DNA of 64,000 nucleotides from an uncultured Gammaproteobacteria bacterium (GTDB taxonomy: Bacteria > Pseudomonadota > Gammaproteobacteria > Steroidobacterales > Rariloculaceae): NCBI GenBank assembly GCA_964503125.1, contig CAZCZE010000039.1:67203-131202 (forward strand). The letters run 5' to 3'. A program made the translations under genes and the position numbers. The notes beneath the pieces were generated by a model that was given only the letters and a program-made list of their open reading frames with translations, ran no database searches and was not told the origin of the DNA. Shown here piece after piece: positions 1 to 64,000 of the stretch; the first letter of the stretch is position 1; every line of letters begins with the position of its first letter.

Positions 1-1171
1 GCGTCGGCGCGTTGCGGATGTGCACCGGCACGGCCTCGGCCGGATGCGCTCGCGCCGCTTCGAGCGCTCCGCCGAACGCGGAATAGACGCGGTTCGATTT
101 CGGCGCCGTGGCGAGATACACGAGCGCTTCGGCAATCGCAAGGTCGCCTTCCGGCGAACCCAGGAAATGATACGCGTCCTTGGCGGCGAGCGCGATGGAC
201 AGCCCGCGCGGATCGGCGAGGCCGATGTCCTCGACGGCCATGCGCACGACGCGGCGCGCGACGTACAGCAAATCCTCGCCGCCTTCGACCATGCGCGCGA
301 ACCAGTAGAGCGCAGCGTCGGGATCGCTACCGCGCACGGACTTGTGGAGCGCCGACATCAGGTTGAAATGCTGCTCGCCGCTCTTGTCGTAAAGCGCGAC
401 GCGGCGCTCGAGGACCGCCGCCACCTGCGCGGCCGTGACGGGCACGTCGTCGTGCTGCGTGCGCGCAAGGTGGTCGAGCAGGGCTTCGACGGTGTTGAGC
501 GCGCGTCGCGCGTCGCCGTCGGCGTGCCGCACGAGCAGCTCGACGGCGTCGGCGCCGAGCGTGGGGGCTAGCTCAAGCTCGCGCGCGAGCGCCGCTTGCG
601 CGCGTGCGAGGATCGCGGCGATCGCTTCGGGCGCGAGCGGCTGGAGCACGAACACGCGCAGGCGGGAGAGCAGCGCCGAGTTGAGCTCGAACGAGGGGTT
701 CTCGGTCGTCGCGCCGATGAGCGTGATGACGCCCGCCTCGACGGACGGCAGGAACGCATCCTGCTGCGCGCGGTTGAAGCGATGGATCTCGTCGCAGAAC
801 AGGATCGTGCCGCGTGCCGTCGTCCGGCGGCGCTGCTCGGCCTCGCGAATGATCTCGCGCACGCGCGGCACGCCTTCGGTGACGGCGCTGAAGGTCACGA
901 ACTCCTTGTCCGTGTACCGCGCCACAAGACGGGCCAACGTGGTTTTGCCGCACCCCGGCGGCCCCCAGAGCACCATGCTCGCGACCGCGCCTTGCTCGAT
1001 GGCCTCGCGCAGCGGTTTGCCGGGAGCCAAGAGGTCGTCGTGACCGAGGAAGTCGTCGAACGATTCGGGCCGCAAGCGGTACGCGAGCGGGGCCGCCGTG
1101 CCGGCCGCTTCGACGGGCGCGGCGGGGAATAGCGCGAGCTCCTCGGTCACTTCGATACCTCTGGCCCGCAT
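1..1171 (-). CDS. rarA: Replication-associated recombination protein A (RarA/MgsA AAA+ ATPase); C-terminal end runs off the window
   Basis: Not in the ORF track because it leaves the window. Own minus-strand translation from ATG 1171..1169: MRARGIEVTEEL..FLGHDDLLAPGKPLREAIEQGAVASMVLWGPPGCGKTTLARLVA..ILFCDEIHRFNRAQQDAFLPSVEAGVITLIGATTENPSFELNSALLSR. This shows Walker A, Walker B and the RarA-type TTENP motif. Confidence 0.85.
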   Translation of the reverse strand, partial: MRARGIEVTEELALFPAAPVEAAGTAAPLAYRLRPESFDDFLGHDDLLAPGKPLREAIEQGAVASMVLWGPPGCGKTTLARLVARYTDKEFVTFSAVTEGVPRVREIIREAEQRRRTTARGTILFCDEIHRFNRAQQDAFLPSVEAGVITLIGATTENPSFELNSALLSRLRVFVLQPLAPEAIAAILARAQAALARELELAPTLGADAVELLVRHADGDARRALNTVEALLDHLARTQHDDVPVTAAQVAAVLERRVALYDKSGEQHFNLMSALHKSVRGSDPDAALYWFARMVEGGEDLLYVARRVVRMAVEDIGLADPRGLSIALAAKDAYHFLGSPEGDLAIAEALVYLATAPKSNRVYSAFGGALEAARAHPAEAVPVHIRNAPT

Positions 1172-1208
1172 TCTACTGTCTCGGGCGGGGCGTGACGCCC
1201 TTCCCGGT

Positions 1209-3155
1209 ATGAGCCTGGCCCGCCAATGCTACACTCGGCCGATGGTCAGCATAGGGACAGGCCGGGACCGCGCGGCCCGGGGTGCGGCCCTCTGCGCCGT
1301 CGTCGCCGCGGCGTGCTGCGCCGTCGTCGCCGCCACGGCTCAAGAGGAACGCGAGACGCGCAAGGCCCCGTTGCACGGCAAGCACTGGGTGGCGATCACG
1401 GGCAAACCGTTGGCCGCCACCGCGGGCGCCATGACGTTCGCGCGCGGCGGCAACGCCGTCGACGCCGCCTGCGCCATGCTCGCCGCCGCCGCCACGATGT
1501 GGGACACGCTCCACTGGGGCGGCGAGACGCAGGCGCTGATCTTCGATCCGCGCGCCAACAAGGTGCGCGCCATCAACGCTCTCGGCGTCGCGCCGACGGG
1601 CGCAACGCCCGAGTTCTTCCGCTCGCGCGGCATGGCCGGGCCGCCCGAGTTCGGTCCGCTCGCGGCCGTCACGCCCGGCACTCCGGGCGGTTTGCTCGTC
1701 ATGCTCGCGGAGTTCGGCACGCTGAGCCTCGCCGAGGTGCTCGAGCCCGCAATGCAAATGGCGGCCGGCTATCCCATGGAGCAGACGCAGAGCGTCAATA
1801 TCGAGAGCGACAAGGAGTGGCTGTTGCGTTGGGAAGCCTCCCGGCGCGTGCTGCTGCCGAACCTCGATCCGAAACGCCCGCAGTCGTGGGCGGCGCCGTT
1901 GCCCGGGCAGATCTTCGAGCAGCCGGAGCTGCTCGCGACGCTGACCAAGCTCGTCGATGCCGAGAAAGAGGCGCTCGCGGCCGGCAAGGACCGCAAGGCG
2001 GCGATCCTGGCTGCCTACGAGCGCTTCTATCGCGGCGACATCGCGCGCGATCTCGTCGCGGCCACGCAAGCCGCCGGCGGCCTCATCACGCTCGACGACC
2101 TCGATCGCTGGCAGGTCTACGTCGAGGACCCCGTCGTCACGAGCTACAAGGGCATCGACGTCTACAAGCTCGACACTTGGGTGCAGGGCCCGGTGCTGCT
2201 GCAGACGCTCAACCTCCTCGAGAACGCCGATCTGCGCTCGATGGGCTACAACAGCGCGCGCTACATCCACACGCTCTACCAAGCGATGAACCTCGCGTTC
2301 GCCGACCGTGACTTCTATTACGGCGATCCGTACGTGCCGCCCGTCGAGCCGATCCGTGGGTTGCTCTCGAAGGAATACGCGCGCAAGCGTTTCGCCGAGA
2401 TCGACGGGGACGAGAACAACCCGTTCGTGCGCCCCGGCGATCCGTATCCGTACCAGGGCGAGACGAATCCCTACCGCGCGTTGCTCGATACGTGGCGGCC
2501 GCGCATCGCCGAGCCGCGCCGGCGTGCCGAGGTGGGCGCCCTGCCCACGCTCACGCACGACGAGCGGTTCCTCGTCGGCACGACGTCGATCCAAGCCGCA
2601 GACGAGAACGGTTGGGTGGTCTCGATCACGCCGAGCGGCGGCTGGGTGCCGGCGTTCATCGCCGGCAATACCGGCATCGGCTTGTCGCAGCGCATGCAGA
2701 GCTTCGTGCTCGATGCGAAGGACAACCCGTTCAACGTGCTCGCGCCCGGCAAGCGCCCGCGCGCCACCTTGAGCCCGAGCATGGCGTTGCGCGACGGCCA
2801 GCCGTTCTTGTCGTTCGCCGTGCAGGGCGGCGATGCGCAGGATCAGAACCTGTTGCAGTTCTTCTTGAACGTGGTCGAGTTCAAGATGAGCGTGCAGCAA
2901 GCCGTCGAAGCGGCGAACGTCAACAGCTATCAAATGCTCGACTCGTTCGGCGAGCACGCGTCGGAGCCCGGCCGTCTCGTCGTGCGCAACGACACGCCGT
3001 CGTGGGTGCAGGCCGAGCTCGCGCGCATGGGCTATCGCGTCGAAGGTTGGGAGCGCACCTCGGGCCCGATCAACGCGATTCTCATCGATCGCGCTTTGGG
3101 CTCCCTCTGGGGCGGGTCGAGCGACTTCGGCGAAGACTACGGCATCGCCTGGTAG
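1209..3155 (+). CDS. Gamma-glutamyltransferase-family protein, exported
   Basis: ORF 1098..3155 trimmed to in-frame ATG 1209 to clear the rarA start. Hydrophobic leader AALCAVVAAACCAVVAATAQ. GGT-like autoprocessing region LVGTTSIQAADENGWVVSITPSGGW. The start could also be ATG 1242. Confidence 0.75.
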   Translation: MSLARQCYTRPMVSIGTGRDRAARGAALCAVVAAACCAVVAATAQEERETRKAPLHGKHWVAITGKPLAATAGAMTFARGGNAVDAACAMLAAAATMWDTLHWGGETQALIFDPRANKVRAINALGVAPTGATPEFFRSRGMAGPPEFGPLAAVTPGTPGGLLVMLAEFGTLSLAEVLEPAMQMAAGYPMEQTQSVNIESDKEWLLRWEASRRVLLPNLDPKRPQSWAAPLPGQIFEQPELLATLTKLVDAEKEALAAGKDRKAAILAAYERFYRGDIARDLVAATQAAGGLITLDDLDRWQVYVEDPVVTSYKGIDVYKLDTWVQGPVLLQTLNLLENADLRSMGYNSARYIHTLYQAMNLAFADRDFYYGDPYVPPVEPIRGLLSKEYARKRFAEIDGDENNPFVRPGDPYPYQGETNPYRALLDTWRPRIAEPRRRAEVGALPTLTHDERFLVGTTSIQAADENGWVVSITPSGGWVPAFIAGNTGIGLSQRMQSFVLDAKDNPFNVLAPGKRPRATLSPSMALRDGQPFLSFAVQGGDAQDQNLLQFFLNVVEFKMSVQQAVEAANVNSYQMLDSFGEHASEPGRLVVRNDTPSWVQAELARMGYRVEGWERTSGPINAILIDRALGSLWGGSSDFGEDYGIAW

Positions 3156-3238
3156 GGGTTTAGGCTTCCGTAATTCCCGCCGGCCCGGGCCGTTCGGTAC
3201 AATCCACGCGCATTTTCGCGCTCGCCGGTGGGGGATCG

Positions 3239-3721
3239 ATGGCTTTCTTGGAGTGGCTGCAAAGCACGTGGGTCGGCGTGTTGGTCGCCGAGTCGCTCTG
3301 GGGATACCCGCTGTTCGAGACGATCCACACGATCGGCATGGCCATGCTGATCGGCTCGCTCGGGCTCATCAATCTGCGCGTCTTGGGCTACAAGCCCGAG
3401 CTGCCGATGCTCGGCACGCGGCAGTTGCTGCCGCTCGCGTGGCTCGGTTTTACGCTCAACGCGATCAGCGGCACGTTGTTGTTCACCTCCGACGCCGTCT
3501 ATTTTTTCAGCAGCTGGACGTTCCGCATCAAGATGGTGCTCATCGTTCTCGGCGGCATCAACGCGGCGTTGCTCGGGCAGCGCGTGTTTCGTGACGCGGC
3601 CGCAGCCGCGGGCGCGGCGGCGGCGCCGCCGAACGCCGGCACGAAGTGGATCGCCGTCACGTCGCTCGTGTTCTGGCTCGCGGCCGTCTGCGCGGGCCGG
3701 CTCATCGCGTACACGCCATGA
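3239..3721 (+). CDS. Hypothetical polytopic membrane protein (paralog A of a tandem pair)
   Basis: 160-aa ORF with several hydrophobic helices. N-terminus MAFLEWLQSTWVGVLVAESLWGYPLFETIHTIGMAMLIGSLGLINLRVLG aligns position by position with the next ORF. Confidence 0.75.
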   Translation: MAFLEWLQSTWVGVLVAESLWGYPLFETIHTIGMAMLIGSLGLINLRVLGYKPELPMLGTRQLLPLAWLGFTLNAISGTLLFTSDAVYFFSSWTFRIKMVLIVLGGINAALLGQRVFRDAAAAAGAAAAPPNAGTKWIAVTSLVFWLAAVCAGRLIAYTP

Positions 3722-3769
3722 CGCCGCAGCTCGCCGTTCCTTCCGCTTAACCGCGCCGAGGTCGCTGAC

Positions 3770-4243
3770 ATGGAGTTTCTCACCTGGCTGGAAAGCACCG
3801 CGATCGCGAATGCGATCCGCACGATTCCGTGGCTCTATCCGGCGTTCGAGACGGGGCACTACATCGGGCTGTCGCTGCTCGTCGGCGGCATCATGCTCAT
3901 CGATCTGCGCGTGCTCGGTTTCGCGCGCAGCTTGCCGCTGAAGAGCATGATCGGGCTCTTGCCGTTCGTCTGGGCCGGGTTCGTCATCAACTTGCTCACC
4001 GGCTCGCTGCTGTTCATCTACGGCGCCACGGGCTTCGCGACGAGCGGCGCGTTCCAGCTCAAGATGCTGTTCATGTTGCTCGCAGGCGTGAACGCGCTCG
4101 CGTTCGATGTCGCCGTGCGCCGCTCGGGCGGCGAGTGGGTCGCGGCCGACCGCCCGCCGGTGCTCGTCAAGGGTTTTGCGACGTTGTCGCTCGGGTTCTG
4201 GCTCTGCGTCGTCACCACGGGCCGCTGGATGGCCTATATTTGA
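3770..4243 (+). CDS. Hypothetical polytopic membrane protein (paralog B of a tandem pair)
   Basis: 157-aa ORF. MEFLTWLESTAIANAIRTIPWLYPAFETGHYIGLSLLVGGIMLIDLRVLG is paralogous to 3239..3721. C-terminal GRLIAY / GRWMAY is conserved in both. Confidence 0.75.
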   Translation: MEFLTWLESTAIANAIRTIPWLYPAFETGHYIGLSLLVGGIMLIDLRVLGFARSLPLKSMIGLLPFVWAGFVINLLTGSLLFIYGATGFATSGAFQLKMLFMLLAGVNALAFDVAVRRSGGEWVAADRPPVLVKGFATLSLGFWLCVVTTGRWMAYI

Positions 4244-4325
4244 GCCCGCACGGGCGCCGCGCGAGGCCAGCGTGAGCACGTCGTCCGGCCGCCGTCCCCG
4301 GTACACGCTGCACGACGGCTTTCGC

Positions 4326-5186
4326 ATGCCGATGGGCTTCCCCGTCGCGGGATTCGAGTCCGGGCAACGCTATGCCGCGGCGCCCGGCGACGTCTTCGTC
4401 GTGTCGTATCCGAAATGCGGCACGACCTGGGTGCAGTACATCGTCTATCTGCTGCGGAACGACGCGCGGCCGCTGACGGGCGCGGAGAGCATCAACGACG
4501 TCTTCCCCCATCTCGAGGAGGTGGGGCGCGAGGCCGTTGCGGCACTGCCCGCACCGCGGCTCATCAAGACGCACTTGCCGTTCGCGCGCACGCCGTGGCA
4601 CCCGCGCGCGAAATACATCTACGTGGCGCGCAATCCGTTCGACTGCGCCGTGTCGTTCTATCACCACACGCGCGGCTTCGTGCGGCACTACGACTTCGCC
4701 GACGGCGCGTGGGACGTCTTCTTCGAGTGTTTCCTCGCGGGTGAGGTGGATTTCGGCGACTATTTCGACAACCTGCTGTCGTGGTGGCCGCGCCGCGGCG
4801 AGTCGAACGTGCTGTTTCTCACCTACGAGCGCATGCTCGCCGACCCTGCGGCGGCCGTCACGGCGATTGCGCGCCTGCTCGGCGGCCGCGCCGAGCAGCT
4901 CGCCGCGGATCCGGGCGATCTTACGCGCGTCGTGCGCACGAGCAGCTTCGGCGAGATGCAGCGCGATCAAACCCGTTGGTCGAGCCAACGGCCGGCGGAT
5001 ATGCCAGCATTCGTCCGCAAGGGCGTCATGGGCGACTACGCAAATTACTTCTCGCCGGAGCAGGCGCGTAAACTCGCGGCGAAGATGCAGGCACGCACGA
5101 TGGGGACGGGGATCGAGACTCTTTGGCCCGAGCTTAAGCCCGCCGCGCTGGCCAGAACGTTGGGAGACCGCCATGCAGAGCGATAA
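4326..5186 (+). CDS. PAPS-dependent sulfotransferase (Sulfotransfer_1-like, cytosolic type)
   Basis: ORF 4107..5186 trimmed to in-frame ATG 4326, because the upstream part overlaps the previous gene. 5'-PSB motif YPKCGTTW and 3'-PB motif RKGVMGDYANYFS are present. Confidence 0.8.
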   Translation: MPMGFPVAGFESGQRYAAAPGDVFVVSYPKCGTTWVQYIVYLLRNDARPLTGAESINDVFPHLEEVGREAVAALPAPRLIKTHLPFARTPWHPRAKYIYVARNPFDCAVSFYHHTRGFVRHYDFADGAWDVFFECFLAGEVDFGDYFDNLLSWWPRRGESNVLFLTYERMLADPAAAVTAIARLLGGRAEQLAADPGDLTRVVRTSSFGEMQRDQTRWSSQRPADMPAFVRKGVMGDYANYFSPEQARKLAAKMQARTMGTGIETLWPELKPAALARTLGDRHAER

Positions 5187-5508
5187 AATGACCGAACGCG
5201 ACGAGATCGAGCTCGAGGCCGCCGTGCTGCGGCGTCTGCTGCGTCATTTCGACGAGCGCAAGGACGTCCAGAACATCGAGCTCATGATTCTCGCGGGCTT
5301 CTGCCGCAACTGCCTGAGCAAATGGTTCGTCGAAGCGGCCAAGGACCGCGGCATCGCGGTCGATCTCGACGCGGCGCGCGAGAAGATTTACGGCATGCCG
5401 TACGCAGAGTGGAAGGACCGCCACCAGCCACCCGCGACGGAAGAGCAGCTGGCACGGTTTGCCGCCCTCGAGAAGGCTAAGGCCGAGGAGCCGAAGGGCC
5501 AGAGCTAG
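5173..5508 (+). CDS. DUF1244-family small protein
   Basis: Tail of ORF 4537..5508 from in-frame ATG 5173: MQSDKMTERDEIELEAAVLRRLLRHFDERKDVQNIELMILAGFCRNCLSKWF... Overlaps the sulfotransferase stop by 14 nt. Confidence 0.7.
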   Translation: MQSDKMTERDEIELEAAVLRRLLRHFDERKDVQNIELMILAGFCRNCLSKWFVEAAKDRGIAVDLDAAREKIYGMPYAEWKDRHQPPATEEQLARFAALEKAKAEEPKGQS

Positions 5509-6513
5509 CTAATAGCGGCGCTGGACTGCGAACTGCGCGAGGTCGACGAGCCCGTCGCGGAAACGCGACGGCGCCATGGGCGCGAGCGCGTCGATGGCCT
5601 TGGCGACCTCCTGGCGCGCGCGCTCGGCCGTGTAGCGCAGCCCACCCGAGGTCTCGATCGCGAGCTGGATCGAGGTGAGGTTACGCGTGCCGCCGGTCTC
5701 GATGGCCTCGCGGATCATGTGCCGCTCCGCGGCGCTGCCGTGCGCCAGCGCGTAGATGAGCGGCAGCGTCGGCTTGCCCTCGGCGAGATCGTCGCCGATG
5801 TTCTTGCCGAGCTCCTCGGGCTTGGCGTCGTAGTCGAGCGCGTCGTCGATGAGCTGGAAGGCTTGACCCAGGTGCCGGCCGTAGGTCGCGAGCGCGTGCT
5901 CGATCTCGTCGCTCTGCCGCGCGAGGATGGCGCCGATGCGCGTGCCGGCCTCGAATAGCTTGGCGGTCTTGCGGTAGATGACCTCCATGTAGTCGGCCTC
6001 GCCAATGTCGGGGTTGTTGCAGTTCATGAGCTGCAAGACCTCGCCTTCGGCGATCGTGTTGGTGGCGTTGGCCAGCACGTCGAGGATCCGGATCTCCTTA
6101 AGCTCGACCATCATCTGAAACGAGCGCGAGTAGAGGAAATCGCCGACGAGCACGCTGGCCTGATTGCCGAACATGGCGTTGGCCGTCTGCTGGCCGCGGC
6201 GCAGTCCCGAGCTGTCGACGACGTCGTCGTGGAGCAGCGTCGCCGTGTGGATGAACTCGATGATGGCCGCCGCCGCGACGTGATCCTGGCTGCGGCCGGC
6301 GCCGCAAGCCCGGGCCGCGAGCAGCACGGCGAGCGGCCGCAGGCGCTTGCCGCCATTGTGGATGATGTGGTGGGCGACCTGGTTGACGAGCGCCACGTCG
6401 CTGCCGAGGCGCCGCACGATGGTGCGATTGACCTCGCCCCAATCGTCGCCGACGAGCGCCCGCAGCGCCTCGAGCGAAGGAACGGCCGGATCGGGATTGA
6501 GTAGCTGCGACAC
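5509..6513 (-). CDS. ispB: Octaprenyl-diphosphate synthase (trans-polyprenyl diphosphate synthase)
   Basis: ORF 5509..6804 trimmed to in-frame GTG 6513 (VSQLLNPDPAVPSLEAL..). The N-terminal 97 codons of the track ORF run through a palindromic repeat. First DDxxD motif LLHDDVVD and second FQLIDDALD are present. Length is then 334 aa. Confidence 0.9.
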   Translation of the reverse strand: MSQLLNPDPAVPSLEALRALVGDDWGEVNRTIVRRLGSDVALVNQVAHHIIHNGGKRLRPLAVLLAARACGAGRSQDHVAAAAIIEFIHTATLLHDDVVDSSGLRRGQQTANAMFGNQASVLVGDFLYSRSFQMMVELKEIRILDVLANATNTIAEGEVLQLMNCNNPDIGEADYMEVIYRKTAKLFEAGTRIGAILARQSDEIEHALATYGRHLGQAFQLIDDALDYDAKPEELGKNIGDDLAEGKPTLPLIYALAHGSAAERHMIREAIETGGTRNLTSIQLAIETSGGLRYTAERARQEVAKAIDALAPMAPSRFRDGLVDLAQFAVQRRY

Positions 6514-6569
6514 CCCGCAATTTTGCCTGATCCCACCCCCCACCGCGAGGTTCGAGACCGCGCGGGGTG

Positions 6570-6804
6570 GTGTCTCACTTTGGCCGGGGTCGCCTCGGCG
6601 CAGGCGGCGGGCGCATCTCGATGGCCCCTCCCGAGACACGCCGGAAGACCATCCCTGGGGCTCGTCTGCGCACATCGCCGCCATGGATGGCGGCGTGCAG
6701 CAATAGCAGGAGCGTATTGCTGCCCCTGTGCGCAGACGGTCTCGGGAGGGGCCATCGAGATGCACCCGCCGCTCCCACTCGGGCGCGCGGCCAAAGTGAG
6801 ACAC
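6570..6804. repeat. 235-bp nested imperfect palindrome in the ispB/rplU divergent intergenic region
   Basis: Perfect inverted pairs: 6570-6585/6789-6804 (16 bp, GTGTCTCACTTTGGCC), 6613-6637/6739-6763 (25 bp, GCATCTCGATGGCCCCTCCCGAGAC) and 6665-6674/6727-6736 (10 bp). The centre (6677-6723) is one double-hairpin unit of the family seen at 7549 and 60695. Confidence 0.85.
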
Positions 6805-6821
6805 GACGCCAAAGGGTTACG

Positions 6822-6850
6822 TTGACCGGCCCCCGCCAAGTCTCTAGAAT
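6822..6850 (+). promoter_or_regulatory. Candidate sigma70 promoter of rplU-rpmA
   Basis: TTGACC (6822-6827), 17-nt spacer, TAGAAT (6845-6850), about 50 nt upstream of the rplU start. Confidence 0.55.
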
Positions 6851-6900
6851 TCCGAGCCTTTCCGCCGGGATTCACCCCGGAACGCCCAGGAGCACTCGTC

Positions 6901-7215
6901 GTGTATGCCGTTTTCCGTACCGGCGGTAAGCAATACCGCGCCCGTCAAGGCGACCGCCTGCGCATCGAGCGGCTCGAGGCGGGCGTCGGCGACGCCGTGG
7001 CATTCGACGAAGTGTTGCTGGTCGGCGAGGGCGCCAACGTCAAGGTCGGCGCGCCGCTTCTGAAGGGCGGTAAGGTCGAGGCCAAAGTCGTCGCCCAAGG
7101 GCGAGACGACAAGATCATGATCATCAAGTTCAGGCGCCGTAAGCACTACAAGCGCACTCAGGGTCATCGACAATCGTTCACCGAAGTCGAGATCACGGCA
7201 ATCAGCGGCGCTTGA
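6901..7215 (+). CDS. rplU: 50S ribosomal protein L21
   Basis: [27 protein letters not shown].. is a typical L21 N-terminus. 104 aa, GTG start. Confidence 0.95.
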
Positions 7216-7233
7216 GGCATAGGGAGTAGCGAG

Positions 7234-7491
7234 ATGGCACACAAGAAAGCAGGCGGCAGCTCGAAGAACGGCCGCGACTCGGAGTCGAAGCGACTGGGCG
7301 TCAAGCGTTTCGGCGGCGAGCAAGTGCTCGCCGGCAACATCATCGTGCGCCAGCGCGGCACGCAGTATCACGCCGGAGCCAACGTGCGCACGGGCCGGGA
7401 CCACACGCTGTACGCCGCCGCGCCCGGGCGCGTCGCGTTCGCCGTGAAAGGCTCGACGGGCCGGCGTTTCGTGAGCGTGCTCGCCGACTGA
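7234..7491 (+). CDS. rpmA: 50S ribosomal protein L27
   Basis: [43 protein letters not shown].. is the canonical L27 sequence. 85 aa. Confidence 0.95.
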
Positions 7492-7515
7492 CTTTGCCCG
7501 TGACGGACTTTGCGC

Positions 7516-7547
7516 AAAAAGCCCCGCATCGCGGGGCTTTTTCGTTT
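7516..7547 (+). terminator. Rho-independent terminator after rpmA
   Basis: AAAAAGCCCCGC-ATC-GCGGGGCTTTTTCGTTT: 7-bp GC stem, 3-nt loop, T-run. The A-run upstream makes it potentially bidirectional. Confidence 0.8.
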
Positions 7548-7548
7548 G

Positions 7549-7646
7549 CCCGCCAGGGACGGCGGGCATGCCGCAAATGCAGGAGCAATTTGCGGCTCCC
7601 GCCAGGGATGGCGGGCATGCAGCAAATGCAGGAGCAATTTGCTGCT
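7549..7646 (+). repeat. Two tandem 49-nt double-hairpin repeat units (REP-like family)
   Basis: Units are 7549-7597 and 7598-7646. Each is CCCGCC-AGGGAY-GGCGGG, CATGC, then (C/A)GCAAAT-GCAGGAGCA-ATTTGC(G/T). The two units differ by a compensatory C:G to A:T change in stem B. Confidence 0.85.
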
Positions 7647-7653
7647 CGCCTAG

Positions 7654-8970
<1,317 letters not shown>

Positions 8971-9072
8971 GGGGGTCGTCCGCTCGCGGGCCTAAGGGCC
9001 GGAAAAGGCGGCTATTATTCGAAGCGATCTAAAGCAAGTCAAGCACATAGCGCGCCATAGAATGCCTCCGCG

Positions 9073-10674
9073 ATGACTCAGCGCCCCGCTAGGGACCACC
9101 CGCATCACGCCCACCAACGGCTGCTCACGGCCACTTCGGTCGTCGGCGTCATGACGTTGTTGTCTCGCGTCACGGGGCTCGCGCGCGACGTGGCGTTCTC
9201 GGCCTGGTTCGGCTCGGGCCCGCTCATGGACGCGTTCGCGGTCGCGTTCAAGATCCCGAACCTGCTGCGCCGCTTCTTCGCCGAGGGGGCGTTCTCGCAA
9301 GCGTTCGTGCCCGTGATCGCCGAGTACCGCACGACGCGGAATCATGCGGAAACGCGCGAGCTCGTCGCGCGCGTGGCCGGCACGCTCGGTCTCTGGCTGC
9401 TCGTCGTGAGCGCCGTGGGAGTGGTCGCCGCGCCGGCTCTGATCCTCGTGTTCGCGCCGGGGTTCGGCGGCGACGAAGGCCGGTACGCGCTCGCGGCCGA
9501 CATGCTGCGGTTCACGTTTCCCTACATCTTGTTCGTGTCGTTGACCGCGCTGGCGGGCAGTGTTTTGAACGCGCACCGGCGCTTCGCCGTCGCGGCGTTC
9601 ACACCGGTGCTGCTCAACGTCGTCATGATCGTGTTTGCAGGCTTCGTCGGTCCCTGGCTCGAGCGGCCCGCTGTGGGTCTCGCGGCGGGCGTGCTCGTCG
9701 CGGGCATCGTGCAGCTCGCGTTCCAGCTGCCGTTCTTGCTGCGCCTCGACCTTTTGCCGCGGCCGCGCTGGGGCGCGTCGCACGAGGGTGTGCGGCGGAT
9801 TTTCAAGCTCATGCTGCCGGCGATCTTCGGCTCGTCCGTGGCGCAGATCAGCATTCTTCTCGACACGATCATCGCCTCGTTCCTCGTCGCCGGCAGCATC
9901 AGTTGGCTCTACTACTCGGATCGACTCGTCGAGTTCCCGCTCGGCGTGTTCGGCATCGCGCTCGCGACCGTGATACTGCCGCGCCTCGCCGAGTACCACG
10001 CGACGAGCTCGAAGCAGTTCTTCTCGGATACGCTCGATTGGGCTCTCAAGCTCGTGGTCGTCATCGCCGTGCCGGCCGTGATCGGTCTCGCGCTGCTCGC
10101 CGAGCCGCTGCTCGCGACGCTGTTCCTGCGTGGCGAGTTCACGCCCCTTGACGTCGAGATGGCGGCCGCGAGCTTGCGCGCCTATGCACCCGGCTTGCTC
10201 GGTTTCATCCTCGTCAAGATTCTGGCGCCCGGCTACTTCGCGCGGCAGGACACGCGCACGCCCGTGCGCGTCGGCATCCAGGCGCTGCTCGTCGGCATGA
10301 CGCTGTCGGTCGTGTTCGCGCTGACGCTCGTCGCGACGGACTGGGCGCCGCCGCACGCCGGCATCGCCGCGGCCACGGCGTGCTCCGCGTTGCTCAACGC
10401 CGGCTTGCTGCTCGCGGGGCTCAAGCGCAGCGACGTCTACGTTGCCGGGCCCGGTTGGAAACCCCTCGCGTGGCGGATCGGGGCGGCGGCCGCCGTGATG
10501 GCCGTTGCGCTCGTGGCGGCCCTCGCAGTCGCCGGCGATTGGTTGCGCATGGACACGCTCACGCGTATCGGCTACCTCGCGGCATTCGTGTGCGGTGGGG
10601 CGGCCGTATACTTCGCCGCGTGCTACTCGCTCGGCCTGCGGGCGAGCGAATTCCGGATTCGATCGGTGGTGTGA
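9073..10674 (+). CDS. murJ: Lipid II flippase MurJ (MviN)
   Basis: 533-aa polytopic protein. N-terminus TSVVGVMTLLSRVTGLARDVAFSAWFGSGPLMDAFAVAFKIPNLLRRFFAEGAFSQAFVP is typical MurJ. Conserved rpsT<>murJ context. Confidence 0.9.
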   Translation: MTQRPARDHPHHAHQRLLTATSVVGVMTLLSRVTGLARDVAFSAWFGSGPLMDAFAVAFKIPNLLRRFFAEGAFSQAFVPVIAEYRTTRNHAETRELVARVAGTLGLWLLVVSAVGVVAAPALILVFAPGFGGDEGRYALAADMLRFTFPYILFVSLTALAGSVLNAHRRFAVAAFTPVLLNVVMIVFAGFVGPWLERPAVGLAAGVLVAGIVQLAFQLPFLLRLDLLPRPRWGASHEGVRRIFKLMLPAIFGSSVAQISILLDTIIASFLVAGSISWLYYSDRLVEFPLGVFGIALATVILPRLAEYHATSSKQFFSDTLDWALKLVVVIAVPAVIGLALLAEPLLATLFLRGEFTPLDVEMAAASLRAYAPGLLGFILVKILAPGYFARQDTRTPVRVGIQALLVGMTLSVVFALTLVATDWAPPHAGIAAATACSALLNAGLLLAGLKRSDVYVAGPGWKPLAWRIGAAAAVMAVALVAALAVAGDWLRMDTLTRIGYLAAFVCGGAAVYFAACYSLGLRASEFRIRSVV

Positions 10675-10682
10675 AGCGTCGT

Positions 10683-11609
10683 ATGCGGCTGTACCGAACG
10701 TTCGCCTCCGTGCCGCGACCTTCGAGCGGTCCGCGAGCCGTCGCGATCGGCGTGTTCGACGGGCTGCACATCGGCCATCGGGCCATCGTCGAGCGGGCGC
10801 GCGCGGCGGCGACTGCCGTCGGCGGCGCGTCCCTCGTGTTCACGTTCGAGCCGACGCCGAAGGAGTTTTTCTCGCCGGCGACGGCGCCGCCGCGGCTCAC
10901 GCGTTTTCGCGAGCGTTTCGAGCAGCTGGCTGCGGCGGGCATCGACGAGCTCTTCTGTCCGCGCTTCGCGAGCGTGCGGGACATTGCGCCGCGCGAGTTC
11001 GTCGACGAGCTGCTCGTGGCGAAGCTCGGCGCGAGCCACGTCATCGTCGGCGACGACTTCCGCTACGGCGCCGAGCGGCGCGGCACCGTCGCGGACCTGC
11101 GCGCGCAGGGGCGCGAGCGCGGGTTCGCGGTAACCGAAGTCGCGCCCGTCTATTTCGGCGGCGAGCGCGTGAGCAGCACGGCGATTCGCCAGGCGCTCAA
11201 GGCCGGCGACCTCGCGACCGCACGCGGCATGCTGGGCCGCGACTACTCGATCTCCGGTCGCGTCGTGCGCGGCCTCGGGCTCGGCCGAGCGCTCGGATTT
11301 CCGACGGCCAACGTCAATCTCAAACGTTTGCAAGCGCCCATCGACGGTATTTTCGCCGCGCGCGTCACGGGGCTTGCTGCCGAGCCGCTCGACGGCGTCG
11401 CGAGCGTCGGCACGCGGCCGACGGTCGGCGGCGGCGTCGCGTTGCTCGAGGTGCTCATCTTCGACTTCGACGGCGACATCTACGGGCGCTACATCACCGT
11501 GCACTTCGTGACGCGTCTGCGCGAGGAGCGGCACTTCGCCGATCTCACGGCCATGCAGCGGCAAATGGAGGTCGACGTCGAGGCTGCGCGGGCTGCGCTA
11601 ACCGATTGA
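10683..11609 (+). CDS. ribF: Bifunctional riboflavin kinase / FMN adenylyltransferase
   Basis: ORF 10380..11609 trimmed to in-frame ATG 10683 (MRLYRTF..AVAIGVFDGLHIGHRAIV). C-terminal kinase part GRDYSISGRVVRGLGLGRALGFPTANV. 308 aa. Confidence 0.9.
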   Translation: MRLYRTFASVPRPSSGPRAVAIGVFDGLHIGHRAIVERARAAATAVGGASLVFTFEPTPKEFFSPATAPPRLTRFRERFEQLAAAGIDELFCPRFASVRDIAPREFVDELLVAKLGASHVIVGDDFRYGAERRGTVADLRAQGRERGFAVTEVAPVYFGGERVSSTAIRQALKAGDLATARGMLGRDYSISGRVVRGLGLGRALGFPTANVNLKRLQAPIDGIFAARVTGLAAEPLDGVASVGTRPTVGGGVALLEVLIFDFDGDIYGRYITVHFVTRLREERHFADLTAMQRQMEVDVEAARAALTD

Positions 11610-11664
11610 ATCGCGTACACTCACGGCCCTTCGGTCCGGTGGCCTTAGGACCGGTCGATAACTC

Positions 11665-14798
<3,134 letters not shown>

Positions 14799-14802
<4 letters not shown>

Positions 14803-15320
14803 GCGAACGGCGCTGGTTCGGGTTGCAGGCCGGCGCGTCCAACTGGCTGTGGCTCGCCGTGGCCGTGATCGCGCTCGATCAGTGGACGAAGTCGCTCGTC
14901 GTCGAGCGGTTCGCGGAGCTCGACCGGCTCGTGCTGTTGCCGGTCCTCGAGCTCATGCGCCTGCACAACGAGGGCGCCGCGTTCAGCTTTCTGGACGATG
15001 CGGGGGGGTGGCAGCGGTGGCTGTTCATCGGCCTAGGCGTCGCCGTGAGCGCAGGCATTCTGGTCTGGTTGCGCCGCCTGCCGGCCGCGGGCCAGGCGCT
15101 GCTCGCCGCGGGGTTATCGCTGATCCTCGGAGGGGCGCTCGGCAACGTCATCGACCGCGTGCTGCTCGGCTACGTGATCGACTTCATCAGGGTGCACTAC
15201 GAGGAACATTACTTCCCGGCGTTCAACGTCGCCGACTCGGCGATCACGATCGGCGCCGGGCTCGTGATCCTCGACAATCTGCTCGAGCTCGACCGCGCGC
15301 GCGCCAAGAAGAAGCGCTAG
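14799..15320 (+). CDS. lspA: Lipoprotein signal peptidase (signal peptidase II)
   Basis: Tail of ORF 13245..15320 from in-frame ATG 14799 (ATGA overlap with the ileS stop). MSERRWFGL..LDQWTKSLV..LHNEGAAFSFL..NVIDR..FPAFNVADSAITIG are LspA motifs. Confidence 0.9.
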
Positions 15321-15321
15321 C

Positions 15322-15771
15322 TCACCAGCAGTTGGCGGCGTCCGCGCCCGTCGCCGTGCGCACGCTTTGCGCGGTGATCGAGAACGAAGTGCACTGCGCA
15401 TCGCCCGTCATGTCGATATTGGCGCCGGCCTGTGGAGTCGCCGTGGCCGTGTAACCCGTGGCGTTGGCCCCGGCGATCGCAAGCACATACGTGCCGCGCT
15501 CCGTGAGGCCGCCCGCAAACCCGAGCGCGACGGGATCGCCGCTGTACGTGCGATTGGCGAGATAGAAGCGTTCCTGGTTGGTCTGGAGCTGTAAAAGAGC
15601 GTTCTTGGCTTCCGTGCGCTGCGCGCGCATGACGTATTGCCGGTAGCTCGGTATCGCGATCATGCCGAGAATGCCGATGATCACGATGACGGCCATGAGC
15701 TCGAGCAGCGTGATGCCGATCATGCCGCGCCGAGTCGCGCCCGTGCCGAGAAAGCGCTTGTCCATTGCCAT
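15322..15771 (-). CDS. pilE: Type IV pilin-like protein PilE (minor pilin)
   Basis: ORF 15322..15891 trimmed to ATG 15771 (RBS GGACGAGG upstream). Prepilin leader ..RRGMIG/ITLLELMAVIVIIGILGMIAIPSY with Glu at +5. C-terminal Cys pair (DAQC...ANCW). Confidence 0.8.
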   Translation of the reverse strand: MAMDKRFLGTGATRRGMIGITLLELMAVIVIIGILGMIAIPSYRQYVMRAQRTEAKNALLQLQTNQERFYLANRTYSGDPVALGFAGGLTERGTYVLAIAGANATGYTATATPQAGANIDMTGDAQCTSFSITAQSVRTATGADAANCW

Positions 15772-15824
15772 ACCTCGTCCTTGTGCACGGCCGGGCTCTC
15801 GTGGGTGAGAGCCCGGCGCGCGTT

Positions 15825-18800
15825 TCAATCTACGCTTTCCTGCGACCAGAAGGTCCGGATCGGATCGTTCCTCATGACGCCCGTGAAGCAACGTAGCGCC
15901 ACACAGACCACGACGTCGTCGGCTTCTTCCTCGGCGTCCGGTATGCCGTCGCCGTCGTCGTCGTCGTCGAGGTGGTTCGGGATGCCGTCGCCGTCGGGGT
16001 CTTCGTAGTCGTCGGGAATGCCGTTGCCATCGGCGTCGGGATCGATGGAATCGGGAATGCCGTCGCCGTCGGTGTCCTGCTCGGCATCGGGGATCCCGTC
16101 GCCGTTCGCGTCGGCGTCCACGAACAGCGCCTGCGCCGCCGAGAGGATGCCGCCTTGGGCCTGGATGAAGAGGTCGCTCATCGTCAGGTTCGACGGGTCC
16201 GCCGAGCTGTCGAGATTCATGACGGGCGCGCCGTTGTAGACGCTCATCGCGTAGGTGCGGTTCGTGCCGAGCTGAGGCTCGCAGGTCACCACGCCCGTGG
16301 TCGGCTGGAAGGTCGAGAAGAACACCTGGTTCGAGAACGTGCGGGCCTCGGAGAGCACCTTTTCGCCGTTCCAGCCGCCGATGCTGAGATCGACGCGCCA
16401 GCCCGGGCTATTCCAGGGCACCGCCGGGCTCGTGGTCGTGACGGGCACGAGGCTGGCATCGGTGATGACGGTCCGCGCATCGAGCTGCACCTGCGTCTGC
16501 GGAGCCATCGCGTAGTCGCGCAGCGCGTAGAAGCGGTCCTGTACGGAGGTGCTCAAGGGGTGGCCGCGGTGCCCGGAGCCGATGCCGATGTGGACGAAGT
16601 TGCCTTCGCGCGTGTTGATGAAGGCGACGTCGGGCGTGTTGTAGAAGCGCCGAGTGTCCTCAGCCGCCGGCACCGCGTTAGGCGCGCCGCCGAGCTGCGC
16701 GATGACCGCGCCGTCGATGAGGCTCGCCGCGGGTTGGCCGTTGTTGACGTCGAAGCGCCACACCTGGCCGCCCATGTCGCCGGCGTACAGGCGATCGGCG
16801 AAGCCGTCGCCGTCGATGTCGACGACGCGGATGCGGGCCGGGATCGAATAGTCCATCGCCTTGCCGGCGACGTTGAAGTCCTTGTGGACGCCGTCGCGGC
16901 TGCCGTGCCACAGCAGGTTACCGCTCTCGGAGTCGACCACGTAGATGGAGTTGCCGATCGTGTCGGTCGTGAGCGCATTGTTGTCCTGGTCGGGCTCGTA
17001 GCCGCCGCCCATGACGAGCACGAGCTTGTCGGCGTTTTGCGCTGCGCCCGCGATGTTCATGCGCGTCGGCATCGGCGACGACCAGGTCTGGCCCAACCCC
17101 GGCAACGTGCCGTTGTCGCGGCGCCATAGGAGCTGCGGCGACAGCGGGTCGGTGACGTCGAGCCCGTAGTAGAAATCGCCGCCGCGGGCCATGCCGAAGA
17201 ACAGGTAGACCTTTTCGCCGGCCCCGATGATGCCGTCGTTGTCGGCGACCATCTGGATACGCAGGTCGCCGTCGATGCCGTACTGCTTGTAGGGCGCCGA
17301 CTCGTCCTTGTAGAGATCGATTTGCGTGCCGAGGAACTCGGGCGGCACGAACGCCCACTGCTCGACGCCGTTCTCGAGGTCGATCGCGTGCAGCACGCCG
17401 TCGTTCGTGGCCATGAACACGAGGCCATCGCGCAGCGCCGGGCCGTAGATGACCGACACGGGCTGGGAGTGCAGCGGGTCGCCCATCTGCGTACGCGGGT
17501 CGGTCGTATCGTTGTCCTGGTCCGTATCGGGTCCGTCGACGTTGTTGATGAAATCGATGACCTGGTCACGCGTGGGATCGCCCACCGCGCCCGTGTTGAG
17601 CACCGCGTCCGTGAGCGCCGCGTTGGTGCGCGCGACACGGTTGCTCACGGCCGTCAGGTTGGAGACACCGAGGTACGTGTAGACGATGCGATTGGCGGGC
17701 AGCGGGATGAGATCCGCGGCACCGCCGACGTCGGCGACTCGGCCGTCGACGGCCCCCGACCAGTAGCTCTGCGCCGTGTCGGCGAAGAACCCCGTCGCGG
17801 GATCGATGGCCGGTTGATTGTTGGCGTCGACGATCGTCGCGTCGCTCGCGCGAATCCGGTACTTCTTGAGGTTGCCCGGCCAGTGCGTGCGGCCCGACGG
17901 CCGGAACACACTGATGAAGAGGTCGCTCAAGTTCTGAGTGCGGTTGAACGAGTTGACGGCGACCGTGGGCGCCGTGAACGTCGTGTCCTCCGTCAAGATC
18001 GCCGTCACGATGCTCGTGAGCGCATTCGCGAGCGTCGCCGTGTCGTCGGCCGTGTAGTAGCGGCCGCCGCCGCGTTGCGCGGTTTGCGCGAGAATCGGCA
18101 GGTCTATCGTGAACCCGACGGTGTAGGTCGTCACGTTCTGCTGGCCCGGGAGCGTCGACAGATCGGCGTCCTGGAGGAACTCGGCGAGGTCGTCGAGGCA
18201 CTCGCCCCCGTCGGGATTGAACCCGGCGGGGTAGGCCTCGGCGTCGCAAGAGCCGCCGACGAGGCTACCGAAGCTGCCGCCGGCCGCATCGGCCATCGAG
18301 ACGATATCGGCGTCGGCGTCGTCGTCGCGCGTCGGCTCGCCGTCGGTCAAGTACACGACGAAATTCTTCTGGCAGTCTTGTCCGATCGGCGACTGATAGC
18401 GATTGAGATCGAGCGGGCTCCGCGACGTCGCCACGCTGTTAGGATTGCCGTAGACGACTCTGCCGCCCGAGTAGTACTGGGCCACCTCGAAGAGCGTCTC
18501 CGCCAGGGGGGTGAAGCCGGTGGGCGCTAGCCCGAGGACGGCTGCTTGGATTGGACCGCGTGCAGTGGTGATGTCCTCCATCGGGTAAACGATGTAGCCG
18601 CCGCTGTCGCTGCTGCCGTTGTTGCGGTTGAAGGTGGCGACGCCGACGTTGACGCCGTCGATAGTATCGAGCAGGTCGGTCGCGACGTCCTGGACGATCT
18701 CGAGGCGCGTCTTGAAGGCCGTCGGGCTGAAGGCCCAGTTCAGATAGTTGCCGCTGTAGAGCGTGTAGGTCTCGTTCGCGGGCGTGGAGCCCCACGAAAT

Positions 18801-19358
18801 CTCGGTGCCGGCGAGACCCCAGTAGCCCGCCGTCGTGTTGCCGTTGCGCGCCCAGCGATTGACGAGGTTGATACCGTCGCCGTGGACGCCACGGTCGTCT
18901 TGGCACTCGACGACTCGGCTCTTCTGGGAGGAGCTGATGGTCTCCCAACGCCGCCCGCCGCTGCCGGTGCTTGGGTCGTACTGCGCCATGTTGTCGGTGT
19001 AGTAACCCGCCGTGATGAACGCCAGCGCGGCGCGGTTGCAGCGCAACGCGGTCGCGTTGAACCAGCGGCTGGTGTCGCAGTCGGGCGGGGAGCCGACGCC
19101 CGTGCGCCAATAAACTCGGGTCGGATCGCAGCCCGCATTCGGGTAGACGATGTTGCCGTCGTAGGCCTCCTGCGTGTTCACGAGCGTGCCCATGCTGCCG
19201 GAGTTGTCCAGCACGAACAGGATGTTCGGCTGGGCCTGCGAGCTCAGGTTGTTGCCGATGAAGAGCTCGGTATCGTCGGCCGCCGCCGGCATGCCGGAAG
19301 CGAGTGCCCAGAAGGCGCCCAGGCCGAGCCAACTCATGCGTGCTTTGGTGAGAATCAT
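15825..19358 (-). CDS. pilY1: Type IV pilus tip adhesin / biogenesis factor PilY1 with N-terminal vWA domain and C-terminal Ca-binding repeat array
   Basis: ORF 15825..19388. A start at M11 (19358) or M18 gives the signal peptide MSWLGLGAFWALASGMPAAA. vWA MIDAS NILFVLDNSGSMG. PilY1-type beta-propeller region. Five DGxGIP(D/N) repeats at the C-terminus. Confidence 0.85.
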   Translation of the reverse strand: MILTKARMSWLGLGAFWALASGMPAAADDTELFIGNNLSSQAQPNILFVLDNSGSMGTLVNTQEAYDGNIVYPNAGCDPTRVYWRTGVGSPPDCDTSRWFNATALRCNRAALAFITAGYYTDNMAQYDPSTGSGGRRWETISSSQKSRVVECQDDRGVHGDGINLVNRWARNGNTTAGYWGLAGTEISWGSTPANETYTLYSGNYLNWAFSPTAFKTRLEIVQDVATDLLDTIDGVNVGVATFNRNNGSSDSGGYIVYPMEDITTARGPIQAAVLGLAPTGFTPLAETLFEVAQYYSGGRVVYGNPNSVATSRSPLDLNRYQSPIGQDCQKNFVVYLTDGEPTRDDDADADIVSMADAAGGSFGSLVGGSCDAEAYPAGFNPDGGECLDDLAEFLQDADLSTLPGQQNVTTYTVGFTIDLPILAQTAQRGGGRYYTADDTATLANALTSIVTAILTEDTTFTAPTVAVNSFNRTQNLSDLFISVFRPSGRTHWPGNLKKYRIRASDATIVDANNQPAIDPATGFFADTAQSYWSGAVDGRVADVGGAADLIPLPANRIVYTYLGVSNLTAVSNRVARTNAALTDAVLNTGAVGDPTRDQVIDFINNVDGPDTDQDNDTTDPRTQMGDPLHSQPVSVIYGPALRDGLVFMATNDGVLHAIDLENGVEQWAFVPPEFLGTQIDLYKDESAPYKQYGIDGDLRIQMVADNDGIIGAGEKVYLFFGMARGGDFYYGLDVTDPLSPQLLWRRDNGTLPGLGQTWSSPMPTRMNIAGAAQNADKLVLVMGGGYEPDQDNNALTTDTIGNSIYVVDSESGNLLWHGSRDGVHKDFNVAGKAMDYSIPARIRVVDIDGDGFADRLYAGDMGGQVWRFDVNNGQPAASLIDGAVIAQLGGAPNAVPAAEDTRRFYNTPDVAFINTREGNFVHIGIGSGHRGHPLSTSVQDRFYALRDYAMAPQTQVQLDARTVITDASLVPVTTTSPAVPWNSPGWRVDLSIGGWNGEKVLSEARTFSNQVFFSTFQPTTGVVTCEPQLGTNRTYAMSVYNGAPVMNLDSSADPSNLTMSDLFIQAQGGILSAAQALFVDADANGDGIPDAEQDTDGDGIPDSIDPDADGNGIPDDYEDPDGDGIPNHLDDDDDGDGIPDAEEEADDVVVCVALRCFTGVMRNDPIRTFWSQESVD

Positions 19359-19434
19359 GGCGATGTCCCTCGGGTTTGCGCGCGCCATCCTTTGGCGCTG
19401 CGTTGCTTGACTGGAAGCTTTCGTCAGCGAGCCG

Positions 19435-19788
19435 TTACTCGCGCACTTCGACGCGCGTCACACGGCCCGACGCGAGGTCGAGAAACACGGCGGCGAACGT
19501 CCTGTCGTCGCCGTTCGGTCTGTCGCGAATCTCGTCGATGACGCGCAAGAACTCCACGCGCGGCAACACGCGATCGTTGACCTCGTAGACGGTCGAGTCC
19601 GTGAGCCGGTGGGTGCTGAGGCCGCAGAGCGCGCACTCGCTGAAGCTGATGGTGCCGCCGCCGGCCGAGAACGTGATGTCGCCGAGCGTGAGCTCGACGG
19701 GCCGCTCGGCTTGCTCGATGACGCGCACGGCGCCGGCCGTGTCGACCAGGAGCAACAGGGCGATCGTGGCGAGGATTTCACGAGTCAT
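19435..19788 (-). CDS. Hypothetical exported 117-aa protein between pilX and pilY1
   Basis: ORF with signal-peptide-like N-terminus MTREILATIALLLLVDTAGA. One CxxC (CALC). Tight spacing to pilX (23 nt) and pilY1. I recognise no family. Confidence 0.6.
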   Translation of the reverse strand: MTREILATIALLLLVDTAGAVRVIEQAERPVELTLGDITFSAGGGTISFSECALCGLSTHRLTDSTVYEVNDRVLPRVEFLRVIDEIRDRPNGDDRTFAAVFLDLASGRVTRVEVRE

Positions 19789-19811
19789 GAGGAGTCCTCC
19801 GAATTCGGCGC

Positions 19812-20255
19812 TTAGAGCGCGCGCCCGATGACGTAAAAACTCTGGTTGTGCTGCGACAGGGCGTTCCGCGGCCCACGGCCCACGGCCGTGATGTCGAAGT
19901 GAAAGGCGTCGAGCTCGCCGGTGCTGCTGCCGAACGACGACGTGTTCATGCGGTAGGTCGTCACCGCGCGGCGGTCGTAGTCGATGTTGCCGAGCCAGTT
20001 GACGGTGCGCGGCGCATCGGTCGAGTAGGCGCGGGTGCCGATGGCGATGTCGATGCCGTCCTCGGCGAGCTGGAACGCGTCCTGCTGGAACTGCGTGTTG
20101 GCGGCCATTGCAATTTCCATCGTGGCCGTGTTCATGCCCGAGACGCCGACCACGGTGAGCACGAGCAGCAGCACGAGGCCCACGATCAAGGTGGCGCCCG
20201 TCTGTGCGTTGCGCGGTGCGGTCCAGTTCTGCGGTGACGATCGGCGGGCGTTCAT
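19812..20255 (-). CDS. pilX: Type IV pilus minor pilin PilX
   Basis: QTGATLIVGLVLLLVLTVVGVSGMNTATMEIAMAANTQ matches the PilX N-terminal domain pattern. Its position after pilW fits. Confidence 0.8.
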   Translation of the reverse strand: MNARRSSPQNWTAPRNAQTGATLIVGLVLLLVLTVVGVSGMNTATMEIAMAANTQFQQDAFQLAEDGIDIAIGTRAYSTDAPRTVNWLGNIDYDRRAVTTYRMNTSSFGSSTGELDAFHFDITAVGRGPRNALSQHNQSFYVIGRAL

Positions 20256-20266
20256 CGTAGTTGTCC

Positions 20267-21250
20267 TCAGGAGTTCGGCCGGGCGTTGCGAAGATAGATC
20301 GTCTTCGACACGACCATGCGGCGGAAATTGTCGTTGATCGGGCCCACGTTCTGGTCGGCGTACTGGTAGACGGCCGTGTCTTGGAAGCCGTTCTCGGGGC
20401 GCTCGGCGCGCACGCGCAGCCAGATGCGCACCGCGAGGATCTCGGCGTTCGGGTCGAAGCCGGCGGCGCCGGGCGTGATCATCGGGTCGTTGGGGTTCAC
20501 GTAGCGGTCGATCGAGCCGCGATCGGCCTGACCGGGCGCGTTCGTATCGACGCCGAACTGGATTTGGAAGTCCTCTATCCCGGCGATGAGCTCTTGGTTC
20601 AGGGACATGACGCCGTTTTGCTGCAGCGAGTGCATGCGCAGCGAGGGCATGCCGGCCCCCAGGGATGAGACGCGGCTCACGTAGTAGCCGTTCGCGAGCA
20701 ACCGATGCGTTTGGCTCGTGGCCGCCGTGTAGCCGGCGGGAATGACCGTCCCGACGAAGATCAGCGAGTCGCCCGTGCCGCGCACGCTCTGGAGGTGGAG
20801 GCCGCCGGCTTGGAGTTGCGCGGCGGGGACGAGATCCTCGCTGGCGCGGCGCACGACGAGCGTATCGGCGTTGACTTCGACGGGCGCCGTGCCCGCGCAG
20901 CCCCAGACGTAGCTGTTGTTGCTGCCCTGGACGGCCTGGTCGAGGTTGATCGTCCAGTTGTTGCCGCAGGTGTCGACCCCGGGCCCGTTGGCGGCCGTGG
21001 GGGCGGCGCGGTTGGCGACGGTCGTGGTGACCGTATTGAGGCCCCAGTAGTGCGCCATGCGCACGTCGGCCTCGAGCAGGTCGAGCGCGAAGCGCGCATT
21101 CTCCTGCATCCGAGAGAGCGACTCCGTCACGCGGAACGCCGTGCGGCTCTGCATGAACACGGTGATGGCGCCGATCATGAGGAACGCGCCGATGGCGAGC
21201 GCCACCATCAGCTCGATCAAGGTCATGCCGTACTGCTTGTGTGCTTTCAT
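20267..21250 (-). CDS. pilW: Type IV pilus minor pilin / assembly protein PilW
   Basis: ORF 20267..21751 trimmed to in-frame ATG 21250. MKAHKQYG/MTLIELMVALAIGAFLMIGAITVF is a prepilin-type N-terminus. 327 aa, typical PilW size. Confidence 0.8.
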   Translation of the reverse strand: MKAHKQYGMTLIELMVALAIGAFLMIGAITVFMQSRTAFRVTESLSRMQENARFALDLLEADVRMAHYWGLNTVTTTVANRAAPTAANGPGVDTCGNNWTINLDQAVQGSNNSYVWGCAGTAPVEVNADTLVVRRASEDLVPAAQLQAGGLHLQSVRGTGDSLIFVGTVIPAGYTAATSQTHRLLANGYYVSRVSSLGAGMPSLRMHSLQQNGVMSLNQELIAGIEDFQIQFGVDTNAPGQADRGSIDRYVNPNDPMITPGAAGFDPNAEILAVRIWLRVRAERPENGFQDTAVYQYADQNVGPINDNFRRMVVSKTIYLRNARPNS

Positions 21251-21258
21251 GGCGCTGG

Positions 21259-21717
21259 TCACAGACTGGGGACGCGGACCGCGAGCTGATGTGTGATCGC
21301 GCCGAGACCGACCTCGGTCCAAGTCACTCGAATCGTGAACGTCGGCGGCGTCGTGCCCGCGAATTGCAGGGCGCCGACACCGGCAGGCAATTGGGCGGCG
21401 ACCTGGGCTTGCCACACGAACAAGTCGTGCGCCGCCATCTGTGCGGGCGTGCAATTGACGCCGCCGCCGGGATCGCAACCGTTGTTGGCCGCGGCGCCGC
21501 CGTAGTTGGCGCCACCACGGCGGTTGACGCGAATGCGGTCGGCCATGTCGGCCGCGAGATTGACGGCTTGCGTCCGATAGAGGGCCGTGCGGCTGGCGCC
21601 GAGCCCCTGGCCGTAGAGCGCCGCGATGCCGATCATGCCGACGGAAATCACGACGAGCGCGACCAAGGATTCGATGAGGCCGAAACCGCGTTGCGCGTGC
21701 CGGATCGTGTTCCGCAT
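21259..21717 (-). CDS. pilV: Type IV pilus modification protein PilV (minor pilin)
   Basis: ORF 21259..22518 trimmed to in-frame ATG 21717. MRNTIRHAQRG/FGLIESLVALVVISVGMIGIAAL. 152 aa. Confidence 0.8.
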   Translation of the reverse strand: MRNTIRHAQRGFGLIESLVALVVISVGMIGIAALYGQGLGASRTALYRTQAVNLAADMADRIRVNRRGGANYGGAAANNGCDPGGGVNCTPAQMAAHDLFVWQAQVAAQLPAGVGALQFAGTTPPTFTIRVTWTEVGLGAITHQLAVRVPSL

Positions 21718-21734
21718 CGCTCGCTCTCGTGGGT

Positions 21735-22406
21735 CTAAGGACACGTTGCACCGCCTACGGCGAGGGCCGCTACCCAGACATCGACGATCGCCGTTTCGCT
21801 GAGCACCTGGGCGCGTCCGAGGCGGTTGATGAGCACGATGCGCGCGCTCGACAGCGAGCCGGCCGCCATGCGCCGGCCGCGGTCGTCGCAGAAGAGCACG
21901 GCGCGTTCCCCCGGAAAACACAGCCCCGGAGCTTGCCGCGTGAAACCCGTGGGCGCGAACGAGATGTGACCGCAGTTGGTCGATATTCGGACCGATCCAC
22001 CCGGCGCCGCGCCGCGTGTGAGGATGAGCTCCCCGGCGTCGAGCACGGCGTTGCCGTCGGTCGGGTCGGTCAGGATTCGGGCGCCGTCGGCGTCGAGATT
22101 GTTGTTCTCGTCGACCCACACGACGAAGCCGCGCGTGGCGGAATTCATGACGGGACCCGGCGCACAAGTGGGCGCGAGTGCCATGGCGTTGTCGCTCAAG
22201 CACCAGGTAACCGGCGCCTGGCGTTTGACGGCTTCGGTGCGTCCCGTGAGCACGGCCGTCACGAGATCGTTGGCGGCGGCCGTCATCGCACCGTTGCGCT
22301 GGAACTCCATGACGTTCGGCACGCCGATGCCGAACAGGATGCCGGCGACGAGCACCGTCATCAGGAGCTCCCAGAGGGTAAAGCCGAGCTGGTGCGATCT
22401 GTTCAT
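21735..22406 (-). CDS. fimU: GspH/FimT-family minor pilin (FimU position)
   Basis: MNRSHQLG/FTLWELLMTVLVAGILFGIGVPNVMEFQRNGAMTAAANDLVTAV is a prepilin N-terminus plus GspH-like region. First gene of the tightly spaced operon. Confidence 0.7.
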   Translation of the reverse strand: MNRSHQLGFTLWELLMTVLVAGILFGIGVPNVMEFQRNGAMTAAANDLVTAVLTGRTEAVKRQAPVTWCLSDNAMALAPTCAPGPVMNSATRGFVVWVDENNNLDADGARILTDPTDGNAVLDAGELILTRGAAPGGSVRISTNCGHISFAPTGFTRQAPGLCFPGERAVLFCDDRGRRMAAGSLSSARIVLINRLGRAQVLSETAIVDVWVAALAVGGATCP

Positions 22407-22508
22407 GGCCGCGGACTATACGAGGGCGGCGGGCCGCACCGGCCGATGGCCCGACGACCGGCGGTGCCGCTCGGACGAGCGGTCGGCAGGCTCGGTGAGT
22501 TATGTTGC

Positions 22509-23027
22509 CTATGCGCACCGCAGGGGCCGCCCGTCGGCATCGCGATCGGCGACGCGAGGGCGCCCCGTGGGGCTCACGATGACGGCCCGCGCCGCAGCCG
22601 CGCCGCGCCGGTCGCAGAACACCACCGTGCCGTTGATGCTGCGGCGCCGCGGCCGAAACTCGTAGTAGGGCCGGTTGCTCGCAATCGTGCCGGCGAGCTC
22701 GGGCGCATGGGCGTAGAGCAGGGGCTCGTCGCCGGTGCGCTCGGGCGGGTACCGGTCATCGACGTTGACGTAGACCATGAAGCCCGCGCCGAACGCCCCG
22801 CCGCAGCGAACCCGGTCCGCCGTGGGGCAGACGATGACGGGCCGGCCGCGTTTCGCGGCCTCGCTTCGCGCGAGCTGCACGGCGAGCACGAGGGCGTTGA
22901 TGTCGGCCGTCCGGCGGCCGTCGAGCAAGAATTCGCTAAGAGCGGGCGCGCCGAGGCCCAGCACGGTGCCGGCGAGGCCGAGCACGCACAGAAGCTCCCA
23001 AAGCGTGAAGCCCCGAACGCCTCGCAT
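22509..23027 (-). CDS. fimT: GspH/FimT-family minor pilin (FimT position)
   Basis: MRGVRG/FTLWELLCVLGLAGTVLGLGAPALSEFLLDGRRTADINALVLAVQLARSEAAKRG. Separated from fimU by 102 nt. Confidence 0.7.
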   Translation of the reverse strand: MRGVRGFTLWELLCVLGLAGTVLGLGAPALSEFLLDGRRTADINALVLAVQLARSEAAKRGRPVIVCPTADRVRCGGAFGAGFMVYVNVDDRYPPERTGDEPLLYAHAPELAGTIASNRPYYEFRPRRRSINGTVVFCDRRGAAAARAVIVSPTGRPRVADRDADGRPLRCA

Positions 23028-23186
23028 GACGGCCCCCTCCTTGGTCTCGTCGAGCGTCGAGGCTAGCCAGGGAGCGCAAGGGAGTCGACGGCCGAAACTC
23101 TGACAAACAGGGAGTTTCGTGGCTTTGATATCGAGAGCCAGCCGCGGCTATACTTAGCAAGTGACTGATTTTTATGGTATCCCGCT

Positions 23187-23597
23187 ATGACCCGCGAGGA
23201 AGCCGCCCAACTGCTCGTCGCCTGCGGTGTGCTGCCCACCGCGCAGCGCGTCGACATCGCCCTCGTCATGCTCGCGCGGCCGCAGCATTTGTCCGCCGAG
23301 CAGATTATCGCCGCCATCCGAACCGGCGGGCTCAAGATCTCGAAAGCCACCGTCTACAACACGCTCAATCTGTTCCGCGAGCGCGGTCTCGTGCGAACCG
23401 TCGATGTCGATCCGACGCGGCAGTTCTACGATTCGTCCACGAGCGCCCACCATCATTTCTATAATGAGGACACGGGCGAGCTCACGGATATCGCGCCCGA
23501 ATCGGTCGCGCTCGACGTCGGCACCGCGCTGCCCCCGGGCACGGAGCAGACGGGCGTCGACGTCGTCGTGCGCGTGCGTGGCGCGCGCGGCAGCTGA
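23187..23597 (+). CDS. Fur-family transcriptional regulator lacking the C-terminal Cys motifs (Irr-like)
   Basis: 136 aa. Winged-helix part RVDIALVMLARPQHLSAEQIIAAIRTGGLKISKATVYNTLNLFRERGLV. HHHF replaces HHDH. There are no CxxC pairs. Confidence 0.8.
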   Translation: MTREEAAQLLVACGVLPTAQRVDIALVMLARPQHLSAEQIIAAIRTGGLKISKATVYNTLNLFRERGLVRTVDVDPTRQFYDSSTSAHHHFYNEDTGELTDIAPESVALDVGTALPPGTEQTGVDVVVRVRGARGS

Positions 23598-23672
23598 CGC
23601 GCTGCCGAATCTCAAGTCGCTTTCTCTGGTGCGTGGGTGCCGGCGTAAGGCACAATACGCGCCTTTCGCGCT

Positions 23673-23748
23673 GCCGGTGTAGCTCAGTTGGTAGAGCATC
23701 CGCTTCGTAAGCGGGGGGTCGGGAGTTCAAGTCTCTCCACCGGCACCA
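23673..23748 (+). tRNA. tRNA-Thr (anticodon CGT)
   Basis: Hand-folded cloverleaf: acceptor GCCGGTG/CACCGGC, D arm GCTC-AGTTGGTA-GAGC, anticodon arm TCCGC-TTCGTAA-GCGGG, T arm GGGAG-TTCAAGT-CTCTC, discriminator A, encoded CCA. 76 nt. Confidence 0.9.
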
Positions 23749-23850
23749 CCCAAAACAGGGACGCCGCTCCCGATAGTGTTCGCCGTCCTCTGCTGCTAAG
23801 CTCGGACGCCGATGACGTTGCCCGAGCGCGTCGGAAGCCGGGGGAAAGCC

Positions 23851-24444
23851 ATGTCATTGAAGTCGATCGCGATGCTGTTGGCGGCTGCCGCGCTCGGCGC
23901 CTGCTCGCCGGCCGCCCCGCCGAGCCAAGCCGCGGCGACCGCCGAGTGGCAGACGCTGTTCGATGGGACCAGCCTCGAGGGATGGACGCTCGAGGGCGAC
24001 GCCAATTGGCAGATTACGGACGGCGCCGTCGCAGCCGATTCCGGGACCGGGTTCCTGCTCACGAGCGTCTCGTATTCGGACTTCGACCTAGACCTCGAAT
24101 TCTGGGTGACGCCGGACGCCAACAGCGGCGTGTTCATCCGCTGCGCCAACCCACAAGAGATCGGTGCGGCGACTTGTTATGAGGTCAACATCTTCGATCA
24201 GCGCCCGGATCCCGCGTACCGAACCGGCGCCATCGTCAACGTGGCGGAGCCGAGAGTCATGCTCGAAACCGGCAACCGCTGGAACCGCTACGAGATCTCG
24301 GCGCAGGGCCGCAGCCTGGTCGTGAAGCTCAACGGTCAGACGACCGTCGACGTCACCGACGACAAGCTCGCGGCGGGACCGTTCGCCCTGCAGTACGGCG
24401 CGGGACGCGTGATGTTCCGCAATGTGCGCATCCGCACTCGATAG
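23851..24444 (+). CDS. DUF1080 (3-keto-disaccharide hydrolase-like) domain lipoprotein
   Basis: ORF 23812..24444 trimmed to ATG 23851 (RBS GGGGGAAAG). Lipobox LGAC. WQTLFDGTSLEGWTLEGDANWQITDGAV..FDLDLEFWV..NSGVFIR..FRNVRI is the DUF1080 pattern. Confidence 0.8.
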   Translation: MSLKSIAMLLAAAALGACSPAAPPSQAAATAEWQTLFDGTSLEGWTLEGDANWQITDGAVAADSGTGFLLTSVSYSDFDLDLEFWVTPDANSGVFIRCANPQEIGAATCYEVNIFDQRPDPAYRTGAIVNVAEPRVMLETGNRWNRYEISAQGRSLVVKLNGQTTVDVTDDKLAAGPFALQYGAGRVMFRNVRIRTR

Positions 24445-24498
24445 CTCGGCGCTCTAAGTCCGCTCTTTTACGTCCGCTTCGCGAGGAAAGGCTAGCGC

Positions 24499-25113
24499 AT
24501 GTCCGGCCCAGAGCTTCAGCCCCAGACGACTGACGATCTCGGCGATTTCGTAAAAGGTTGGATTCGCAACCCGCTCGCGATCGGGGCCCTGGCACCGAGC
24601 GGCAAGTCGCTGGCCAAGCTCATGGCCAAGGATGTCGGCGCCGGTGCTCGCGTCGTCGAGCTCGGGGCCGGCACGGGAACCGTGACGGCCGCGCTGTTGG
24701 CGAACGGCGTGGCGCCGCGGGACCTGCACCTCGTCGAGCGCGACCTTAAGTTCGTCGAGATTCTCAAACGGCGTTTCCCGCGCTGTCACGTGGTCGCGGC
24801 GGATGCGCTCGAGCTCGATCGACAGCTCGGCACGACGGCGGACTTCGATTTCGTGATCAGCGGATTGCCGCTCCTCTGTTTCTCGCCCGCCAAGCGCGCC
24901 CGGGTGTTCCAGCAGGGCCTGCGGCTCCTGAAGCCGCTCGGCCGGTTGCATCAATTCACCTACGCCGGGCGTTGCCCCATCGACCGCGGCGTGCGCGCCG
25001 ATCTTCGTGTCGACAGCGCCCTGCTCGGGATCGCCGCGCTGAATCTGCCGCCGGCGTTCGTCTATCGCTTCACGCTCAGCGCACGCTCGCTAGCTAGCGT
25101 CCCCGTAGCTTAG
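24499..25113 (+). CDS. Class I SAM-dependent methyltransferase
   Basis: 204 aa. SAM-binding motif I VVELGAGTGTVTAALL followed by LHLVERD (motif II acidic residue). Confidence 0.7.
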   Translation: MSGPELQPQTTDDLGDFVKGWIRNPLAIGALAPSGKSLAKLMAKDVGAGARVVELGAGTGTVTAALLANGVAPRDLHLVERDLKFVEILKRRFPRCHVVAADALELDRQLGTTADFDFVISGLPLLCFSPAKRARVFQQGLRLLKPLGRLHQFTYAGRCPIDRGVRADLRVDSALLGIAALNLPPAFVYRFTLSARSLASVPVA

Positions 25114-25202
25114 GTAAAGACCGCTCGCCGGGTCCGAGCGGCCTGCCGGGCCGCTCGACTGTTCGCGCCGAGCGAGTAACATGACGGGAAAGGCAGGGAG
25201 CC

Positions 25203-26195
25203 ATGCGCTCGAGCGCGATGACGACTATAAGGAAGGGCACGACGGCCGCGATGGCCTCTGTGCTCGCAGCGTGCGCGTCGCACGTGCCCCTTGCCCCCGG
25301 CTACCGCGAGCCCGAAGCTCTGCCGACCGAAGGGCCGCTCGCAGAGCTCGCGGCGCCCGATCTGCCGCTGGAAATCACCGCTGCCGCCGAAGCACGCGAC
25401 CGTGCGCGCTTCGACGTGCGGCGCCTGTCGGTCTCGTCGGTCGCGGAGCCGGGCACGTCGATCGAGTTCGAGTACTACGACGCCGAGGGCGACGCGCGCA
25501 CGCCCGTCGTCGTGCTGCTGCCCATCTTCAGCGGCGCGCCACTGATCCCGCGCTTCTTCGCTCGCTATTTCGCCAATCACGGTTGGGCTGCGGTCGTGGT
25601 GCTGCGCACGCGCGACCCGTTCGAGGTGCTGGTGACGGCTGAAGACGCCGTCGAGAACAATCTCAAGGACTACGGGCGGGTGCTCGACTGGGTCGAGCAA
25701 GAGCCCGAGATCGACTCGTCGCGCGTAGGACTCTTCGGCGTGAGCCTCGGCGCCATGGATGCCGTGATGCTCGCGGCCGTCGATCGGCGCGTCGACGCGC
25801 TCGTCGTCGCCATGGCCGGCGGCGATTTGCCGTACCTCGTGCTCAACACGCGTTACCGCCGCGTGGTCCGCACGGTCGAAGAGCTCACCGACGTCGGTGG
25901 CACGACTCGCGAGGCTTTGAGCGCTCGCCTCGATGCGGAGATCGATATCGATCCGCTCGCGCTCGCGCGCTACGTCGATCCCGAGCGCGTCCTCATGATC
26001 ATGACGCGGACCGACGCCATCATTCCGTTCGAAGCGCAGGAGCGCCTGCGCGAAAGCTTGGGCTCCCCGGAGGCGCTACGCCTCGTGACGGGTCATCGGC
26101 CCTCGGTGATCATGTTCCCGCGCATGCGCAGCGCCGCCTTCGAATTTTTCGCCCGGCAGTTCGCCTTCGAGCCGGTGGCGCTCACGAGCCACTGA
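25203..26195 (+). CDS. Alpha/beta-hydrolase-fold lipoprotein
   Basis: 330 aa. Lipobox VLAAC. Nucleophile elbow GVSLGA. Dienelactone-hydrolase-like layout. Confidence 0.65.
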   Translation: MRSSAMTTIRKGTTAAMASVLAACASHVPLAPGYREPEALPTEGPLAELAAPDLPLEITAAAEARDRARFDVRRLSVSSVAEPGTSIEFEYYDAEGDARTPVVVLLPIFSGAPLIPRFFARYFANHGWAAVVVLRTRDPFEVLVTAEDAVENNLKDYGRVLDWVEQEPEIDSSRVGLFGVSLGAMDAVMLAAVDRRVDALVVAMAGGDLPYLVLNTRYRRVVRTVEELTDVGGTTREALSARLDAEIDIDPLALARYVDPERVLMIMTRTDAIIPFEAQERLRESLGSPEALRLVTGHRPSVIMFPRMRSAAFEFFARQFAFEPVALTSH

Positions 26196-26235
26196 CCCGC
26201 TTGGGACCCCGGGCCGGCGCCATCGGCCCCGTGCT

Positions 26236-26844
26236 ATGGTTGCGGCACTCGGCGGGCTGGAGAACGCAGTGTCGCACCAACCTTCAACCGCGCCCGGCAA
26301 CGACGTCGCCGCCGTGCTGCGCGGGCGTCGCTCGATCGACTTGTTCGCGCCGGACGCCGTGAGCGTGGACCTCATCCGCGACGCCGTCGATGTGGCGCGC
26401 TGGGCACCCAACCACCGCCTCACCGAGCCATGGCGCTTCTATTTGCTCGGGCCCGCCACGAGACGGGCGGTCATCGATTTTGCCGTCGAGCTCGAGACGG
26501 CTGCCAAAGGCGAGCGCGCGGGCGTAGCGCGGCGCACTCGGCTCGACGCGGTTCCCGGCATGTTCGTTCTCACGACGCGCCGCAGCGCCGACCCGTTGCT
26601 CGACCGCGAGGATTATGCAGCCTGCTGTTGTGCGGCCGAGAACCTAATGCTATACCTATGGCAACGAGGTATAGGCGTCAAGTGGACGACGGGCGGGATC
26701 ACGCGGCAGCCGCGGTTCTATGAGCTTCTCGGCGTCGATTCGGCGAGCGAGTCGGTCGTCGGGTTGTTCTGGTACGGCGTGCCGAAGGTCGTCCCCACGC
26801 AGCAGCGCCGGCCCGTCGCGGAGATCGTCACGGAGCTCGCATAG
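26236..26844 (+). CDS. Nitroreductase-family protein
   Basis: LRGRRSIDLFAPDAVSVDLIRDAVDVARWAPNHRLTEPWRFYLL is a typical nitroreductase N-terminal signature. 202 aa. Confidence 0.8.
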   Translation: MVAALGGLENAVSHQPSTAPGNDVAAVLRGRRSIDLFAPDAVSVDLIRDAVDVARWAPNHRLTEPWRFYLLGPATRRAVIDFAVELETAAKGERAGVARRTRLDAVPGMFVLTTRRSADPLLDREDYAACCCAAENLMLYLWQRGIGVKWTTGGITRQPRFYELLGVDSASESVVGLFWYGVPKVVPTQQRRPVAEIVTELA

Positions 26845-26854
26845 GAGGGGTCAC

Positions 26855-27493
26855 GTGAGCACGAGCCTAGCGATCCATCGACTCGAGCCGCAGTCGGCGC
26901 GAGGGCGAGCACGGTTGTCGAAGATCCTCGAAGCGGCAACCCAGCTGTTTCTCAAGGTCGGCTACGAGCAGACGTCGATCGACGCCATACTGCTCGAGAG
27001 CGGTGGCTCGAAATCGACGCTCTACGCCTACTTTCCGACCAAAGAGGATCTGTTCCGAGCCGTCATCGACAACGTCGTCGACAACGACGTCGGCGCCGCG
27101 CCGGACGTCAACGGCAACGCGCGGTTCGTCTTGCTGGAGTTCGCACTGAACCGCATGCGGGCCGTGCTCTCGGCGCGTCACCGGGCCGTCGTCGGGATCG
27201 TCATTGCGGAGCGCGAGCGGTTCCCCGACCTCGCTCGCATCTACTGCGAGCGCGGCCCGACGAAGAGTCATCGGCTGTTGACCACGTACCTCGAGGCGCT
27301 CAAGCGCCGGGACGTGCTGTACTTCGACGACGTCAACGAAGCCGCGGACTTCCTCATCGGCATGATCTTTCAGCGCTGGCACAAGCAGCTCTATTTCGTC
27401 GAGTTGGCGATGCCGACCGAAGCGCTTCTGCGCGAGCACGCCGAGCACGTCGTCACGCGTTTTTTGGCGGCGTTTCGCCCACGACCGAACTGA
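26855..27493 (+). CDS. TetR/AcrR-family transcriptional regulator
   Basis: ORF 26720..27493 trimmed to in-frame GTG 26855 with RBS AGGAGGGG. HTH KILEAATQLFLKVGYEQTSIDAILLESGGSKSTLYAYFPTKEDLF. Confidence 0.85.
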   Translation: MSTSLAIHRLEPQSARGRARLSKILEAATQLFLKVGYEQTSIDAILLESGGSKSTLYAYFPTKEDLFRAVIDNVVDNDVGAAPDVNGNARFVLLEFALNRMRAVLSARHRAVVGIVIAERERFPDLARIYCERGPTKSHRLLTTYLEALKRRDVLYFDDVNEAADFLIGMIFQRWHKQLYFVELAMPTEALLREHAEHVVTRFLAAFRPRPN

Positions 27494-27503
27494 GCGTCGC
27501 TAG

Positions 27504-28118
27504 TCAGAGCGGGACGCCAGGCCGTGCTGCGCCCGCGAGCCACGCCGCGCCCTCCGCATAGAGCTTCGCGACCTCTGGGCCGCGCACGCCGGGTAGCCCG
27601 AGCCTCACGGTGAAGCCCGCTTTGGTTTGGAGATAGCCGAGGTGGCGGTAGCCCTCGGGGAAGCGAGCGAGCAACGCGGCGTCGAGCGTAAGCTTTGCAC
27701 CCGGCGTGACGGGATCGAGGCGGTCTTTCTCGTAGATCGGTTGGCGGCGGACGATGGCCCAACGGCCTTGGCGCTTGGCGAAAAAATCGTAGAACCGCCC
27801 CGTGCACACGACGTCCACGACCACGCCGTCGACGGTGGCGCGCTGGTTGATCGTCATTTTGGTCTGCGCGATCGCGCGCGTGCCGGCGACCTCGACGGTC
27901 GTGCCGCCGAGGAAATGAATGATGTTGACACCGCGCTCGAACCCCGCGCGCCGCGCCTTTTGGAACTCGGTGGCCGGGCCCTGGAACCAGGTGGCCGTCA
28001 TCCAGCCGTCGTCGTGCCACACGGTGGCGAAACGCTGCCAGTCGCCGGAATCGCTCCACAGCACCCAGTTGTCGACGACCTCGCGGATCGCGATCCGGTC
28101 CTCGAGCGCTGCGGACAT
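27504..28118 (-). CDS. Nuclear-transport-factor-2 (SnoaL-like) family protein
   Basis: 204 aa. IAIREVVDNWVLWSDSGDWQRFATVWHDDGWMTATWFQG is an NTF2-like cone-fold pattern. Confidence 0.65.
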   Translation of the reverse strand: MSAALEDRIAIREVVDNWVLWSDSGDWQRFATVWHDDGWMTATWFQGPATEFQKARRAGFERGVNIIHFLGGTTVEVAGTRAIAQTKMTINQRATVDGVVVDVVCTGRFYDFFAKRQGRWAIVRRQPIYEKDRLDPVTPGAKLTLDAALLARFPEGYRHLGYLQTKAGFTVRLGLPGVRGPEVAKLYAEGAAWLAGAARPGVPL

Positions 28119-28123
28119 GACGA

Positions 28124-28513
28124 CTAGCGGATGAAACGGCCGCCGGGACCGCCGGCGCCGCCCGCGGGTGGCGCGGTGCCCGGGACGATGATCGACGACG
28201 CCTGCTCGCGGCGCAGCTCTTCGAGCCGGCGCATCGTGCGGGCCAAAGCTTGTTTCGCGAGCTCACCGAACTTCGCGACGGCATCGTCGAGCGACGTGGC
28301 GGGCACCTCGAAGCTCAGCGGCAATGCGCCGGCGGGCGTCAGCACCTGGGTTTGGCCGACGTAGAGCACGGGTCTCGTGCCGTCGGTCTCTCCTGAAGCA
28401 GTGATCGGAGTAAGCCGCTGGAGCGTCCCGACGCGCCGATCCGTGAACGTCTCTTCGCGGTAGAGACTCTTGTTGTCCATCGCGATTTCGGCATCGCTGA
28501 GCTCGTCTGCCAT
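28124..28513 (-). CDS. Hypothetical protein (129 aa)
   Basis: ORF 28124..28639 trimmed to in-frame ATG 28513 (MADELSDAEIAMDNKSLYREETF..). 5 nt upstream of the NTF2-like gene, so probably co-transcribed. No family recognised. Confidence 0.55.
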   Translation of the reverse strand: MADELSDAEIAMDNKSLYREETFTDRRVGTLQRLTPITASGETDGTRPVLYVGQTQVLTPAGALPLSFEVPATSLDDAVAKFGELAKQALARTMRRLEELRREQASSIIVPGTAPPAGGAGGPGGRFIR

Positions 28514-28654
28514 GGCGTCCTCTCGCATCGTGCCGCGCCCGTCGCGGCGGGGCGCATAGGCTAGCACTTCTCGCGGAAGCGCACATTCGCGCGGGCCGAA
28601 TCTAGCTCGCGACGCCACGAGCTGACATAGTCGCGACAACGACGAGGAGAGTTC

Positions 28655-30637
28655 ATGGGAGCTCGCGCTGCACCCACATTGCGCACGCTGCTGACGCGCC
28701 GGCTCGACCGCCGCCGGCTGCTGGGCGGGGGCATCGAGCTCGCGGCCGCGACCCTGCTCGCGCGCGGCGCCTACGCGCAGAGCGGCGCGGCCACGCCGCT
28801 GCCGCGCGTCGCGCCTTCCAAGGCCGATACCGTGATCGTGCCCGACGGCTACCGTTCGCAGATCTTGCTGCGCTGGGGCGATTCGTTACTCGCGGGTGTG
28901 CCCGCGCTCGATCCACGCGGCGTGGCGTCGGGCTCGCTACTCGCTCCGGAAGCTGCGGCCGCGCAGGCGGCGCAATTCGGCTACAACTGCGATGGCCTCG
29001 GGTTGTTCACGCTCGACTCGGAGCGTCTGCTGCTCTGCGTGAATCACGAGTACCCGTCGCCCGCATTGCTGTTCCCGGGCTGGGTCGAAGCGCGTGGGGC
29101 GAGGGCGCTCGGCGCGTTCGTCCGCGAGCACCCTGCGGCCGTCGCCTACATGCAGGCTGCCGTGGGATTGAGCGTCGTCGAGATCGAGCGCGACTCCGCC
29201 TGGCGCCATCGCGTGGGCTCGAGTTACAACCGCCGCATCACGGCCCACACGCCGATCGAGCTCGCCGGTCCTGCGCGCGATCACCCGTTGCTCAATCCAC
29301 GCAATGAGTCCGTGCCGCGTGCGTTCGGCACGCTCGGCAACTGCGCCGCCGGAACGACACCATGGCGCACGTACCTCACGGCCGAGGAGAACGTCGACGA
29401 CTACTTCGGCAACGGCGCGGCAGCCGCGCTCGATCCCGCGCTTGCGCGCGTCCATCGGCGCTTCGGTTTCCGGCAGCGCGAGAGCGCTTTTCGCTGGGAG
29501 TTCGCCGACGAGCGCTTCGACTCGGCGCGCAACCCGGCCGAGAGCCTCAAGTTCGGCTGGATCGTCGAGCTCGATCCCTCGGCGCCCGAGCGGCCGCTCA
29601 AGAAGCGCACGGCGCTCGGCCGCTTCAAGCACGAAGGCGCGACCACGGTGCTCGCGCGCGACGGCCGTGCGGTGGTCTACATGGGCGACGACCAGCAGTT
29701 CGAGTATTTCTATAAGTTCGTCACCAAGGAGCGCTTCGATCCGCAGCAGCCTGAGGCCAACCGCGATCTGCTCGACGAGGGCACGCTCTACGTCGCGCAG
29801 TTTCGCGACGACGGCAGCGGCGAGTGGCTGCCGCTCGTGCACGGCGCGCATCCCGAGCTTGCCGTGGAGAGCGGCTTCGCTTCGCAAGGCGACGTGGTGT
29901 TGCGTTGCCGAGAGGCCGCCGATCGCGTCGGGGCGACACCGCTCGATCGGCCCGAGGGCGTTGCGGTCAACCCGCGAACCGGCAACGTCTATCTCGCCTG
30001 CACGCAGAACCTGGATCGCGACGGCGGCGTCGTCATGGTCGGCGGCCGCGAGCTCGACACGCGTACGGATGGGGCGAGCCCTCGCGCGCCGAACGCGGCC
30101 GGCCACATCCTCGAGCTCATCGAGCAGTACGCAGATGCCGCGGCAACGACGTTTCGCTGGGAGATCTTTCTCCTGTGCGGCGCGCCGACCGCCGCGCAGC
30201 TCGTGACCGCATTACCGGCCGAGCATTCGGGGTCGCTCGCCGCCGAGCTGACTTACTTCGGCGGCGCGGGCGAGGCCGGCGAGCTCAGCGCTTTCGCCAA
30301 CCCCGACAACTTGGGGTTCGACGCCGACGGCAATCTCTGGATCGTGACCGACGGCAACCAGCCCGGGGGCAACAACGACGGCTGTTTCGTGTGTCCCACC
30401 GAAGGTTCGGAGCGAGGCCAGGTCCGTCAGTTCATGAGCGGACCCGTCGGCGCCGAAGTCTGCGGCTGCGAGTTCGCAGGCGATGGGCAGACGCTATTCC
30501 TCGCGCTGCAACATCCCGGCGAATCGGGTTCGGCCACGCGGCCGCAAAGCACCTGGCCCGACGGCGGCGAGGCGGGGCCGCGCCCGAGCGTCGTGACGAT
30601 CGAGCCGATCGACCCGGGCCGGAGATTCGGCAGCTGA
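28655..30637 (+). CDS. phoX: PhoX-type (DUF839) alkaline phosphatase, Tat-exported
   Basis: Twin-arginine leader LDRRRLLGGGIELAAATLLARGAYA. NCAGGTTPWRTYLTAEEN and C-terminal FANPDNLGFDADGNLWIVTDG are typical of PhoX/DUF839. Confidence 0.8.
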   Translation: MGARAAPTLRTLLTRRLDRRRLLGGGIELAAATLLARGAYAQSGAATPLPRVAPSKADTVIVPDGYRSQILLRWGDSLLAGVPALDPRGVASGSLLAPEAAAAQAAQFGYNCDGLGLFTLDSERLLLCVNHEYPSPALLFPGWVEARGARALGAFVREHPAAVAYMQAAVGLSVVEIERDSAWRHRVGSSYNRRITAHTPIELAGPARDHPLLNPRNESVPRAFGTLGNCAAGTTPWRTYLTAEENVDDYFGNGAAAALDPALARVHRRFGFRQRESAFRWEFADERFDSARNPAESLKFGWIVELDPSAPERPLKKRTALGRFKHEGATTVLARDGRAVVYMGDDQQFEYFYKFVTKERFDPQQPEANRDLLDEGTLYVAQFRDDGSGEWLPLVHGAHPELAVESGFASQGDVVLRCREAADRVGATPLDRPEGVAVNPRTGNVYLACTQNLDRDGGVVMVGGRELDTRTDGASPRAPNAAGHILELIEQYADAAATTFRWEIFLLCGAPTAAQLVTALPAEHSGSLAAELTYFGGAGEAGELSAFANPDNLGFDADGNLWIVTDGNQPGGNNDGCFVCPTEGSERGQVRQFMSGPVGAEVCGCEFAGDGQTLFLALQHPGESGSATRPQSTWPDGGEAGPRPSVVTIEPIDPGRRFGS

Positions 30638-30645
30638 GGTGCGTT

Positions 30646-31812
30646 TCAGCCGTCCCGCAACAGCACGTGGCTCACGACCGTGGCGCCCGTGCCGCCGATG
30701 TTTTGCACGAGCGCGACGCCGGCGCCCTCGATTTGATTGGCTCCGGCACGCTCGGCGAGCTGCAAGTAGGCCTCGACGGCCTGATAACAGCCGCTCGCGC
30801 CGACGGGGTGGCCGCGTGCTTTGAGGCCGCCGAACGTCGCGAGCGGCAGGTCGCCTCGGAGCCCGATGCGCTCCGCGTCGGCGAAGTCGAGTCCGGCGCC
30901 GGGCTTCGCGAACCCCGCGGCTTCGAGTGCCAGCGTCGTCATGATCGTGTAGGCGTCGTGGAGCTCGAACAAGTCGATGTCGCCGTGGCCGACTCCCGCC
31001 TGTCGCATGGCCTGGCGCGTCGAGGCGCCGATGGCGGTTAGATCGAGCGGGTCCGGCCGCCGCGCGAGCGCGAGCGACGCCGTCGCGAGGGCCGAGCCCG
31101 CGACGCGGACGCGCGGCGCGTCGGCGCGCTCGGCCGCGACGTGCGGCGCCGCGAGCACGAGCGCAGCGGCACCGTTGCAGATCGGCGAAACGTCGAACAG
31201 GCGAATCGGGTCCGCGACGATGCGCGAAGCGAGGTAAGTCTCGACGTCGAGCGGCTTGTGCAGCAGCGCGTTCGGGTTCGTCAGCGCGTTGCCGTGCGCC
31301 GCGATCGGGAAAGGGGCGAAGCGCGCGGCGGCGATATCGTACTTGCGCATGTACTCGCGCATCAACGTCGCGTTGAGCGACAGGAACGACTCACCGCAAA
31401 CGCCCTCGATCTCCCAGTCGGCCGCCGTCGCGAGCGCGCGCGTCACGGAGTCGCGCTCGACGTGAGTCATGCGCTCGACGCCGCAGACGACGACGGCGTC
31501 GTGAATACCTCCGGCAACGGCCTGATAGGCTACGCGCAACGCCGCGCCGCCCGAAGCGCACGCCGCTTCGACGGCCAGGGCCTCGATGCCGGCGAGCCCC
31601 GCATAGTCGGCGATGAGGCCGCCGAGCTGTTGTTGATTGGCGAGGATGCCCGACAGCATGTTGCCCACGTAGAGGGCTCCGACCCGTTCGGGGTCGAGAC
31701 GCGCATCGGCCAGCGCGGCTTTTACGGCTGTGGCGCCGAGATAGCGGCCGCGAGTGCGATGGTCTTTGGTGACCGGCGTTTGTCCCACGCCGGCGATGAA
31801 CACGTCTCTCAC
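30646..31812 (-). CDS. Thiolase-family protein (acetyl-CoA acetyltransferase-like)
   Basis: ORF 30646..31929 trimmed to GTG 31812 (RBS GGAG 7 nt upstream): VRDVFIAGVGQTPVTKD.. Active-site region AVEAACASGGAAL. C-terminal NIGGTGATVVSHVL. Confidence 0.8.
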   Translation of the reverse strand: MRDVFIAGVGQTPVTKDHRTRGRYLGATAVKAALADARLDPERVGALYVGNMLSGILANQQQLGGLIADYAGLAGIEALAVEAACASGGAALRVAYQAVAGGIHDAVVVCGVERMTHVERDSVTRALATAADWEIEGVCGESFLSLNATLMREYMRKYDIAAARFAPFPIAAHGNALTNPNALLHKPLDVETYLASRIVADPIRLFDVSPICNGAAALVLAAPHVAAERADAPRVRVAGSALATASLALARRPDPLDLTAIGASTRQAMRQAGVGHGDIDLFELHDAYTIMTTLALEAAGFAKPGAGLDFADAERIGLRGDLPLATFGGLKARGHPVGASGCYQAVEAYLQLAERAGANQIEGAGVALVQNIGGTGATVVSHVLLRDG

Positions 31813-31968
31813 TCGATCTCCAGCGGCCGTCACGACGCCGCGCAATCGGCGCGCATGATGGCAAAGGGCGGCGGCGAAAGCCATCCGCACGGCGAGGGCG
31901 GGCCGTTGGCCGCGAACGAACCGAGCCATCGGCTATGATGCCGACGCAAGGAAACAGGGAGTCGGTCG

Positions 31969-32787
31969 GTGAGCGCTGACGCAGACATTTTGCTCGTGGG
32001 CTTCGGCAACATGGGTCAGGCGCTCGTACGCGGTTGGCTCGGCCGAGGTCGCGCCGCGAGCTGCATCGTCGTCGTCGATCCCGTGCCGGCAGCGCGAGCT
32101 GTCGCGGCCGAGCTCGGCGTCACCGCCGCGGTTGACGTCGATGCGGTCGCACGGACGCACAACGACGTCATCGTTCTGGCCATGAAGCCGAATCAGGTCG
32201 CAGCGTTGCTGCCGGCTTGTGCGCGCCGCGCCGCGGCGCACACCGTGTTCTTGTCGATCGCGGCCGGCAAGACGATCGCCCGGCTCGGCGCCGGGCTCGG
32301 AGACGGGGTCGCGATCGTGCGGGCGATGCCGAACACGCCCGCGGCCATCGGCCAAGGCATGACCGCGCTCGCAGCCAACGCGGCGGTGACGCCGGCGCAG
32401 CGGACGCTTTGCACGGAGCTGCTGTCGGCCGTCGGCGCCGTGGCGTGGCTCGACGACGAGCGCCACATGGACGCCGTGACCGGCGTATCGGGCAGCGGGC
32501 CCGCGTACGTTTTCTTGCTCATTGAATGTCTCGAGCGTGCCGCTCTCGACGTGGGGCTCGATCCTAAGCTCGCCAAACAGCTCGCGCTCGCGACCGTGGC
32601 CGGCGCAGGTGCCTATGCCGCTGCCGCCGGCGTCCCCGCCGCGGAGTTGCGCCGCCGCGTCACGAGCCCCAGCGGCACGACTCAGGCCGCGCTCGACGTG
32701 CTGCTCGCTGAGCCAGGATTACGCGAGCTCATGCGGCGCGCGGTGCGCGCGGCCACCGACCGCAGCCGCGAGCTTTCGCAGGCGTAG
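31969..32787 (+). CDS. proC: Pyrroline-5-carboxylate reductase
   Basis: ILLVGFGNMGQALVRGWL (NADP Rossmann motif). MPNTPAAIGQGMTAL and SPSGTTQAALDVL motifs. 272 aa. Confidence 0.9.
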   Translation: MSADADILLVGFGNMGQALVRGWLGRGRAASCIVVVDPVPAARAVAAELGVTAAVDVDAVARTHNDVIVLAMKPNQVAALLPACARRAAAHTVFLSIAAGKTIARLGAGLGDGVAIVRAMPNTPAAIGQGMTALAANAAVTPAQRTLCTELLSAVGAVAWLDDERHMDAVTGVSGSGPAYVFLLIECLERAALDVGLDPKLAKQLALATVAGAGAYAAAAGVPAAELRRRVTSPSGTTQAALDVLLAEPGLRELMRRAVRAATDRSRELSQA

Positions 32788-32797
32788 GGGAGGGCGA

Positions 32798-33259
32798 ATG
32801 CCGGGCTATTACTTCGACGAGTTCACTGTCGGCCGCGTGTTCCAGCACGCGATCCGGCGCACCCTTACCGAGACCGACAACGTCCTGTTCAGCACGATGA
32901 CGCACAACCCCGCGCCGCTGCATCTCGATCACGAGTACATGCGCACGCAGTCGGAGTTCGGCCGCCCGCTCATGAACAGCTTCTTCACGCTGGGGCTCAT
33001 CGTCGGCATCTCGATCAACGACACGACGCTCGGCACGACGGTCGCGAATCTCGGGCTCGAGTCCGCGCGGTTTCCCGCGCCTCTCTACGTCGGCGACACC
33101 GTTCATGTCGAGACTGAGGTGATCGCGATGCGACCCAGCGAATCGCGACCGCGCAATGGCATCCTCACGCTCGAGCACCGTGGCTACAACCAACGCGACG
33201 TGCTCGTGGCCGCGTGCCAACGCAATGTGCTCATGTTGCGCGCGCCCGAGCGCGCGTAG
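32798..33259 (+). CDS. MaoC-family (R-specific enoyl-CoA hydratase-like) dehydratase
   Basis: Tail of ORF 32522..33259 from in-frame ATG 32798: MPGYYFDEFTVGRVFQHAIRRTLTETDNVLFSTMTHNPAPLHLD is a hot-dog-fold MaoC signature. Confidence 0.8.
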   Translation: MPGYYFDEFTVGRVFQHAIRRTLTETDNVLFSTMTHNPAPLHLDHEYMRTQSEFGRPLMNSFFTLGLIVGISINDTTLGTTVANLGLESARFPAPLYVGDTVHVETEVIAMRPSESRPRNGILTLEHRGYNQRDVLVAACQRNVLMLRAPERA

Positions 33260-33368
33260 CGCACTCGGCAGTCGTCGGTGCGCAACCTTCGTCGTCGAAC
33301 GCGTTAAGACAAAAACTGCGCAGCGACGCGGCTCGCGCAAATTTGACAGCAACCGTTATGTGACGGCC

Positions 33369-33397
33369 GCCGTCGCATTGCGGCGACGGCTGTTCTT
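33369..33397 (+). terminator. Possible rho-independent terminator downstream of the MaoC-like gene
   Basis: GCCGTCGC-ATTGCG-GCGACGGC followed by TGTTCTT. The T tract is weak. Confidence 0.35.
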
Positions 33398-33507
33398 AAA
33401 TGCGCCCCAGCAGAACGAGCGGCGGGACCGACAACAACAAGACCTGACGTCCGCGAGCTAACAAGGTCTGCGATTGAGTTAGGGTCGGAATTGCCAAGGA
33501 GGGTCTT

Positions 33508-34065
33508 GTGGTCAAGCAACTCTACGGGTTGACCGCGCTGGTCGGAGCACTGACGCTCGCGTCGGCTCAGGCACAGACCGGTTCGCTCGACGAATGGGAC
33601 GCCTGCATGCTTTTGTGGGGGGACGAGTCCTTCTGCGGACCGAAGCCCGAGCCGGAGCCGGAGCCGACGCTGCCGGAGCCGGAGCCGACGCTGCCGGAGC
33701 CGGAGCCGACGCTGCCGGAGCCCGAGCCGACGCTGCCGGAGCCCGAGCCGACGCTGCCGGAGCCCGAGCCGACGTTGCCGGAGCCGGAGCCGACGCTGCC
33801 GGAGCCTCCGCCTGCGCCGCCCCCGGCGCCACCTGCGCCGCCGCCCTCGGGCGACAAGTGCAAGCGCGGCTACGACCACCGAGGCGGTGCTCGCTGGGGC
33901 CACGTAAAGATCGCGAAGATCTTGAAGCTCGTTCGTGACCGCAACGATCGCCGGGCGGATCGCGACGACCGCTCGGGTAAGGGCAAGGGCGACGACCGCT
34001 CAGGCAAGGGCAAGGGCAAGGGCAAGCACGACTCTCGCGGGTCGAGCTCGAAGTCACGCCGGTAA
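33508..34065 (+). CDS. Secreted repeat protein: signal peptide, Cys pair, (PEPEPTL)x7, poly-Pro, Lys/Arg/Gly-rich tail
   Basis: GTG start with RBS AAGGAGGG upstream. MVKQLYGLTALVGALTLASAQAQ leader. Seven exact heptad repeats. C-terminal DRSGKGKGDDRSGKGKGKGKHDSRGSSSKSRR. Confidence 0.65.
   Translation: MVKQLYGLTALVGALTLASAQAQTGSLDEWDACMLLWGDESFCGPKPEPEPEPTLPEPEPTLPEPEPTLPEPEPTLPEPEPTLPEPEPTLPEPEPTLPEPPPAPPPAPPAPPPSGDKCKRGYDHRGGARWGHVKIAKILKLVRDRNDRRADRDDRSGKGKGDDRSGKGKGKGKHDSRGSSSKSRR
33652..33798 (+). repeat. 7 x 21-nt in-frame tandem repeat (CCGGAGCCGGAGCCGACGCTG and synonymous variants)
   Basis: Read directly. Units differ only at synonymous third positions (CCG/CCC, CTG/TTG). Encodes PEPEPTL x7. 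Confidence 0.9.
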
Positions 34066-34081
34066 ACGTCACTTGAAGCAA

Positions 34082-34125
34082 GAGCCCCCGCGGCCCTTTC
34101 GGGTCGCGGGGGCTCGTCGTTTTCG
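34082..34125. terminator. Rho-independent terminator between convergent genes
   Basis: GAGCCCCCGCG-N12-CGCGGGGGCTC (11-bp stem, 34082-34092/34105-34115) followed by GTCGTTTTCGG. Confidence 0.6.
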
Positions 34126-34139
34126 GGTGGCGGGGCCGC

Positions 34140-36014
34140 TCAGTCGGTCGCGGCGAAGTGCATCGCGATGTGATGAGCCGTGAGCGTCGTGCTCCCTTCG
34201 TCGTAGCTGCCGATCGCCGCGAGTGCGATCGCGGCGTTCCCGGCGGAGAGCTGGTTGGCGACCGCGGTGCTGAAGTCGGCGAACGTGGTGAAGAGCTTGA
34301 CGTCGCCGCCCACCGAGATGCCGTACAGCGCGCGACCCGTCGTCGGCGCGATCGTCGGCGACACCGCCAGCGTCGTGAGGTCGATGAGCCTTGCGCCCAC
34401 GAGCACGTGATGGCGAGCACCGATGTCCGGATTGTCGATGTCGAGCACGAACCCGGCGGGGCCCATGCTCGAGAAGGGCGCCGCAGTGCCCGTCGTGCCC
34501 CAGCCGATGCCGAGCACGGCCGGCAGGAAGCGGTGATCGACGACGGTGCGGCCCTCGAAATCGGCGGGTGCGCTGCCGAACGGCCGCACGAAGCCGAGCA
34601 CCTTGGCTGCTTGACCGGGTGCAACCGAGGCGAGCCCGAGCGTGCCCGTCGCGACCTCATAGTCGGCCGGGTCGGCGTCCATCGCGGGCGTGACGCCTGT
34701 GCCGCTGAAGTCGAACAGCTCGACGCCCAGTCGATCGATGGCGCGCAACTTCAAGTCGACCTGGCCCGCGACGACGCTATTGACGGTGCCGCGCAAGTGC
34801 GTCGGCAGCATGCGCACGCGGCCGTTCGTGGCATCGAAAGTCGCCGGTGTCGTGGTCGTCGCGGGCTCCGTCAGGGAGCCGAAGGCGACGATGTGCTGGC
34901 CGACCGAGAGCGCGCTCGCGTCGAGCACGACGCCGGGACTGCCGGGCTTCTGCACCTTGGTGTCGAGCCCGACCGTGACGATTACGGTGCGGTACAGCCG
35001 AGCGACGCGGTTGGGACGCACGGCGTAGCCGCCCTTGACGGTCAACTCATTGCCGCTGCGCGCGACGATGTTGCCGTGCACGGCGTCGATGCGCTCGCCG
35101 CTGACGCTGTCGCCCGCATGAACGATCTCGGCCGTGAAGCGGCGGTCCAGCGTCGAGAGCGTGCCGAACGCGACGGTCATCGTGCCGGCCGGCTTTTGTG
35201 CCAGGGCCGCGAGACCCCCGCTGCCCGTCGCGGCCGCGCCGTCGATCTCGAACGAAGTCGTCGCCGTCGTGTGCACGGTGACGCGCCCGTGATTGCCATC
35301 CGGGCGGAACCATGGCCGCACGTCGACCGTGTAGGTTCCGGCGGCGACGTCCGTCGCGACGAGCGCGCCGCGCAGACGCAGCTCTTTCTCGGTGACCGGC
35401 TGCACCTCGGCGACGAGATACGGTCGCGCCGTCACGACGGGCGGCGACTGCGATGCGTCGACCGCGTTCGAAGTCGCGAGATCGAAGTCGAGCGCCAGCA
35501 GCGCAGTGCGGCCGCGCGTGATGACGAGATGCTCGCGAGCCGCGAGATCGATCGTGAGCTCGGTCACGCCCAAAGGCTGGCCGGTGGCGCCGACGACGTT
35601 GGCGCGCGTGACTTGGCCGCCGGCTTCGACGAAGACCTCGGCATTGCTGTAGTCGAGCCGAATGGTGCCGCCGACGATATCGCCGGGCGCGAGCGTCGCG
35701 ACGGCGAGCAGGTCGGACAGGTCGGTGAGCTGGGCGAAGTCGATGCGCGTCGCGGCCGGCAGCACTTCGACGGTGCTTCCGCCCGGGCGGCGCAGCGTGA
35801 CCGATAGGACATCGACGGAGTAGCTGATGAAATCGCCGTCGGCGTCGGTGACGCTGACGAGTAGCGTGCCGGTGTTCGACCCGGTCGGTTGAGCGGGCGG
35901 TGTCGCGGCGGTCGAGCCGCCCGAGCCGCCGCAGCCCGCGAGGCAAACGGCCGCGAGCGCGACCCCTGTGAACGTGCGCAACGCTGCCTGCGCGCGCCTA
36001 ATGAATGTGCCCAT
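34140..36014 (-). CDS. Large lipoprotein, N-terminal DUF4382-like domain (tentative)
   Basis: 624 aa. Lipobox CLAGCGG. GTLLVSVTDADGDFISYSVDVLSVTLRRPGG..IDFAQLTDLSDLL resembles DUF4382 lipoproteins. The rest is beta-rich and unassigned. Confidence 0.7.
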   Translation of the reverse strand: MGTFIRRAQAALRTFTGVALAAVCLAGCGGSGGSTAATPPAQPTGSNTGTLLVSVTDADGDFISYSVDVLSVTLRRPGGSTVEVLPAATRIDFAQLTDLSDLLAVATLAPGDIVGGTIRLDYSNAEVFVEAGGQVTRANVVGATGQPLGVTELTIDLAAREHLVITRGRTALLALDFDLATSNAVDASQSPPVVTARPYLVAEVQPVTEKELRLRGALVATDVAAGTYTVDVRPWFRPDGNHGRVTVHTTATTSFEIDGAAATGSGGLAALAQKPAGTMTVAFGTLSTLDRRFTAEIVHAGDSVSGERIDAVHGNIVARSGNELTVKGGYAVRPNRVARLYRTVIVTVGLDTKVQKPGSPGVVLDASALSVGQHIVAFGSLTEPATTTTPATFDATNGRVRMLPTHLRGTVNSVVAGQVDLKLRAIDRLGVELFDFSGTGVTPAMDADPADYEVATGTLGLASVAPGQAAKVLGFVRPFGSAPADFEGRTVVDHRFLPAVLGIGWGTTGTAAPFSSMGPAGFVLDIDNPDIGARHHVLVGARLIDLTTLAVSPTIAPTTGRALYGISVGGDVKLFTTFADFSTAVANQLSAGNAAIALAAIGSYDEGSTTLTAHHIAMHFAATD

Positions 36015-36195
36015 TGTGATCTCCCTGGCGAAACGAGGTTACCGCTGGCAGCAACGCGGGGCTAGAATGGCTCGTTGACCCGTTATGCAAGATCGACGCA
36101 GGGGCATTTGCCCGTGGCTCGCTTGTAATCCTACCGTTTGCTGGCAGAATGCATTAGAGGCGGATGCCCAGGCGGATCAAAAGGTTGCGTAATTA

Positions 36196-38877
36196 ATGAG
36201 TGCCCGGGTCGAAGACCGAACCGGCACGCCGAAGGCGGACGACTCGTCCGCCGGTGAGCGCCCCCTAAGTCGTTCGCAGGCTCGGGCGCAGGCGCCTGGC
36301 CTCGACCTGATCTGCACCCAGGTCGCCGTCGACTTCCAAAGCATCACGCACGAGACCGCCGAGCCACGAATCGCGGCCGGTCTGCAATCGCTGACCGACG
36401 CTTGCGGGGCCGATGCCGTGGCAGTCCTGCGCCTCGATGCCGCGGGCACGGTGTTCGCAGAGGTGTACGCCGGCCGCTCGACGTTCTCCGCGTGTAACCC
36501 CGCCGTGCTCAAGGGCCGGCGTCTCGACGAATTCCCGTGGATCAAGGCGCGACTCGCGCATCTACGGCTGCTCGAGATCAAGGACACGGCCAACGTGCCG
36601 GCGGCGCAGAACCAAGACGCGGCGCAACTCTCGAGCCTCAACGTCGGCGCGCTGTTGCTCGTCGGCTTCCAGATCCGGGGCCGGCTCGGCGGCGTGCTCG
36701 CGGTCTTGAGCTCGGCGCCGAATCCCGGCTGGTCCGTCGATTTGCACCTGGCGCTCAAGCTCCTCGGTGCGAGCGTCGCGAGTGGCCTCGAGCGCGTCGA
36801 GCTCATGGAGGCGCTCGCGGACGTCCAAGAACGCGATCGACTTGTGACCAATACCGCCAACGACGGGCTTTGGGACTACGACGTGCGCGGCAACTCGATG
36901 TACTTCTCACCGCGCTGGCGCGCGATGCTCGGCTACGCGAGCGATCACGACGTGCCCGAATGGCGGCTGCTCGTCCATCCCGACGATCTCGCGAACGTGC
37001 AGACGCAACTGCGCGAGCACCTCGAAGGTCGGATCGAGCTCTTCGAGAGCGTGCACCGCATGCAGCACGCGAACGGGGAGTGGCGCTGGATCCAGAGCCG
37101 GGTTCAAGGCAGGCTCGACGAGAACGGCCGCTTGAAGCGGCTCGTCGGCGTCGAGACCGACATCACGGAGCGCAAGCTTTACGAGGAAGCGCTGTTCCGC
37201 GAGAAGGAGAGCGCGCAGATCACGCTCCAGTCGATCGGCGACGGCGTCGTGACGACGGACAGCGAAGCGCGCGTGCAGTATTTGAACCCCGTGGCGTCGG
37301 ATCTCACGGGTTGGCGGCTCGACGACGCCGTGGGCCGCAACATCGACGAGATCTTCCGCGGCTTCCACGAGGAGACGTGCGAGCCCATCGAGAACCCCGT
37401 CGGCGTGGCCATGCGCCGCAACCGGCCCATCAAGTCGGTCCGGCCCGCGCTGCTCATCCGGCGCGACGGCAACGAGCTCTACATCGAGAGCACGGCCGCG
37501 CCGATCCGCGATCCGTTCGGCCACGTCACGGGCGGCGTGCTCGTGTTCCACGACGTCAGCGAGTCGCGCGAGCTCAACCGCCGCTTGAGCTACGCGGCCA
37601 GCCACGACGTGCTCACGGAGCTCGTCAATCGCCGCGAGTTCGAGCAGCGGCTCGAGCGGGCGCTCAAGAGCGCCAAGGCGCGTGAGACCGCGTACGCGGT
37701 TCTCTACCTCGATCTCGATCAGTTCAAGATCGTCAACGACGCCTGCGGTCACAACGCGGGCGATGCGCTGCTCAAGCAGATCGGCTCCTTGCTCAAGTCG
37801 AAGATCCGCTGGCGCGACACGCTCGCGCGGCTCGGCGGCGACGAGTTCGGCGTGCTGCTCGAGAGCTGCACGATGGACGAAGCGCTGCGCACGGCCGAGA
37901 CGCTGCGCGAGAACATCGCCGAGTACCGGTTCGTTTGGGACGACCGCACGTTCCGCCTCGGCGTCAGCATCGGCGTCGTGCCGATCACGGCGGCCACCGA
38001 CGACGTGGCCTCGCTATTGTCGGCTGCCGACAGCGCGTGCGCGGCCGCGAAGGACGCCGGCCGCAACCGCGTCTACAACTACCAAGAAAACGACATCGAC
38101 TTGATGCGGCGGCGCAAGGAGATGCAGTGGGCCGCGCGCATCAGCAACGCGCTCGACGAGAACCGCTTCGAGCTGTTCCGACAGACGATTCAACCGCTGC
38201 AGGCCAACCCGGAGATCGCCGGCGCCCACTACGAGCTGCTCATTCGCATGCGCGACGAGGGTGGCCAGCTCATCGCGCCCGGGCTCTTCATCGCGGCCGC
38301 GGAGCGTTATGGGTTGATGACGGCCATCGATCGGTGGGTCATCGCGCAGGCGTTCACGTGGCTCGTGTCCGAGGCCGACGAGCGTGAGCGGCTGTCCCTA
38401 TGCGCGATCAACCTCTCGGGCCAGAGCCTGGCCGACGAGAAGTTTCTGCCGTTCGTCATCGAGCAATTCAAGAAGAGCGGCTTGTCGGGCTCGTGCATTT
38501 GCTTCGAGATCACGGAGACCGCCGCGATCGCGAGCTACTCGCAAGCCAATCGCTTCATCCACGCGCTCAAGGAGATCGGTTGCCGTTTCGCGCTCGACGA
38601 CTTCGGCACGGGCTTGTCGTCGTTCGGCTACCTGAAGCACTTCCCCGTCGACTTCCTCAAGATCGACGGCAGCTTCGTCAAAGAGATCCTCCACGACCCG
38701 ATCGACCGCGAGATGGTACGCTCGATCAACGAGATCGGCCATCTCACGGGCAAGCAGACGATCGCCGAGTTCGCCGAGAACGCCGAGATCATCACGATGC
38801 TGCGCGGCATGGGCATCGACTACGCCCAAGGCTACGGCGTCTCCGAGCCCAAGCGCCTCCTCCAAGCCGTCGCCTAG
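36196..38877 (+). CDS. Multidomain c-di-GMP turnover protein: GAF - PAS - PAS - GGDEF - EAL
   Basis: 893 aa. Intact GGDEF (RLGGDEFGVLL) with I-site RWRD five residues upstream. EAL domain with ELL variant (HYELLIRM), DDFGTGLSSFGYLK, EFAENAE, QGYGVSEP. PAC-like motifs HANGEWRWIQSRV and GGVLVFHDVSE. Confidence 0.9.
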   Translation: MSARVEDRTGTPKADDSSAGERPLSRSQARAQAPGLDLICTQVAVDFQSITHETAEPRIAAGLQSLTDACGADAVAVLRLDAAGTVFAEVYAGRSTFSACNPAVLKGRRLDEFPWIKARLAHLRLLEIKDTANVPAAQNQDAAQLSSLNVGALLLVGFQIRGRLGGVLAVLSSAPNPGWSVDLHLALKLLGASVASGLERVELMEALADVQERDRLVTNTANDGLWDYDVRGNSMYFSPRWRAMLGYASDHDVPEWRLLVHPDDLANVQTQLREHLEGRIELFESVHRMQHANGEWRWIQSRVQGRLDENGRLKRLVGVETDITERKLYEEALFREKESAQITLQSIGDGVVTTDSEARVQYLNPVASDLTGWRLDDAVGRNIDEIFRGFHEETCEPIENPVGVAMRRNRPIKSVRPALLIRRDGNELYIESTAAPIRDPFGHVTGGVLVFHDVSESRELNRRLSYAASHDVLTELVNRREFEQRLERALKSAKARETAYAVLYLDLDQFKIVNDACGHNAGDALLKQIGSLLKSKIRWRDTLARLGGDEFGVLLESCTMDEALRTAETLRENIAEYRFVWDDRTFRLGVSIGVVPITAATDDVASLLSAADSACAAAKDAGRNRVYNYQENDIDLMRRRKEMQWAARISNALDENRFELFRQTIQPLQANPEIAGAHYELLIRMRDEGGQLIAPGLFIAAAERYGLMTAIDRWVIAQAFTWLVSEADERERLSLCAINLSGQSLADEKFLPFVIEQFKKSGLSGSCICFEITETAAIASYSQANRFIHALKEIGCRFALDDFGTGLSSFGYLKHFPVDFLKIDGSFVKEILHDPIDREMVRSINEIGHLTGKQTIAEFAENAEIITMLRGMGIDYAQGYGVSEPKRLLQAVA

Positions 38878-39722
38878 ACAAAGCGCATCGAGAAGTCGAT
38901 GGCGCGCACGTGCTTCGTGAGCGCGCCCATCGAGATGAAGTCGACGCCCGTCGCGGCGACGTCGCGCAGCGTCGCCGCGTCGACGCTCCCTGACGCCTCG
39001 AGCTCGTGACGTTTGCCGGCGCTCGCGTCGCGGAATCGCACGGCGGCGCGCATGTCGTCGAGCGAAAAATCGTCGAGCATGATGCGGTCGGCGTCCGTCG
39101 CGAGCGCCTCGCGGAGCTGCTCGAGCGATTCGACCTCGACCTCGATCATGACGAGCGGCGACTGCCGCCTCGCGACGCGCACGGCCGCGGTGACGCTGCC
39201 GACGGCGGCGATGTGGTTTTCCTTGATGAGGATGGCGTCGAAGAGGCCGATACGGTGATTCTCGCCGCCGCCGCAGCGCACGGCGTATTTCTGCGCGCGG
39301 CGCAGCCCGGGCAGCGTCTTGCGGGTGTCGAGGAGGCGCGCGCCCGTGCCGGCCACGATAGCGACGAACGAGCGCGCGGTCGTGGCGGTGCCCGAGAGCG
39401 TCTGCAAGAAGTTCAAGGCCGTGCGCTCGCCCGTCACGAGGCTGCGCGCGGGCCCCTCGAGCTCGCAGACCACTTGGCCGGTTTCGACGAGGGCTGCGTC
39501 CGCGGCGTGCCACTGGATCTGCACGCGCGCATCGAGTTGGCGATACGTCTCGTCGAACCACGCGCGGCCGCAGAGCGTTGCGGGCTCGCGTGCGATGACG
39601 CGGGCGCGGCCTTGCGTGCCGGCGCCGATGAGCTCGGCCGTGAGATCGCCGGCGCCGAGGTCTTCGGCGAGCGCGCGGCTCACGACCGCGGGAATGTCAT
39701 CGGGCAGCGGCAGTGAGGTCAT
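38874..39722 (-). CDS. nadC: Nicotinate-nucleotide pyrophosphorylase (quinolinate phosphoribosyltransferase)
   Basis: 282 aa. GERTALNFLQTLSGTATTA, LDTRKTLPGLR, IMLDDF and SGSV motifs. Confidence 0.9.
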   Translation of the reverse strand: MTSLPLPDDIPAVVSRALAEDLGAGDLTAELIGAGTQGRARVIAREPATLCGRAWFDETYRQLDARVQIQWHAADAALVETGQVVCELEGPARSLVTGERTALNFLQTLSGTATTARSFVAIVAGTGARLLDTRKTLPGLRRAQKYAVRCGGGENHRIGLFDAILIKENHIAAVGSVTAAVRVARRQSPLVMIEVEVESLEQLREALATDADRIMLDDFSLDDMRAAVRFRDASAGKRHELEASGSVDAATLRDVAATGVDFISMGALTKHVRAIDFSMRFV

Positions 39723-39802
39723 CGGGTTGTCAGCGTCTCATAAACGGCGAGGACCCGGAGAAGCGCGTGCTTCGCCGGGCCCTCCGGGCGTCGGGTCGCT
39801 CC

Positions 39803-40387
39803 CTAGAGGATGAATCCGCCGTGGCCGAAGCCGACCATGCTCATGAGCATGGGCACGGATAAGACCGTGTTCGCGCGTGAGGCGAGGAACGCGACGCGCC
39901 GCGCTTTGGCGATCTGATCGGCGGTCGCTTCAACGAGACCCAAGACCTTTTTCTGGTTCGGCCAGATGAGCACCCAGACGTTGAACAGCATGATCGTGCC
40001 GAGCCACGCGCCGACGCCGATCGTCAACCCGGCGCCCTGCAACGTGAAGGCGTCGACGAACAGCCCGACGCGCCAGAGATAAAGGGCGCCCGTGAGCCAG
40101 GTCACCACTGCGGCCCACCGGAACCAGAGGAGCGCGCGCGGGGCTACGTACTTGCTAATGCCGGCACCGCCCGGACCGCCCTGATCCTTGGCGGCGGCTG
40201 CAAGGGCAGGGGCCTGCACGAAATTGAAATAGTAGAGAAGGCCGATCCAGGTGACCCCCGCGAGCACGTGGAGCCACATGATCATGCTCTGCTCGTTCGC
40301 GCTGACGCCCATCGTCGCGAGAGCGATCACAACCGCGAGGACGACACCGGCGATAATCGTGCCTTGGATGGAATTCAACGGGTTCAT
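39803..40387 (-). CDS. Conserved inner-membrane protein (resembles the urate-hydroxylase PuuD N-terminal membrane domain; tentative)
   Basis: 194 aa, 4-5 TM helices. WLHVLAGVTWIGLLYYFNFVQ motif recalled from that family. The functional call is weak. Confidence 0.6.
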   Translation of the reverse strand: MNPLNSIQGTIIAGVVLAVVIALATMGVSANEQSMIMWLHVLAGVTWIGLLYYFNFVQAPALAAAAKDQGGPGGAGISKYVAPRALLWFRWAAVVTWLTGALYLWRVGLFVDAFTLQGAGLTIGVGAWLGTIMLFNVWVLIWPNQKKVLGLVEATADQIAKARRVAFLASRANTVLSVPMLMSMVGFGHGGFIL

Positions 40388-40575
40388 TGGACCTCCCCTG
40401 GGAAACCTTTGACCGAATGTGCTTATTCTCGGGCGTTCTGGCGCGGGACTTGCCCCGCCCCGAAGACTGACGAAGAATAGGTGAGACGTAGACGCAGTTC
40501 AACGAGTCTCGCGCCACCGACATGGCTTGACTTGCGTGTGAGCTTGCCGCCTCTTGCAACGGAGTATTCGACATC

Positions 40576-40908
40576 ATGGACGTCAACGAGCGCATCAAGA
40601 AGCAACTCGACACCTATCCCGTGCTGCTCTACATGAAGGGCACGCCCGATTTCCCGCAGTGCGGTTTCTCGGCCAAGACGGTCGGCGTGCTGCGCGCGGC
40701 CGGCGCCAAATTCGCCTACATCAACATCTTCGAGGATCCGGAAATCCGCGAAGGCCTCAAGGCGTATTCCAATTGGCCTACGTTCCCGCAGCTCTACGTC
40801 GGCGGCGAGCTCATCGGCGGCTGCGACATCGCAGTCGAGCTCTACGAGTCGGGCGAGCTCCAGAAAATCCTCGCCGGCACCGACACGGCTGCGGCGAAGA
40901 CGCAATAG
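40576..40908 (+). CDS. grxD: Monothiol glutaredoxin Grx4 family
   Basis: VLLYMKGTPDFPQCGFS active site and WPTFPQLYVGGELIGGCDI. 110 aa. Confidence 0.95.
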   Translation: MDVNERIKKQLDTYPVLLYMKGTPDFPQCGFSAKTVGVLRAAGAKFAYINIFEDPEIREGLKAYSNWPTFPQLYVGGELIGGCDIAVELYESGELQKILAGTDTAAAKTQ

Positions 40909-41550
40909 TCAGCGCGGAAACGCGCTCCGGAAGCGGTTGACGACGGCGCAGAACAGCTGCGCCGTCATCTCGGCGTCGTAGAGCGCCGAGTGCGCCTCCT
41001 CCTCGTTCCAGGTAAAGCCCGCGGCCGTGACCGCGCGGCTCAACACCGTTTGGCCGAACGCGACGCCGGCGAGCGTGGCCGTGTCGAAGCTCGAGAACGG
41101 ATGAAACGGGTTGCGCTTGATGCCCGTGCGCTCGACGGCCGCGTTCAAGAACTGTAAGTCGAAGAACGCGTTGTGCCCGACGAGCACGGCGCGCGTGCAG
41201 CCCGTAGGCTTGATCTCCTTGCGCACCTCCTGAAACATCGCGCGCAGCGCGTCGCCCTCGTCCATGGCGATGCGGAGCGGGTGGTAGGGATCGATTCCGG
41301 TCACCTCGAGCGATGCAGGATCGAGGCGCGCGCCTTCGAACGGCTTGACGATGTAACGATGGCGATCGACGGGCGCGAGGTCGCCCGCGCCGTTGAAACG
41401 CACGAACACGCAGGCGACCTCGAGCAGCGCGTCGGTCGCGCAGTTGAAGCCGCCGGTCTCGACGTCGACGATGACGGGCAGGAAGCCGCGGAACCGCGCC
41501 GCGATCGGCGACGGCGCGTCGACGTCCGCTGTCGGCTGCTCGTCGCTCAC
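40909..41550 (-). CDS. rnt: Ribonuclease T
   Basis: ORF 40909..42759 trimmed to in-frame GTG 41550 (GTGA overlap with the upstream stop). FLPVIVDVETGGF (Exo I), LVGHNAFFDLQFL (Exo II), HSALYDAEMTAQLF (Exo III). Confidence 0.9.
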   Translation of the reverse strand: MSDEQPTADVDAPSPIAARFRGFLPVIVDVETGGFNCATDALLEVACVFVRFNGAGDLAPVDRHRYIVKPFEGARLDPASLEVTGIDPYHPLRIAMDEGDALRAMFQEVRKEIKPTGCTRAVLVGHNAFFDLQFLNAAVERTGIKRNPFHPFSSFDTATLAGVAFGQTVLSRAVTAAGFTWNEEEAHSALYDAEMTAQLFCAVVNRFRSAFPR

Positions 41551-43061
41551 GCCGTGAGCCGCCGCGCGAGCTCGTCGGGAGCGGCCGTGCCCAGGAGCTC
41601 GAGCGTGAGCCGCACGCCGAAGCCCGTGATGTCGGTGGGAACGTGCGCCAGGCCGCCTTTGTGCTGGCCGGCGCTCAGGTCGACGTGCACCCACGGGATC
41701 GTCTTCGGCACGAAACGGCTCAAGAAACGCGCGCCGAGGATGTGATCGCCGGCGTTCTCGACGGCGCATTGCTTGATGTCGGCGACGTCGCTCTTCAACA
41801 GCTCGTCGTAGTCCTCGTCCATCGGGAACGGCCAGACGCGTTCGCCGCTCGCCGCGCCGGCGTCGTGCAACAACGCGTTCGCGGCCCAGCGGTTCGAGAA
41901 CACGCCGGAGTAGCGCTCCGTGAGCGCGGCGACGCACGCGCCCGTGAGCGTCGCGTAGTCGATGATGACCGACGGCTTCTCGCGCGCGGCGAGCGCGAGC
42001 GTGTCCGCCAGCACCATGCGGCCTTCGGCATCGGTGTGGATCACTTGAATCGTCGTGCCGTTCGCGGCCGTGACGACGTCCTGCGATTTGTAGGCGTCGG
42101 CCGAGAGCCGGTTCTCGGTGATGGCGAGCCAGGCATCGACGCCGTACGGCGCCTTCAGGTCCGCGAGCGCGAGCAACGTGCCGAGCGCGACGGCGCTGCC
42201 CGCCATGTCGGTGTGCATGTCGAGCATGCTCAAGAACGGCTTCAAGTTCGTGCCGCCCGTATCGAACAACACGCCCTTGCCGACGAGTGCGAGCGCGCCG
42301 CGCGTTTGTCCCTTCGGTCGATAACGCAAGTGCACGATCCCGGCCTCGCGCGTCGCGTTGCCGCGCGCCACGGCGAGGAACGCGCCGGCGCCGAGCCTGC
42401 GCAGCTCGCGCTCGCCTAAAAAACGGCAGCCGATGCGGCGCGTTTTGGCGAGCCGCTCGACTGCCTGGCGATACGCCGGCGCCGTCAGCACGTTCGGCGG
42501 CAACGCCGTGAACCAACGCGCGACGTTGTTGCCGAGCGTCTGCGCGCGCGCGCTGTCGACATCGACTCCGCCGTGCGACGTCAGCAATCGTAGGCTCGCG
42601 AGGCGCGCCGGTGCGGCCTTCCTCGCAGCCTTGAACTCGGGGAGCGCGAAGGCCGCGGTGCCGCCTGCGGCGAGCAACGCAGCGGTGGCGCGGCGTTCGG
42701 CCGTGGCGTCGAGCCCGACGAGCGCGATCGCGAGCGAGCGCGGCTTGTCGCGCAGGCACTCGTGCAACGCTTTGCGGGCCCAGGTCAGCGCGGCGAACGT
42801 CGAGGTTGCGCCGAACGCGGTCGCCGTGAGTCCCGTGGCACGCGCGTTGGTGGCACGCGTGCTTGCGAAATCGTCGCCGTTGCGCGTTGCGCGTTTAAGC
42901 AACGTCGCGAGCTGCCGACCGTGCGGCAAACGCGCGAGCGCGATGTTGCGTTTGCCACCGGTCACGACGAGCAGGTGATCGACACGGTCGAGCAACGAGC
43001 GAGTCGGTAGACCTAAGCTTGCGGTGACGCCGAGCGGCGCAAAATTGGGTAGCTCGATCAT
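41547..43061 (-). CDS. M17 leucyl-aminopeptidase-family protein
   Basis: ORF 41547..43124 trimmed to ATG 43061. VGKGVLFDTGGTNLKPF, DMAGSA, HTDAEGRMVLAD and ATLTGA metal/active-site motifs. Confidence 0.85.
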   Translation of the reverse strand: MIELPNFAPLGVTASLGLPTRSLLDRVDHLLVVTGGKRNIALARLPHGRQLATLLKRATRNGDDFASTRATNARATGLTATAFGATSTFAALTWARKALHECLRDKPRSLAIALVGLDATAERRATAALLAAGGTAAFALPEFKAARKAAPARLASLRLLTSHGGVDVDSARAQTLGNNVARWFTALPPNVLTAPAYRQAVERLAKTRRIGCRFLGERELRRLGAGAFLAVARGNATREAGIVHLRYRPKGQTRGALALVGKGVLFDTGGTNLKPFLSMLDMHTDMAGSAVALGTLLALADLKAPYGVDAWLAITENRLSADAYKSQDVVTAANGTTIQVIHTDAEGRMVLADTLALAAREKPSVIIDYATLTGACVAALTERYSGVFSNRWAANALLHDAGAASGERVWPFPMDEDYDELLKSDVADIKQCAVENAGDHILGARFLSRFVPKTIPWVHVDLSAGQHKGGLAHVPTDITGFGVRLTLELLGTAAPDELARRLTA

Positions 43062-43257
43062 CGGGTTTTCGTCGAGCGGCGTGGCGCGGAGCAGGATCTC
43101 ATTGCCTTGACCGGTTTTCCACAAACCCCGATCATAGCTCCGCTAGGGCGGGGGTCAGGTGGGCGTTACGAACGGGCTCGCATCCTAGCAGGAATCGTCA
43201 CGCAAGAAGCGGCGCTCCTGCGCTCGTTCCGCGCGATTGCTGGAGTACGATGTTCTC

Positions 43258-45948
43258 ATGGCGACTGCAAGACCACTGCCGTTGATCGCTCTTAAAGGGG
43301 ACGACTTCGATCCGGAGGAAACGCAGGAGTGGCTCGAGTCGATCGACTCCGTCCTTCGAGTGCACGGCGCCGAGCGCGCTCACTACCTCCTCGAATGCAT
43401 GATCGATCACGCGCGCCGCTCCGGCGCGTACCTGCCCTATAGCCCGAACACCGCGTACCTCAACACGATTCCCGTCGGCCAGCAGCCGGAATACCCGGGC
43501 GATCGCGCCGTCGAGCGGCGCATCGAGGCGTATATCCGCTGGAACGCGATGGCCATGGTCGTACACGCCAATCGCAAGAGCTCGGAGTACGGCGGCCACA
43601 TCGCGAGCTACGCGTCCTCGGCCACGCTCTACGAAGTCGGGTTCAATCACTTCTGGCGCGCGCCGACAGCCGAGCACGGCGGCGACCTCGTGTACTTCCA
43701 GGGGCATTCGTCGCCGGGCATCTACGCACGCGCCTTCCTCGAAGGGCGCCTCGACGAGAACAACTTGAATCACTTCCGCCAGGAAGTCGTCGGGCCCGGC
43801 GTCGGGCTGTCGTCGTATCCGCATCCCTGGCTCATGCCCGACTTCTGGCAGTTCCCGACGGTGTCGATGGGGCTCGGCCCCATGATGGCGATCTACCAGG
43901 CGCGCTTCCTGCGCTACCTCGAGGCGCGCGGCATCGTGCCCGCGCAGGATCGCAAGGTCTGGTGCTTCTTGGGCGACGGCGAGACCGACGAGCCCGAGTC
44001 GATGGGCGCGATCACGATGCCGGTGCGCGAGCGGCTCGACAACCTGATCTTCGTCATCAACTGCAACCTCCAGCGCCTCGACGGTCCGGTCCGCGGCAAC
44101 GGCAAGATCATCCAGGAGCTCGAGGCCGTGTATCAGGGCGCGGGTTGGAACGTGCTCAAGGTCGTCTGGGGCTCGCGTTGGGATCCGCTGCTCGCGCGCG
44201 ACCAGAACGGGTTGTTGCGCAAGTTGATGGAAGAGTGCGTCGACGGCGACTACCAGGCATTCAAGGCCAAAGGCGGCGCGTACACGCGCGAGCACTTCTT
44301 CGGCCGCTACCCCGAGCTCAAGGCGATGGTGGCGCACCTTTCGGATGAGGACATCTGGCACTTGAATCGCGGCGGCCACGACCCCGTCAAGGTCTACGCC
44401 GCCTACGCCCAGGCCGTGCAGCACGCGGGCCGGCCGACGGTGATTCTCGCGAAGACCGTCAAAGGCTTCGGCATGGGCGAGGCCGGCGAAGGCCAGAACA
44501 TCACGCACCAAAAAAAGAAGCTCGACGACGAGGATTTGAAGCAATTTCGCGACCGCTTCCACGTGCCGCTCACTGACGAGCAGCTCGCGCAACTCGAGTA
44601 CTACAAGCCCGCCGAGGACAGCGAGGAGACGCGCTACCTCAAGGAGCGGCGCGCGAAGCTCGGCGGCTTCCTGCCGATCCGTCGGCATAAGGTCGAGTCG
44701 CTACAGGTGCCCGACCTTGAGTTCTTCAAGAGTCAGCTCGAAGGCAGCGGCGAACGTGAGTTCTCGACGACGATGGCGTTCGTGCGCATTCTCACCGCGC
44801 TCGTGCGCGACAAGAACTTGGGGTCGCGCATCGTGCCCATCGTTCCCGACGAGGCGCGCACGTTCGGCATGGAAGGCATGTTCCGGCAGATCGGCATCTA
44901 CTCGTCGCTGGGCCAGCTCTCCACGCCGCAGGACTCCGACCAGCTCTCGTACTACCGCGAGGACAAGAAGGGCCAGATCTTGGAGGAGGGCATCAACGAA
45001 GGCGGCGCGTATTGCTCGTGGATCGCGGCCGCAACCTCGTACGCCAATCACGGCGTGCAGATGATTCCTTTCTATATCTACTACTCGATGTTCGGCTTCC
45101 AGCGCATCGGCGACTTCGCGTGGGCCGGCGGCGATATGCGCGCGCGCGGCTTCCTGCTCGGCGGCACGGCGGGACGCACGACGCTCGCGGGCGAGGGCCT
45201 CCAGCACCAAGACGGGCACAGCCAGCTCGTGGCCACGACGATTCCCAACTGCCGCGCCTACGACCCATGCTTCAACTATGAGCTCGCCGTCATCATCCAG
45301 GACGGCTTGCGGCGCATGTGCGCGGAGCAGGAGAGCATCTTCTATTACATCACCGTGATGAACGAAAACTACGCGCATCCGCCGTTGCCGGCCGGCACGG
45401 AGGCCGGAATCCTGCGCGGCATGTACGAGCTCAAGCAGGGTGGCAAGGGTAAGGTGCGCGTGCAGCTTTTGGGCTCGGGCACGATTTTGCGCGAAGTGCT
45501 TGCGGCCGCGGCGGTGCTCGAGGAGAAGTACGGCGTCCCGGCGGACGTGTGGAGCGTCACGAGCTTCAGCGAGCTACGGCGCGATGCGCTCGACGTCGAG
45601 CGCTGGAACGCCCTTCATCCGGGCACGCAACCGCGCGTGAGCTATGTCGCCGAGCGGTTCGCCGGGCGCGGCGGCCCGTTCGTCGCGGCCACGGACTACA
45701 TGAAGCTCGTCTCGGACCAGATTCGCCAGTGGGTGCCGGGCCGTTACTCCGTGCTCGGCACCGACGGCTTCGGGCGCAGCGACGGCCGATCCGCGCTGCG
45801 CCACCACTTCGAGGTGGATCGCAAGGCGGTCGTGGTCGCGGCGCTCAAGGCGCTCGCGGACGAAGGCAGCGTCGACGCGAGCACGGTCGTCAAAGCCATG
45901 ACGGATCTCGGCGTCGATCCCGAGAAGCCGAATCCCGTCACGCAGTAA
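43258..45948 (+). CDS. aceE: Pyruvate dehydrogenase E1 component (homodimeric type)
   Basis: ORF 43237..45948, ATG 43258. About 896 aa. ThDP motif GDGETDEPESMGA..NLIFVINCNLQRLDGPVRGNGK. Followed by aceF-lpdA. Confidence 0.95.
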   Translation: MATARPLPLIALKGDDFDPEETQEWLESIDSVLRVHGAERAHYLLECMIDHARRSGAYLPYSPNTAYLNTIPVGQQPEYPGDRAVERRIEAYIRWNAMAMVVHANRKSSEYGGHIASYASSATLYEVGFNHFWRAPTAEHGGDLVYFQGHSSPGIYARAFLEGRLDENNLNHFRQEVVGPGVGLSSYPHPWLMPDFWQFPTVSMGLGPMMAIYQARFLRYLEARGIVPAQDRKVWCFLGDGETDEPESMGAITMPVRERLDNLIFVINCNLQRLDGPVRGNGKIIQELEAVYQGAGWNVLKVVWGSRWDPLLARDQNGLLRKLMEECVDGDYQAFKAKGGAYTREHFFGRYPELKAMVAHLSDEDIWHLNRGGHDPVKVYAAYAQAVQHAGRPTVILAKTVKGFGMGEAGEGQNITHQKKKLDDEDLKQFRDRFHVPLTDEQLAQLEYYKPAEDSEETRYLKERRAKLGGFLPIRRHKVESLQVPDLEFFKSQLEGSGEREFSTTMAFVRILTALVRDKNLGSRIVPIVPDEARTFGMEGMFRQIGIYSSLGQLSTPQDSDQLSYYREDKKGQILEEGINEGGAYCSWIAAATSYANHGVQMIPFYIYYSMFGFQRIGDFAWAGGDMRARGFLLGGTAGRTTLAGEGLQHQDGHSQLVATTIPNCRAYDPCFNYELAVIIQDGLRRMCAEQESIFYYITVMNENYAHPPLPAGTEAGILRGMYELKQGGKGKVRVQLLGSGTILREVLAAAAVLEEKYGVPADVWSVTSFSELRRDALDVERWNALHPGTQPRVSYVAERFAGRGGPFVAATDYMKLVSDQIRQWVPGRYSVLGTDGFGRSDGRSALRHHFEVDRKAVVVAALKALADEGSVDASTVVKAMTDLGVDPEKPNPVTQ

Positions 45949-45969
45949 GCGCCGCGCAAGATCCAACCC

Positions 45970-47607
45970 GTGGAAGTCGTCGTACCCGATCTAGGTGACT
46001 TCGCCGACGTCGAAATCATCGAGGTGCTCGTCAAACCCGGCGACTCGGTGCAGGCGGAGCAGGGACTCATCACGCTCGAGACCGAGAAGGCCACGATGGA
46101 CATTCCGTCGCCGGCCGCGGGAACGGTCACTGCGCTCAAGGTGAAAGTCGGCGACCGCGTGTCGACGGGCAGCGTGATCGCGACGCTCGAGACGGCGGCT
46201 GCGCCCGCCGTCGCCGTGGCGCCGGCCGATGCGCGCCCCGAGGACGATCGCACGGTGCGCCAACCCAAGGTGCCGCGGGCCGACGACCGTACCGTGCGCC
46301 AACCGAAGTTGCCGCCCGGCTCGCCCCCGGGACCGGTGCCGCGCACCGTCGTCGTGCCGGACCTCGGCGACTTCGCGAACGTCGAGATCATCGACGTGCT
46401 CGTCAAGGCGGGTGACGACGTCGCCGCAGAGCAGGGCCTCATCACGCTCGAGACCGAAAAGGCAGCCATGGACGTGCCGGCGCCGGAAGCCGGGCGCGTG
46501 CTCGAGGTCAAGGTGGCGGTCGGCGGCAAGGTTTCGGCGGGCGACGCCGTGCTCGTTTTGCTGCCGAGCGGCGGCGGCGCGGCACCGACGGCGCCGCCTG
46601 CGGCTGCCGCGGCACCGCAGCGCGCCGAGCCGACCGCGAAATCGGCGACCGCGCCGCGCGCGGCGGGGCAGACGCGCAGCGCCGTGGCGCCGACGCCGAC
46701 CTCGTTCGGCGAGGCGCACGCCGGTCCCTCGGTCCGCAGGCTCGCGCGCGAGCTCGGCGTGGAGCTCGGCCGCGTGCGCGGCTCGGGCGCCAAGGGCCGC
46801 GTCACGGCCGACGACGTCAAGGCGTTCGTCAAGGAGATCATGCAAGGCGGCGGCGCCGGTAGCGCGCTGCCGAGCGTGCCGGTCGTCGACTTCGCCAAAT
46901 ATGGCCGCATCGAGAGCGAGCCGCTGTCGCGCATTCAGAAGATTTCGGGCCCGCGGTTGCACGCGAGCTGGGTCAATATCCCGCACGTCACGCAGCACGA
47001 CGAAGCCGACATCACCGAGCTCGAGGAGAAACGCGCGGCGCTCAAGGAGCAGGCGCTCGAGCGCGGCATCAAGCTCACGCCGCTCGCGTTCATCGTGCGC
47101 GCCTGCGCGCTCGCGCTCGCCGAGATGCCGCACTTCAAGTCGTCGCTCGCTCCCGACGGCGCGAGCCTCGTCATCAAGCACTACACGCACATCGGCTTCG
47201 CGGCCGACACGCCGCAGGGCCTCGTCGTGCCCGTGATCCGCGATGCCGACAAGAAGGACCTCTACGAGATGGCGAAGTCGCTCGCAACGCTCAGTGAACG
47301 CGCGCGCACCGGCAAGCTCCAGCCCGACGACATCCAGGGCGGCGTGTTCACGATCTCGAGCTTGGGCGGCATCGGCGGGCGCTTCTTCACGCCCGTCATC
47401 AACGCGCCCGAGGTCGCGATCCTCGGCGTGTCGCGCAGCTCCTGGCAGCCCGTCTATCGCGACATGGCGTTCGTGCCGCGGCTGCTGCTGCCGCTGTCGT
47501 TGTCGTACGACCACCGCGTCATCGACGGCGCGAAGGCCGTGCGCTTCACGACGCGGCTCGGTGAGATCCTCGCGAATCCCGGCCAGCTCGTGGAGGCCAT
47601 TCCGTGA
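45970..47607 (+). CDS. aceF: Dihydrolipoamide acetyltransferase E2 (two lipoyl domains)
   Basis: Two lipoyl domains (..ITLETEKATMDIPSP.. and ..ITLETEKAAMDVPAP..). E3-binding PSVRRLARELGVEL. Catalytic SYDHRVIDGA. Confidence 0.95.
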   Translation: MEVVVPDLGDFADVEIIEVLVKPGDSVQAEQGLITLETEKATMDIPSPAAGTVTALKVKVGDRVSTGSVIATLETAAAPAVAVAPADARPEDDRTVRQPKVPRADDRTVRQPKLPPGSPPGPVPRTVVVPDLGDFANVEIIDVLVKAGDDVAAEQGLITLETEKAAMDVPAPEAGRVLEVKVAVGGKVSAGDAVLVLLPSGGGAAPTAPPAAAAAPQRAEPTAKSATAPRAAGQTRSAVAPTPTSFGEAHAGPSVRRLARELGVELGRVRGSGAKGRVTADDVKAFVKEIMQGGGAGSALPSVPVVDFAKYGRIESEPLSRIQKISGPRLHASWVNIPHVTQHDEADITELEEKRAALKEQALERGIKLTPLAFIVRACALALAEMPHFKSSLAPDGASLVIKHYTHIGFAADTPQGLVVPVIRDADKKDLYEMAKSLATLSERARTGKLQPDDIQGGVFTISSLGGIGGRFFTPVINAPEVAILGVSRSSWQPVYRDMAFVPRLLLPLSLSYDHRVIDGAKAVRFTTRLGEILANPGQLVEAIP

Positions 47608-49403
47608 GCCGAGTCGAAGTGCGCATCCCCGAGCTCGGGGACTTCAGCGCCGTCGACGTCATCGAGGTCCACGTGCAGGCGGGGCAGGTCATCGCCGCCG
47701 AGGATCCGCTCATCACGCTCGAGACCGACAAGGCTACGATGGACGTGCCGTCGCCGAGCGCGGGCACCGTGGTCTCGGTCGCGATCGCGAAGGGAGCCAA
47801 AGTATCCGCGGGCGATCTCGTCGTGGTGCTCGATGCGGCGGAAAGCTCGGCGAAGCCCGCGGCGAAGGCGGTGCCAGCCGCGGCGGCCAAGCCGGCGACG
47901 CCGGCACCGGCTTCAACTCGCCCGAGCCCCGTTGCGTCCGCAGCCGCGTCGCGGGCGGCACCGGCTGTCACGGCCACGGCCGCGAGTCCGCCGCCCGGCA
48001 AGCGCCTCGCCGTCATCGGCGCCGGTCCCGGCGGTTACACGGCCGCGTTCCGCGCTGCGGATCTCGGCCTCGAGGTCACGCTCGTCGAGCGGTGGCCCAC
48101 GCTCGGCGGAGTCTGCTTGAACGTGGGGTGCATTCCGTCGAAAGCGTTGCTGCACGCCGCGCACGTCATCGAGGACGCCCACGAGATGGGCGAGCGCGGT
48201 ATCGCGTTCGCCAAGCCAAAGATCGATACGACGAAGCTGCGCGGCTGGAAGAGCAGCGTCGTCAAACAGCTCACGAATGGTCTCGACACGCTCGCGAAGC
48301 AACGCAAGGTCCGTGTCGTGCGCGGCACGGCGCGCTTCGCCTCGCCCAATCAGCTCGAGGTGGAGCGTGACGGGACGCGCGAGGTCGTCGATTTCGATCA
48401 ATGCATCATCGCGGCCGGCAGCGAGCCCGCGATGCTGCCGGGCTTGCCCAACGACCCGCGCATCATGGACTCGACCGGGGCGCTCGAGCTTACCGTGCTG
48501 CCCGAGCGCATGCTCGTCATCGGCGGCGGCATCATCGGGCTCGAGATGGCGACCGTCTACGACGCACTCGGCGTCAAGGTCAGCGTCGTCGAGCTCACCA
48601 AGACTCTCATCCCGGGCTGCGACCGCGATCTGATCAGGCCGCTCGAGAAACGAATCGCGGCGCGTTACGAGGCCATCATGCTCGGCACGCGCTTCGTCAA
48701 GATGGCAGCGAGCCCGCGTGGTATCACGGTGCACTTGGAAGGCGACCAGGCGCCTGCGAAACCGCAGACCTACGGTCTCGTGCTCGTGGCCGTGGGGCGC
48801 AGCGCCAACGGGCGCAAGATCGCGGCCGAGAAGGCGGGCGTCGCCGTCGACGAGCGCGGGCTCATCAAGGTCGACAACCAGCAGCGCACCAACGTGCCGC
48901 ACATCTTCGCGATCGGCGACATCGTCGGCGCGCCGATGCTCGCGCACAAAGCGAGCCACGAGGGCAAAGTCGCGGCGGAGGTTGCGGCCGGTCTCAAGAG
49001 CTTCTTCGACGCGCGCGTCGTGCCCGCGGTCGCCTACACCGATCCCGAGGTCGCATGGGTGGGGCTCACGGAGGACGAGGCCAAGGCGCGCGGCGTCGCG
49101 TACGAGAAGGGCACGTTTCCGTGGGCCGCGAGCGCGCGCTCGCTCACGCTCGGCCGCAGCGAAGGGCTCACGAAGCTACTGTTCGACGCGGGAACGAGGC
49201 GGTTGATCGGCGCGGGGCTCGTCGGTGCGAACGCCGGCGACCTGATCGCCGAGGCCGCGCTGGCGATCGAGATGGGCACCGATGCCGCCGACATCGGCCT
49301 CACGGTGCACCCGCACCCCACGTTGTCCGAGACGATCGCCTTCGCGGCCGAGGCGGCCGAGGGCACGATCACCGATCTGTACGTGCCGAAGAAGCGTCAC
49401 TGA
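47604..49403 (+). CDS. lpdA: Dihydrolipoyl dehydrogenase E3 with N-terminal lipoyl domain
   Basis: N-terminal lipoyl domain (ITLETDKATMDVPSP). FAD motif VIGAGPGGYTAA. Redox disulfide GGVCLNVGCIPSK. C-terminal HPHPTLSE. 599 aa. Confidence 0.95.
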   Translation: MSRVEVRIPELGDFSAVDVIEVHVQAGQVIAAEDPLITLETDKATMDVPSPSAGTVVSVAIAKGAKVSAGDLVVVLDAAESSAKPAAKAVPAAAAKPATPAPASTRPSPVASAAASRAAPAVTATAASPPPGKRLAVIGAGPGGYTAAFRAADLGLEVTLVERWPTLGGVCLNVGCIPSKALLHAAHVIEDAHEMGERGIAFAKPKIDTTKLRGWKSSVVKQLTNGLDTLAKQRKVRVVRGTARFASPNQLEVERDGTREVVDFDQCIIAAGSEPAMLPGLPNDPRIMDSTGALELTVLPERMLVIGGGIIGLEMATVYDALGVKVSVVELTKTLIPGCDRDLIRPLEKRIAARYEAIMLGTRFVKMAASPRGITVHLEGDQAPAKPQTYGLVLVAVGRSANGRKIAAEKAGVAVDERGLIKVDNQQRTNVPHIFAIGDIVGAPMLAHKASHEGKVAAEVAAGLKSFFDARVVPAVAYTDPEVAWVGLTEDEAKARGVAYEKGTFPWAASARSLTLGRSEGLTKLLFDAGTRRLIGAGLVGANAGDLIAEAALAIEMGTDAADIGLTVHPHPTLSETIAFAAEAAEGTITDLYVPKKRH

Positions 49404-49952
49404 GCGCCCCTGCGGGCGCGCATGTTGAAGGCCCCGCCGGACACGCTCCGCGATCTCCCTAGCGATCTCTTGCGCCGAGCGGCCCGTTGTCGAGATGTGC
49501 TCCGCAAACTCCGGCGCTCCGTGCGCGTCGCAGCATTCGGCGGACCGTCGGAGCTGCCACTGTGTCGGGCCGCGCTTCTCGCGCGCGGCCAATCGTTCGA
49601 GAACGACCGCATGGGGTGCGGTAAGGCAGAAGTGCATAGTCGGAACGCCACGGCTTCGCAAGTAGGCGAGAAAGCCTTCGAGGTACGAGAGGTTGGAGAA
49701 GGCCATCGGCACGATGATCGTCGTGCGGAACCGGTGTGCCACGCGAATGGCGCGAGCGCCGATCAGTCGCCACGCGGCGAGATCTTGAAAATCGTCCGTT
49801 CGGCGATGGCGGGGCCACAACGGCGCAAAGCGTGACAGAACCACGCCGATGGGCTCGGGATCGATCACGGCACTCCCCGGAAGCTCGCTCGCGAGGAGGC
49901 GAGACACCGTCGTTTTACCTATTCCGAACGAACCGTTGATGAAGATGACCAT
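49176..49952 (-). CDS. P-loop NTPase (TmrB-like small ATP-binding protein; tentative) with about 75-codon read-through tail antisense to lpdA
   Basis: MVIFINGSFGIGKTTV Walker A. The recognisable domain ends near ..SAQEIAREIAERV (about 49450). There is no stop until 49176, so the last 228 nt overlap lpdA convergently. Translationally coupled to the upstream VOC ORF (6-nt gap, GAGG). Confidence 0.6.
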   Translation of the reverse strand: MVIFINGSFGIGKTTVSRLLASELPGSAVIDPEPIGVVLSRFAPLWPRHRRTDDFQDLAAWRLIGARAIRVAHRFRTTIIVPMAFSNLSYLEGFLAYLRSRGVPTMHFCLTAPHAVVLERLAAREKRGPTQWQLRRSAECCDAHGAPEFAEHISTTGRSAQEIAREIAERVRRGLQHARPQGRSVTLLRHVQIGDRALGRLGREGDRLGQRGVRVHREADVGGIGAHLDRQRGLGDQVAGVRTDEPRADQPPRSRVEQ

Positions 49953-49958
49953 AACGCC

Positions 49959-50336
49959 TCATAGCGGTTCTCGTAACTGATACTGATTGCCCTCGGGATC
50001 GACGGCATCTTGCACCGCGTGGTCGCGAAACTGCCATCTCTTCGAGCCGTCACCGATGCGGCCGCCGAGCCGCGCAGCCGCAAGCAACGTCGGTTCTATA
50101 GAAGAAACGAAGAAGACCAACTTGATCGGGGTTCGCGATCGCACCTGCGGCGGGCTCGAGATTTCGATCTGCGAAGCAACGGGTTCCGGAACTTGGACGA
50201 TCGACAGCTCGACTCCGGGCGCGGTCAAGACCGCGTAGTCACCGTGTTGAAACTCGTCCACCACGAGCCCCAACGTCGTGTAGAGCTCCACCAGACGGTC
50301 AAGGTTCTTCGCGTACAGGACGGCTGCGAGCGTCAT
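49959..50336 (-). CDS. VOC (glyoxalase/bleomycin-resistance fold) family protein
   Basis: 125 aa. MTLAAVLYAKNLDRLVELYTTLGLVVDE..IKLVFFVSSIE..DPEGNQYQLREP is a typical VOC beta-alpha-beta-beta-beta pattern. Confidence 0.65.
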   Translation of the reverse strand: MTLAAVLYAKNLDRLVELYTTLGLVVDEFQHGDYAVLTAPGVELSIVQVPEPVASQIEISSPPQVRSRTPIKLVFFVSSIEPTLLAAARLGGRIGDGSKRWQFRDHAVQDAVDPEGNQYQLREPL

Positions 50337-50343
50337 GAGCGTC

Positions 50344-50466
50344 GCCTAGCGTGCAGATCGAGGATGCTTGTCAACTAGAACGACACGAGCGGTAACCATA
50401 AGAGTGTTACCCATGTCTCCGGACTAAAGTGTCACCTATGTCCTCGACCGTTCACACCTCCGCCGA
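50344..50466 (-). repeat. Degenerate (fossil) attC-like site
   Basis: 123 bp. Arms GGTCGAGGACAT / ATCCTCGATC, central hairpin GGTAAC-N9-GTTACC. Distal end CTGCAC-GCTAGGC is the family end CTGCAC-GTTAGGC with GTT changed to GCT. The proximal heptamer is off-consensus. Confidence 0.45.
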
Positions 50467-50784
50467 CTACAGGGCCGCACAGCGTTGCGGTAACGAAGCT
50501 GGCCTAGGTGGAGCTAAGGAATCATCCAGGAGTAACGGTTCGACGCACAAATCGCCGTTGTCTTGGACGACGGCCATGTACCTCTGCGCGTTGGCACAGG
50601 TAACGCGCCAGCTCTTGCGCGAAGCATCAAGTGCCTCGGCACCGATGGCACCCTCGCAGGGAAACCCGACATCTCTGACTACGCGACCAATGGCTTTGTC
50701 CGATGGCCCTACCTGAGCCGAGCAGGCCGCGAGAAGCAGCGTGCCGAGAAGCAGAGCTGACTCCAGACGCGTGATACAGCGCAT
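50467..50784 (-). CDS. Cassette ORF: small lipoprotein (105 aa)
   Basis: Strong RBS AAGGAGGAG. Lipobox LLAACS. No family recognised. Confidence 0.6.
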   Translation of the reverse strand: MRCITRLESALLLGTLLLAACSAQVGPSDKAIGRVVRDVGFPCEGAIGAEALDASRKSWRVTCANAQRYMAVVQDNGDLCVEPLLLDDSLAPPRPASLPQRCAAL

Positions 50785-50881
50785 GACTCCTCCTTACCAA
50801 CCGAACACAGTGCAGTATGACGAGACACAACTCGCGCGAAAAGGTTAGGCGCCCGGGGCGGGCTCCAGCCGCCGATTGGGC

Positions 50882-51007
50882 GTATAACGTGCAGTTCAGC
50901 GGCCGCGCGCCGACGTCTCATGCGCGCCGCAGGCGCACAATGGCAACGCCGCGCCTGCGGCACGCACGCGAGGTGGTATCACGGTCCGCTGCAACCGCGT
51001 GTTATGC
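50882..51007 (-). repeat. attC-like recombination site (126 bp, family 1)
   Basis: Minus-strand reading GCATAAC...GTTATAC. Long imperfect palindrome, homologous to the sites at 52112 and 52890. Starts 15 nt after the stop of the upstream ORF. Confidence 0.75.
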
Positions 51008-51022
51008 GGCACCTGCGTCGCT

Positions 51023-51319
51023 TTAGCCGTTTGGGCTATGACCACAATTCCAGCAGGATTCGAATTCGCCAGGGTTATCCTCTCGGCACGAGTGACATCG
51101 CCACGACGAGTTCTCGGGGATAGCTTCCTTACGTGCTTTTAGGAAACGACGAATCAATCCGTCTCTGCGCTTGAATAGCTCAAGCCAGAAGGCGAGCTCG
51201 AAGATTACGCCGGCGGCGACAAACAACCCAAGACCAACCATGAATCCAACGCCGTAGCTGACGGCGGCAGCAGCAACTAAGGCCAGAAGAATCCAGTAGC
51301 GGTTTTCGACGATGGCCAT
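51023..51319 (-). CDS. Cassette ORF: two-TM membrane protein with C-terminal CxxC..CxxC zinc ribbon (98 aa)
   Basis: ORF 51023..51370 (TTG) trimmed to ATG 51319 with RBS GGAGGG. WRCHSCREDNPGEFESCWNCGH. Confidence 0.6.
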   Translation of the reverse strand: MAIVENRYWILLALVAAAAVSYGVGFMVGLGLFVAAGVIFELAFWLELFKRRDGLIRRFLKARKEAIPENSSWRCHSCREDNPGEFESCWNCGHSPNG

Positions 51320-51446
51320 GACTGTTCCCTCCGCACTGTGTGTTAGCGTCCGCCAGAAGAGCCAAGACAACAGAGGCGGCCAGCTCGGGTGTCACGCTAG
51401 CACAGGCGCGGCGCTTCGCAATCAATGCGCAGCGCTCCACTCTGCC

Positions 51447-51551
51447 GCATAACGCCTGGGATGAGCCGCAGGCAAAAGCGGTGCGCCCTTTGCTCTTCTT
51501 CTTGCAAAGGGCGTGACACTTTTGACTGTCAGGTCCATCCCATTGTTAGGC
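51447..51551 (-). repeat. attC-like recombination site (105 bp, different sequence family)
   Basis: Minus-strand reading GCCTAAC...GTTATGC. Arms TGGGATG/CATCCCA, central hairpin GCCCTTTGC-N12-GCAAAGGGC. 30 nt after the upstream ORF stop. Confidence 0.65.
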
Positions 51552-51581
51552 GGTACCGCTGATCCACCTCCGAAACGATGG

Positions 51582-51986
51582 TCAGGATTTGGGTCCCTCA
51601 TGATCCGTATTAAAGATCACTCGAGCGAACCTCCATTCGCCATCCGCGTTGCGGCGAAAAACGTCGATGAACTTTCCTACCAACTCCAGACGTTCGCCTC
51701 CACCTTTAGGCGTTAGTACCTCTCGAAACGGCCCAGATCCATACGCCCAAGATTCCCCAATTTCGAGTTCATCGAAGGAAAACTTCAAATCTACGTCATA
51801 GGGATCAAAAAAGTTCTGCACGGCCCAAGTGCGGACTGCATCGCTGCCAGCAGCTGATTTTTGTTCTGGCGGCATGAACTTGATGTCGTCCGTCAACGTT
51901 GCCATCCATCCGGGAACGTCCCCCTCGTTAACTGCTCGCATAAACGACTCACTCAGACTTCTGATTTTTGCTGCATCGCTTGACAT
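51582..51986 (-). CDS. Cassette ORF: NTF2/SnoaL-like (DUF4440-like) protein (134 aa)
   Basis: ORF 51582..52028 (GTG) trimmed to ATG 51986 with RBS GGGAGA. IRSLSESFMRAVNEGDVPGWMATLTDDIKFMPP..GEWRFARVIFN. Confidence 0.65.
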   Translation of the reverse strand: MSSDAAKIRSLSESFMRAVNEGDVPGWMATLTDDIKFMPPEQKSAAGSDAVRTWAVQNFFDPYDVDLKFSFDELEIGESWAYGSGPFREVLTPKGGGERLELVGKFIDVFRRNADGEWRFARVIFNTDHEGPKS

Positions 51987-52111
51987 GGCTTGCGTCTCCC
52001 ACTGTTGTTGTGCTTCTGAATTCACCACGTCCTTGTGCCGTCACTAATTATAGGAGATGGATGTGACAGGGCCCCATCTCCCCCTCCGGTTCCAGAATTG
52101 CTCTCCGTGCC

Positions 52112-52237
52112 GCCTAACGTGCAGTTCAGCGGCCGCACGACAACGTGTCATGCGCGCCGTAGGCGCACAATGGCAACGTCGCGTCTGCGGCGCGCACACG
52201 ACGCCGTATCACGGTCCGCTGCAACTGCTGGTTAGAC
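52112..52237 (-). repeat. attC-like recombination site (126 bp, family 1)
   Basis: Minus-strand reading GTCTAAC...GTTAGGC. Near-identical arms to the 50882 site. Overlaps the stop of the upstream ORF by 6 nt. Confidence 0.75.
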
Positions 52238-52858
52238 GGCACGTGCGACGCCACCTACTGCTTGATGAATTGAGAGTGCGAGCAAACCAATTCCCCCTCC
52301 GGCCAGCATCCAATCAATAGTAACGCCGAGATAAAGCGCCCCAAAGACTCCATAGAACAGCGCCGCGGAGGCCAGAACCAGAGACCACACCCGCGAATGC
52401 AGACCGCTGAAGATGATGGTGACGCCGACCACCAGCGAAAGTGATGGGCACGGAATCAGCCCGAGCGGCGCCGCATACAAGTACGTTGAAGCAGGATCTT
52501 CCTCTAGAAAGTGCGGGTATGCCCAGCCGAAGGAGACCAGCAAGAGCCCGAGCAACAGCCAGGTCGGACGAGCCCATTCAACTGGCCTGCCGCTCAAGTT
52601 CCAAAGGAGTGCAACCAGCGCGACCGATAGCGCGCCGAATGCCGCGCCATTAAATGGATTTCCGTTGATCCATGCCAACACACTCACCGAAGCCAAGAGC
52701 GGAATCAGGAGCGCACCGACTAAGCGATTCTGCGGACGGAACCCCAATAGTGCGAAAACAACCAACAAACCGAAGTAGATGTGCCATAGAACCGCCAACA
52801 TCCTCCAGGAGTCGGCAATCTTCGTTAAGCCTTCCAGAATCTCGCCAGCGGTTGGCAT
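52232..52858 (-). CDS. Cassette ORF: polytopic membrane protein (208 aa)
   Basis: ATG start 31 nt after the preceding attC. About 6 hydrophobic helices. No family recognised. Confidence 0.6.
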   Translation of the reverse strand: MPTAGEILEGLTKIADSWRMLAVLWHIYFGLLVVFALLGFRPQNRLVGALLIPLLASVSVLAWINGNPFNGAAFGALSVALVALLWNLSGRPVEWARPTWLLLGLLLVSFGWAYPHFLEEDPASTYLYAAPLGLIPCPSLSLVVGVTIIFSGLHSRVWSLVLASAALFYGVFGALYLGVTIDWMLAGGGIGLLALSIHQAVGGVARAV

Positions 52859-52889
52859 TGGTGCGGGACTGAGGTGACGTTTCCGTGCC

Positions 52890-53014
52890 GTCTAACGTTC
52901 CGGTTCAGCAGCGGCGCGATGCCGTCTGATGCGCACCGCGAGCGCATAACGAAATGACGCGCTCGCGGTGCGCACGCGTTGCCCTATCACCGTCCGCTGC
53001 AACCGGTTGTTAGG
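52890..53014 (-). repeat. attC-like recombination site (125 bp, family 1, diverged)
   Basis: Minus-strand reading GCCTAAC...GTTAGAC. Arms CCGGTTGCAGCGG / CCGCTGCTGAACCGG. 18 nt after the upstream ORF stop. Confidence 0.75.
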
Positions 53015-53032
53015 CGTCACGCGGCACCCCCC

Positions 53033-53431
53033 TTAGAGGAACCCAGGGGCCGGACGGTTCTTGCGATAAGAATCCTTTAGGGCGATCTTGCCGCTTCGAA
53101 ACGTGAATAGATCACAACCGTGGACTTCGACGCGAGCGCCGTCGGCGCGTGTTCCAGTGAACGTCCACTCCGACACTCCACGGTCGCCTCGGACAAAATG
53201 CCGGGCGTTACCCCAGTGGGCATCGGGGAAGGTTGCCCATACCTCCGCGAAGCCGGCTCGCACAGCCTCACGACCTGCATAACGGGTACCGCAAACGTCA
53301 GGGCCTGCGGAGGCCTCGAAGACACAGTCCTCGGTGAGGAACGACATGAGTGCATCGACATCGTGGCGATTCCACGCATCGGCGAACGCTTGTAGAACCT
53401 CAGTGGTGACCTCCGCCATCATGTTCGGCAT
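53033..53431 (-). CDS. Cassette ORF: SnoaL-like / NTF2-family protein (132 aa)
   Basis: RBS AAGGAGA. LQAFADAWNRHDVDALMSFLTEDCVFEAS..GCDLFTFRSGKIALKDSYRK is the classic SnoaL-like polyketide-cyclase-fold pattern. Confidence 0.7.
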   Translation of the reverse strand: MPNMMAEVTTEVLQAFADAWNRHDVDALMSFLTEDCVFEASAGPDVCGTRYAGREAVRAGFAEVWATFPDAHWGNARHFVRGDRGVSEWTFTGTRADGARVEVHGCDLFTFRSGKIALKDSYRKNRPAPGFL

Positions 53432-53473
53432 GAACCGATGTCTCCTTCACTCTGTGCACTGATGCGCATTGGC

Positions 53474-53598
53474 CGTGACGCCTAACAATAATTGGGCGGC
53501 GCGATGTCGCAGTTAAAATGCGACAAGGCGCCGCATAACGTGATGGAGTCGGCCATAAACATTTGTTTCTACTAGAGCACTGTGCGTGTTAGGCGTCA
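53474..53598 (-). repeat. Composite / degenerate attC-like element at the nth-proximal end of the array
   Basis: Three core-like heptamers: GCCTAAC 53480-53486, GCATAAC 53533-53539, GTTAGGC 53588-53594. Shares the 12-bp ends GTGACGCCTAAC / GTTAGGCGTCA and a family-1 arm (CGCATAACGTGATGGAGTCGGCC). The partner arm is missing. Confidence 0.4.
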
Positions 53599-53682
53599 AT
53601 TGGCGGCCCGGAATTATGCGGCGGGGTTGGCGCTCAGCCGAGGCACGTGTCCGTCGGGACGCTTTGACCGCGTACGCGAGTC

Positions 53683-54318
53683 CTAGGCGCGAGTCTTGTC
53701 CTTGTACTCGCAGAGCTTGGCGATCAAGCACTGCGGGCAATTCGGCTTGCGCGCCTTGCAGACGTAGCGGCCGTGCAGGATCAGCCAATGATGAGCGTGC
53801 CGCTTGAACTCGTCCGGCGTGACGCGCACGAGCTCGTCCTCGACGGCGCGCACGTTCGCGCCGGGTGCCAAACCGATGCGATTCGCCACGCGGAAGATGT
53901 GCGTGTCGACCGCGATCGTCGGCTCCCCGAACGCCGTGTTCAAGATCACGTTGGCCGTCTTGCGGCCGACGCCGGGTAGCGCTTCGAGCGCCTCGCGGTT
54001 GCGCGGCACTTCGCCGCCGTGCTCGGCGACGAGCGCGGCACACGTCTTGATGATGTTCTTCGCCTTGCTGTTGAAGAGCCCGATCGTCTTGATGTAGCCC
54101 TTGAGTCCCTCTTCGCCGAGCGCCAGGATCGCGGCGGGCGTGTTGGCCACGGGGAACAGCTTGGCGGTCGCCTTGTTGACGCTGACGTCAGTCGCCTGGG
54201 CGGACAGCACCACGGCCACGAGCAGCTCGAACGGCGACGAGTAGCCGAGCTCGGTGGCCGGCGCGGGGTCGGCCGCCGCGAATCGTTCGTAGATCTTGCG
54301 GCGCTTGGCCGCGTTCAC
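53683..54318 (-). CDS. nth: Endonuclease III
   Basis: ORF 53683..54972 trimmed to in-frame GTG 54318 (GTGA overlap with the rnfE stop). HhH-GPD LPGVGRKTANVIL. Fe-S cluster CKARKPNCPQCLIAKLC. Confidence 0.9.
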   Translation of the reverse strand: MNAAKRRKIYERFAAADPAPATELGYSSPFELLVAVVLSAQATDVSVNKATAKLFPVANTPAAILALGEEGLKGYIKTIGLFNSKAKNIIKTCAALVAEHGGEVPRNREALEALPGVGRKTANVILNTAFGEPTIAVDTHIFRVANRIGLAPGANVRAVEDELVRVTPDEFKRHAHHWLILHGRYVCKARKPNCPQCLIAKLCEYKDKTRA

Positions 54319-54992
54319 TGCGCCTGATCCACGGGCGCGGGCGCCGAAGCCGCCCGCGCGCGGGTCGCCGCGAGCCGGTTGCGTAGCGCGAGCAGCACGG
54401 CCACGCCGAAGAACGCCCCCGGCGGCAGGATCGCCACGAGCATGCCGTCGAACGGCAGGTCGAGCGTGATCCCCGCGCTGCTCGCGCCGCCGAGCATCTC
54501 GATGTCGCCGAACAACGTGCCGTGGCCGAAGATCTCGCGCAGCGCGCCGAGCGCCATGAGCGCGAACAGGAAGCCGAGCCCCGTGGCCAACGCCGAGACG
54601 AACGTGAACGGAACCCCGCGGCGACTGGCGACGTCCGCGGCGTGCGCGAGCAACCCGCTGTTGACGACGATGAGGGGCACGAACAGGCCGAGTACCTCGT
54701 GCAGGTCGTAGAGCAGCGCTTCGGAGAGCAGATCGATGCACGTGACGAGGCCGGCGAGGATCAGTAAACACAGCGGAACGCGCACCATCGGCACGAGCCA
54801 GCGGCGCAGCAACGACATCGTCGTGCTCGAGACGACGATCACGGCCAGGGTCGCCAAGCCGAGTGCGAGGCCGTGAACGAGCGATGTCGTCACTGCGAGT
54901 AGCGGGCAAAGGCCGAGCAACTGCCCGAGCGCGACGTTGTTGCGCCACACGGGCGCAACGGCTTCGGACCAAGCGCTGGTCGGCGAGTTCAT
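54315..54992 (-). CDS. rnfE: Rnf/Rsx electron-transport complex subunit E
   Basis: WRNNVALGQLLGLCPLLAVTTSLVHGL..FVPLIVVNSGLL. 225 aa. Operon position. Confidence 0.9.
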   Translation of the reverse strand: MNSPTSAWSEAVAPVWRNNVALGQLLGLCPLLAVTTSLVHGLALGLATLAVIVVSSTTMSLLRRWLVPMVRVPLCLLILAGLVTCIDLLSEALLYDLHEVLGLFVPLIVVNSGLLAHAADVASRRGVPFTFVSALATGLGFLFALMALGALREIFGHGTLFGDIEMLGGASSAGITLDLPFDGMLVAILPPGAFFGVAVLLALRNRLAATRARAASAPAPVDQAQ

Positions 54993-55645
54993 GGCTCGTT
55001 CGTCTCGGCGGCCGCCGCGGCCGCCGCGCTCGCGTAAAGCTCGTCGCGGTGTTGCTCGAAGAATAGCAACGTGTTTTTCACGGCGCCGACCACGGTCCGC
55101 GAGGTGACGGTCGCGCCCGTGATCGAATCGAACTCCCCTTCGTCGTGCTCGACGGCCCAGAGTATCGGTGTCGGCGCCGCAATCGACTTGCCGTCGAATT
55201 GCAGTATCCAGTCGCTCTTGGCGGCATCGATGGCGTCGCCCAAGCCCGTCGTTTCGCGATGGCTCACGGCGCGCACGCCCGTGACGACACCGGCCGGCGA
55301 GATCCCCACGAGCAAGCCGATCGCCGCGTTGTAGCCGTGCGGCGCGACCGTCGCGAACACGGCCGCCATCGGCGTGCCGTTCTCGGTCAGCACGAAGACG
55401 TCGATGGGCTCGTCGCTGCCCAAGAGCTCCGCGTCGGTGACGGCGATGCGCGTCGTCGTGAGGGGCCGGTTGCGCAGGCTGGGATCGAGCACGCTGTTGA
55501 GCCGCGCCACGACGCGCGCCCGCTCGTTGGCCTCGATGCGCTCGTGACTCCAGTCGTACGCCGCGTTCACCGCGTAGGCCGCCGCCGCCGCAATGACGGC
55601 GATGGCCACGACGGTGACCGCCGCGTTGCCGTCAGGTTTGGCCAT
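54989..55645 (-). CDS. rnfG: Rnf/Rsx electron-transport complex subunit G (FMN-binding)
   Basis: 218 aa with one N-terminal TM helix. FMN attachment region SHRETTGLGD..FDSITGATVTS. Confidence 0.85.
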   Translation of the reverse strand: MAKPDGNAAVTVVAIAVIAAAAAYAVNAAYDWSHERIEANERARVVARLNSVLDPSLRNRPLTTTRIAVTDAELLGSDEPIDVFVLTENGTPMAAVFATVAPHGYNAAIGLLVGISPAGVVTGVRAVSHRETTGLGDAIDAAKSDWILQFDGKSIAAPTPILWAVEHDEGEFDSITGATVTSRTVVGAVKNTLLFFEQHRDELYASAAAAAAAETNEP

Positions 55646-56666
55646 AGATGCGCGGCCGCGTGTAGCGGTTGATGAGCGGCACGGCCGCGTTCATGAGCAG
55701 TACCGAGAACGCGACGCCGTCGGGGTAGGTGCCCCAGGTGCGCAGCGTGTAGACGAGCAGCCCGATGCCGCTGCCGTAGATGAGCCGGCCGAGCACCGTG
55801 CCGGCCGCCGAGACGGGCTCGGTCGCGATGAAGAACGCGCCGAGCATGCTGGCGCCGCTGAAGAGATGAAACCCCGGCGAGGGCGCGCCGCCGGAGTCGA
55901 GGAGATAGGCGATCGTGGCCGGCACGAGCAGGCCGAGGAGAAATGTCGTGGGGATGTGCCAGCGAATCGTGCCCGTGTAGAGCAAATAGAGGCCGCCGAG
56001 CGCGATGAGGTTCGCGACCCATTCCCAGCCGCGGCCGCCGAAGTCGCCGAACAACGAGCCGTTGCGAATCGCGTCGAACGGCCGCTCCGCGCGCCGCCCC
56101 TCCTTGACGAGGTCGAGCGGTGTGGCGCGCGTCAGTGCGTCGACGTCGATCTCCTGCGGCAGCCGTCCCGTGAATACGTAGTCGATGTGCTCGCCGAGCG
56201 ACAGCTGCTGATAGTCGATGTCGCCCATGCGCGGCGGCAGCCACTGCGTCATCTCGACGGGGAACGACAGCAGCAGGAACACGTAGCCGACCATCGCCGG
56301 GTTGAACAGGTTCTTGCCGAGGCCGCCGTAGAGCTGCTTCGCGAGCGTGATGGCGATGGCGCCGCCGAGCAGCGGTATCCAGAAAGGCACGAACGGCGGC
56401 AAAGCGAACGACAACAGGGCCGCCGTCACGAGCGCGCTGCAATCGCGCATGGCGTGGCGCGTGCTCAGGCCGCGCATGCGCAGCACGAGCGCTTCCGTGA
56501 GCAGGGCCGCGAGCGCCACGAGCGCGAAGTTCACGAGCAATCCCGCGCCGAAGTACCACGTGTGGCAGAGCGCCGCCGGCACGAGCGCGAATAGCACGCG
56601 CCGCATGATGACGGGGACGCTCACGAGCGGCTTGGTGTGCGGGGCCGTGGGCTGCTCGAAGCGCAT
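55632..56666 (-). CDS. rnfD: Rnf/Rsx electron-transport complex subunit D
   Basis: 344-aa polytopic protein. GGLGKNLFNPAMVGYVFLL and FFIATEPVS motifs typical of RnfD/NqrB. Confidence 0.9.
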   Translation of the reverse strand: MRFEQPTAPHTKPLVSVPVIMRRVLFALVPAALCHTWYFGAGLLVNFALVALAALLTEALVLRMRGLSTRHAMRDCSALVTAALLSFALPPFVPFWIPLLGGAIAITLAKQLYGGLGKNLFNPAMVGYVFLLLSFPVEMTQWLPPRMGDIDYQQLSLGEHIDYVFTGRLPQEIDVDALTRATPLDLVKEGRRAERPFDAIRNGSLFGDFGGRGWEWVANLIALGGLYLLYTGTIRWHIPTTFLLGLLVPATIAYLLDSGGAPSPGFHLFSGASMLGAFFIATEPVSAAGTVLGRLIYGSGIGLLVYTLRTWGTYPDGVAFSVLLMNAAVPLINRYTRPRIYGQT

Positions 56667-58028
56667 CTACTTGGGCTCCCGCGCGACGCGGCGGCGCTCG
56701 CCGCCCGCGAGCGCGCGCTTGGCGACCCTAAACCGTTGCGTCAGCGTGATCTGGGAGGGGCAGATCACGTCGCAGCAGCCGCACTCGATGCAGTCTTGCA
56801 AGCCGAGCGTCACGAGACCCTCGAAGTCCGCCGTGTTGGCGGCGACCAAGAGATCCTGCGGCAGCAGGCGCGACGGGCACACCACCGCGCACTCGCCGCA
56901 GCGGATGCACGGCCATTCGTGAGTCTCGGTGCGGACCTCGCTCGCCGTGGCCGCGATGACGCAGTTGATCGCCTTCGTCACGGGCACGTTGTCGTCCGGC
57001 AGCGCGTAGCCCATCATGCTGCCGCCCGCGATGAGGCGCACGACGCCGTCGTTATAGCCGCCGCAGAGCGCGATGAGCTCGGCGATCGGCGTGCCGATCG
57101 GCGCCTCGACGTTCTGCGGCGTGTGTACGCCGCCGCCCGTGACCGTCACGACGCGTGCGAGCAGCGGCTCCTGCGCCGCGCGCAAGCGGTGCACCGCGAA
57201 TGCCGTACCCACGTTTTGGCAGACATAGCCGAACTCGCTGGGATACCGGCCGCTCGGCACTTCCTCGCCCGTCAGGAGCTCGACGAGCTGTTTCTCGCCG
57301 CCGGCCGGGTAGATCGTAGGCACCTCGGCGAGCTTGAGCCGCGGGTCCTCGACCTGCTGCGCGGCGGCCTCGATGGCCTCCATGGCCTGCGGCTTGTCGC
57401 GCTCGATGGCGATGATGCAGCGCGGTGCGGCGAGCACGTCGGTCAGCAGCAGCGCGCCCGCGACGATCTCGGCTGCGTTCTCGCGCATGAGCATGTCGTC
57501 GCAGCTGATGTAGGGCTCGCACTCGGCGCCGTTGACGATGAGCGTCTTACAGGGCACGGGTGTCGCGAGCTTGTCGGCCGTGGGGTAGACGGCGCCGCCG
57601 AGTCCGACGATGCCGGCGGCGCGGATGGCTTCGCGCTGTGCGGCCGCGTCGTCGGGCCAACGCGGCGCATCCTGCGCGGCAATGCCTTCGTCGCGGCCGT
57701 CGGTGTCGATGACGATGCACGGCGAGCTTTGCACGCCGTTGCCGCCGAGCACGGCACGCTCCTCGATGGCACGCACTAATCCTGAGCTCGAAGCGTGCAG
57801 GGCGGCCGACGGCGCGGCCGCGGCGGCACGAGCCACGAGTTGGCCCTTGCGAACGCGGTCGCCGACTGCGACGACCGGTTCAGCGGGGTGGCCGCGATGT
57901 TGCCGCAGGGCCAGCACGAGCTTCGTCGGCACGAAGCCACGGCGAATGGGCGTCGCGGTCGAAGCGGCTTTGTTTGCGGGCAGCAGAATGCCGCCGCTTA
58001 AGTGCTGCTCGAAAACGTAGTCGACCAT
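56667..58028 (-). CDS. rnfC: Rnf/Rsx electron-transport complex subunit C
   Basis: 453 aa. GLGGAVYPT nucleotide-binding region. Two 4Fe-4S motifs CIRCGECAVVCP and CIECGCCDVICP. Confidence 0.9.
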   Translation of the reverse strand: MVDYVFEQHLSGGILLPANKAASTATPIRRGFVPTKLVLALRQHRGHPAEPVVAVGDRVRKGQLVARAAAAAPSAALHASSSGLVRAIEERAVLGGNGVQSSPCIVIDTDGRDEGIAAQDAPRWPDDAAAQREAIRAAGIVGLGGAVYPTADKLATPVPCKTLIVNGAECEPYISCDDMLMRENAAEIVAGALLLTDVLAAPRCIIAIERDKPQAMEAIEAAAQQVEDPRLKLAEVPTIYPAGGEKQLVELLTGEEVPSGRYPSEFGYVCQNVGTAFAVHRLRAAQEPLLARVVTVTGGGVHTPQNVEAPIGTPIAELIALCGGYNDGVVRLIAGGSMMGYALPDDNVPVTKAINCVIAATASEVRTETHEWPCIRCGECAVVCPSRLLPQDLLVAANTADFEGLVTLGLQDCIECGCCDVICPSQITLTQRFRVAKRALAGGERRRVAREPK

Positions 58029-58036
58029 GGTGGGGC

Positions 58037-58618
58037 TCAGAGCCTGGCGAAGCCCGAGAAGGCCATGAACGCGAGCGCGAGGATGCCGGCCGTCACGAAG
58101 GCGATCGACGCGCCGCGGAACGCAACCGGCACGTCGGCGTAAACGAGCCGCTCGCGTAGGCCCGCAAACAGCGCGAGCGCGAGCGCAAAACCGAGCGCCG
58201 CGCCGACCCCGTAGAACAGCGCCGCGACGAAGCTGCGGCTCGCGGTCGCGTTGATGAGCGCGAGGCCGAGCACGGCACAGTTGGTCGCGACGAGCGGGAT
58301 GTAGAGGCCGAGCACGCGCTGGAGCACCGGCGCGAAACGGCGGATCGCGAGGTCCGTGAGGCCGACGACGACGCCTGTCGCGATCAGGAACGCGAACAGC
58401 CGCAGATATTCGAGCTCGTAGGGCCGCAACAGGTAACGGTCGACGAGCTGCGTCGCGCCGGCCGTGATCGTGAGCACGAGCCCCGTCGCGAGCCCCATAC
58501 CGATCGCGCCTTCGACGCGCTGCGAGCCGCTGACGAACGGGCAGACGCCGAGGAACTGCACGAGCACGAAGTTGTTGACGAGAGCGGCACCGAGCGCTAT
58601 GGCCAAGAGCTCGCTCAT
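58037..58618 (-). CDS. rnfA: Rnf/Rsx electron-transport complex subunit A
   Basis: MSELLAIALGAALVNNFVLVQFLGVCPF.. and PLVATNCAVLGLAL..FRGASIAFVTAGILALAF align with RsxA/RnfA along the full 193 aa. Confidence 0.9.
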   Translation of the reverse strand: MSELLAIALGAALVNNFVLVQFLGVCPFVSGSQRVEGAIGMGLATGLVLTITAGATQLVDRYLLRPYELEYLRLFAFLIATGVVVGLTDLAIRRFAPVLQRVLGLYIPLVATNCAVLGLALINATASRSFVAALFYGVGAALGFALALALFAGLRERLVYADVPVAFRGASIAFVTAGILALAFMAFSGFARL

Positions 58619-60652
58619 CTAGCTGACCTTCATGCCCGGTTTGGCCCCGGAGTCGGGGCTCAGGAGAAAGATGCCGGGCTCGTCGCCGCTCGCCGCGAGC
58701 ACCATGCCCTGCGAGACACCGAAGCGCATCTTGCGCGGCGCGAGATTGGCCACGAGCACGACGAGTCGGTCGGCGAGCGCCGCGGGTTCGTAGGAGCTGC
58801 GAATCCCCGAGAACACGGTGCGCTGCTCATTGCCGACGTCGAGCGTGAGCTTGAGCAACTTGTCGGCGCCCTCGACGTACGCGGCTTCGACGATGCGCGC
58901 CACGCGCAGCTCGGTCCTCTGGAATTGCGCGAGGTCGATCTCGCCGTTCGCTGCGGCAGCGGGTGCTGTTATCGTCACTGTAGTCACGGTTGGGGTCTCC
59001 GCGGTCGGGTTGACGATGGCTTCGATGGTGGCCGGCTCGACGCGCGTGAGCAGCGCCTCGAACTTCGCGATCGGGGTGCCGAGCAGCGGCACCGCGGCGG
59101 ACTGCCAGTCGAGCTCGGCGCCGCCGAACAGCTTCTCGGCGCGCGCGGCGAGCGCCGGCACGATGGGCTTCAAATAGACGACGAGCGCGCGGAACAGGTT
59201 GAGCCCCACGGTGCAGACGGCCGCGATCTCGGCCGCGGCGGCCGGGTTCTTGGCCAGAATCCAAGGCTTGCGCTCGTCGATGTACTGGTTGGCGCGGTCC
59301 GCGAGCGCCATGATCTTGCGCACGGCGCGCGCGAACTCGCGCTGCTCGAAGTCCGCCGCGAGATCGTCCGCGGCCGCCGCGAAGCCGGCGTAGAGCGCGG
59401 GCTCGGCGAGCTCGTTCGCCAGCCGGCCGCCGCCCTGTTTGTGAATGAAGCCGGCGCAGCGGCTCGCGATGTTGACGAGCTTGCCGACGAGATCGGCGTT
59501 GACCTTCACGACGAAGTCGGCGAGGTTCAAGTCGAGATCGTCGATCGTCGAGCCGAGCTTCGCTGCGTAGTAGTAGCGCAGATAGTCGGGGTCGACTTTG
59601 GCCGCGAAAGTGCCGGCCGTGATGAAGTTGCCGCGGCGCTTCGAGATCTTCTGCCCATCCACGGTCACGTGGCCGTGCACGAACAACCCGCTCGGCGTGC
59701 GATAGCTCGCGCCCGAGAGCATCGCGGGCCAGAACAGCGCGTGGAAGTACGGGATGTCCTTGCCGATGAAGTGATAGAGCTCGTGACGGCTGTCGGCGCC
59801 CCAGAACTCGTCAAAATCTACACCTAAGCGACGGCACAGATTCAGGAAGCTCGCCATGTAGCCGATCGGTGCGTCGAACCACACGTAGAAGAACTTGTCG
59901 CGCTCGCCGGGAATGCGAAAGCCGAAGTAGGGTGCGTCGCGCGAGATGTCCCAGTCCTTGAGTCCCGTCTTGAACCACTCGTCGAGCTTGCGCGCGAGCA
60001 CGGTGTCGACGTGGGCCTCCACCCAGTTTCGTAGCTCGGCCTCGAAGGCGCTGAGCTTCAAGAACAGGTGCTCGGACTCGCGTACGGTCGGGGCGGTGCC
60101 CGACACCGTGGACACGGCATCCTTGAGGTCGAGCGGCGAATACGTTGCGCCGCAGTTTTCGCACGAGTCGCCGTACTGATCGGGCTTGCTGCAGACGGGG
60201 CAGGTGCCGCGCACGTAGCGGTCCGGCAAGAACATCTGCCGGGCTTCGTCATAGGCTTGCTTGATCTTCTTGCGGTCGATGAAACCGCCGGCCTTGAGGC
60301 GCCGATAGATCTCGGTCGTGAGCTCCTCGTTCTCGGGCGAGTGCGTGGTCAGGTAGTTGTCGACGCTGATGCGATACGTCGCGAAGTCGCGCGCGTGCTC
60401 GGCGCTGACGCGCTCGATGAGCGTTTCAGGCGCGATGCCTTCGCGTTCGGCTTGAAGCATTGTCGGCGTGCCGTGGGCGTCGCTCGCGCACACGTAAAAG
60501 CAGCGAGCGCCGCGCAGCCGCTGGAAGCGCACCCAGATGTCGGTCTGGATGTACCCCAGCATGTGGCCCAGGTGCAGCGAGTTATTCGCGTACGGCAGGG
60601 CGCTCGTGACGAGGATGGTGCGCGTGACGCTCAAAACTGGCGGGCTCCGCAA
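58619..60652 (-). CDS. metG: Methionine--tRNA ligase
   Basis: [18 protein letters not shown] (HIGH), KISKRRGN (KMSKS variant), [18 protein letters not shown] zinc knuckle, C-terminal tRNA-binding (Trbp111-like) domain. The track start is TTG 60652; TTG 60634 is also possible. Confidence 0.9.
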
Positions 60653-60694
60653 GGTGAGGGGGCAGCGTCCGTTGCTGCCCGCGGGCCATTATGC

Positions 60695-60838
60695 CGCGGG
60701 CAGGGATGCCCGCGGTAGAGCAACGCAAGGAGCAGTTGCCGACGCGGGCAGGGATGCCCGCGATAGAGCAACGCAAGGAGCAGTTGCCGACGCGGGCAGG
60801 GATGCCCGCGGTAGAGCAACGCAAGGAGCAGTTGCCGC
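60695..60838 (+). repeat. Three tandem 48-nt double-hairpin repeat units (REP-like family)
   Basis: Units are 60695-60742, 60743-60790 and 60791-60838. Each is CGCGGGC-AGGGAT-GCCCGCG, (G/A)TAGA, GCAAC-GCAAGGAGCA-GTTGC, CGA. A further GGCAGC-N7-GCTGCC hairpin lies at 60661-60679. Confidence 0.85.
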
Positions 60839-60870
60839 GAGCAATTGCCGGCATCGGCGCGGCGGCGAGG

Positions 60871-61929
60871 TCAGGCGTCTTTGACGTGCTCGAACTTCGC
60901 TTTGTCGTAGGCGTTGAGGTACGCCTCTTCGCCGCTGATCGTACCGTCGTCGTAGAGCTTCTTGAGCGAGCTGTCCATCGTGCACATGCCTTCGCGGCCG
61001 CTCGACTGCATGACGTTCTCGAGTTGCTCGAGCTTGCCTTGGCGAATGAGGTTGGCCGCGGCGGACGTATTGATGAGGATCTCGAGCGCGACGCACCGGC
61101 CCGTGCCGTCTTTCTTCTTGATGAGCTGCTGCGACACGATGCCGCGCAGCGATGTGGAGAGCATGTTGCGGACGTGATCCTGCTTGTCGGATGGGAAGAT
61201 GTTGACGACGCGGTCGATGGTCGGGGCTGCGCCGTTCGTGTGCAGCGTGCCCATGACGAGCACGCCCATCTCGGCCGCGGTCATTGCAATGCTCATGGTC
61301 TCGAGGTCGCGGAGCTCGCCGACGAGGATGGCGTCGGGATCCTCGCGCAACGCCGAGTGCAGGGCGTTCGCGAACGACGGGCTGTGCACGCCGACCTCGC
61401 GCTGGCTCATGAGGCAGAGCTTGCGCTCGTGGACGAACTCGATGGGGTCCTCGATGGTGAGTATGTGACCCTTCTCGCGGCTGTTGATGGCATCCACCAC
61501 GGCCGCGAGCGTCGTCGACTTGCCCGAGCCCGTCTTGCCAGTGACGAGGATGAGGCCGCGTTGCGCCGTGGAAAGCTCGTGCAGCGCTTTCGGCATCTTG
61601 AGCTCGTCGAGCGACAAGCATTTCGAGGGGATGCCTCGAAACACTGCGCCGATGCCGTTGAGATGGCGGAAGACGTTGACGCGAAAGCGGGCGACTTCGG
61701 GGATCGAGTGCGCAAAGTCGGCCGAGTCGTGCTTGTTGAACTGGTCGGTCGCCTGCTCCGACATGATCCCGAAGAGCTCCGCCTTGAGCTCCTCGGGGTC
61801 GAGGCGTTGATTGTCGAGCGTGATGAGGTCGCCGTGCACGCGCATGCGCGGCGGGTCGCCCGCGATCACGTGGAGGTCGGAGCCTTTGCGCATGTACATG
61901 CTTTGCAGGAACTCATTGATCAACGACAT
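60871..61929 (-). CDS. PilT/PilU-family type IV pilus retraction ATPase (second of pair)
   Basis: ORF 60871..62079 trimmed to in-frame ATG 61929 (MSLINEFLQSMYMRKGSDLHV..). Walker A GKTGSGKSTT, Walker B DPDAILVGELRD, His box GTLHT, AAANLIRQGK (AIRNLIRE-like). Confidence 0.85.
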   Translation of the reverse strand: MSLINEFLQSMYMRKGSDLHVIAGDPPRMRVHGDLITLDNQRLDPEELKAELFGIMSEQATDQFNKHDSADFAHSIPEVARFRVNVFRHLNGIGAVFRGIPSKCLSLDELKMPKALHELSTAQRGLILVTGKTGSGKSTTLAAVVDAINSREKGHILTIEDPIEFVHERKLCLMSQREVGVHSPSFANALHSALREDPDAILVGELRDLETMSIAMTAAEMGVLVMGTLHTNGAAPTIDRVVNIFPSDKQDHVRNMLSTSLRGIVSQQLIKKKDGTGRCVALEILINTSAAANLIRQGKLEQLENVMQSSGREGMCTMDSSLKKLYDDGTISGEEAYLNAYDKAKFEHVKDA

Positions 61930-61942
61930 CGTGCGCTCCCGC

Positions 61943-63094
61943 TCAGGCCGTGCCCGTGCTGGTGCTCTTGCCGGCGGCCGCGCCGGCGGGCGCGGCGGTG
62001 CTGCCGGTCGTGCTCGTGCCGCTCGGCAGCACGGTGGTATCGGTGACGAAGCGCTCGAACTTCTTGCGATCCGTTGCATAGCGATACGCGTCGTCGGGAT
62101 CGATGAGCTTGGCGGTGAGCGCGTTCAAGAGAGCCTGGTCCATGAGCTGCATCCCCTGCTCTTTGCCCGTTTGTAGCTGGGCCGGAATTTGGTGCGTCTG
62201 CTCGGTTTGGATGAGCTTCGCGATTGCGCGGTTCATGACCATGATCTCGAGAACGGCGCGCCGGCTGCGGCCGTCCGGCGTCTTGATGAGGTTCTGCGTC
62301 ACGACGGCGTGCAGGCTGTTGGCGAGGAAGCTCTTCGTCTGCTCGCGCTGCTCGCCGGGCAGCGCGTCGATGATGCGGTCGATGGACTTCACGGCGCTCG
62401 TGGTGTGCAACGTGCCGAGCACGAGGTGGCCCGTCTCGGCGGCCGTCATGGCCATGCTGATCGTTTCGCCGTCGCGCAGCTCGCCGACGAGGATGACGTC
62501 GGGATCCTCACGCAAGCTGGCGCGCACGCCCTCGGCGAAGCTCGGAATGTGGGTGCCGAGCTCGCGTTGGATGACCTGGCTGCGCTTGCTGCTGTGCACG
62601 AACTCGATCGGATCCTCGAGGCTGATGATGTTGGAGTTGCTCGTGGTGTTGATGTGGTCGATCATCGCCGCGAGCGTCGTCGACTTGCCCGTGCCCGTCG
62701 AGCCCGTGACGAGCACCATGCCTTGTTGTAGGTCGCAGAACTTCTGCAGGATCGGCGGCACCCCGAGGCTATCGAGGGTCGGCACCACGCTCGGGATGTT
62801 GCGGAACGTAGCGCCGACGCCCGTCGCCTTGTGAAAGACGTTGACGCGGAAACGGCCGCCGTCGCCGCTGACGTAGGAAAAATCGATGTCGTGCTTTTGC
62901 CGGAAGCGCTGCCGCTGCGAGTCCGTCAGGATCTCTTCGACGTAGCCCTCGAGCTCGGTGTCGCCGAGATCGCGGAACTTGATCGGCATGAGGTCGCCGT
63001 GCAGGCGCAACATCGGCGGCACGCCGACGGCCAGATGAATGTCCGAGCAACCTTGCGCGAGGCCGAGCTTCAAGAATGCGTCGATACGCGCCAT
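61943..63094 (-). CDS. PilT/PilU-family ATPase (first of pair) with Ser/Thr-rich C-terminal tail
   Basis: 383 aa. Walker A GSTGTGKSTT, DPDVILVGELRD, GTLHTTSAVKSIDRIID, divergent AIAKLIQTEQ. Of the last 33 residues, 15 are Ser or Thr. Confidence 0.85.
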   Translation of the reverse strand: MARIDAFLKLGLAQGCSDIHLAVGVPPMLRLHGDLMPIKFRDLGDTELEGYVEEILTDSQRQRFRQKHDIDFSYVSGDGGRFRVNVFHKATGVGATFRNIPSVVPTLDSLGVPPILQKFCDLQQGMVLVTGSTGTGKSTTLAAMIDHINTTSNSNIISLEDPIEFVHSSKRSQVIQRELGTHIPSFAEGVRASLREDPDVILVGELRDGETISMAMTAAETGHLVLGTLHTTSAVKSIDRIIDALPGEQREQTKSFLANSLHAVVTQNLIKTPDGRSRRAVLEIMVMNRAIAKLIQTEQTHQIPAQLQTGKEQGMQLMDQALLNALTAKLIDPDDAYRYATDRKKFERFVTDTTVLPSGTSTTGSTAAPAGAAAGKSTSTGTA

Positions 63095-63101
63095 GAGCGA
63101 C

Positions 63102-64000
63102 CTACCGGACCGCCGCCGCCGCCGCTTCGAGCGCGACGCGCAATTCTTCCATCGAGGCGTGACGCTTCAATTTGTCCACCTGCATCGTTCGTGTGACGAC
63201 GTCCGCGAGCTCGCGCGGGACCTTCGGATTCGCCTCGTTGAGCGGCTGCGCCTTGCCTTGCACGTGCTGATACATGACCGACATGTGATCGCCGCGGCTG
63301 TAGGGCGGGTTGCCGGCTAGCATCTCGTACATGATGACGCCGAGGCTATAGATGTCGGCGCGCTCGTCGACTTTCTTGCCGAGAATTTGCTCGGGCGCCA
63401 TGTACTTCGGCGAGCCTATGACGTAGCCCGTCTTCGTGAGCTGGGTGTCGCCGCTCTTCGCGGCCGCGGCGACGCCGAAGTCCACGATTTTGAGGAGCCC
63501 TGTGTCGTTGATGAGGATGTTCGCAGGCTTCAGGTCGCGGTGAATGATGCCTTGCTGGTGCGCGACGCTCATGCCCACGCAGATGTCCATGCCGTAGCCC
63601 AACGCCTTTTTCGGCGGCATGGGCTTCTCGTTGGCGATCTCGGTGCCGAGCGTGTGCGACGGAAAATACTCCATCGAGATTGCGTAGCTGCCGCCGACGT
63701 ACAAGAAGTCGTAGATGCGGATGACGTTCTTGTGCGTGATGCGGCGCGAATAACGCAGCTCGTGCACGAAGCGCTTCAGCATCTCCTCGTCGGAAGAGAC
63801 GTTGGCATTCAAGAACTTCAATATCAGGCGCTCCTCGACGACGGTGTCCTCGACGAGCACGACGGTGCCGAACGCACCTTTGCCGATCTTCTGGATGTAC
63901 TTGTAGCGCCCCTCGATCATGTCGCCGTTTTGCAGCGCGTTCAGGTCGAAAGACGGGGCTTCGGGCGGCGGCGGCGCGGGCGCGGCGTCCCCGGGTCCTT
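63102..64000 (-). CDS. Hanks-type Ser/Thr protein kinase; N-terminal limit uncertain (frame stays open to the window edge)
   Basis: GKGAFGTVVLV (G-loop), ILKFL (Lys), HRDLKPANIL (catalytic loop), DFG, SPKYMAPE. Track ORF is 63102..63920, but there is no in-frame stop between 63921 and 64000 (..GPGDAAPAPPPPEAPSFDLNALQNGDMIEGRY..). Confidence 0.85.
   Translation of the reverse strand, partial: GPGDAAPAPPPPEAPSFDLNALQNGDMIEGRYKYIQKIGKGAFGTVVLVEDTVVEERLILKFLNANVSSDEEMLKRFVHELRYSRRITHKNVIRIYDFLYVGGSYAISMEYFPSHTLGTEIANEKPMPPKKALGYGMDICVGMSVAHQQGIIHRDLKPANILINDTGLLKIVDFGVAAAAKSGDTQLTKTGYVIGSPKYMAPEQILGKKVDERADIYSLGVIMYEMLAGNPPYSRGDHMSVMYQHVQGKAQPLNEANPKVPRELADVVTRTMQVDKLKRHASMEELRVALEAAAAAVR

Follow-up and report, generated by a model that had tools for sequence, protein, structure and literature searches.

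CALINs are defined by two or more attC sites together with the lack of an intI gene within 4 kb, and the origins proposed for them include intI loss (PMC4889954). Another route starts from cassette insertion at genomic GWT sites, which is efficient and has been proposed to yield SALINs and small CALINs (bioRxiv 10.1101/2022.09.11.507474). Sedentary chromosomal integrons, such as the Vibrio superintegrons and those of Xanthomonas, form a related group; the Xanthomonas integrons lie at ilvD, and intI is inactivated in many of them (bioRxiv 10.1101/2025.06.18.660453). The attI1 site of class 1 integrons consists of a simple site together with DR1 (GTTACGC) and DR2 (PMC3146285).

The region downstream of nth in the 64-kb stretch of DNA analysed here (the window) is very probably a sedentary chromosomal integron cassette array without its integrase; as no integrase or integrase remnant lies in the window, it is by definition a CALIN. 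The integron-type gene-cassette array is genuine, and the initial annotation was right in this core reading, its CALIN-type assignment agreeing with the published definition (at least two attC sites, no intI; PMC4889954). As in described CALINs (PMC4889954), the attC sites (at least two) lie on one strand, no intI or pseudogene is found within 4-10 kb, about five cassettes is a typical size, and the cargo, which includes no resistance genes, has for the most part no known function. It differs in that a conserved attI-like site and a promoter-like motif are still attached to the array, and in that, among close relatives, the cassettes at one chromosomal locus have been replaced completely while its ends stayed fixed. 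CALIN analyses cannot score an attI-like site because attI is unknown for most integrons, and we know of no general model for attI sites. CALINs being an already known class, the present array looks like another example, in which the cassette docking site has apparently been retained.

Read on the minus strand, nth is followed by a conserved block (site F), five cassettes between 50.3 and 53.6 kb of the window, the glyoxalase-like and kinase-like genes, and finally the convergent lpdA:

53683..54318, minus strand: nth (endonuclease III, 211 aa, GTG start; Pfam HhH-GPD/HHH)
53480..53618, minus strand: site F, putative attI-like platform block, ending at the crossover G|TTAGGC (G at 53486)
52896..53485, minus strand: cassette 1 (590 bp), ORF 53431-53033 plus attC A
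52118..52895, minus strand: cassette 2 (778 bp), ORF 52858-52232 plus attC B
51453..52117, minus strand: cassette 3 (665 bp), ORF 52028 (or 51986)-51582 plus attC C
50888..51452, minus strand: cassette 4 (565 bp), ORF 51322-51023 plus attC D
50350..50887, minus strand: cassette 5 (538 bp), ORF 50784-50467 plus decayed attC E
49959..50336, minus strand: Glyoxalase_6-like gene (125 aa), native neighbour and conserved distal end
49404..49952, minus strand: AAA_33 kinase-like gene (Pfam AAA_33)
47604..49403, plus strand: lpdA (E3 with N-terminal lipoyl domain; Pfam), convergent on the array, conserved right flank

The five cassette lengths given by the initial annotation are reproduced when each is taken from the G of a GTT to that of the following one (53486, 52896, 52118, 51453, 50888, 50350). 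Its short minus-strand ORFs, each with an imperfect palindrome (RYYYAAC...GTTRRRY at its bounds) 0-30 nt behind it, are present essentially as described, as is the same spurious plus-strand peptide at two places in the ORF track. Most of its coordinates are exact, but site A starts at 53015 rather than 53014, and the GCCTAAC of a sixth, 'composite' site lies at 53594-53588 rather than at 53598. The reported GC drop is also evident, with 59.2% in the island vs 67.5% in the remaining window, and 48.3%, 55.0% and 78.3% in the 60-nt lines starting at 51961, 51901 and 48001. The cassettes share the orientation of nth, the last gene of an rnf-nth operon whose order (rnfA..E-nth) recurs in relatives; its product is 100% identical to P0121, and no terminator-like site was found 3' of it. 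The array does not span the whole lpdA-nth interval as had been supposed. Positions 49404-50343 were considered as cassette cargo and rejected, as the glyoxalase-like and kinase genes there are native and conserved beside lpdA in relatives. The glyoxalase-like gene beside lpdA has 78-85% identity in L202, L203, L204/L207 and L209, and lpdA itself has 81-94% identity in L122, L203 and L204.

Each of the five cassettes is promoterless and holds one gene; cassettes 1-4 end in structured attC sites (A-D) and the fifth in decayed site E. Sites A, B, C and D are bona fide attC sites:

53015-52890, minus strand: attC A (R2 E 5.8e-5; fold z -5.7)
52237-52112, minus strand: attC B (R2 E 3.4e-4; fold z -4.4)
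51551-51447, minus strand: attC C (R2 E 1.3e-7, full model length; fold z -6.8)
51007-50882, minus strand: attC D (R2 E 1.7e-3; fold z -2.0)

R2 is a covariance model from 63 attC sites, all of other genomes, which serves as a surrogate for the attC model of IntegronFinder and is based on one widespread attC family. Its structure is backed by covariation, with 102 double-sided changes vs 44 +/- 5 in shuffles and 18-40 when the partners were slid. Searching the whole 64 kb with R2, an attC-model check of the kind that the initial annotation had suggested, returned four significant matches, exactly A-D and all on the minus strand, with the next best at E 0.16; site C lies outside the motif family from which the R2 sequences were collected. 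The fold z-scores compare single-strand DNA folding with 200 shuffles, over which site D gains only marginally. The hallmarks of attC sites, namely the heptamers, bulged bases at top-strand positions 16 and 23 and a long foldback, are seen in the sequences and folds. The homology claimed for the sites at 50882, 52112 and 52890 was confirmed (D vs B 86% over 137 nt; A 73-76% over 83 nt), and the 19-nt motif GTTGCAGCGGACNGTGATA occurs three times vs 0.02 expected. Beyond the window, the first attC of L207 shares 89% identity with site D, and a site in the L035 array shares 88% with the left half of site C.

The cassette boundaries carry a signature of recombination. The TTRRRY past each crossover complements the inverse core of the cassette's own attC (the next site), not the core of the same site, in all four transitions (F to A, A to B, B to C and C to D). 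Cassette 1 starts with TTAGGCGTCACG, complementary to its own inverse-core flank CGTGACGCCTAA; cassette 2 starts with TTAGAC and has the inverse core GTCTAAC, within which the stop TAA of its ORF lies; cassette 4 starts with TTATGC and has the inverse core GCATAAC. This complementarity of each cassette to its own inverse core is the product of G|TT site-specific recombination.

These observations bear on whether the palindromes are dispersed repeats of the REP/MITE type, unrelated to integrons, with the small ORFs as ordinary accessory genes. The palindromes are GC-rich, imperfect and intergenic, as such repeats would be, and Rfam holds no matching family, returning only spurious miRNA-hairpin matches. 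However, no copies turn up elsewhere in the 64 kb, where a genome-wide family had been named as a possible objection, and those present all point the same way. Arrays with a single orientation are also formed by this family beside integron integrases in other phyla: more than 120 genome stretches, drawn from many phyla, contain the motif TAAC-N5-GTTGCAGCGGAC, with up to 7 exact copies per same-orientation array, and complete attC sites (52-132 nt) make up 100 of the 140 instances. On TIGR02249, whose cutoff for an integron integrase is 265 bits, seven neighbouring ORFs reach 396-469 bits, and a whole or partial intI occurs in 16 of 120 8-kb stretches. Together with the cassette-specific core complementarity, this leaves the dispersed-repeat explanation effectively refuted.

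The cargo consists of small proteins. Cassette 1 encodes a 132-aa SnoaL/NTF2-like protein (Pfam SnoaL_2, 1e-26), cassette 2 a 208-aa multi-pass membrane protein without a match in Pfam and NCBIfam searches, cassette 3 a SnoaL_2/DUF4440-like protein of 148 aa (134 aa if it starts at the ATG at 51986), cassette 4 a 99-aa protein with one TM segment and a C-terminal CxxC...CxxC, and cassette 5 a 105-aa lipoprotein-like product. Calling all cargo uncharacterised was therefore a slight overstatement, since two cassettes encode SnoaL/NTF2-fold proteins (Pfam), and the strong RBSs reported for the ORFs are found in cassettes 1, 3, 4 and 5 but not for the 208-aa and glyoxalase-like ORFs.

At the distal end of the array lies one further site:

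50466-50344, minus strand: site E, decayed attC (R' core GCTAGGC)

Site E is a decayed, unfolded attC remnant whose GTT core is now GCT. Its 3' end GATCTGCACGCTAGGC matches GAACTGCACGTTAGGC of site B at 14 of 16 positions, and homology to relatives restarts at 50346-50355, the distal end of cassette 5. It gave no R2 match in the search of the window and a fold z of +0.15; it is a degenerate attC, as had been noted, and does not count among the good sites. The five to six attC sites of the initial annotation reduce to four good ones, as site F is not an attC either.

Between nth and cassette 1, site F contains the following elements:

53571..53599, minus strand: promoter-like motif TTGACG-N17-TCTAGT, candidate Pc, pointing into the cassettes
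53533..53539, minus strand: core-like direct repeat GTTATGC (alignment with relatives)
53498..53532, minus strand: hairpin in the folds, GGCGCC..TTGTCGCA / TGCGACA..GCGCC
53480..53497, minus strand: putative attI-type simple site GCCCAAT-TATT-G|TTAGGC, inverted core-like boxes flanking the crossover

Site F is most likely a docking-site remnant of putative attI type. This block of ~140 nt is conserved in three relatives (L207, L209 and L210) up to the crossover G|TT, with 69-82% identity over the 130 nt before it and 57-64%, the level of unrelated sequence, past it; it is absent from the array-free relatives L208/L211. The promoter-like hexamers and their spacing are kept in all four F blocks, which makes the motif a candidate Pc; a consensus promoter scan, which requires A at position 2 of the -10 hexamer (here TCTAGT), did not call it. 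The GTTATGC repeat reads GTTAGGC in L207, GATTATC in L209 and GCTATGC in L210, the hairpin is retained in L207 with other paired bases (GCCGCA/TGCGGC, GGCGGC/GCCGCC), and the simple site reads CCTAATTAATG|TTAGGC in L209, GCCTAAATATAG|TTGAAC in L207 and GTCTCATTGCTG|TTATGC in L210. As in attI1, inverted core-like boxes surround the crossover (G|TTAGGC), the upstream repeat resembles DR1 and DR2 (PMC3146285), and conservation stops exactly at the crossover. Unlike attI1, F has a ~35-nt hairpin between the repeat and the simple site and no adjacent intI, and it shows no homology to attI1 in sequence. The initial annotation saw no room for attI or Pc here, which is contradicted by this attI-like block and its conserved promoter-like motif.

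An improbable alternative is that an integrase inserted cassettes at a non-att genomic site (attC x attG) where a platform was never present, F being then, in line with the initial annotation, either the earliest cassette to insert, without an ORF, or that cassette's attC. Such insertion at GWT sites is efficient and a proposed source of SALINs and small CALINs (bioRxiv 10.1101/2022.09.11.507474), the array sits just 3' of an expressed operon, where inserts can be expressed, and F in the window has GCCTAAC...GTTAGGC ends and a fold z of -3.7. However, F was rejected as an attC: its GCCTAAC, which falls in the spacer of the promoter-like motif, is unconserved and reads GCATATC in three relatives, while the block is conserved up to the crossover; it has no L''/L' pairing or bulge; and R2 matches only its 5' half, at E 8.3 at best. 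A secondary-site G|TT junction is missing on the nth side, where the 88 nt that separate nth from F contain no GTT, and an attC-only origin leaves the conserved 140-nt block and the inverted-box simple site at the crossover unexplained. The locus resembles SALINs (Loot et al., bioRxiv 10.1101/2022.09.11.507474) in that its cassettes sit outside a complete integron and lie 3' of a host operon which shares their orientation and could express them, and in a dependence, which we infer here, on an integrase supplied from elsewhere. It differs in lacking a G|WT junction at the nth-side boundary and in comprising a multi-cassette array with a conserved docking block, not a single inserted cassette.

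The reported lack of a tyrosine-recombinase ORF was borne out: tblastn with seven IntI proteins gave nothing better than E 0.06 in the window, where no integrase gene or remnant was found, and no match in the first relatives' loci examined. In L202-L206 the only matches were the IS91-linked 283-aa recombinases of L204, and the Pfam gene tables of all relatives' loci list no other tyrosine recombinase.

Relatives whose Nth is 94-96% identical have other cassettes between these conserved ends. DNA homology between the window and relatives within the island is restricted to F, the attC sites and the glyoxalase-kinase block, and the relatives bear attC arrays of their own. Where the initial annotation had asked whether relatives carry the same ORFs without palindromes, they instead carry different ORFs with attC sites. 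It had also proposed to look for an empty site; the array is absent from L208, L211 and L212, where a 5' remnant of the glyoxalase gene (its first 19-20 codons) directly abuts nth. The different cassettes between the same ends, together with the array-free relatives, suggest cassette turnover by an integrase encoded elsewhere, a trans-acting recombination drawn from comparative patterns alone with 64 kb of the genome visible. All occupied relatives share the intI-less nth-F junction, yet their first cassettes all differ, each attached precisely at the G|TT of F, which suggests that cassettes entered at F when the locus was already without intI. Alternatively, the differing arrays could spread by homologous recombination via the conserved flanks.

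The array might also be a pure relic of a complete integron (intI-Pc-attI-cassettes) from which intI was deleted, now frozen and decaying, a possible but rather doubtful reading under which the differences between relatives either predate intI loss or arose when whole arrays were exchanged by homologous recombination. The loss of intI is among the origins put forward for CALINs (PMC4889954), and there are signs of decay, such as the unfolded site E with its GTT to GCT change. The kinase-like ORF has lost its stop codon: it meets no stop before lpdA and continues to 49176, antisense to lpdA, its homologues have 173-194 aa, and its residues 185-258 find no counterpart in any relative other than the antisense of lpdA. 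DUF1810, which lies 3' of the kinase in L202 and L204, has been deleted here. Moreover, in L202 and the distal half of L209 cassette-like genes are closely packed and lack attC sites, which suggests domestication. Against a frozen array, A-D are intact and well folded, with perfect GTT cores and cassette-specific complementarity, the first cassettes of the occupied relatives differ at a common intI-less junction, and no intI fragment was detected in the window (tblastn).

The reading of a sedentary array served from elsewhere fits much of what is known of sedentary chromosomal integrons, with a fixed chromosomal location within a clade, attC sites related within the array (A, B and D), cassettes that vary between close relatives, and small proteins of unknown function, SnoaL/NTF2 folds included. 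It departs from them in having no intI, not even a pseudogene, here or in the occupied relatives examined, in being short, and in a platform lying right against the stop codon of a co-oriented housekeeping gene. Based on these comparisons, we propose that an integron integrase, its gene lying at another place in the genome or on a visiting element, has inserted cassettes at the G|TT of F and may be doing so still; this enzyme would also excise cassettes between attC sites. The platform would have lost intI, or never had it, in the common ancestor of the occupied lineages, and transcription of the cassettes may start at the promoter-like motif in F, reach them as read-through of the co-oriented rnf-nth operon, or both.

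The region from the lpdA stop (49403) to the nth stop (53683) has a GC content of 59.2%, compared with 67.5% in the remaining window, and contains seven minus-strand ORFs in place of long, GC3-rich host genes. Behind each of five of these ORFs, at a distance of 0-30 nt, lies an imperfect palindrome that on the minus strand is bounded by RYYYAAC...GTTRRRY. With the crossover placed at the G of each GTT (53486, 52896, 52118, 51453, 50888 and 50350), the cassette lengths given in the initial annotation (590, 778, 665, 565 and 538 bp) are reproduced; its coordinates mostly hold as well, with slight shifts for the start of site A, at 53015, and for the "composite" GCCTAAC, at 53594. Four significant attC sites, which end cassettes 1-4, lie on the minus strand within 2.1 kb:

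53015-52890, minus strand: attC A, GCCTAAC..GTTAGAC, inverse core R'' at the 5' and core R' at the 3' end of the top strand
52237-52112, minus strand: attC B, GTCTAAC..GTTAGGC, inverse core R'' 5', core R' 3'
51551-51447, minus strand: attC C, GCCTAAC..GTTATGC, inverse core R'' 5', core R' 3'
51007-50882, minus strand: attC D, GCATAAC..GTTATAC, inverse core R'' 5', core R' 3'

All four carry the attC cores, RYYYAAC (R'') and GTTRRRY (R'), in the same orientation as the cassette ORF, and the plus strand of the window is the bottom strand of every site. As single-stranded DNA they fold into a long hairpin in which the R boxes are paired, the spacer is unpaired and the L box holds a bulged base (fold z-scores: A -5.7, B -4.4, C -6.8, D -2.0). 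In A, B and D, GTT[G]CAGCGG pairs with CCGCTGAAC and the second bulge is the A of GGACG; their bulges, at top-strand positions 16 and 23, occupy the positions seen in the consensus of related sites from foreign genomes, which are also those of the class 1 site attC_aadA7.

Rfam contains no attC family, and scanning the region with it returned only spurious matches to plant and animal miRNA hairpins; independent evidence of attC identity was therefore needed. We used a covariance model, R2, whose 63 short attC sites all came from other genomes and whose hairpin was set by hand, as a surrogate for the attC covariance model criterion of IntegronFinder, whose own model it is not. A first model with an automatic RNAalifold structure, which kept just 3 base pairs, was discarded and rebuilt in this form. 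The R2 structure is backed by 102 double-sided changes, where shuffles give 44 +/- 5 and slid controls 18-40, and the model finds arrays adjoining intI in other genome stretches (L103, L104, L063 and others). Run over the whole 64 kb with filters off, this version of the covariance-model check proposed in the initial annotation gave significant minus-strand matches at A-D (C, E 1.3e-7 at full length; A, 5.8e-5; B, 3.4e-4; D, 1.7e-3), and nothing else under E 0.16 within the 64-kb window. Site C provides independent confirmation, because it lacks the motif used to gather the R2 sequences.

The cassette boundaries carry a signature of recombination. In four of four cases the bases after G|TT complement the inverse core of the next site, that is, of the cassette's own attC, and not the core of the same site (TTAGGC/GCCTAA, TTAGAC/GTCTAA, TTAGGC/GCCTAA and TTATGC/GCATAA), while the two cores inside each site mismatch. 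For cassette 1 this inverted complementarity reaches 15 nt. Such pairing is the footprint of independent site-specific insertions at G|TT.

Sites A, B and D are homologous to one another, as had been noticed from the sequence, and have in common a 19-nt motif that occurs three times where 0.02 occurrences are expected by chance. The motif TAAC-N5-GTTGCAGCGGAC is present in more than 120 genome stretches from Acidobacteriota, Chloroflexota, Planctomycetota, Gemmatimonadota, Cyanobacteria and several proteobacterial classes, often in same-orientation arrays (seven exact copies in one stretch, L033), and 100 of 140 motif instances belong to complete attC sites of 52-132 nt. The family consensus is GCCTAAC-AACCG-GTTGCAGCGGACGG...CCGCCGCTGAAC-CGGAGC-GTTAGGC, with bulges at top-strand positions 16 and 23. 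Seven ORFs neighbouring motif copies are integron integrases (TIGR02249, 396-469 bits, cutoff 265), and 16 of 120 motif-bearing 8-kb stretches contain a whole or partial intI. The palindromes might instead have been a dispersed REP or MITE repeat; no copies lie outside 50.8-53.1 kb in the 64 kb examined, and the orientation is the same throughout. Together, the structure, the integrase-linked relatives, the R2 matches and the recombination signature exclude that explanation.

Several other features of this family and of repeats in the window were recorded. The bulged L'' base in the family consensus and in A, B and D is G on the top and C on the recombinogenic bottom strand; in class 1 sites of the aadA7 type the equivalent bulge carries C on the top strand and G on the bottom one. 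Bulge geometry is kept while base identity differs. Three family sites elsewhere (L010, ~2068-2088; L075, ~5001-5021; L093, left end) are interrupted at one position, in the pattern ...GCAGCGGACG|..ATAGTTCCTTCG.TTTAGTGGACACCCTGA.CTAAC..., which looks like the work of an attC-targeting insertion sequence. In an uncultured gammaproteobacterial array (L035, 1835-2002), an internally deleted attC of the B/D type, GCCTAACAAGCAGTTGCAGCGGACCGTGATACGGCG|GCGTTAGC, comes immediately after a truncated homologue of site C (88% over 67 nt), so that the two attC types seen in the window occur together in another cassette pool as well. Intergenic tandem repeats at 60695-60837 (48 nt x 3, 97% matching) and 7549-7647 (49 nt x 2) have in each unit a GC-rich hairpin (CGCGGGCAGGGATGCCCGCG and CCCGCCAGGGACGGCGGG) and then GCAA..GCAGGAGCA.TT, and may be a REP-like family unrelated to the attC sites. 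A 21-nt unit, GCCGGAGCCGGAGCCGACGCT, repeated 7.4 times at 97% identity (33651-33806), probably lies inside a coding ORF (33478-34065, plus strand).

The array had been read as integrase-less and of CALIN type, and both descriptions were borne out: there is no tyrosine-recombinase ORF within 49.4-54.3 kb, and tblastn of the 64-kb window with seven IntI proteins gave a best E of 0.06. No intI lies within the ~4 kb of the array that defines a complete integron. CALINs are defined as at least two attC sites with no intI nearby (PMC4889954), and the array, having four attC sites on one strand and not a single intI in 64 kb, falls under this published definition. The locus therefore belongs to a class that is already known and common; genome surveys contain more CALINs than complete integrons, and both the origin and the activity of CALINs are unsettled (PMC4889954; bioRxiv 10.1101/2022.09.11.507474). 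The clade-specific location and the variable cargo of the locus also recall sedentary chromosomal integrons.

The initial annotation had counted five to six attC sites, of which A-D stand. The degenerate site that ends cassette 5 (E, 50466-50344) failed the core test (GTGTGAAC..GCTAGGC), has no R2 match and has a fold z-score of +0.15; its 3' end, GATCTGCACGCTAGGC, agrees with GAACTGCACGTTAGGC of site B at 14 of 16 positions. E is a decayed attC in which the GTT core has turned into GCT. The "composite" site (F, a block at 53480-53618 downstream of nth, core sequence AATTGACGCATATCACGCACAGTGCTCTAGTAGAAACAAATG) is not an attC. Searching for homologues of Nth, the endonuclease III that closes the rnf-nth operon, and reading their contigs revealed three more occupied loci:

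L207: occupied locus, Nth 96% identical
L209: occupied locus, Nth 94% identical
L210: occupied locus, Nth 96% identical

All three have a homologue of F 60-75 nt after nth, with 69-82% identity to the window's block over the 130 nt preceding the crossover. Similarity falls to background (57-64%) right after ...ATTATTG|TT, ...TTAATG|TT, ...ATATAG|TT and ...TTGCTG|TT, and different first cassettes start at this crossover in the window and in each of the three relatives. The GCCTAAC of F is GCATATC in the three relatives, and the lack of conservation of this inverse core counts against F as an attC. The block contains the following elements:

53599-53571, minus strand, toward the cassettes: promoter-like motif TTGACG-N17-TCTAGT, strongly conserved in four of four F blocks
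53539-53533, minus strand: core-like repeat GTTATGC
53532-53498, minus strand: hairpin, kept in L207 with other paired bases
at the crossover: simple site with inverted boxes, (G)CCYAA-N5-G|TTAGGC

The promoter-like motif was missed by a consensus promoter scan. Published attI sites are conserved within their lineage and have a simple site, in some cases together with core-like direct repeats, of which DR1 of attI1, GTTACGC, is an example (PMC3146285). F is alike in its lineage conservation, its simple site, its core-like repeat and a G|TT crossover that joins the first cassette, and we therefore infer that it is what remains of an attI-type platform and includes a candidate Pc; the pattern is observed in the alignments, and the function is deduced from it. 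The initial view that there was no room for attI or Pc finds no support. A small ORF in F, 26 aa long in the window, is not considered a gene, its frame being unconserved in relatives, and a search for the F block in plasmids gave no match.

The right side of the locus was also clarified by comparison with relatives. Glyoxalase-like and kinase genes (49404-50336) lie beside lpdA in L203, L204/L207 and L202 (73-85% protein identity; LpdA identity 94% for L203 and 87% for L204/L207), L209 retains of this pair the glyoxalase-like gene alone (81%), and a DUF1810 gene follows the kinase in L202 and L204. Upstream of the glyoxalase-kinase block these relatives have attC arrays of their own, as matched by R2, in which none of the window's five cassette ORFs is found; DNA homology of the island to relatives is limited to F, the attC sites and the glyoxalase-kinase block. 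Three relatives are array-free (L208, L211 and L212; Nth 92-95%); in them nth runs into a 63-nt remnant of the glyoxalase 5' end, with its TGA overlapping the remnant's ATG, and DUF1810 and lpdA come next. This remnant joined to nth shows that glyoxalase, kinase and DUF1810 are native neighbours of nth and that F and the cassettes were inserted at the nth/glyoxalase junction; it also rules out the glyoxalase-kinase pair as a terminal two-gene cassette. The array had been taken to extend from lpdA to nth, which holds for the cassettes and fails for the native genes at 49404-50336, which are not cargo. The empty site that had been sought thus exists, with the glyoxalase remnant and DUF1810, rather than direct adjacency, between nth and lpdA. 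A decayed core (GCTAGGC or CCTAGGC) lies directly upstream of the glyoxalase gene in the window and in L204.

It should be noted that the "empty" loci are not pristine: in L208 (928-1021), L211 (10634-10727) and L212 the glyoxalase remnant is joined to an apparent kinase 3' end before DUF1810, which looks like an internal deletion of glyoxalase-kinase. In the window, the AAA_33 kinase ORF (49176-49952, minus strand; boundary 49404) has no stop of its own and runs 228 nt further antisense through the lpdA 3' end, its homologues being 173-194 aa long. The DUF1810 gene, present after the kinase in L202 and L204, is absent from the window and L203, which points to its loss by a small deletion at the boundary with lpdA. 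In more distant relatives the lpdA-nth gap holds unrelated genes or is ~110 bp (L122 and others), and neither attC nor intI was found in L122, L125, L136, L140, L162 or L173.

Two tandem IS91-family copies are located at the F crossover of L207, each with a 283-aa tyrosine recombinase that has just 31-34% identity to IntI. The repeated unit also encodes a Y2 transposase, and the two copies together lie at L207 10820-15500, on the same contig as L204 1-4055. The copies start exactly after GTTGAAC at the F-like crossover and both end in ...GTTGAAC|TAAACCGC, suggesting rolling-circle or one-ended transposition into the docking site.

How the array arose may be considered in light of these ends. 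Cassettes could have been inserted at a secondary site (attG), an alternative that fits poorly: the nth junction reads ...CGCGC|CTAGGAC..., followed by 60-75 nt and the conserved F, and not a host G|WT joined to a cassette start; the first 88 nt downstream of nth contain no GTT; and the conservation of F is hard to accommodate. At the locus we found as traces of insertion neither an intI fragment nor a G|TT junction at nth, and flanking direct repeats (target duplication or attL/attR) were rejected, local alignment of the left and right junctions being no better than shuffles. CTAGG is present at both ends of the inserted DNA (53680-53690 and 50344-50352); the left end reads ...CGCGC|CTAGGACTCG, the source of the nth TAG stop, and the right end ...TGCACG|CTAGGCGAC.

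Among close relatives, the left end (nth and F, integrase-less) and the right end (decayed core and glyoxalase) are fixed, whereas the intervening DNA is different in each; the stretch from nth to the array lacks intI in every occupied relative. Most likely, cassettes are taken up at the G|TT of F and lost by recombination between attC sites, both steps presumably catalysed by an integron integrase encoded elsewhere. A less likely alternative is a frozen relic whose array diversity comes from homologous exchange of whole arrays. Going further, and only tentatively, we propose that F may be a working integrase-free docking station, a Pc-like promoter and an attI-type site fused to the rnf-nth 3' end, which would have been without an integrase in cis since before the occupied lineages diverged (Nth 94-100%) and would still gain and lose cassettes through IntI acting in trans, from another integron of the genome or a transient mobile element. 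Expression of the cassettes would probably depend on the promoter-like motif in F, on read-through from the co-oriented rnf-nth operon, or on both; no terminator-like site was found after nth.

The cargo comprises two proteins of the SnoaL/NTF2 fold, a membrane protein of 208 aa, a zinc-ribbon-like protein of 99 aa whose tail carries CxxC...CxxC, and a lipoprotein-like protein of 105 aa; it is ordinary for environmental cassettes and without evident clinical relevance. The SnoaL/NTF2 gene of cassette 1 (53033-53431) has 82% DNA identity to a gene of Azoarcus sp. KH32C plasmid pAZKH (NC_020548.1, 118753-119157), which lies within a run of closely spaced small genes; the plasmid gene was rejected as a cassette, having no detectable attC flanking it. 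Related genes are carried by Polaromonas and Variovorax plasmids (77-79% identity).

Two features of this locus go beyond what is routine for a CALIN: an attI-like and Pc-like block kept without any integrase, and clean comparative evidence of complete cassette replacement between conserved ends. The locus offers an unusually clean natural comparison at one chromosomal site: some close relatives have it empty, in others it is occupied, and the occupied sites have an identical integrase-less left end, a fixed right end and wholly different cassettes. If F is a functional attI, it becomes testable here whether integrase-less arrays recruit cassettes in trans and whether transcription of a host operon replaces Pc. 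Should the docking-station reading be true, at least some CALINs would be active satellite arrays with their own attI, and not debris.
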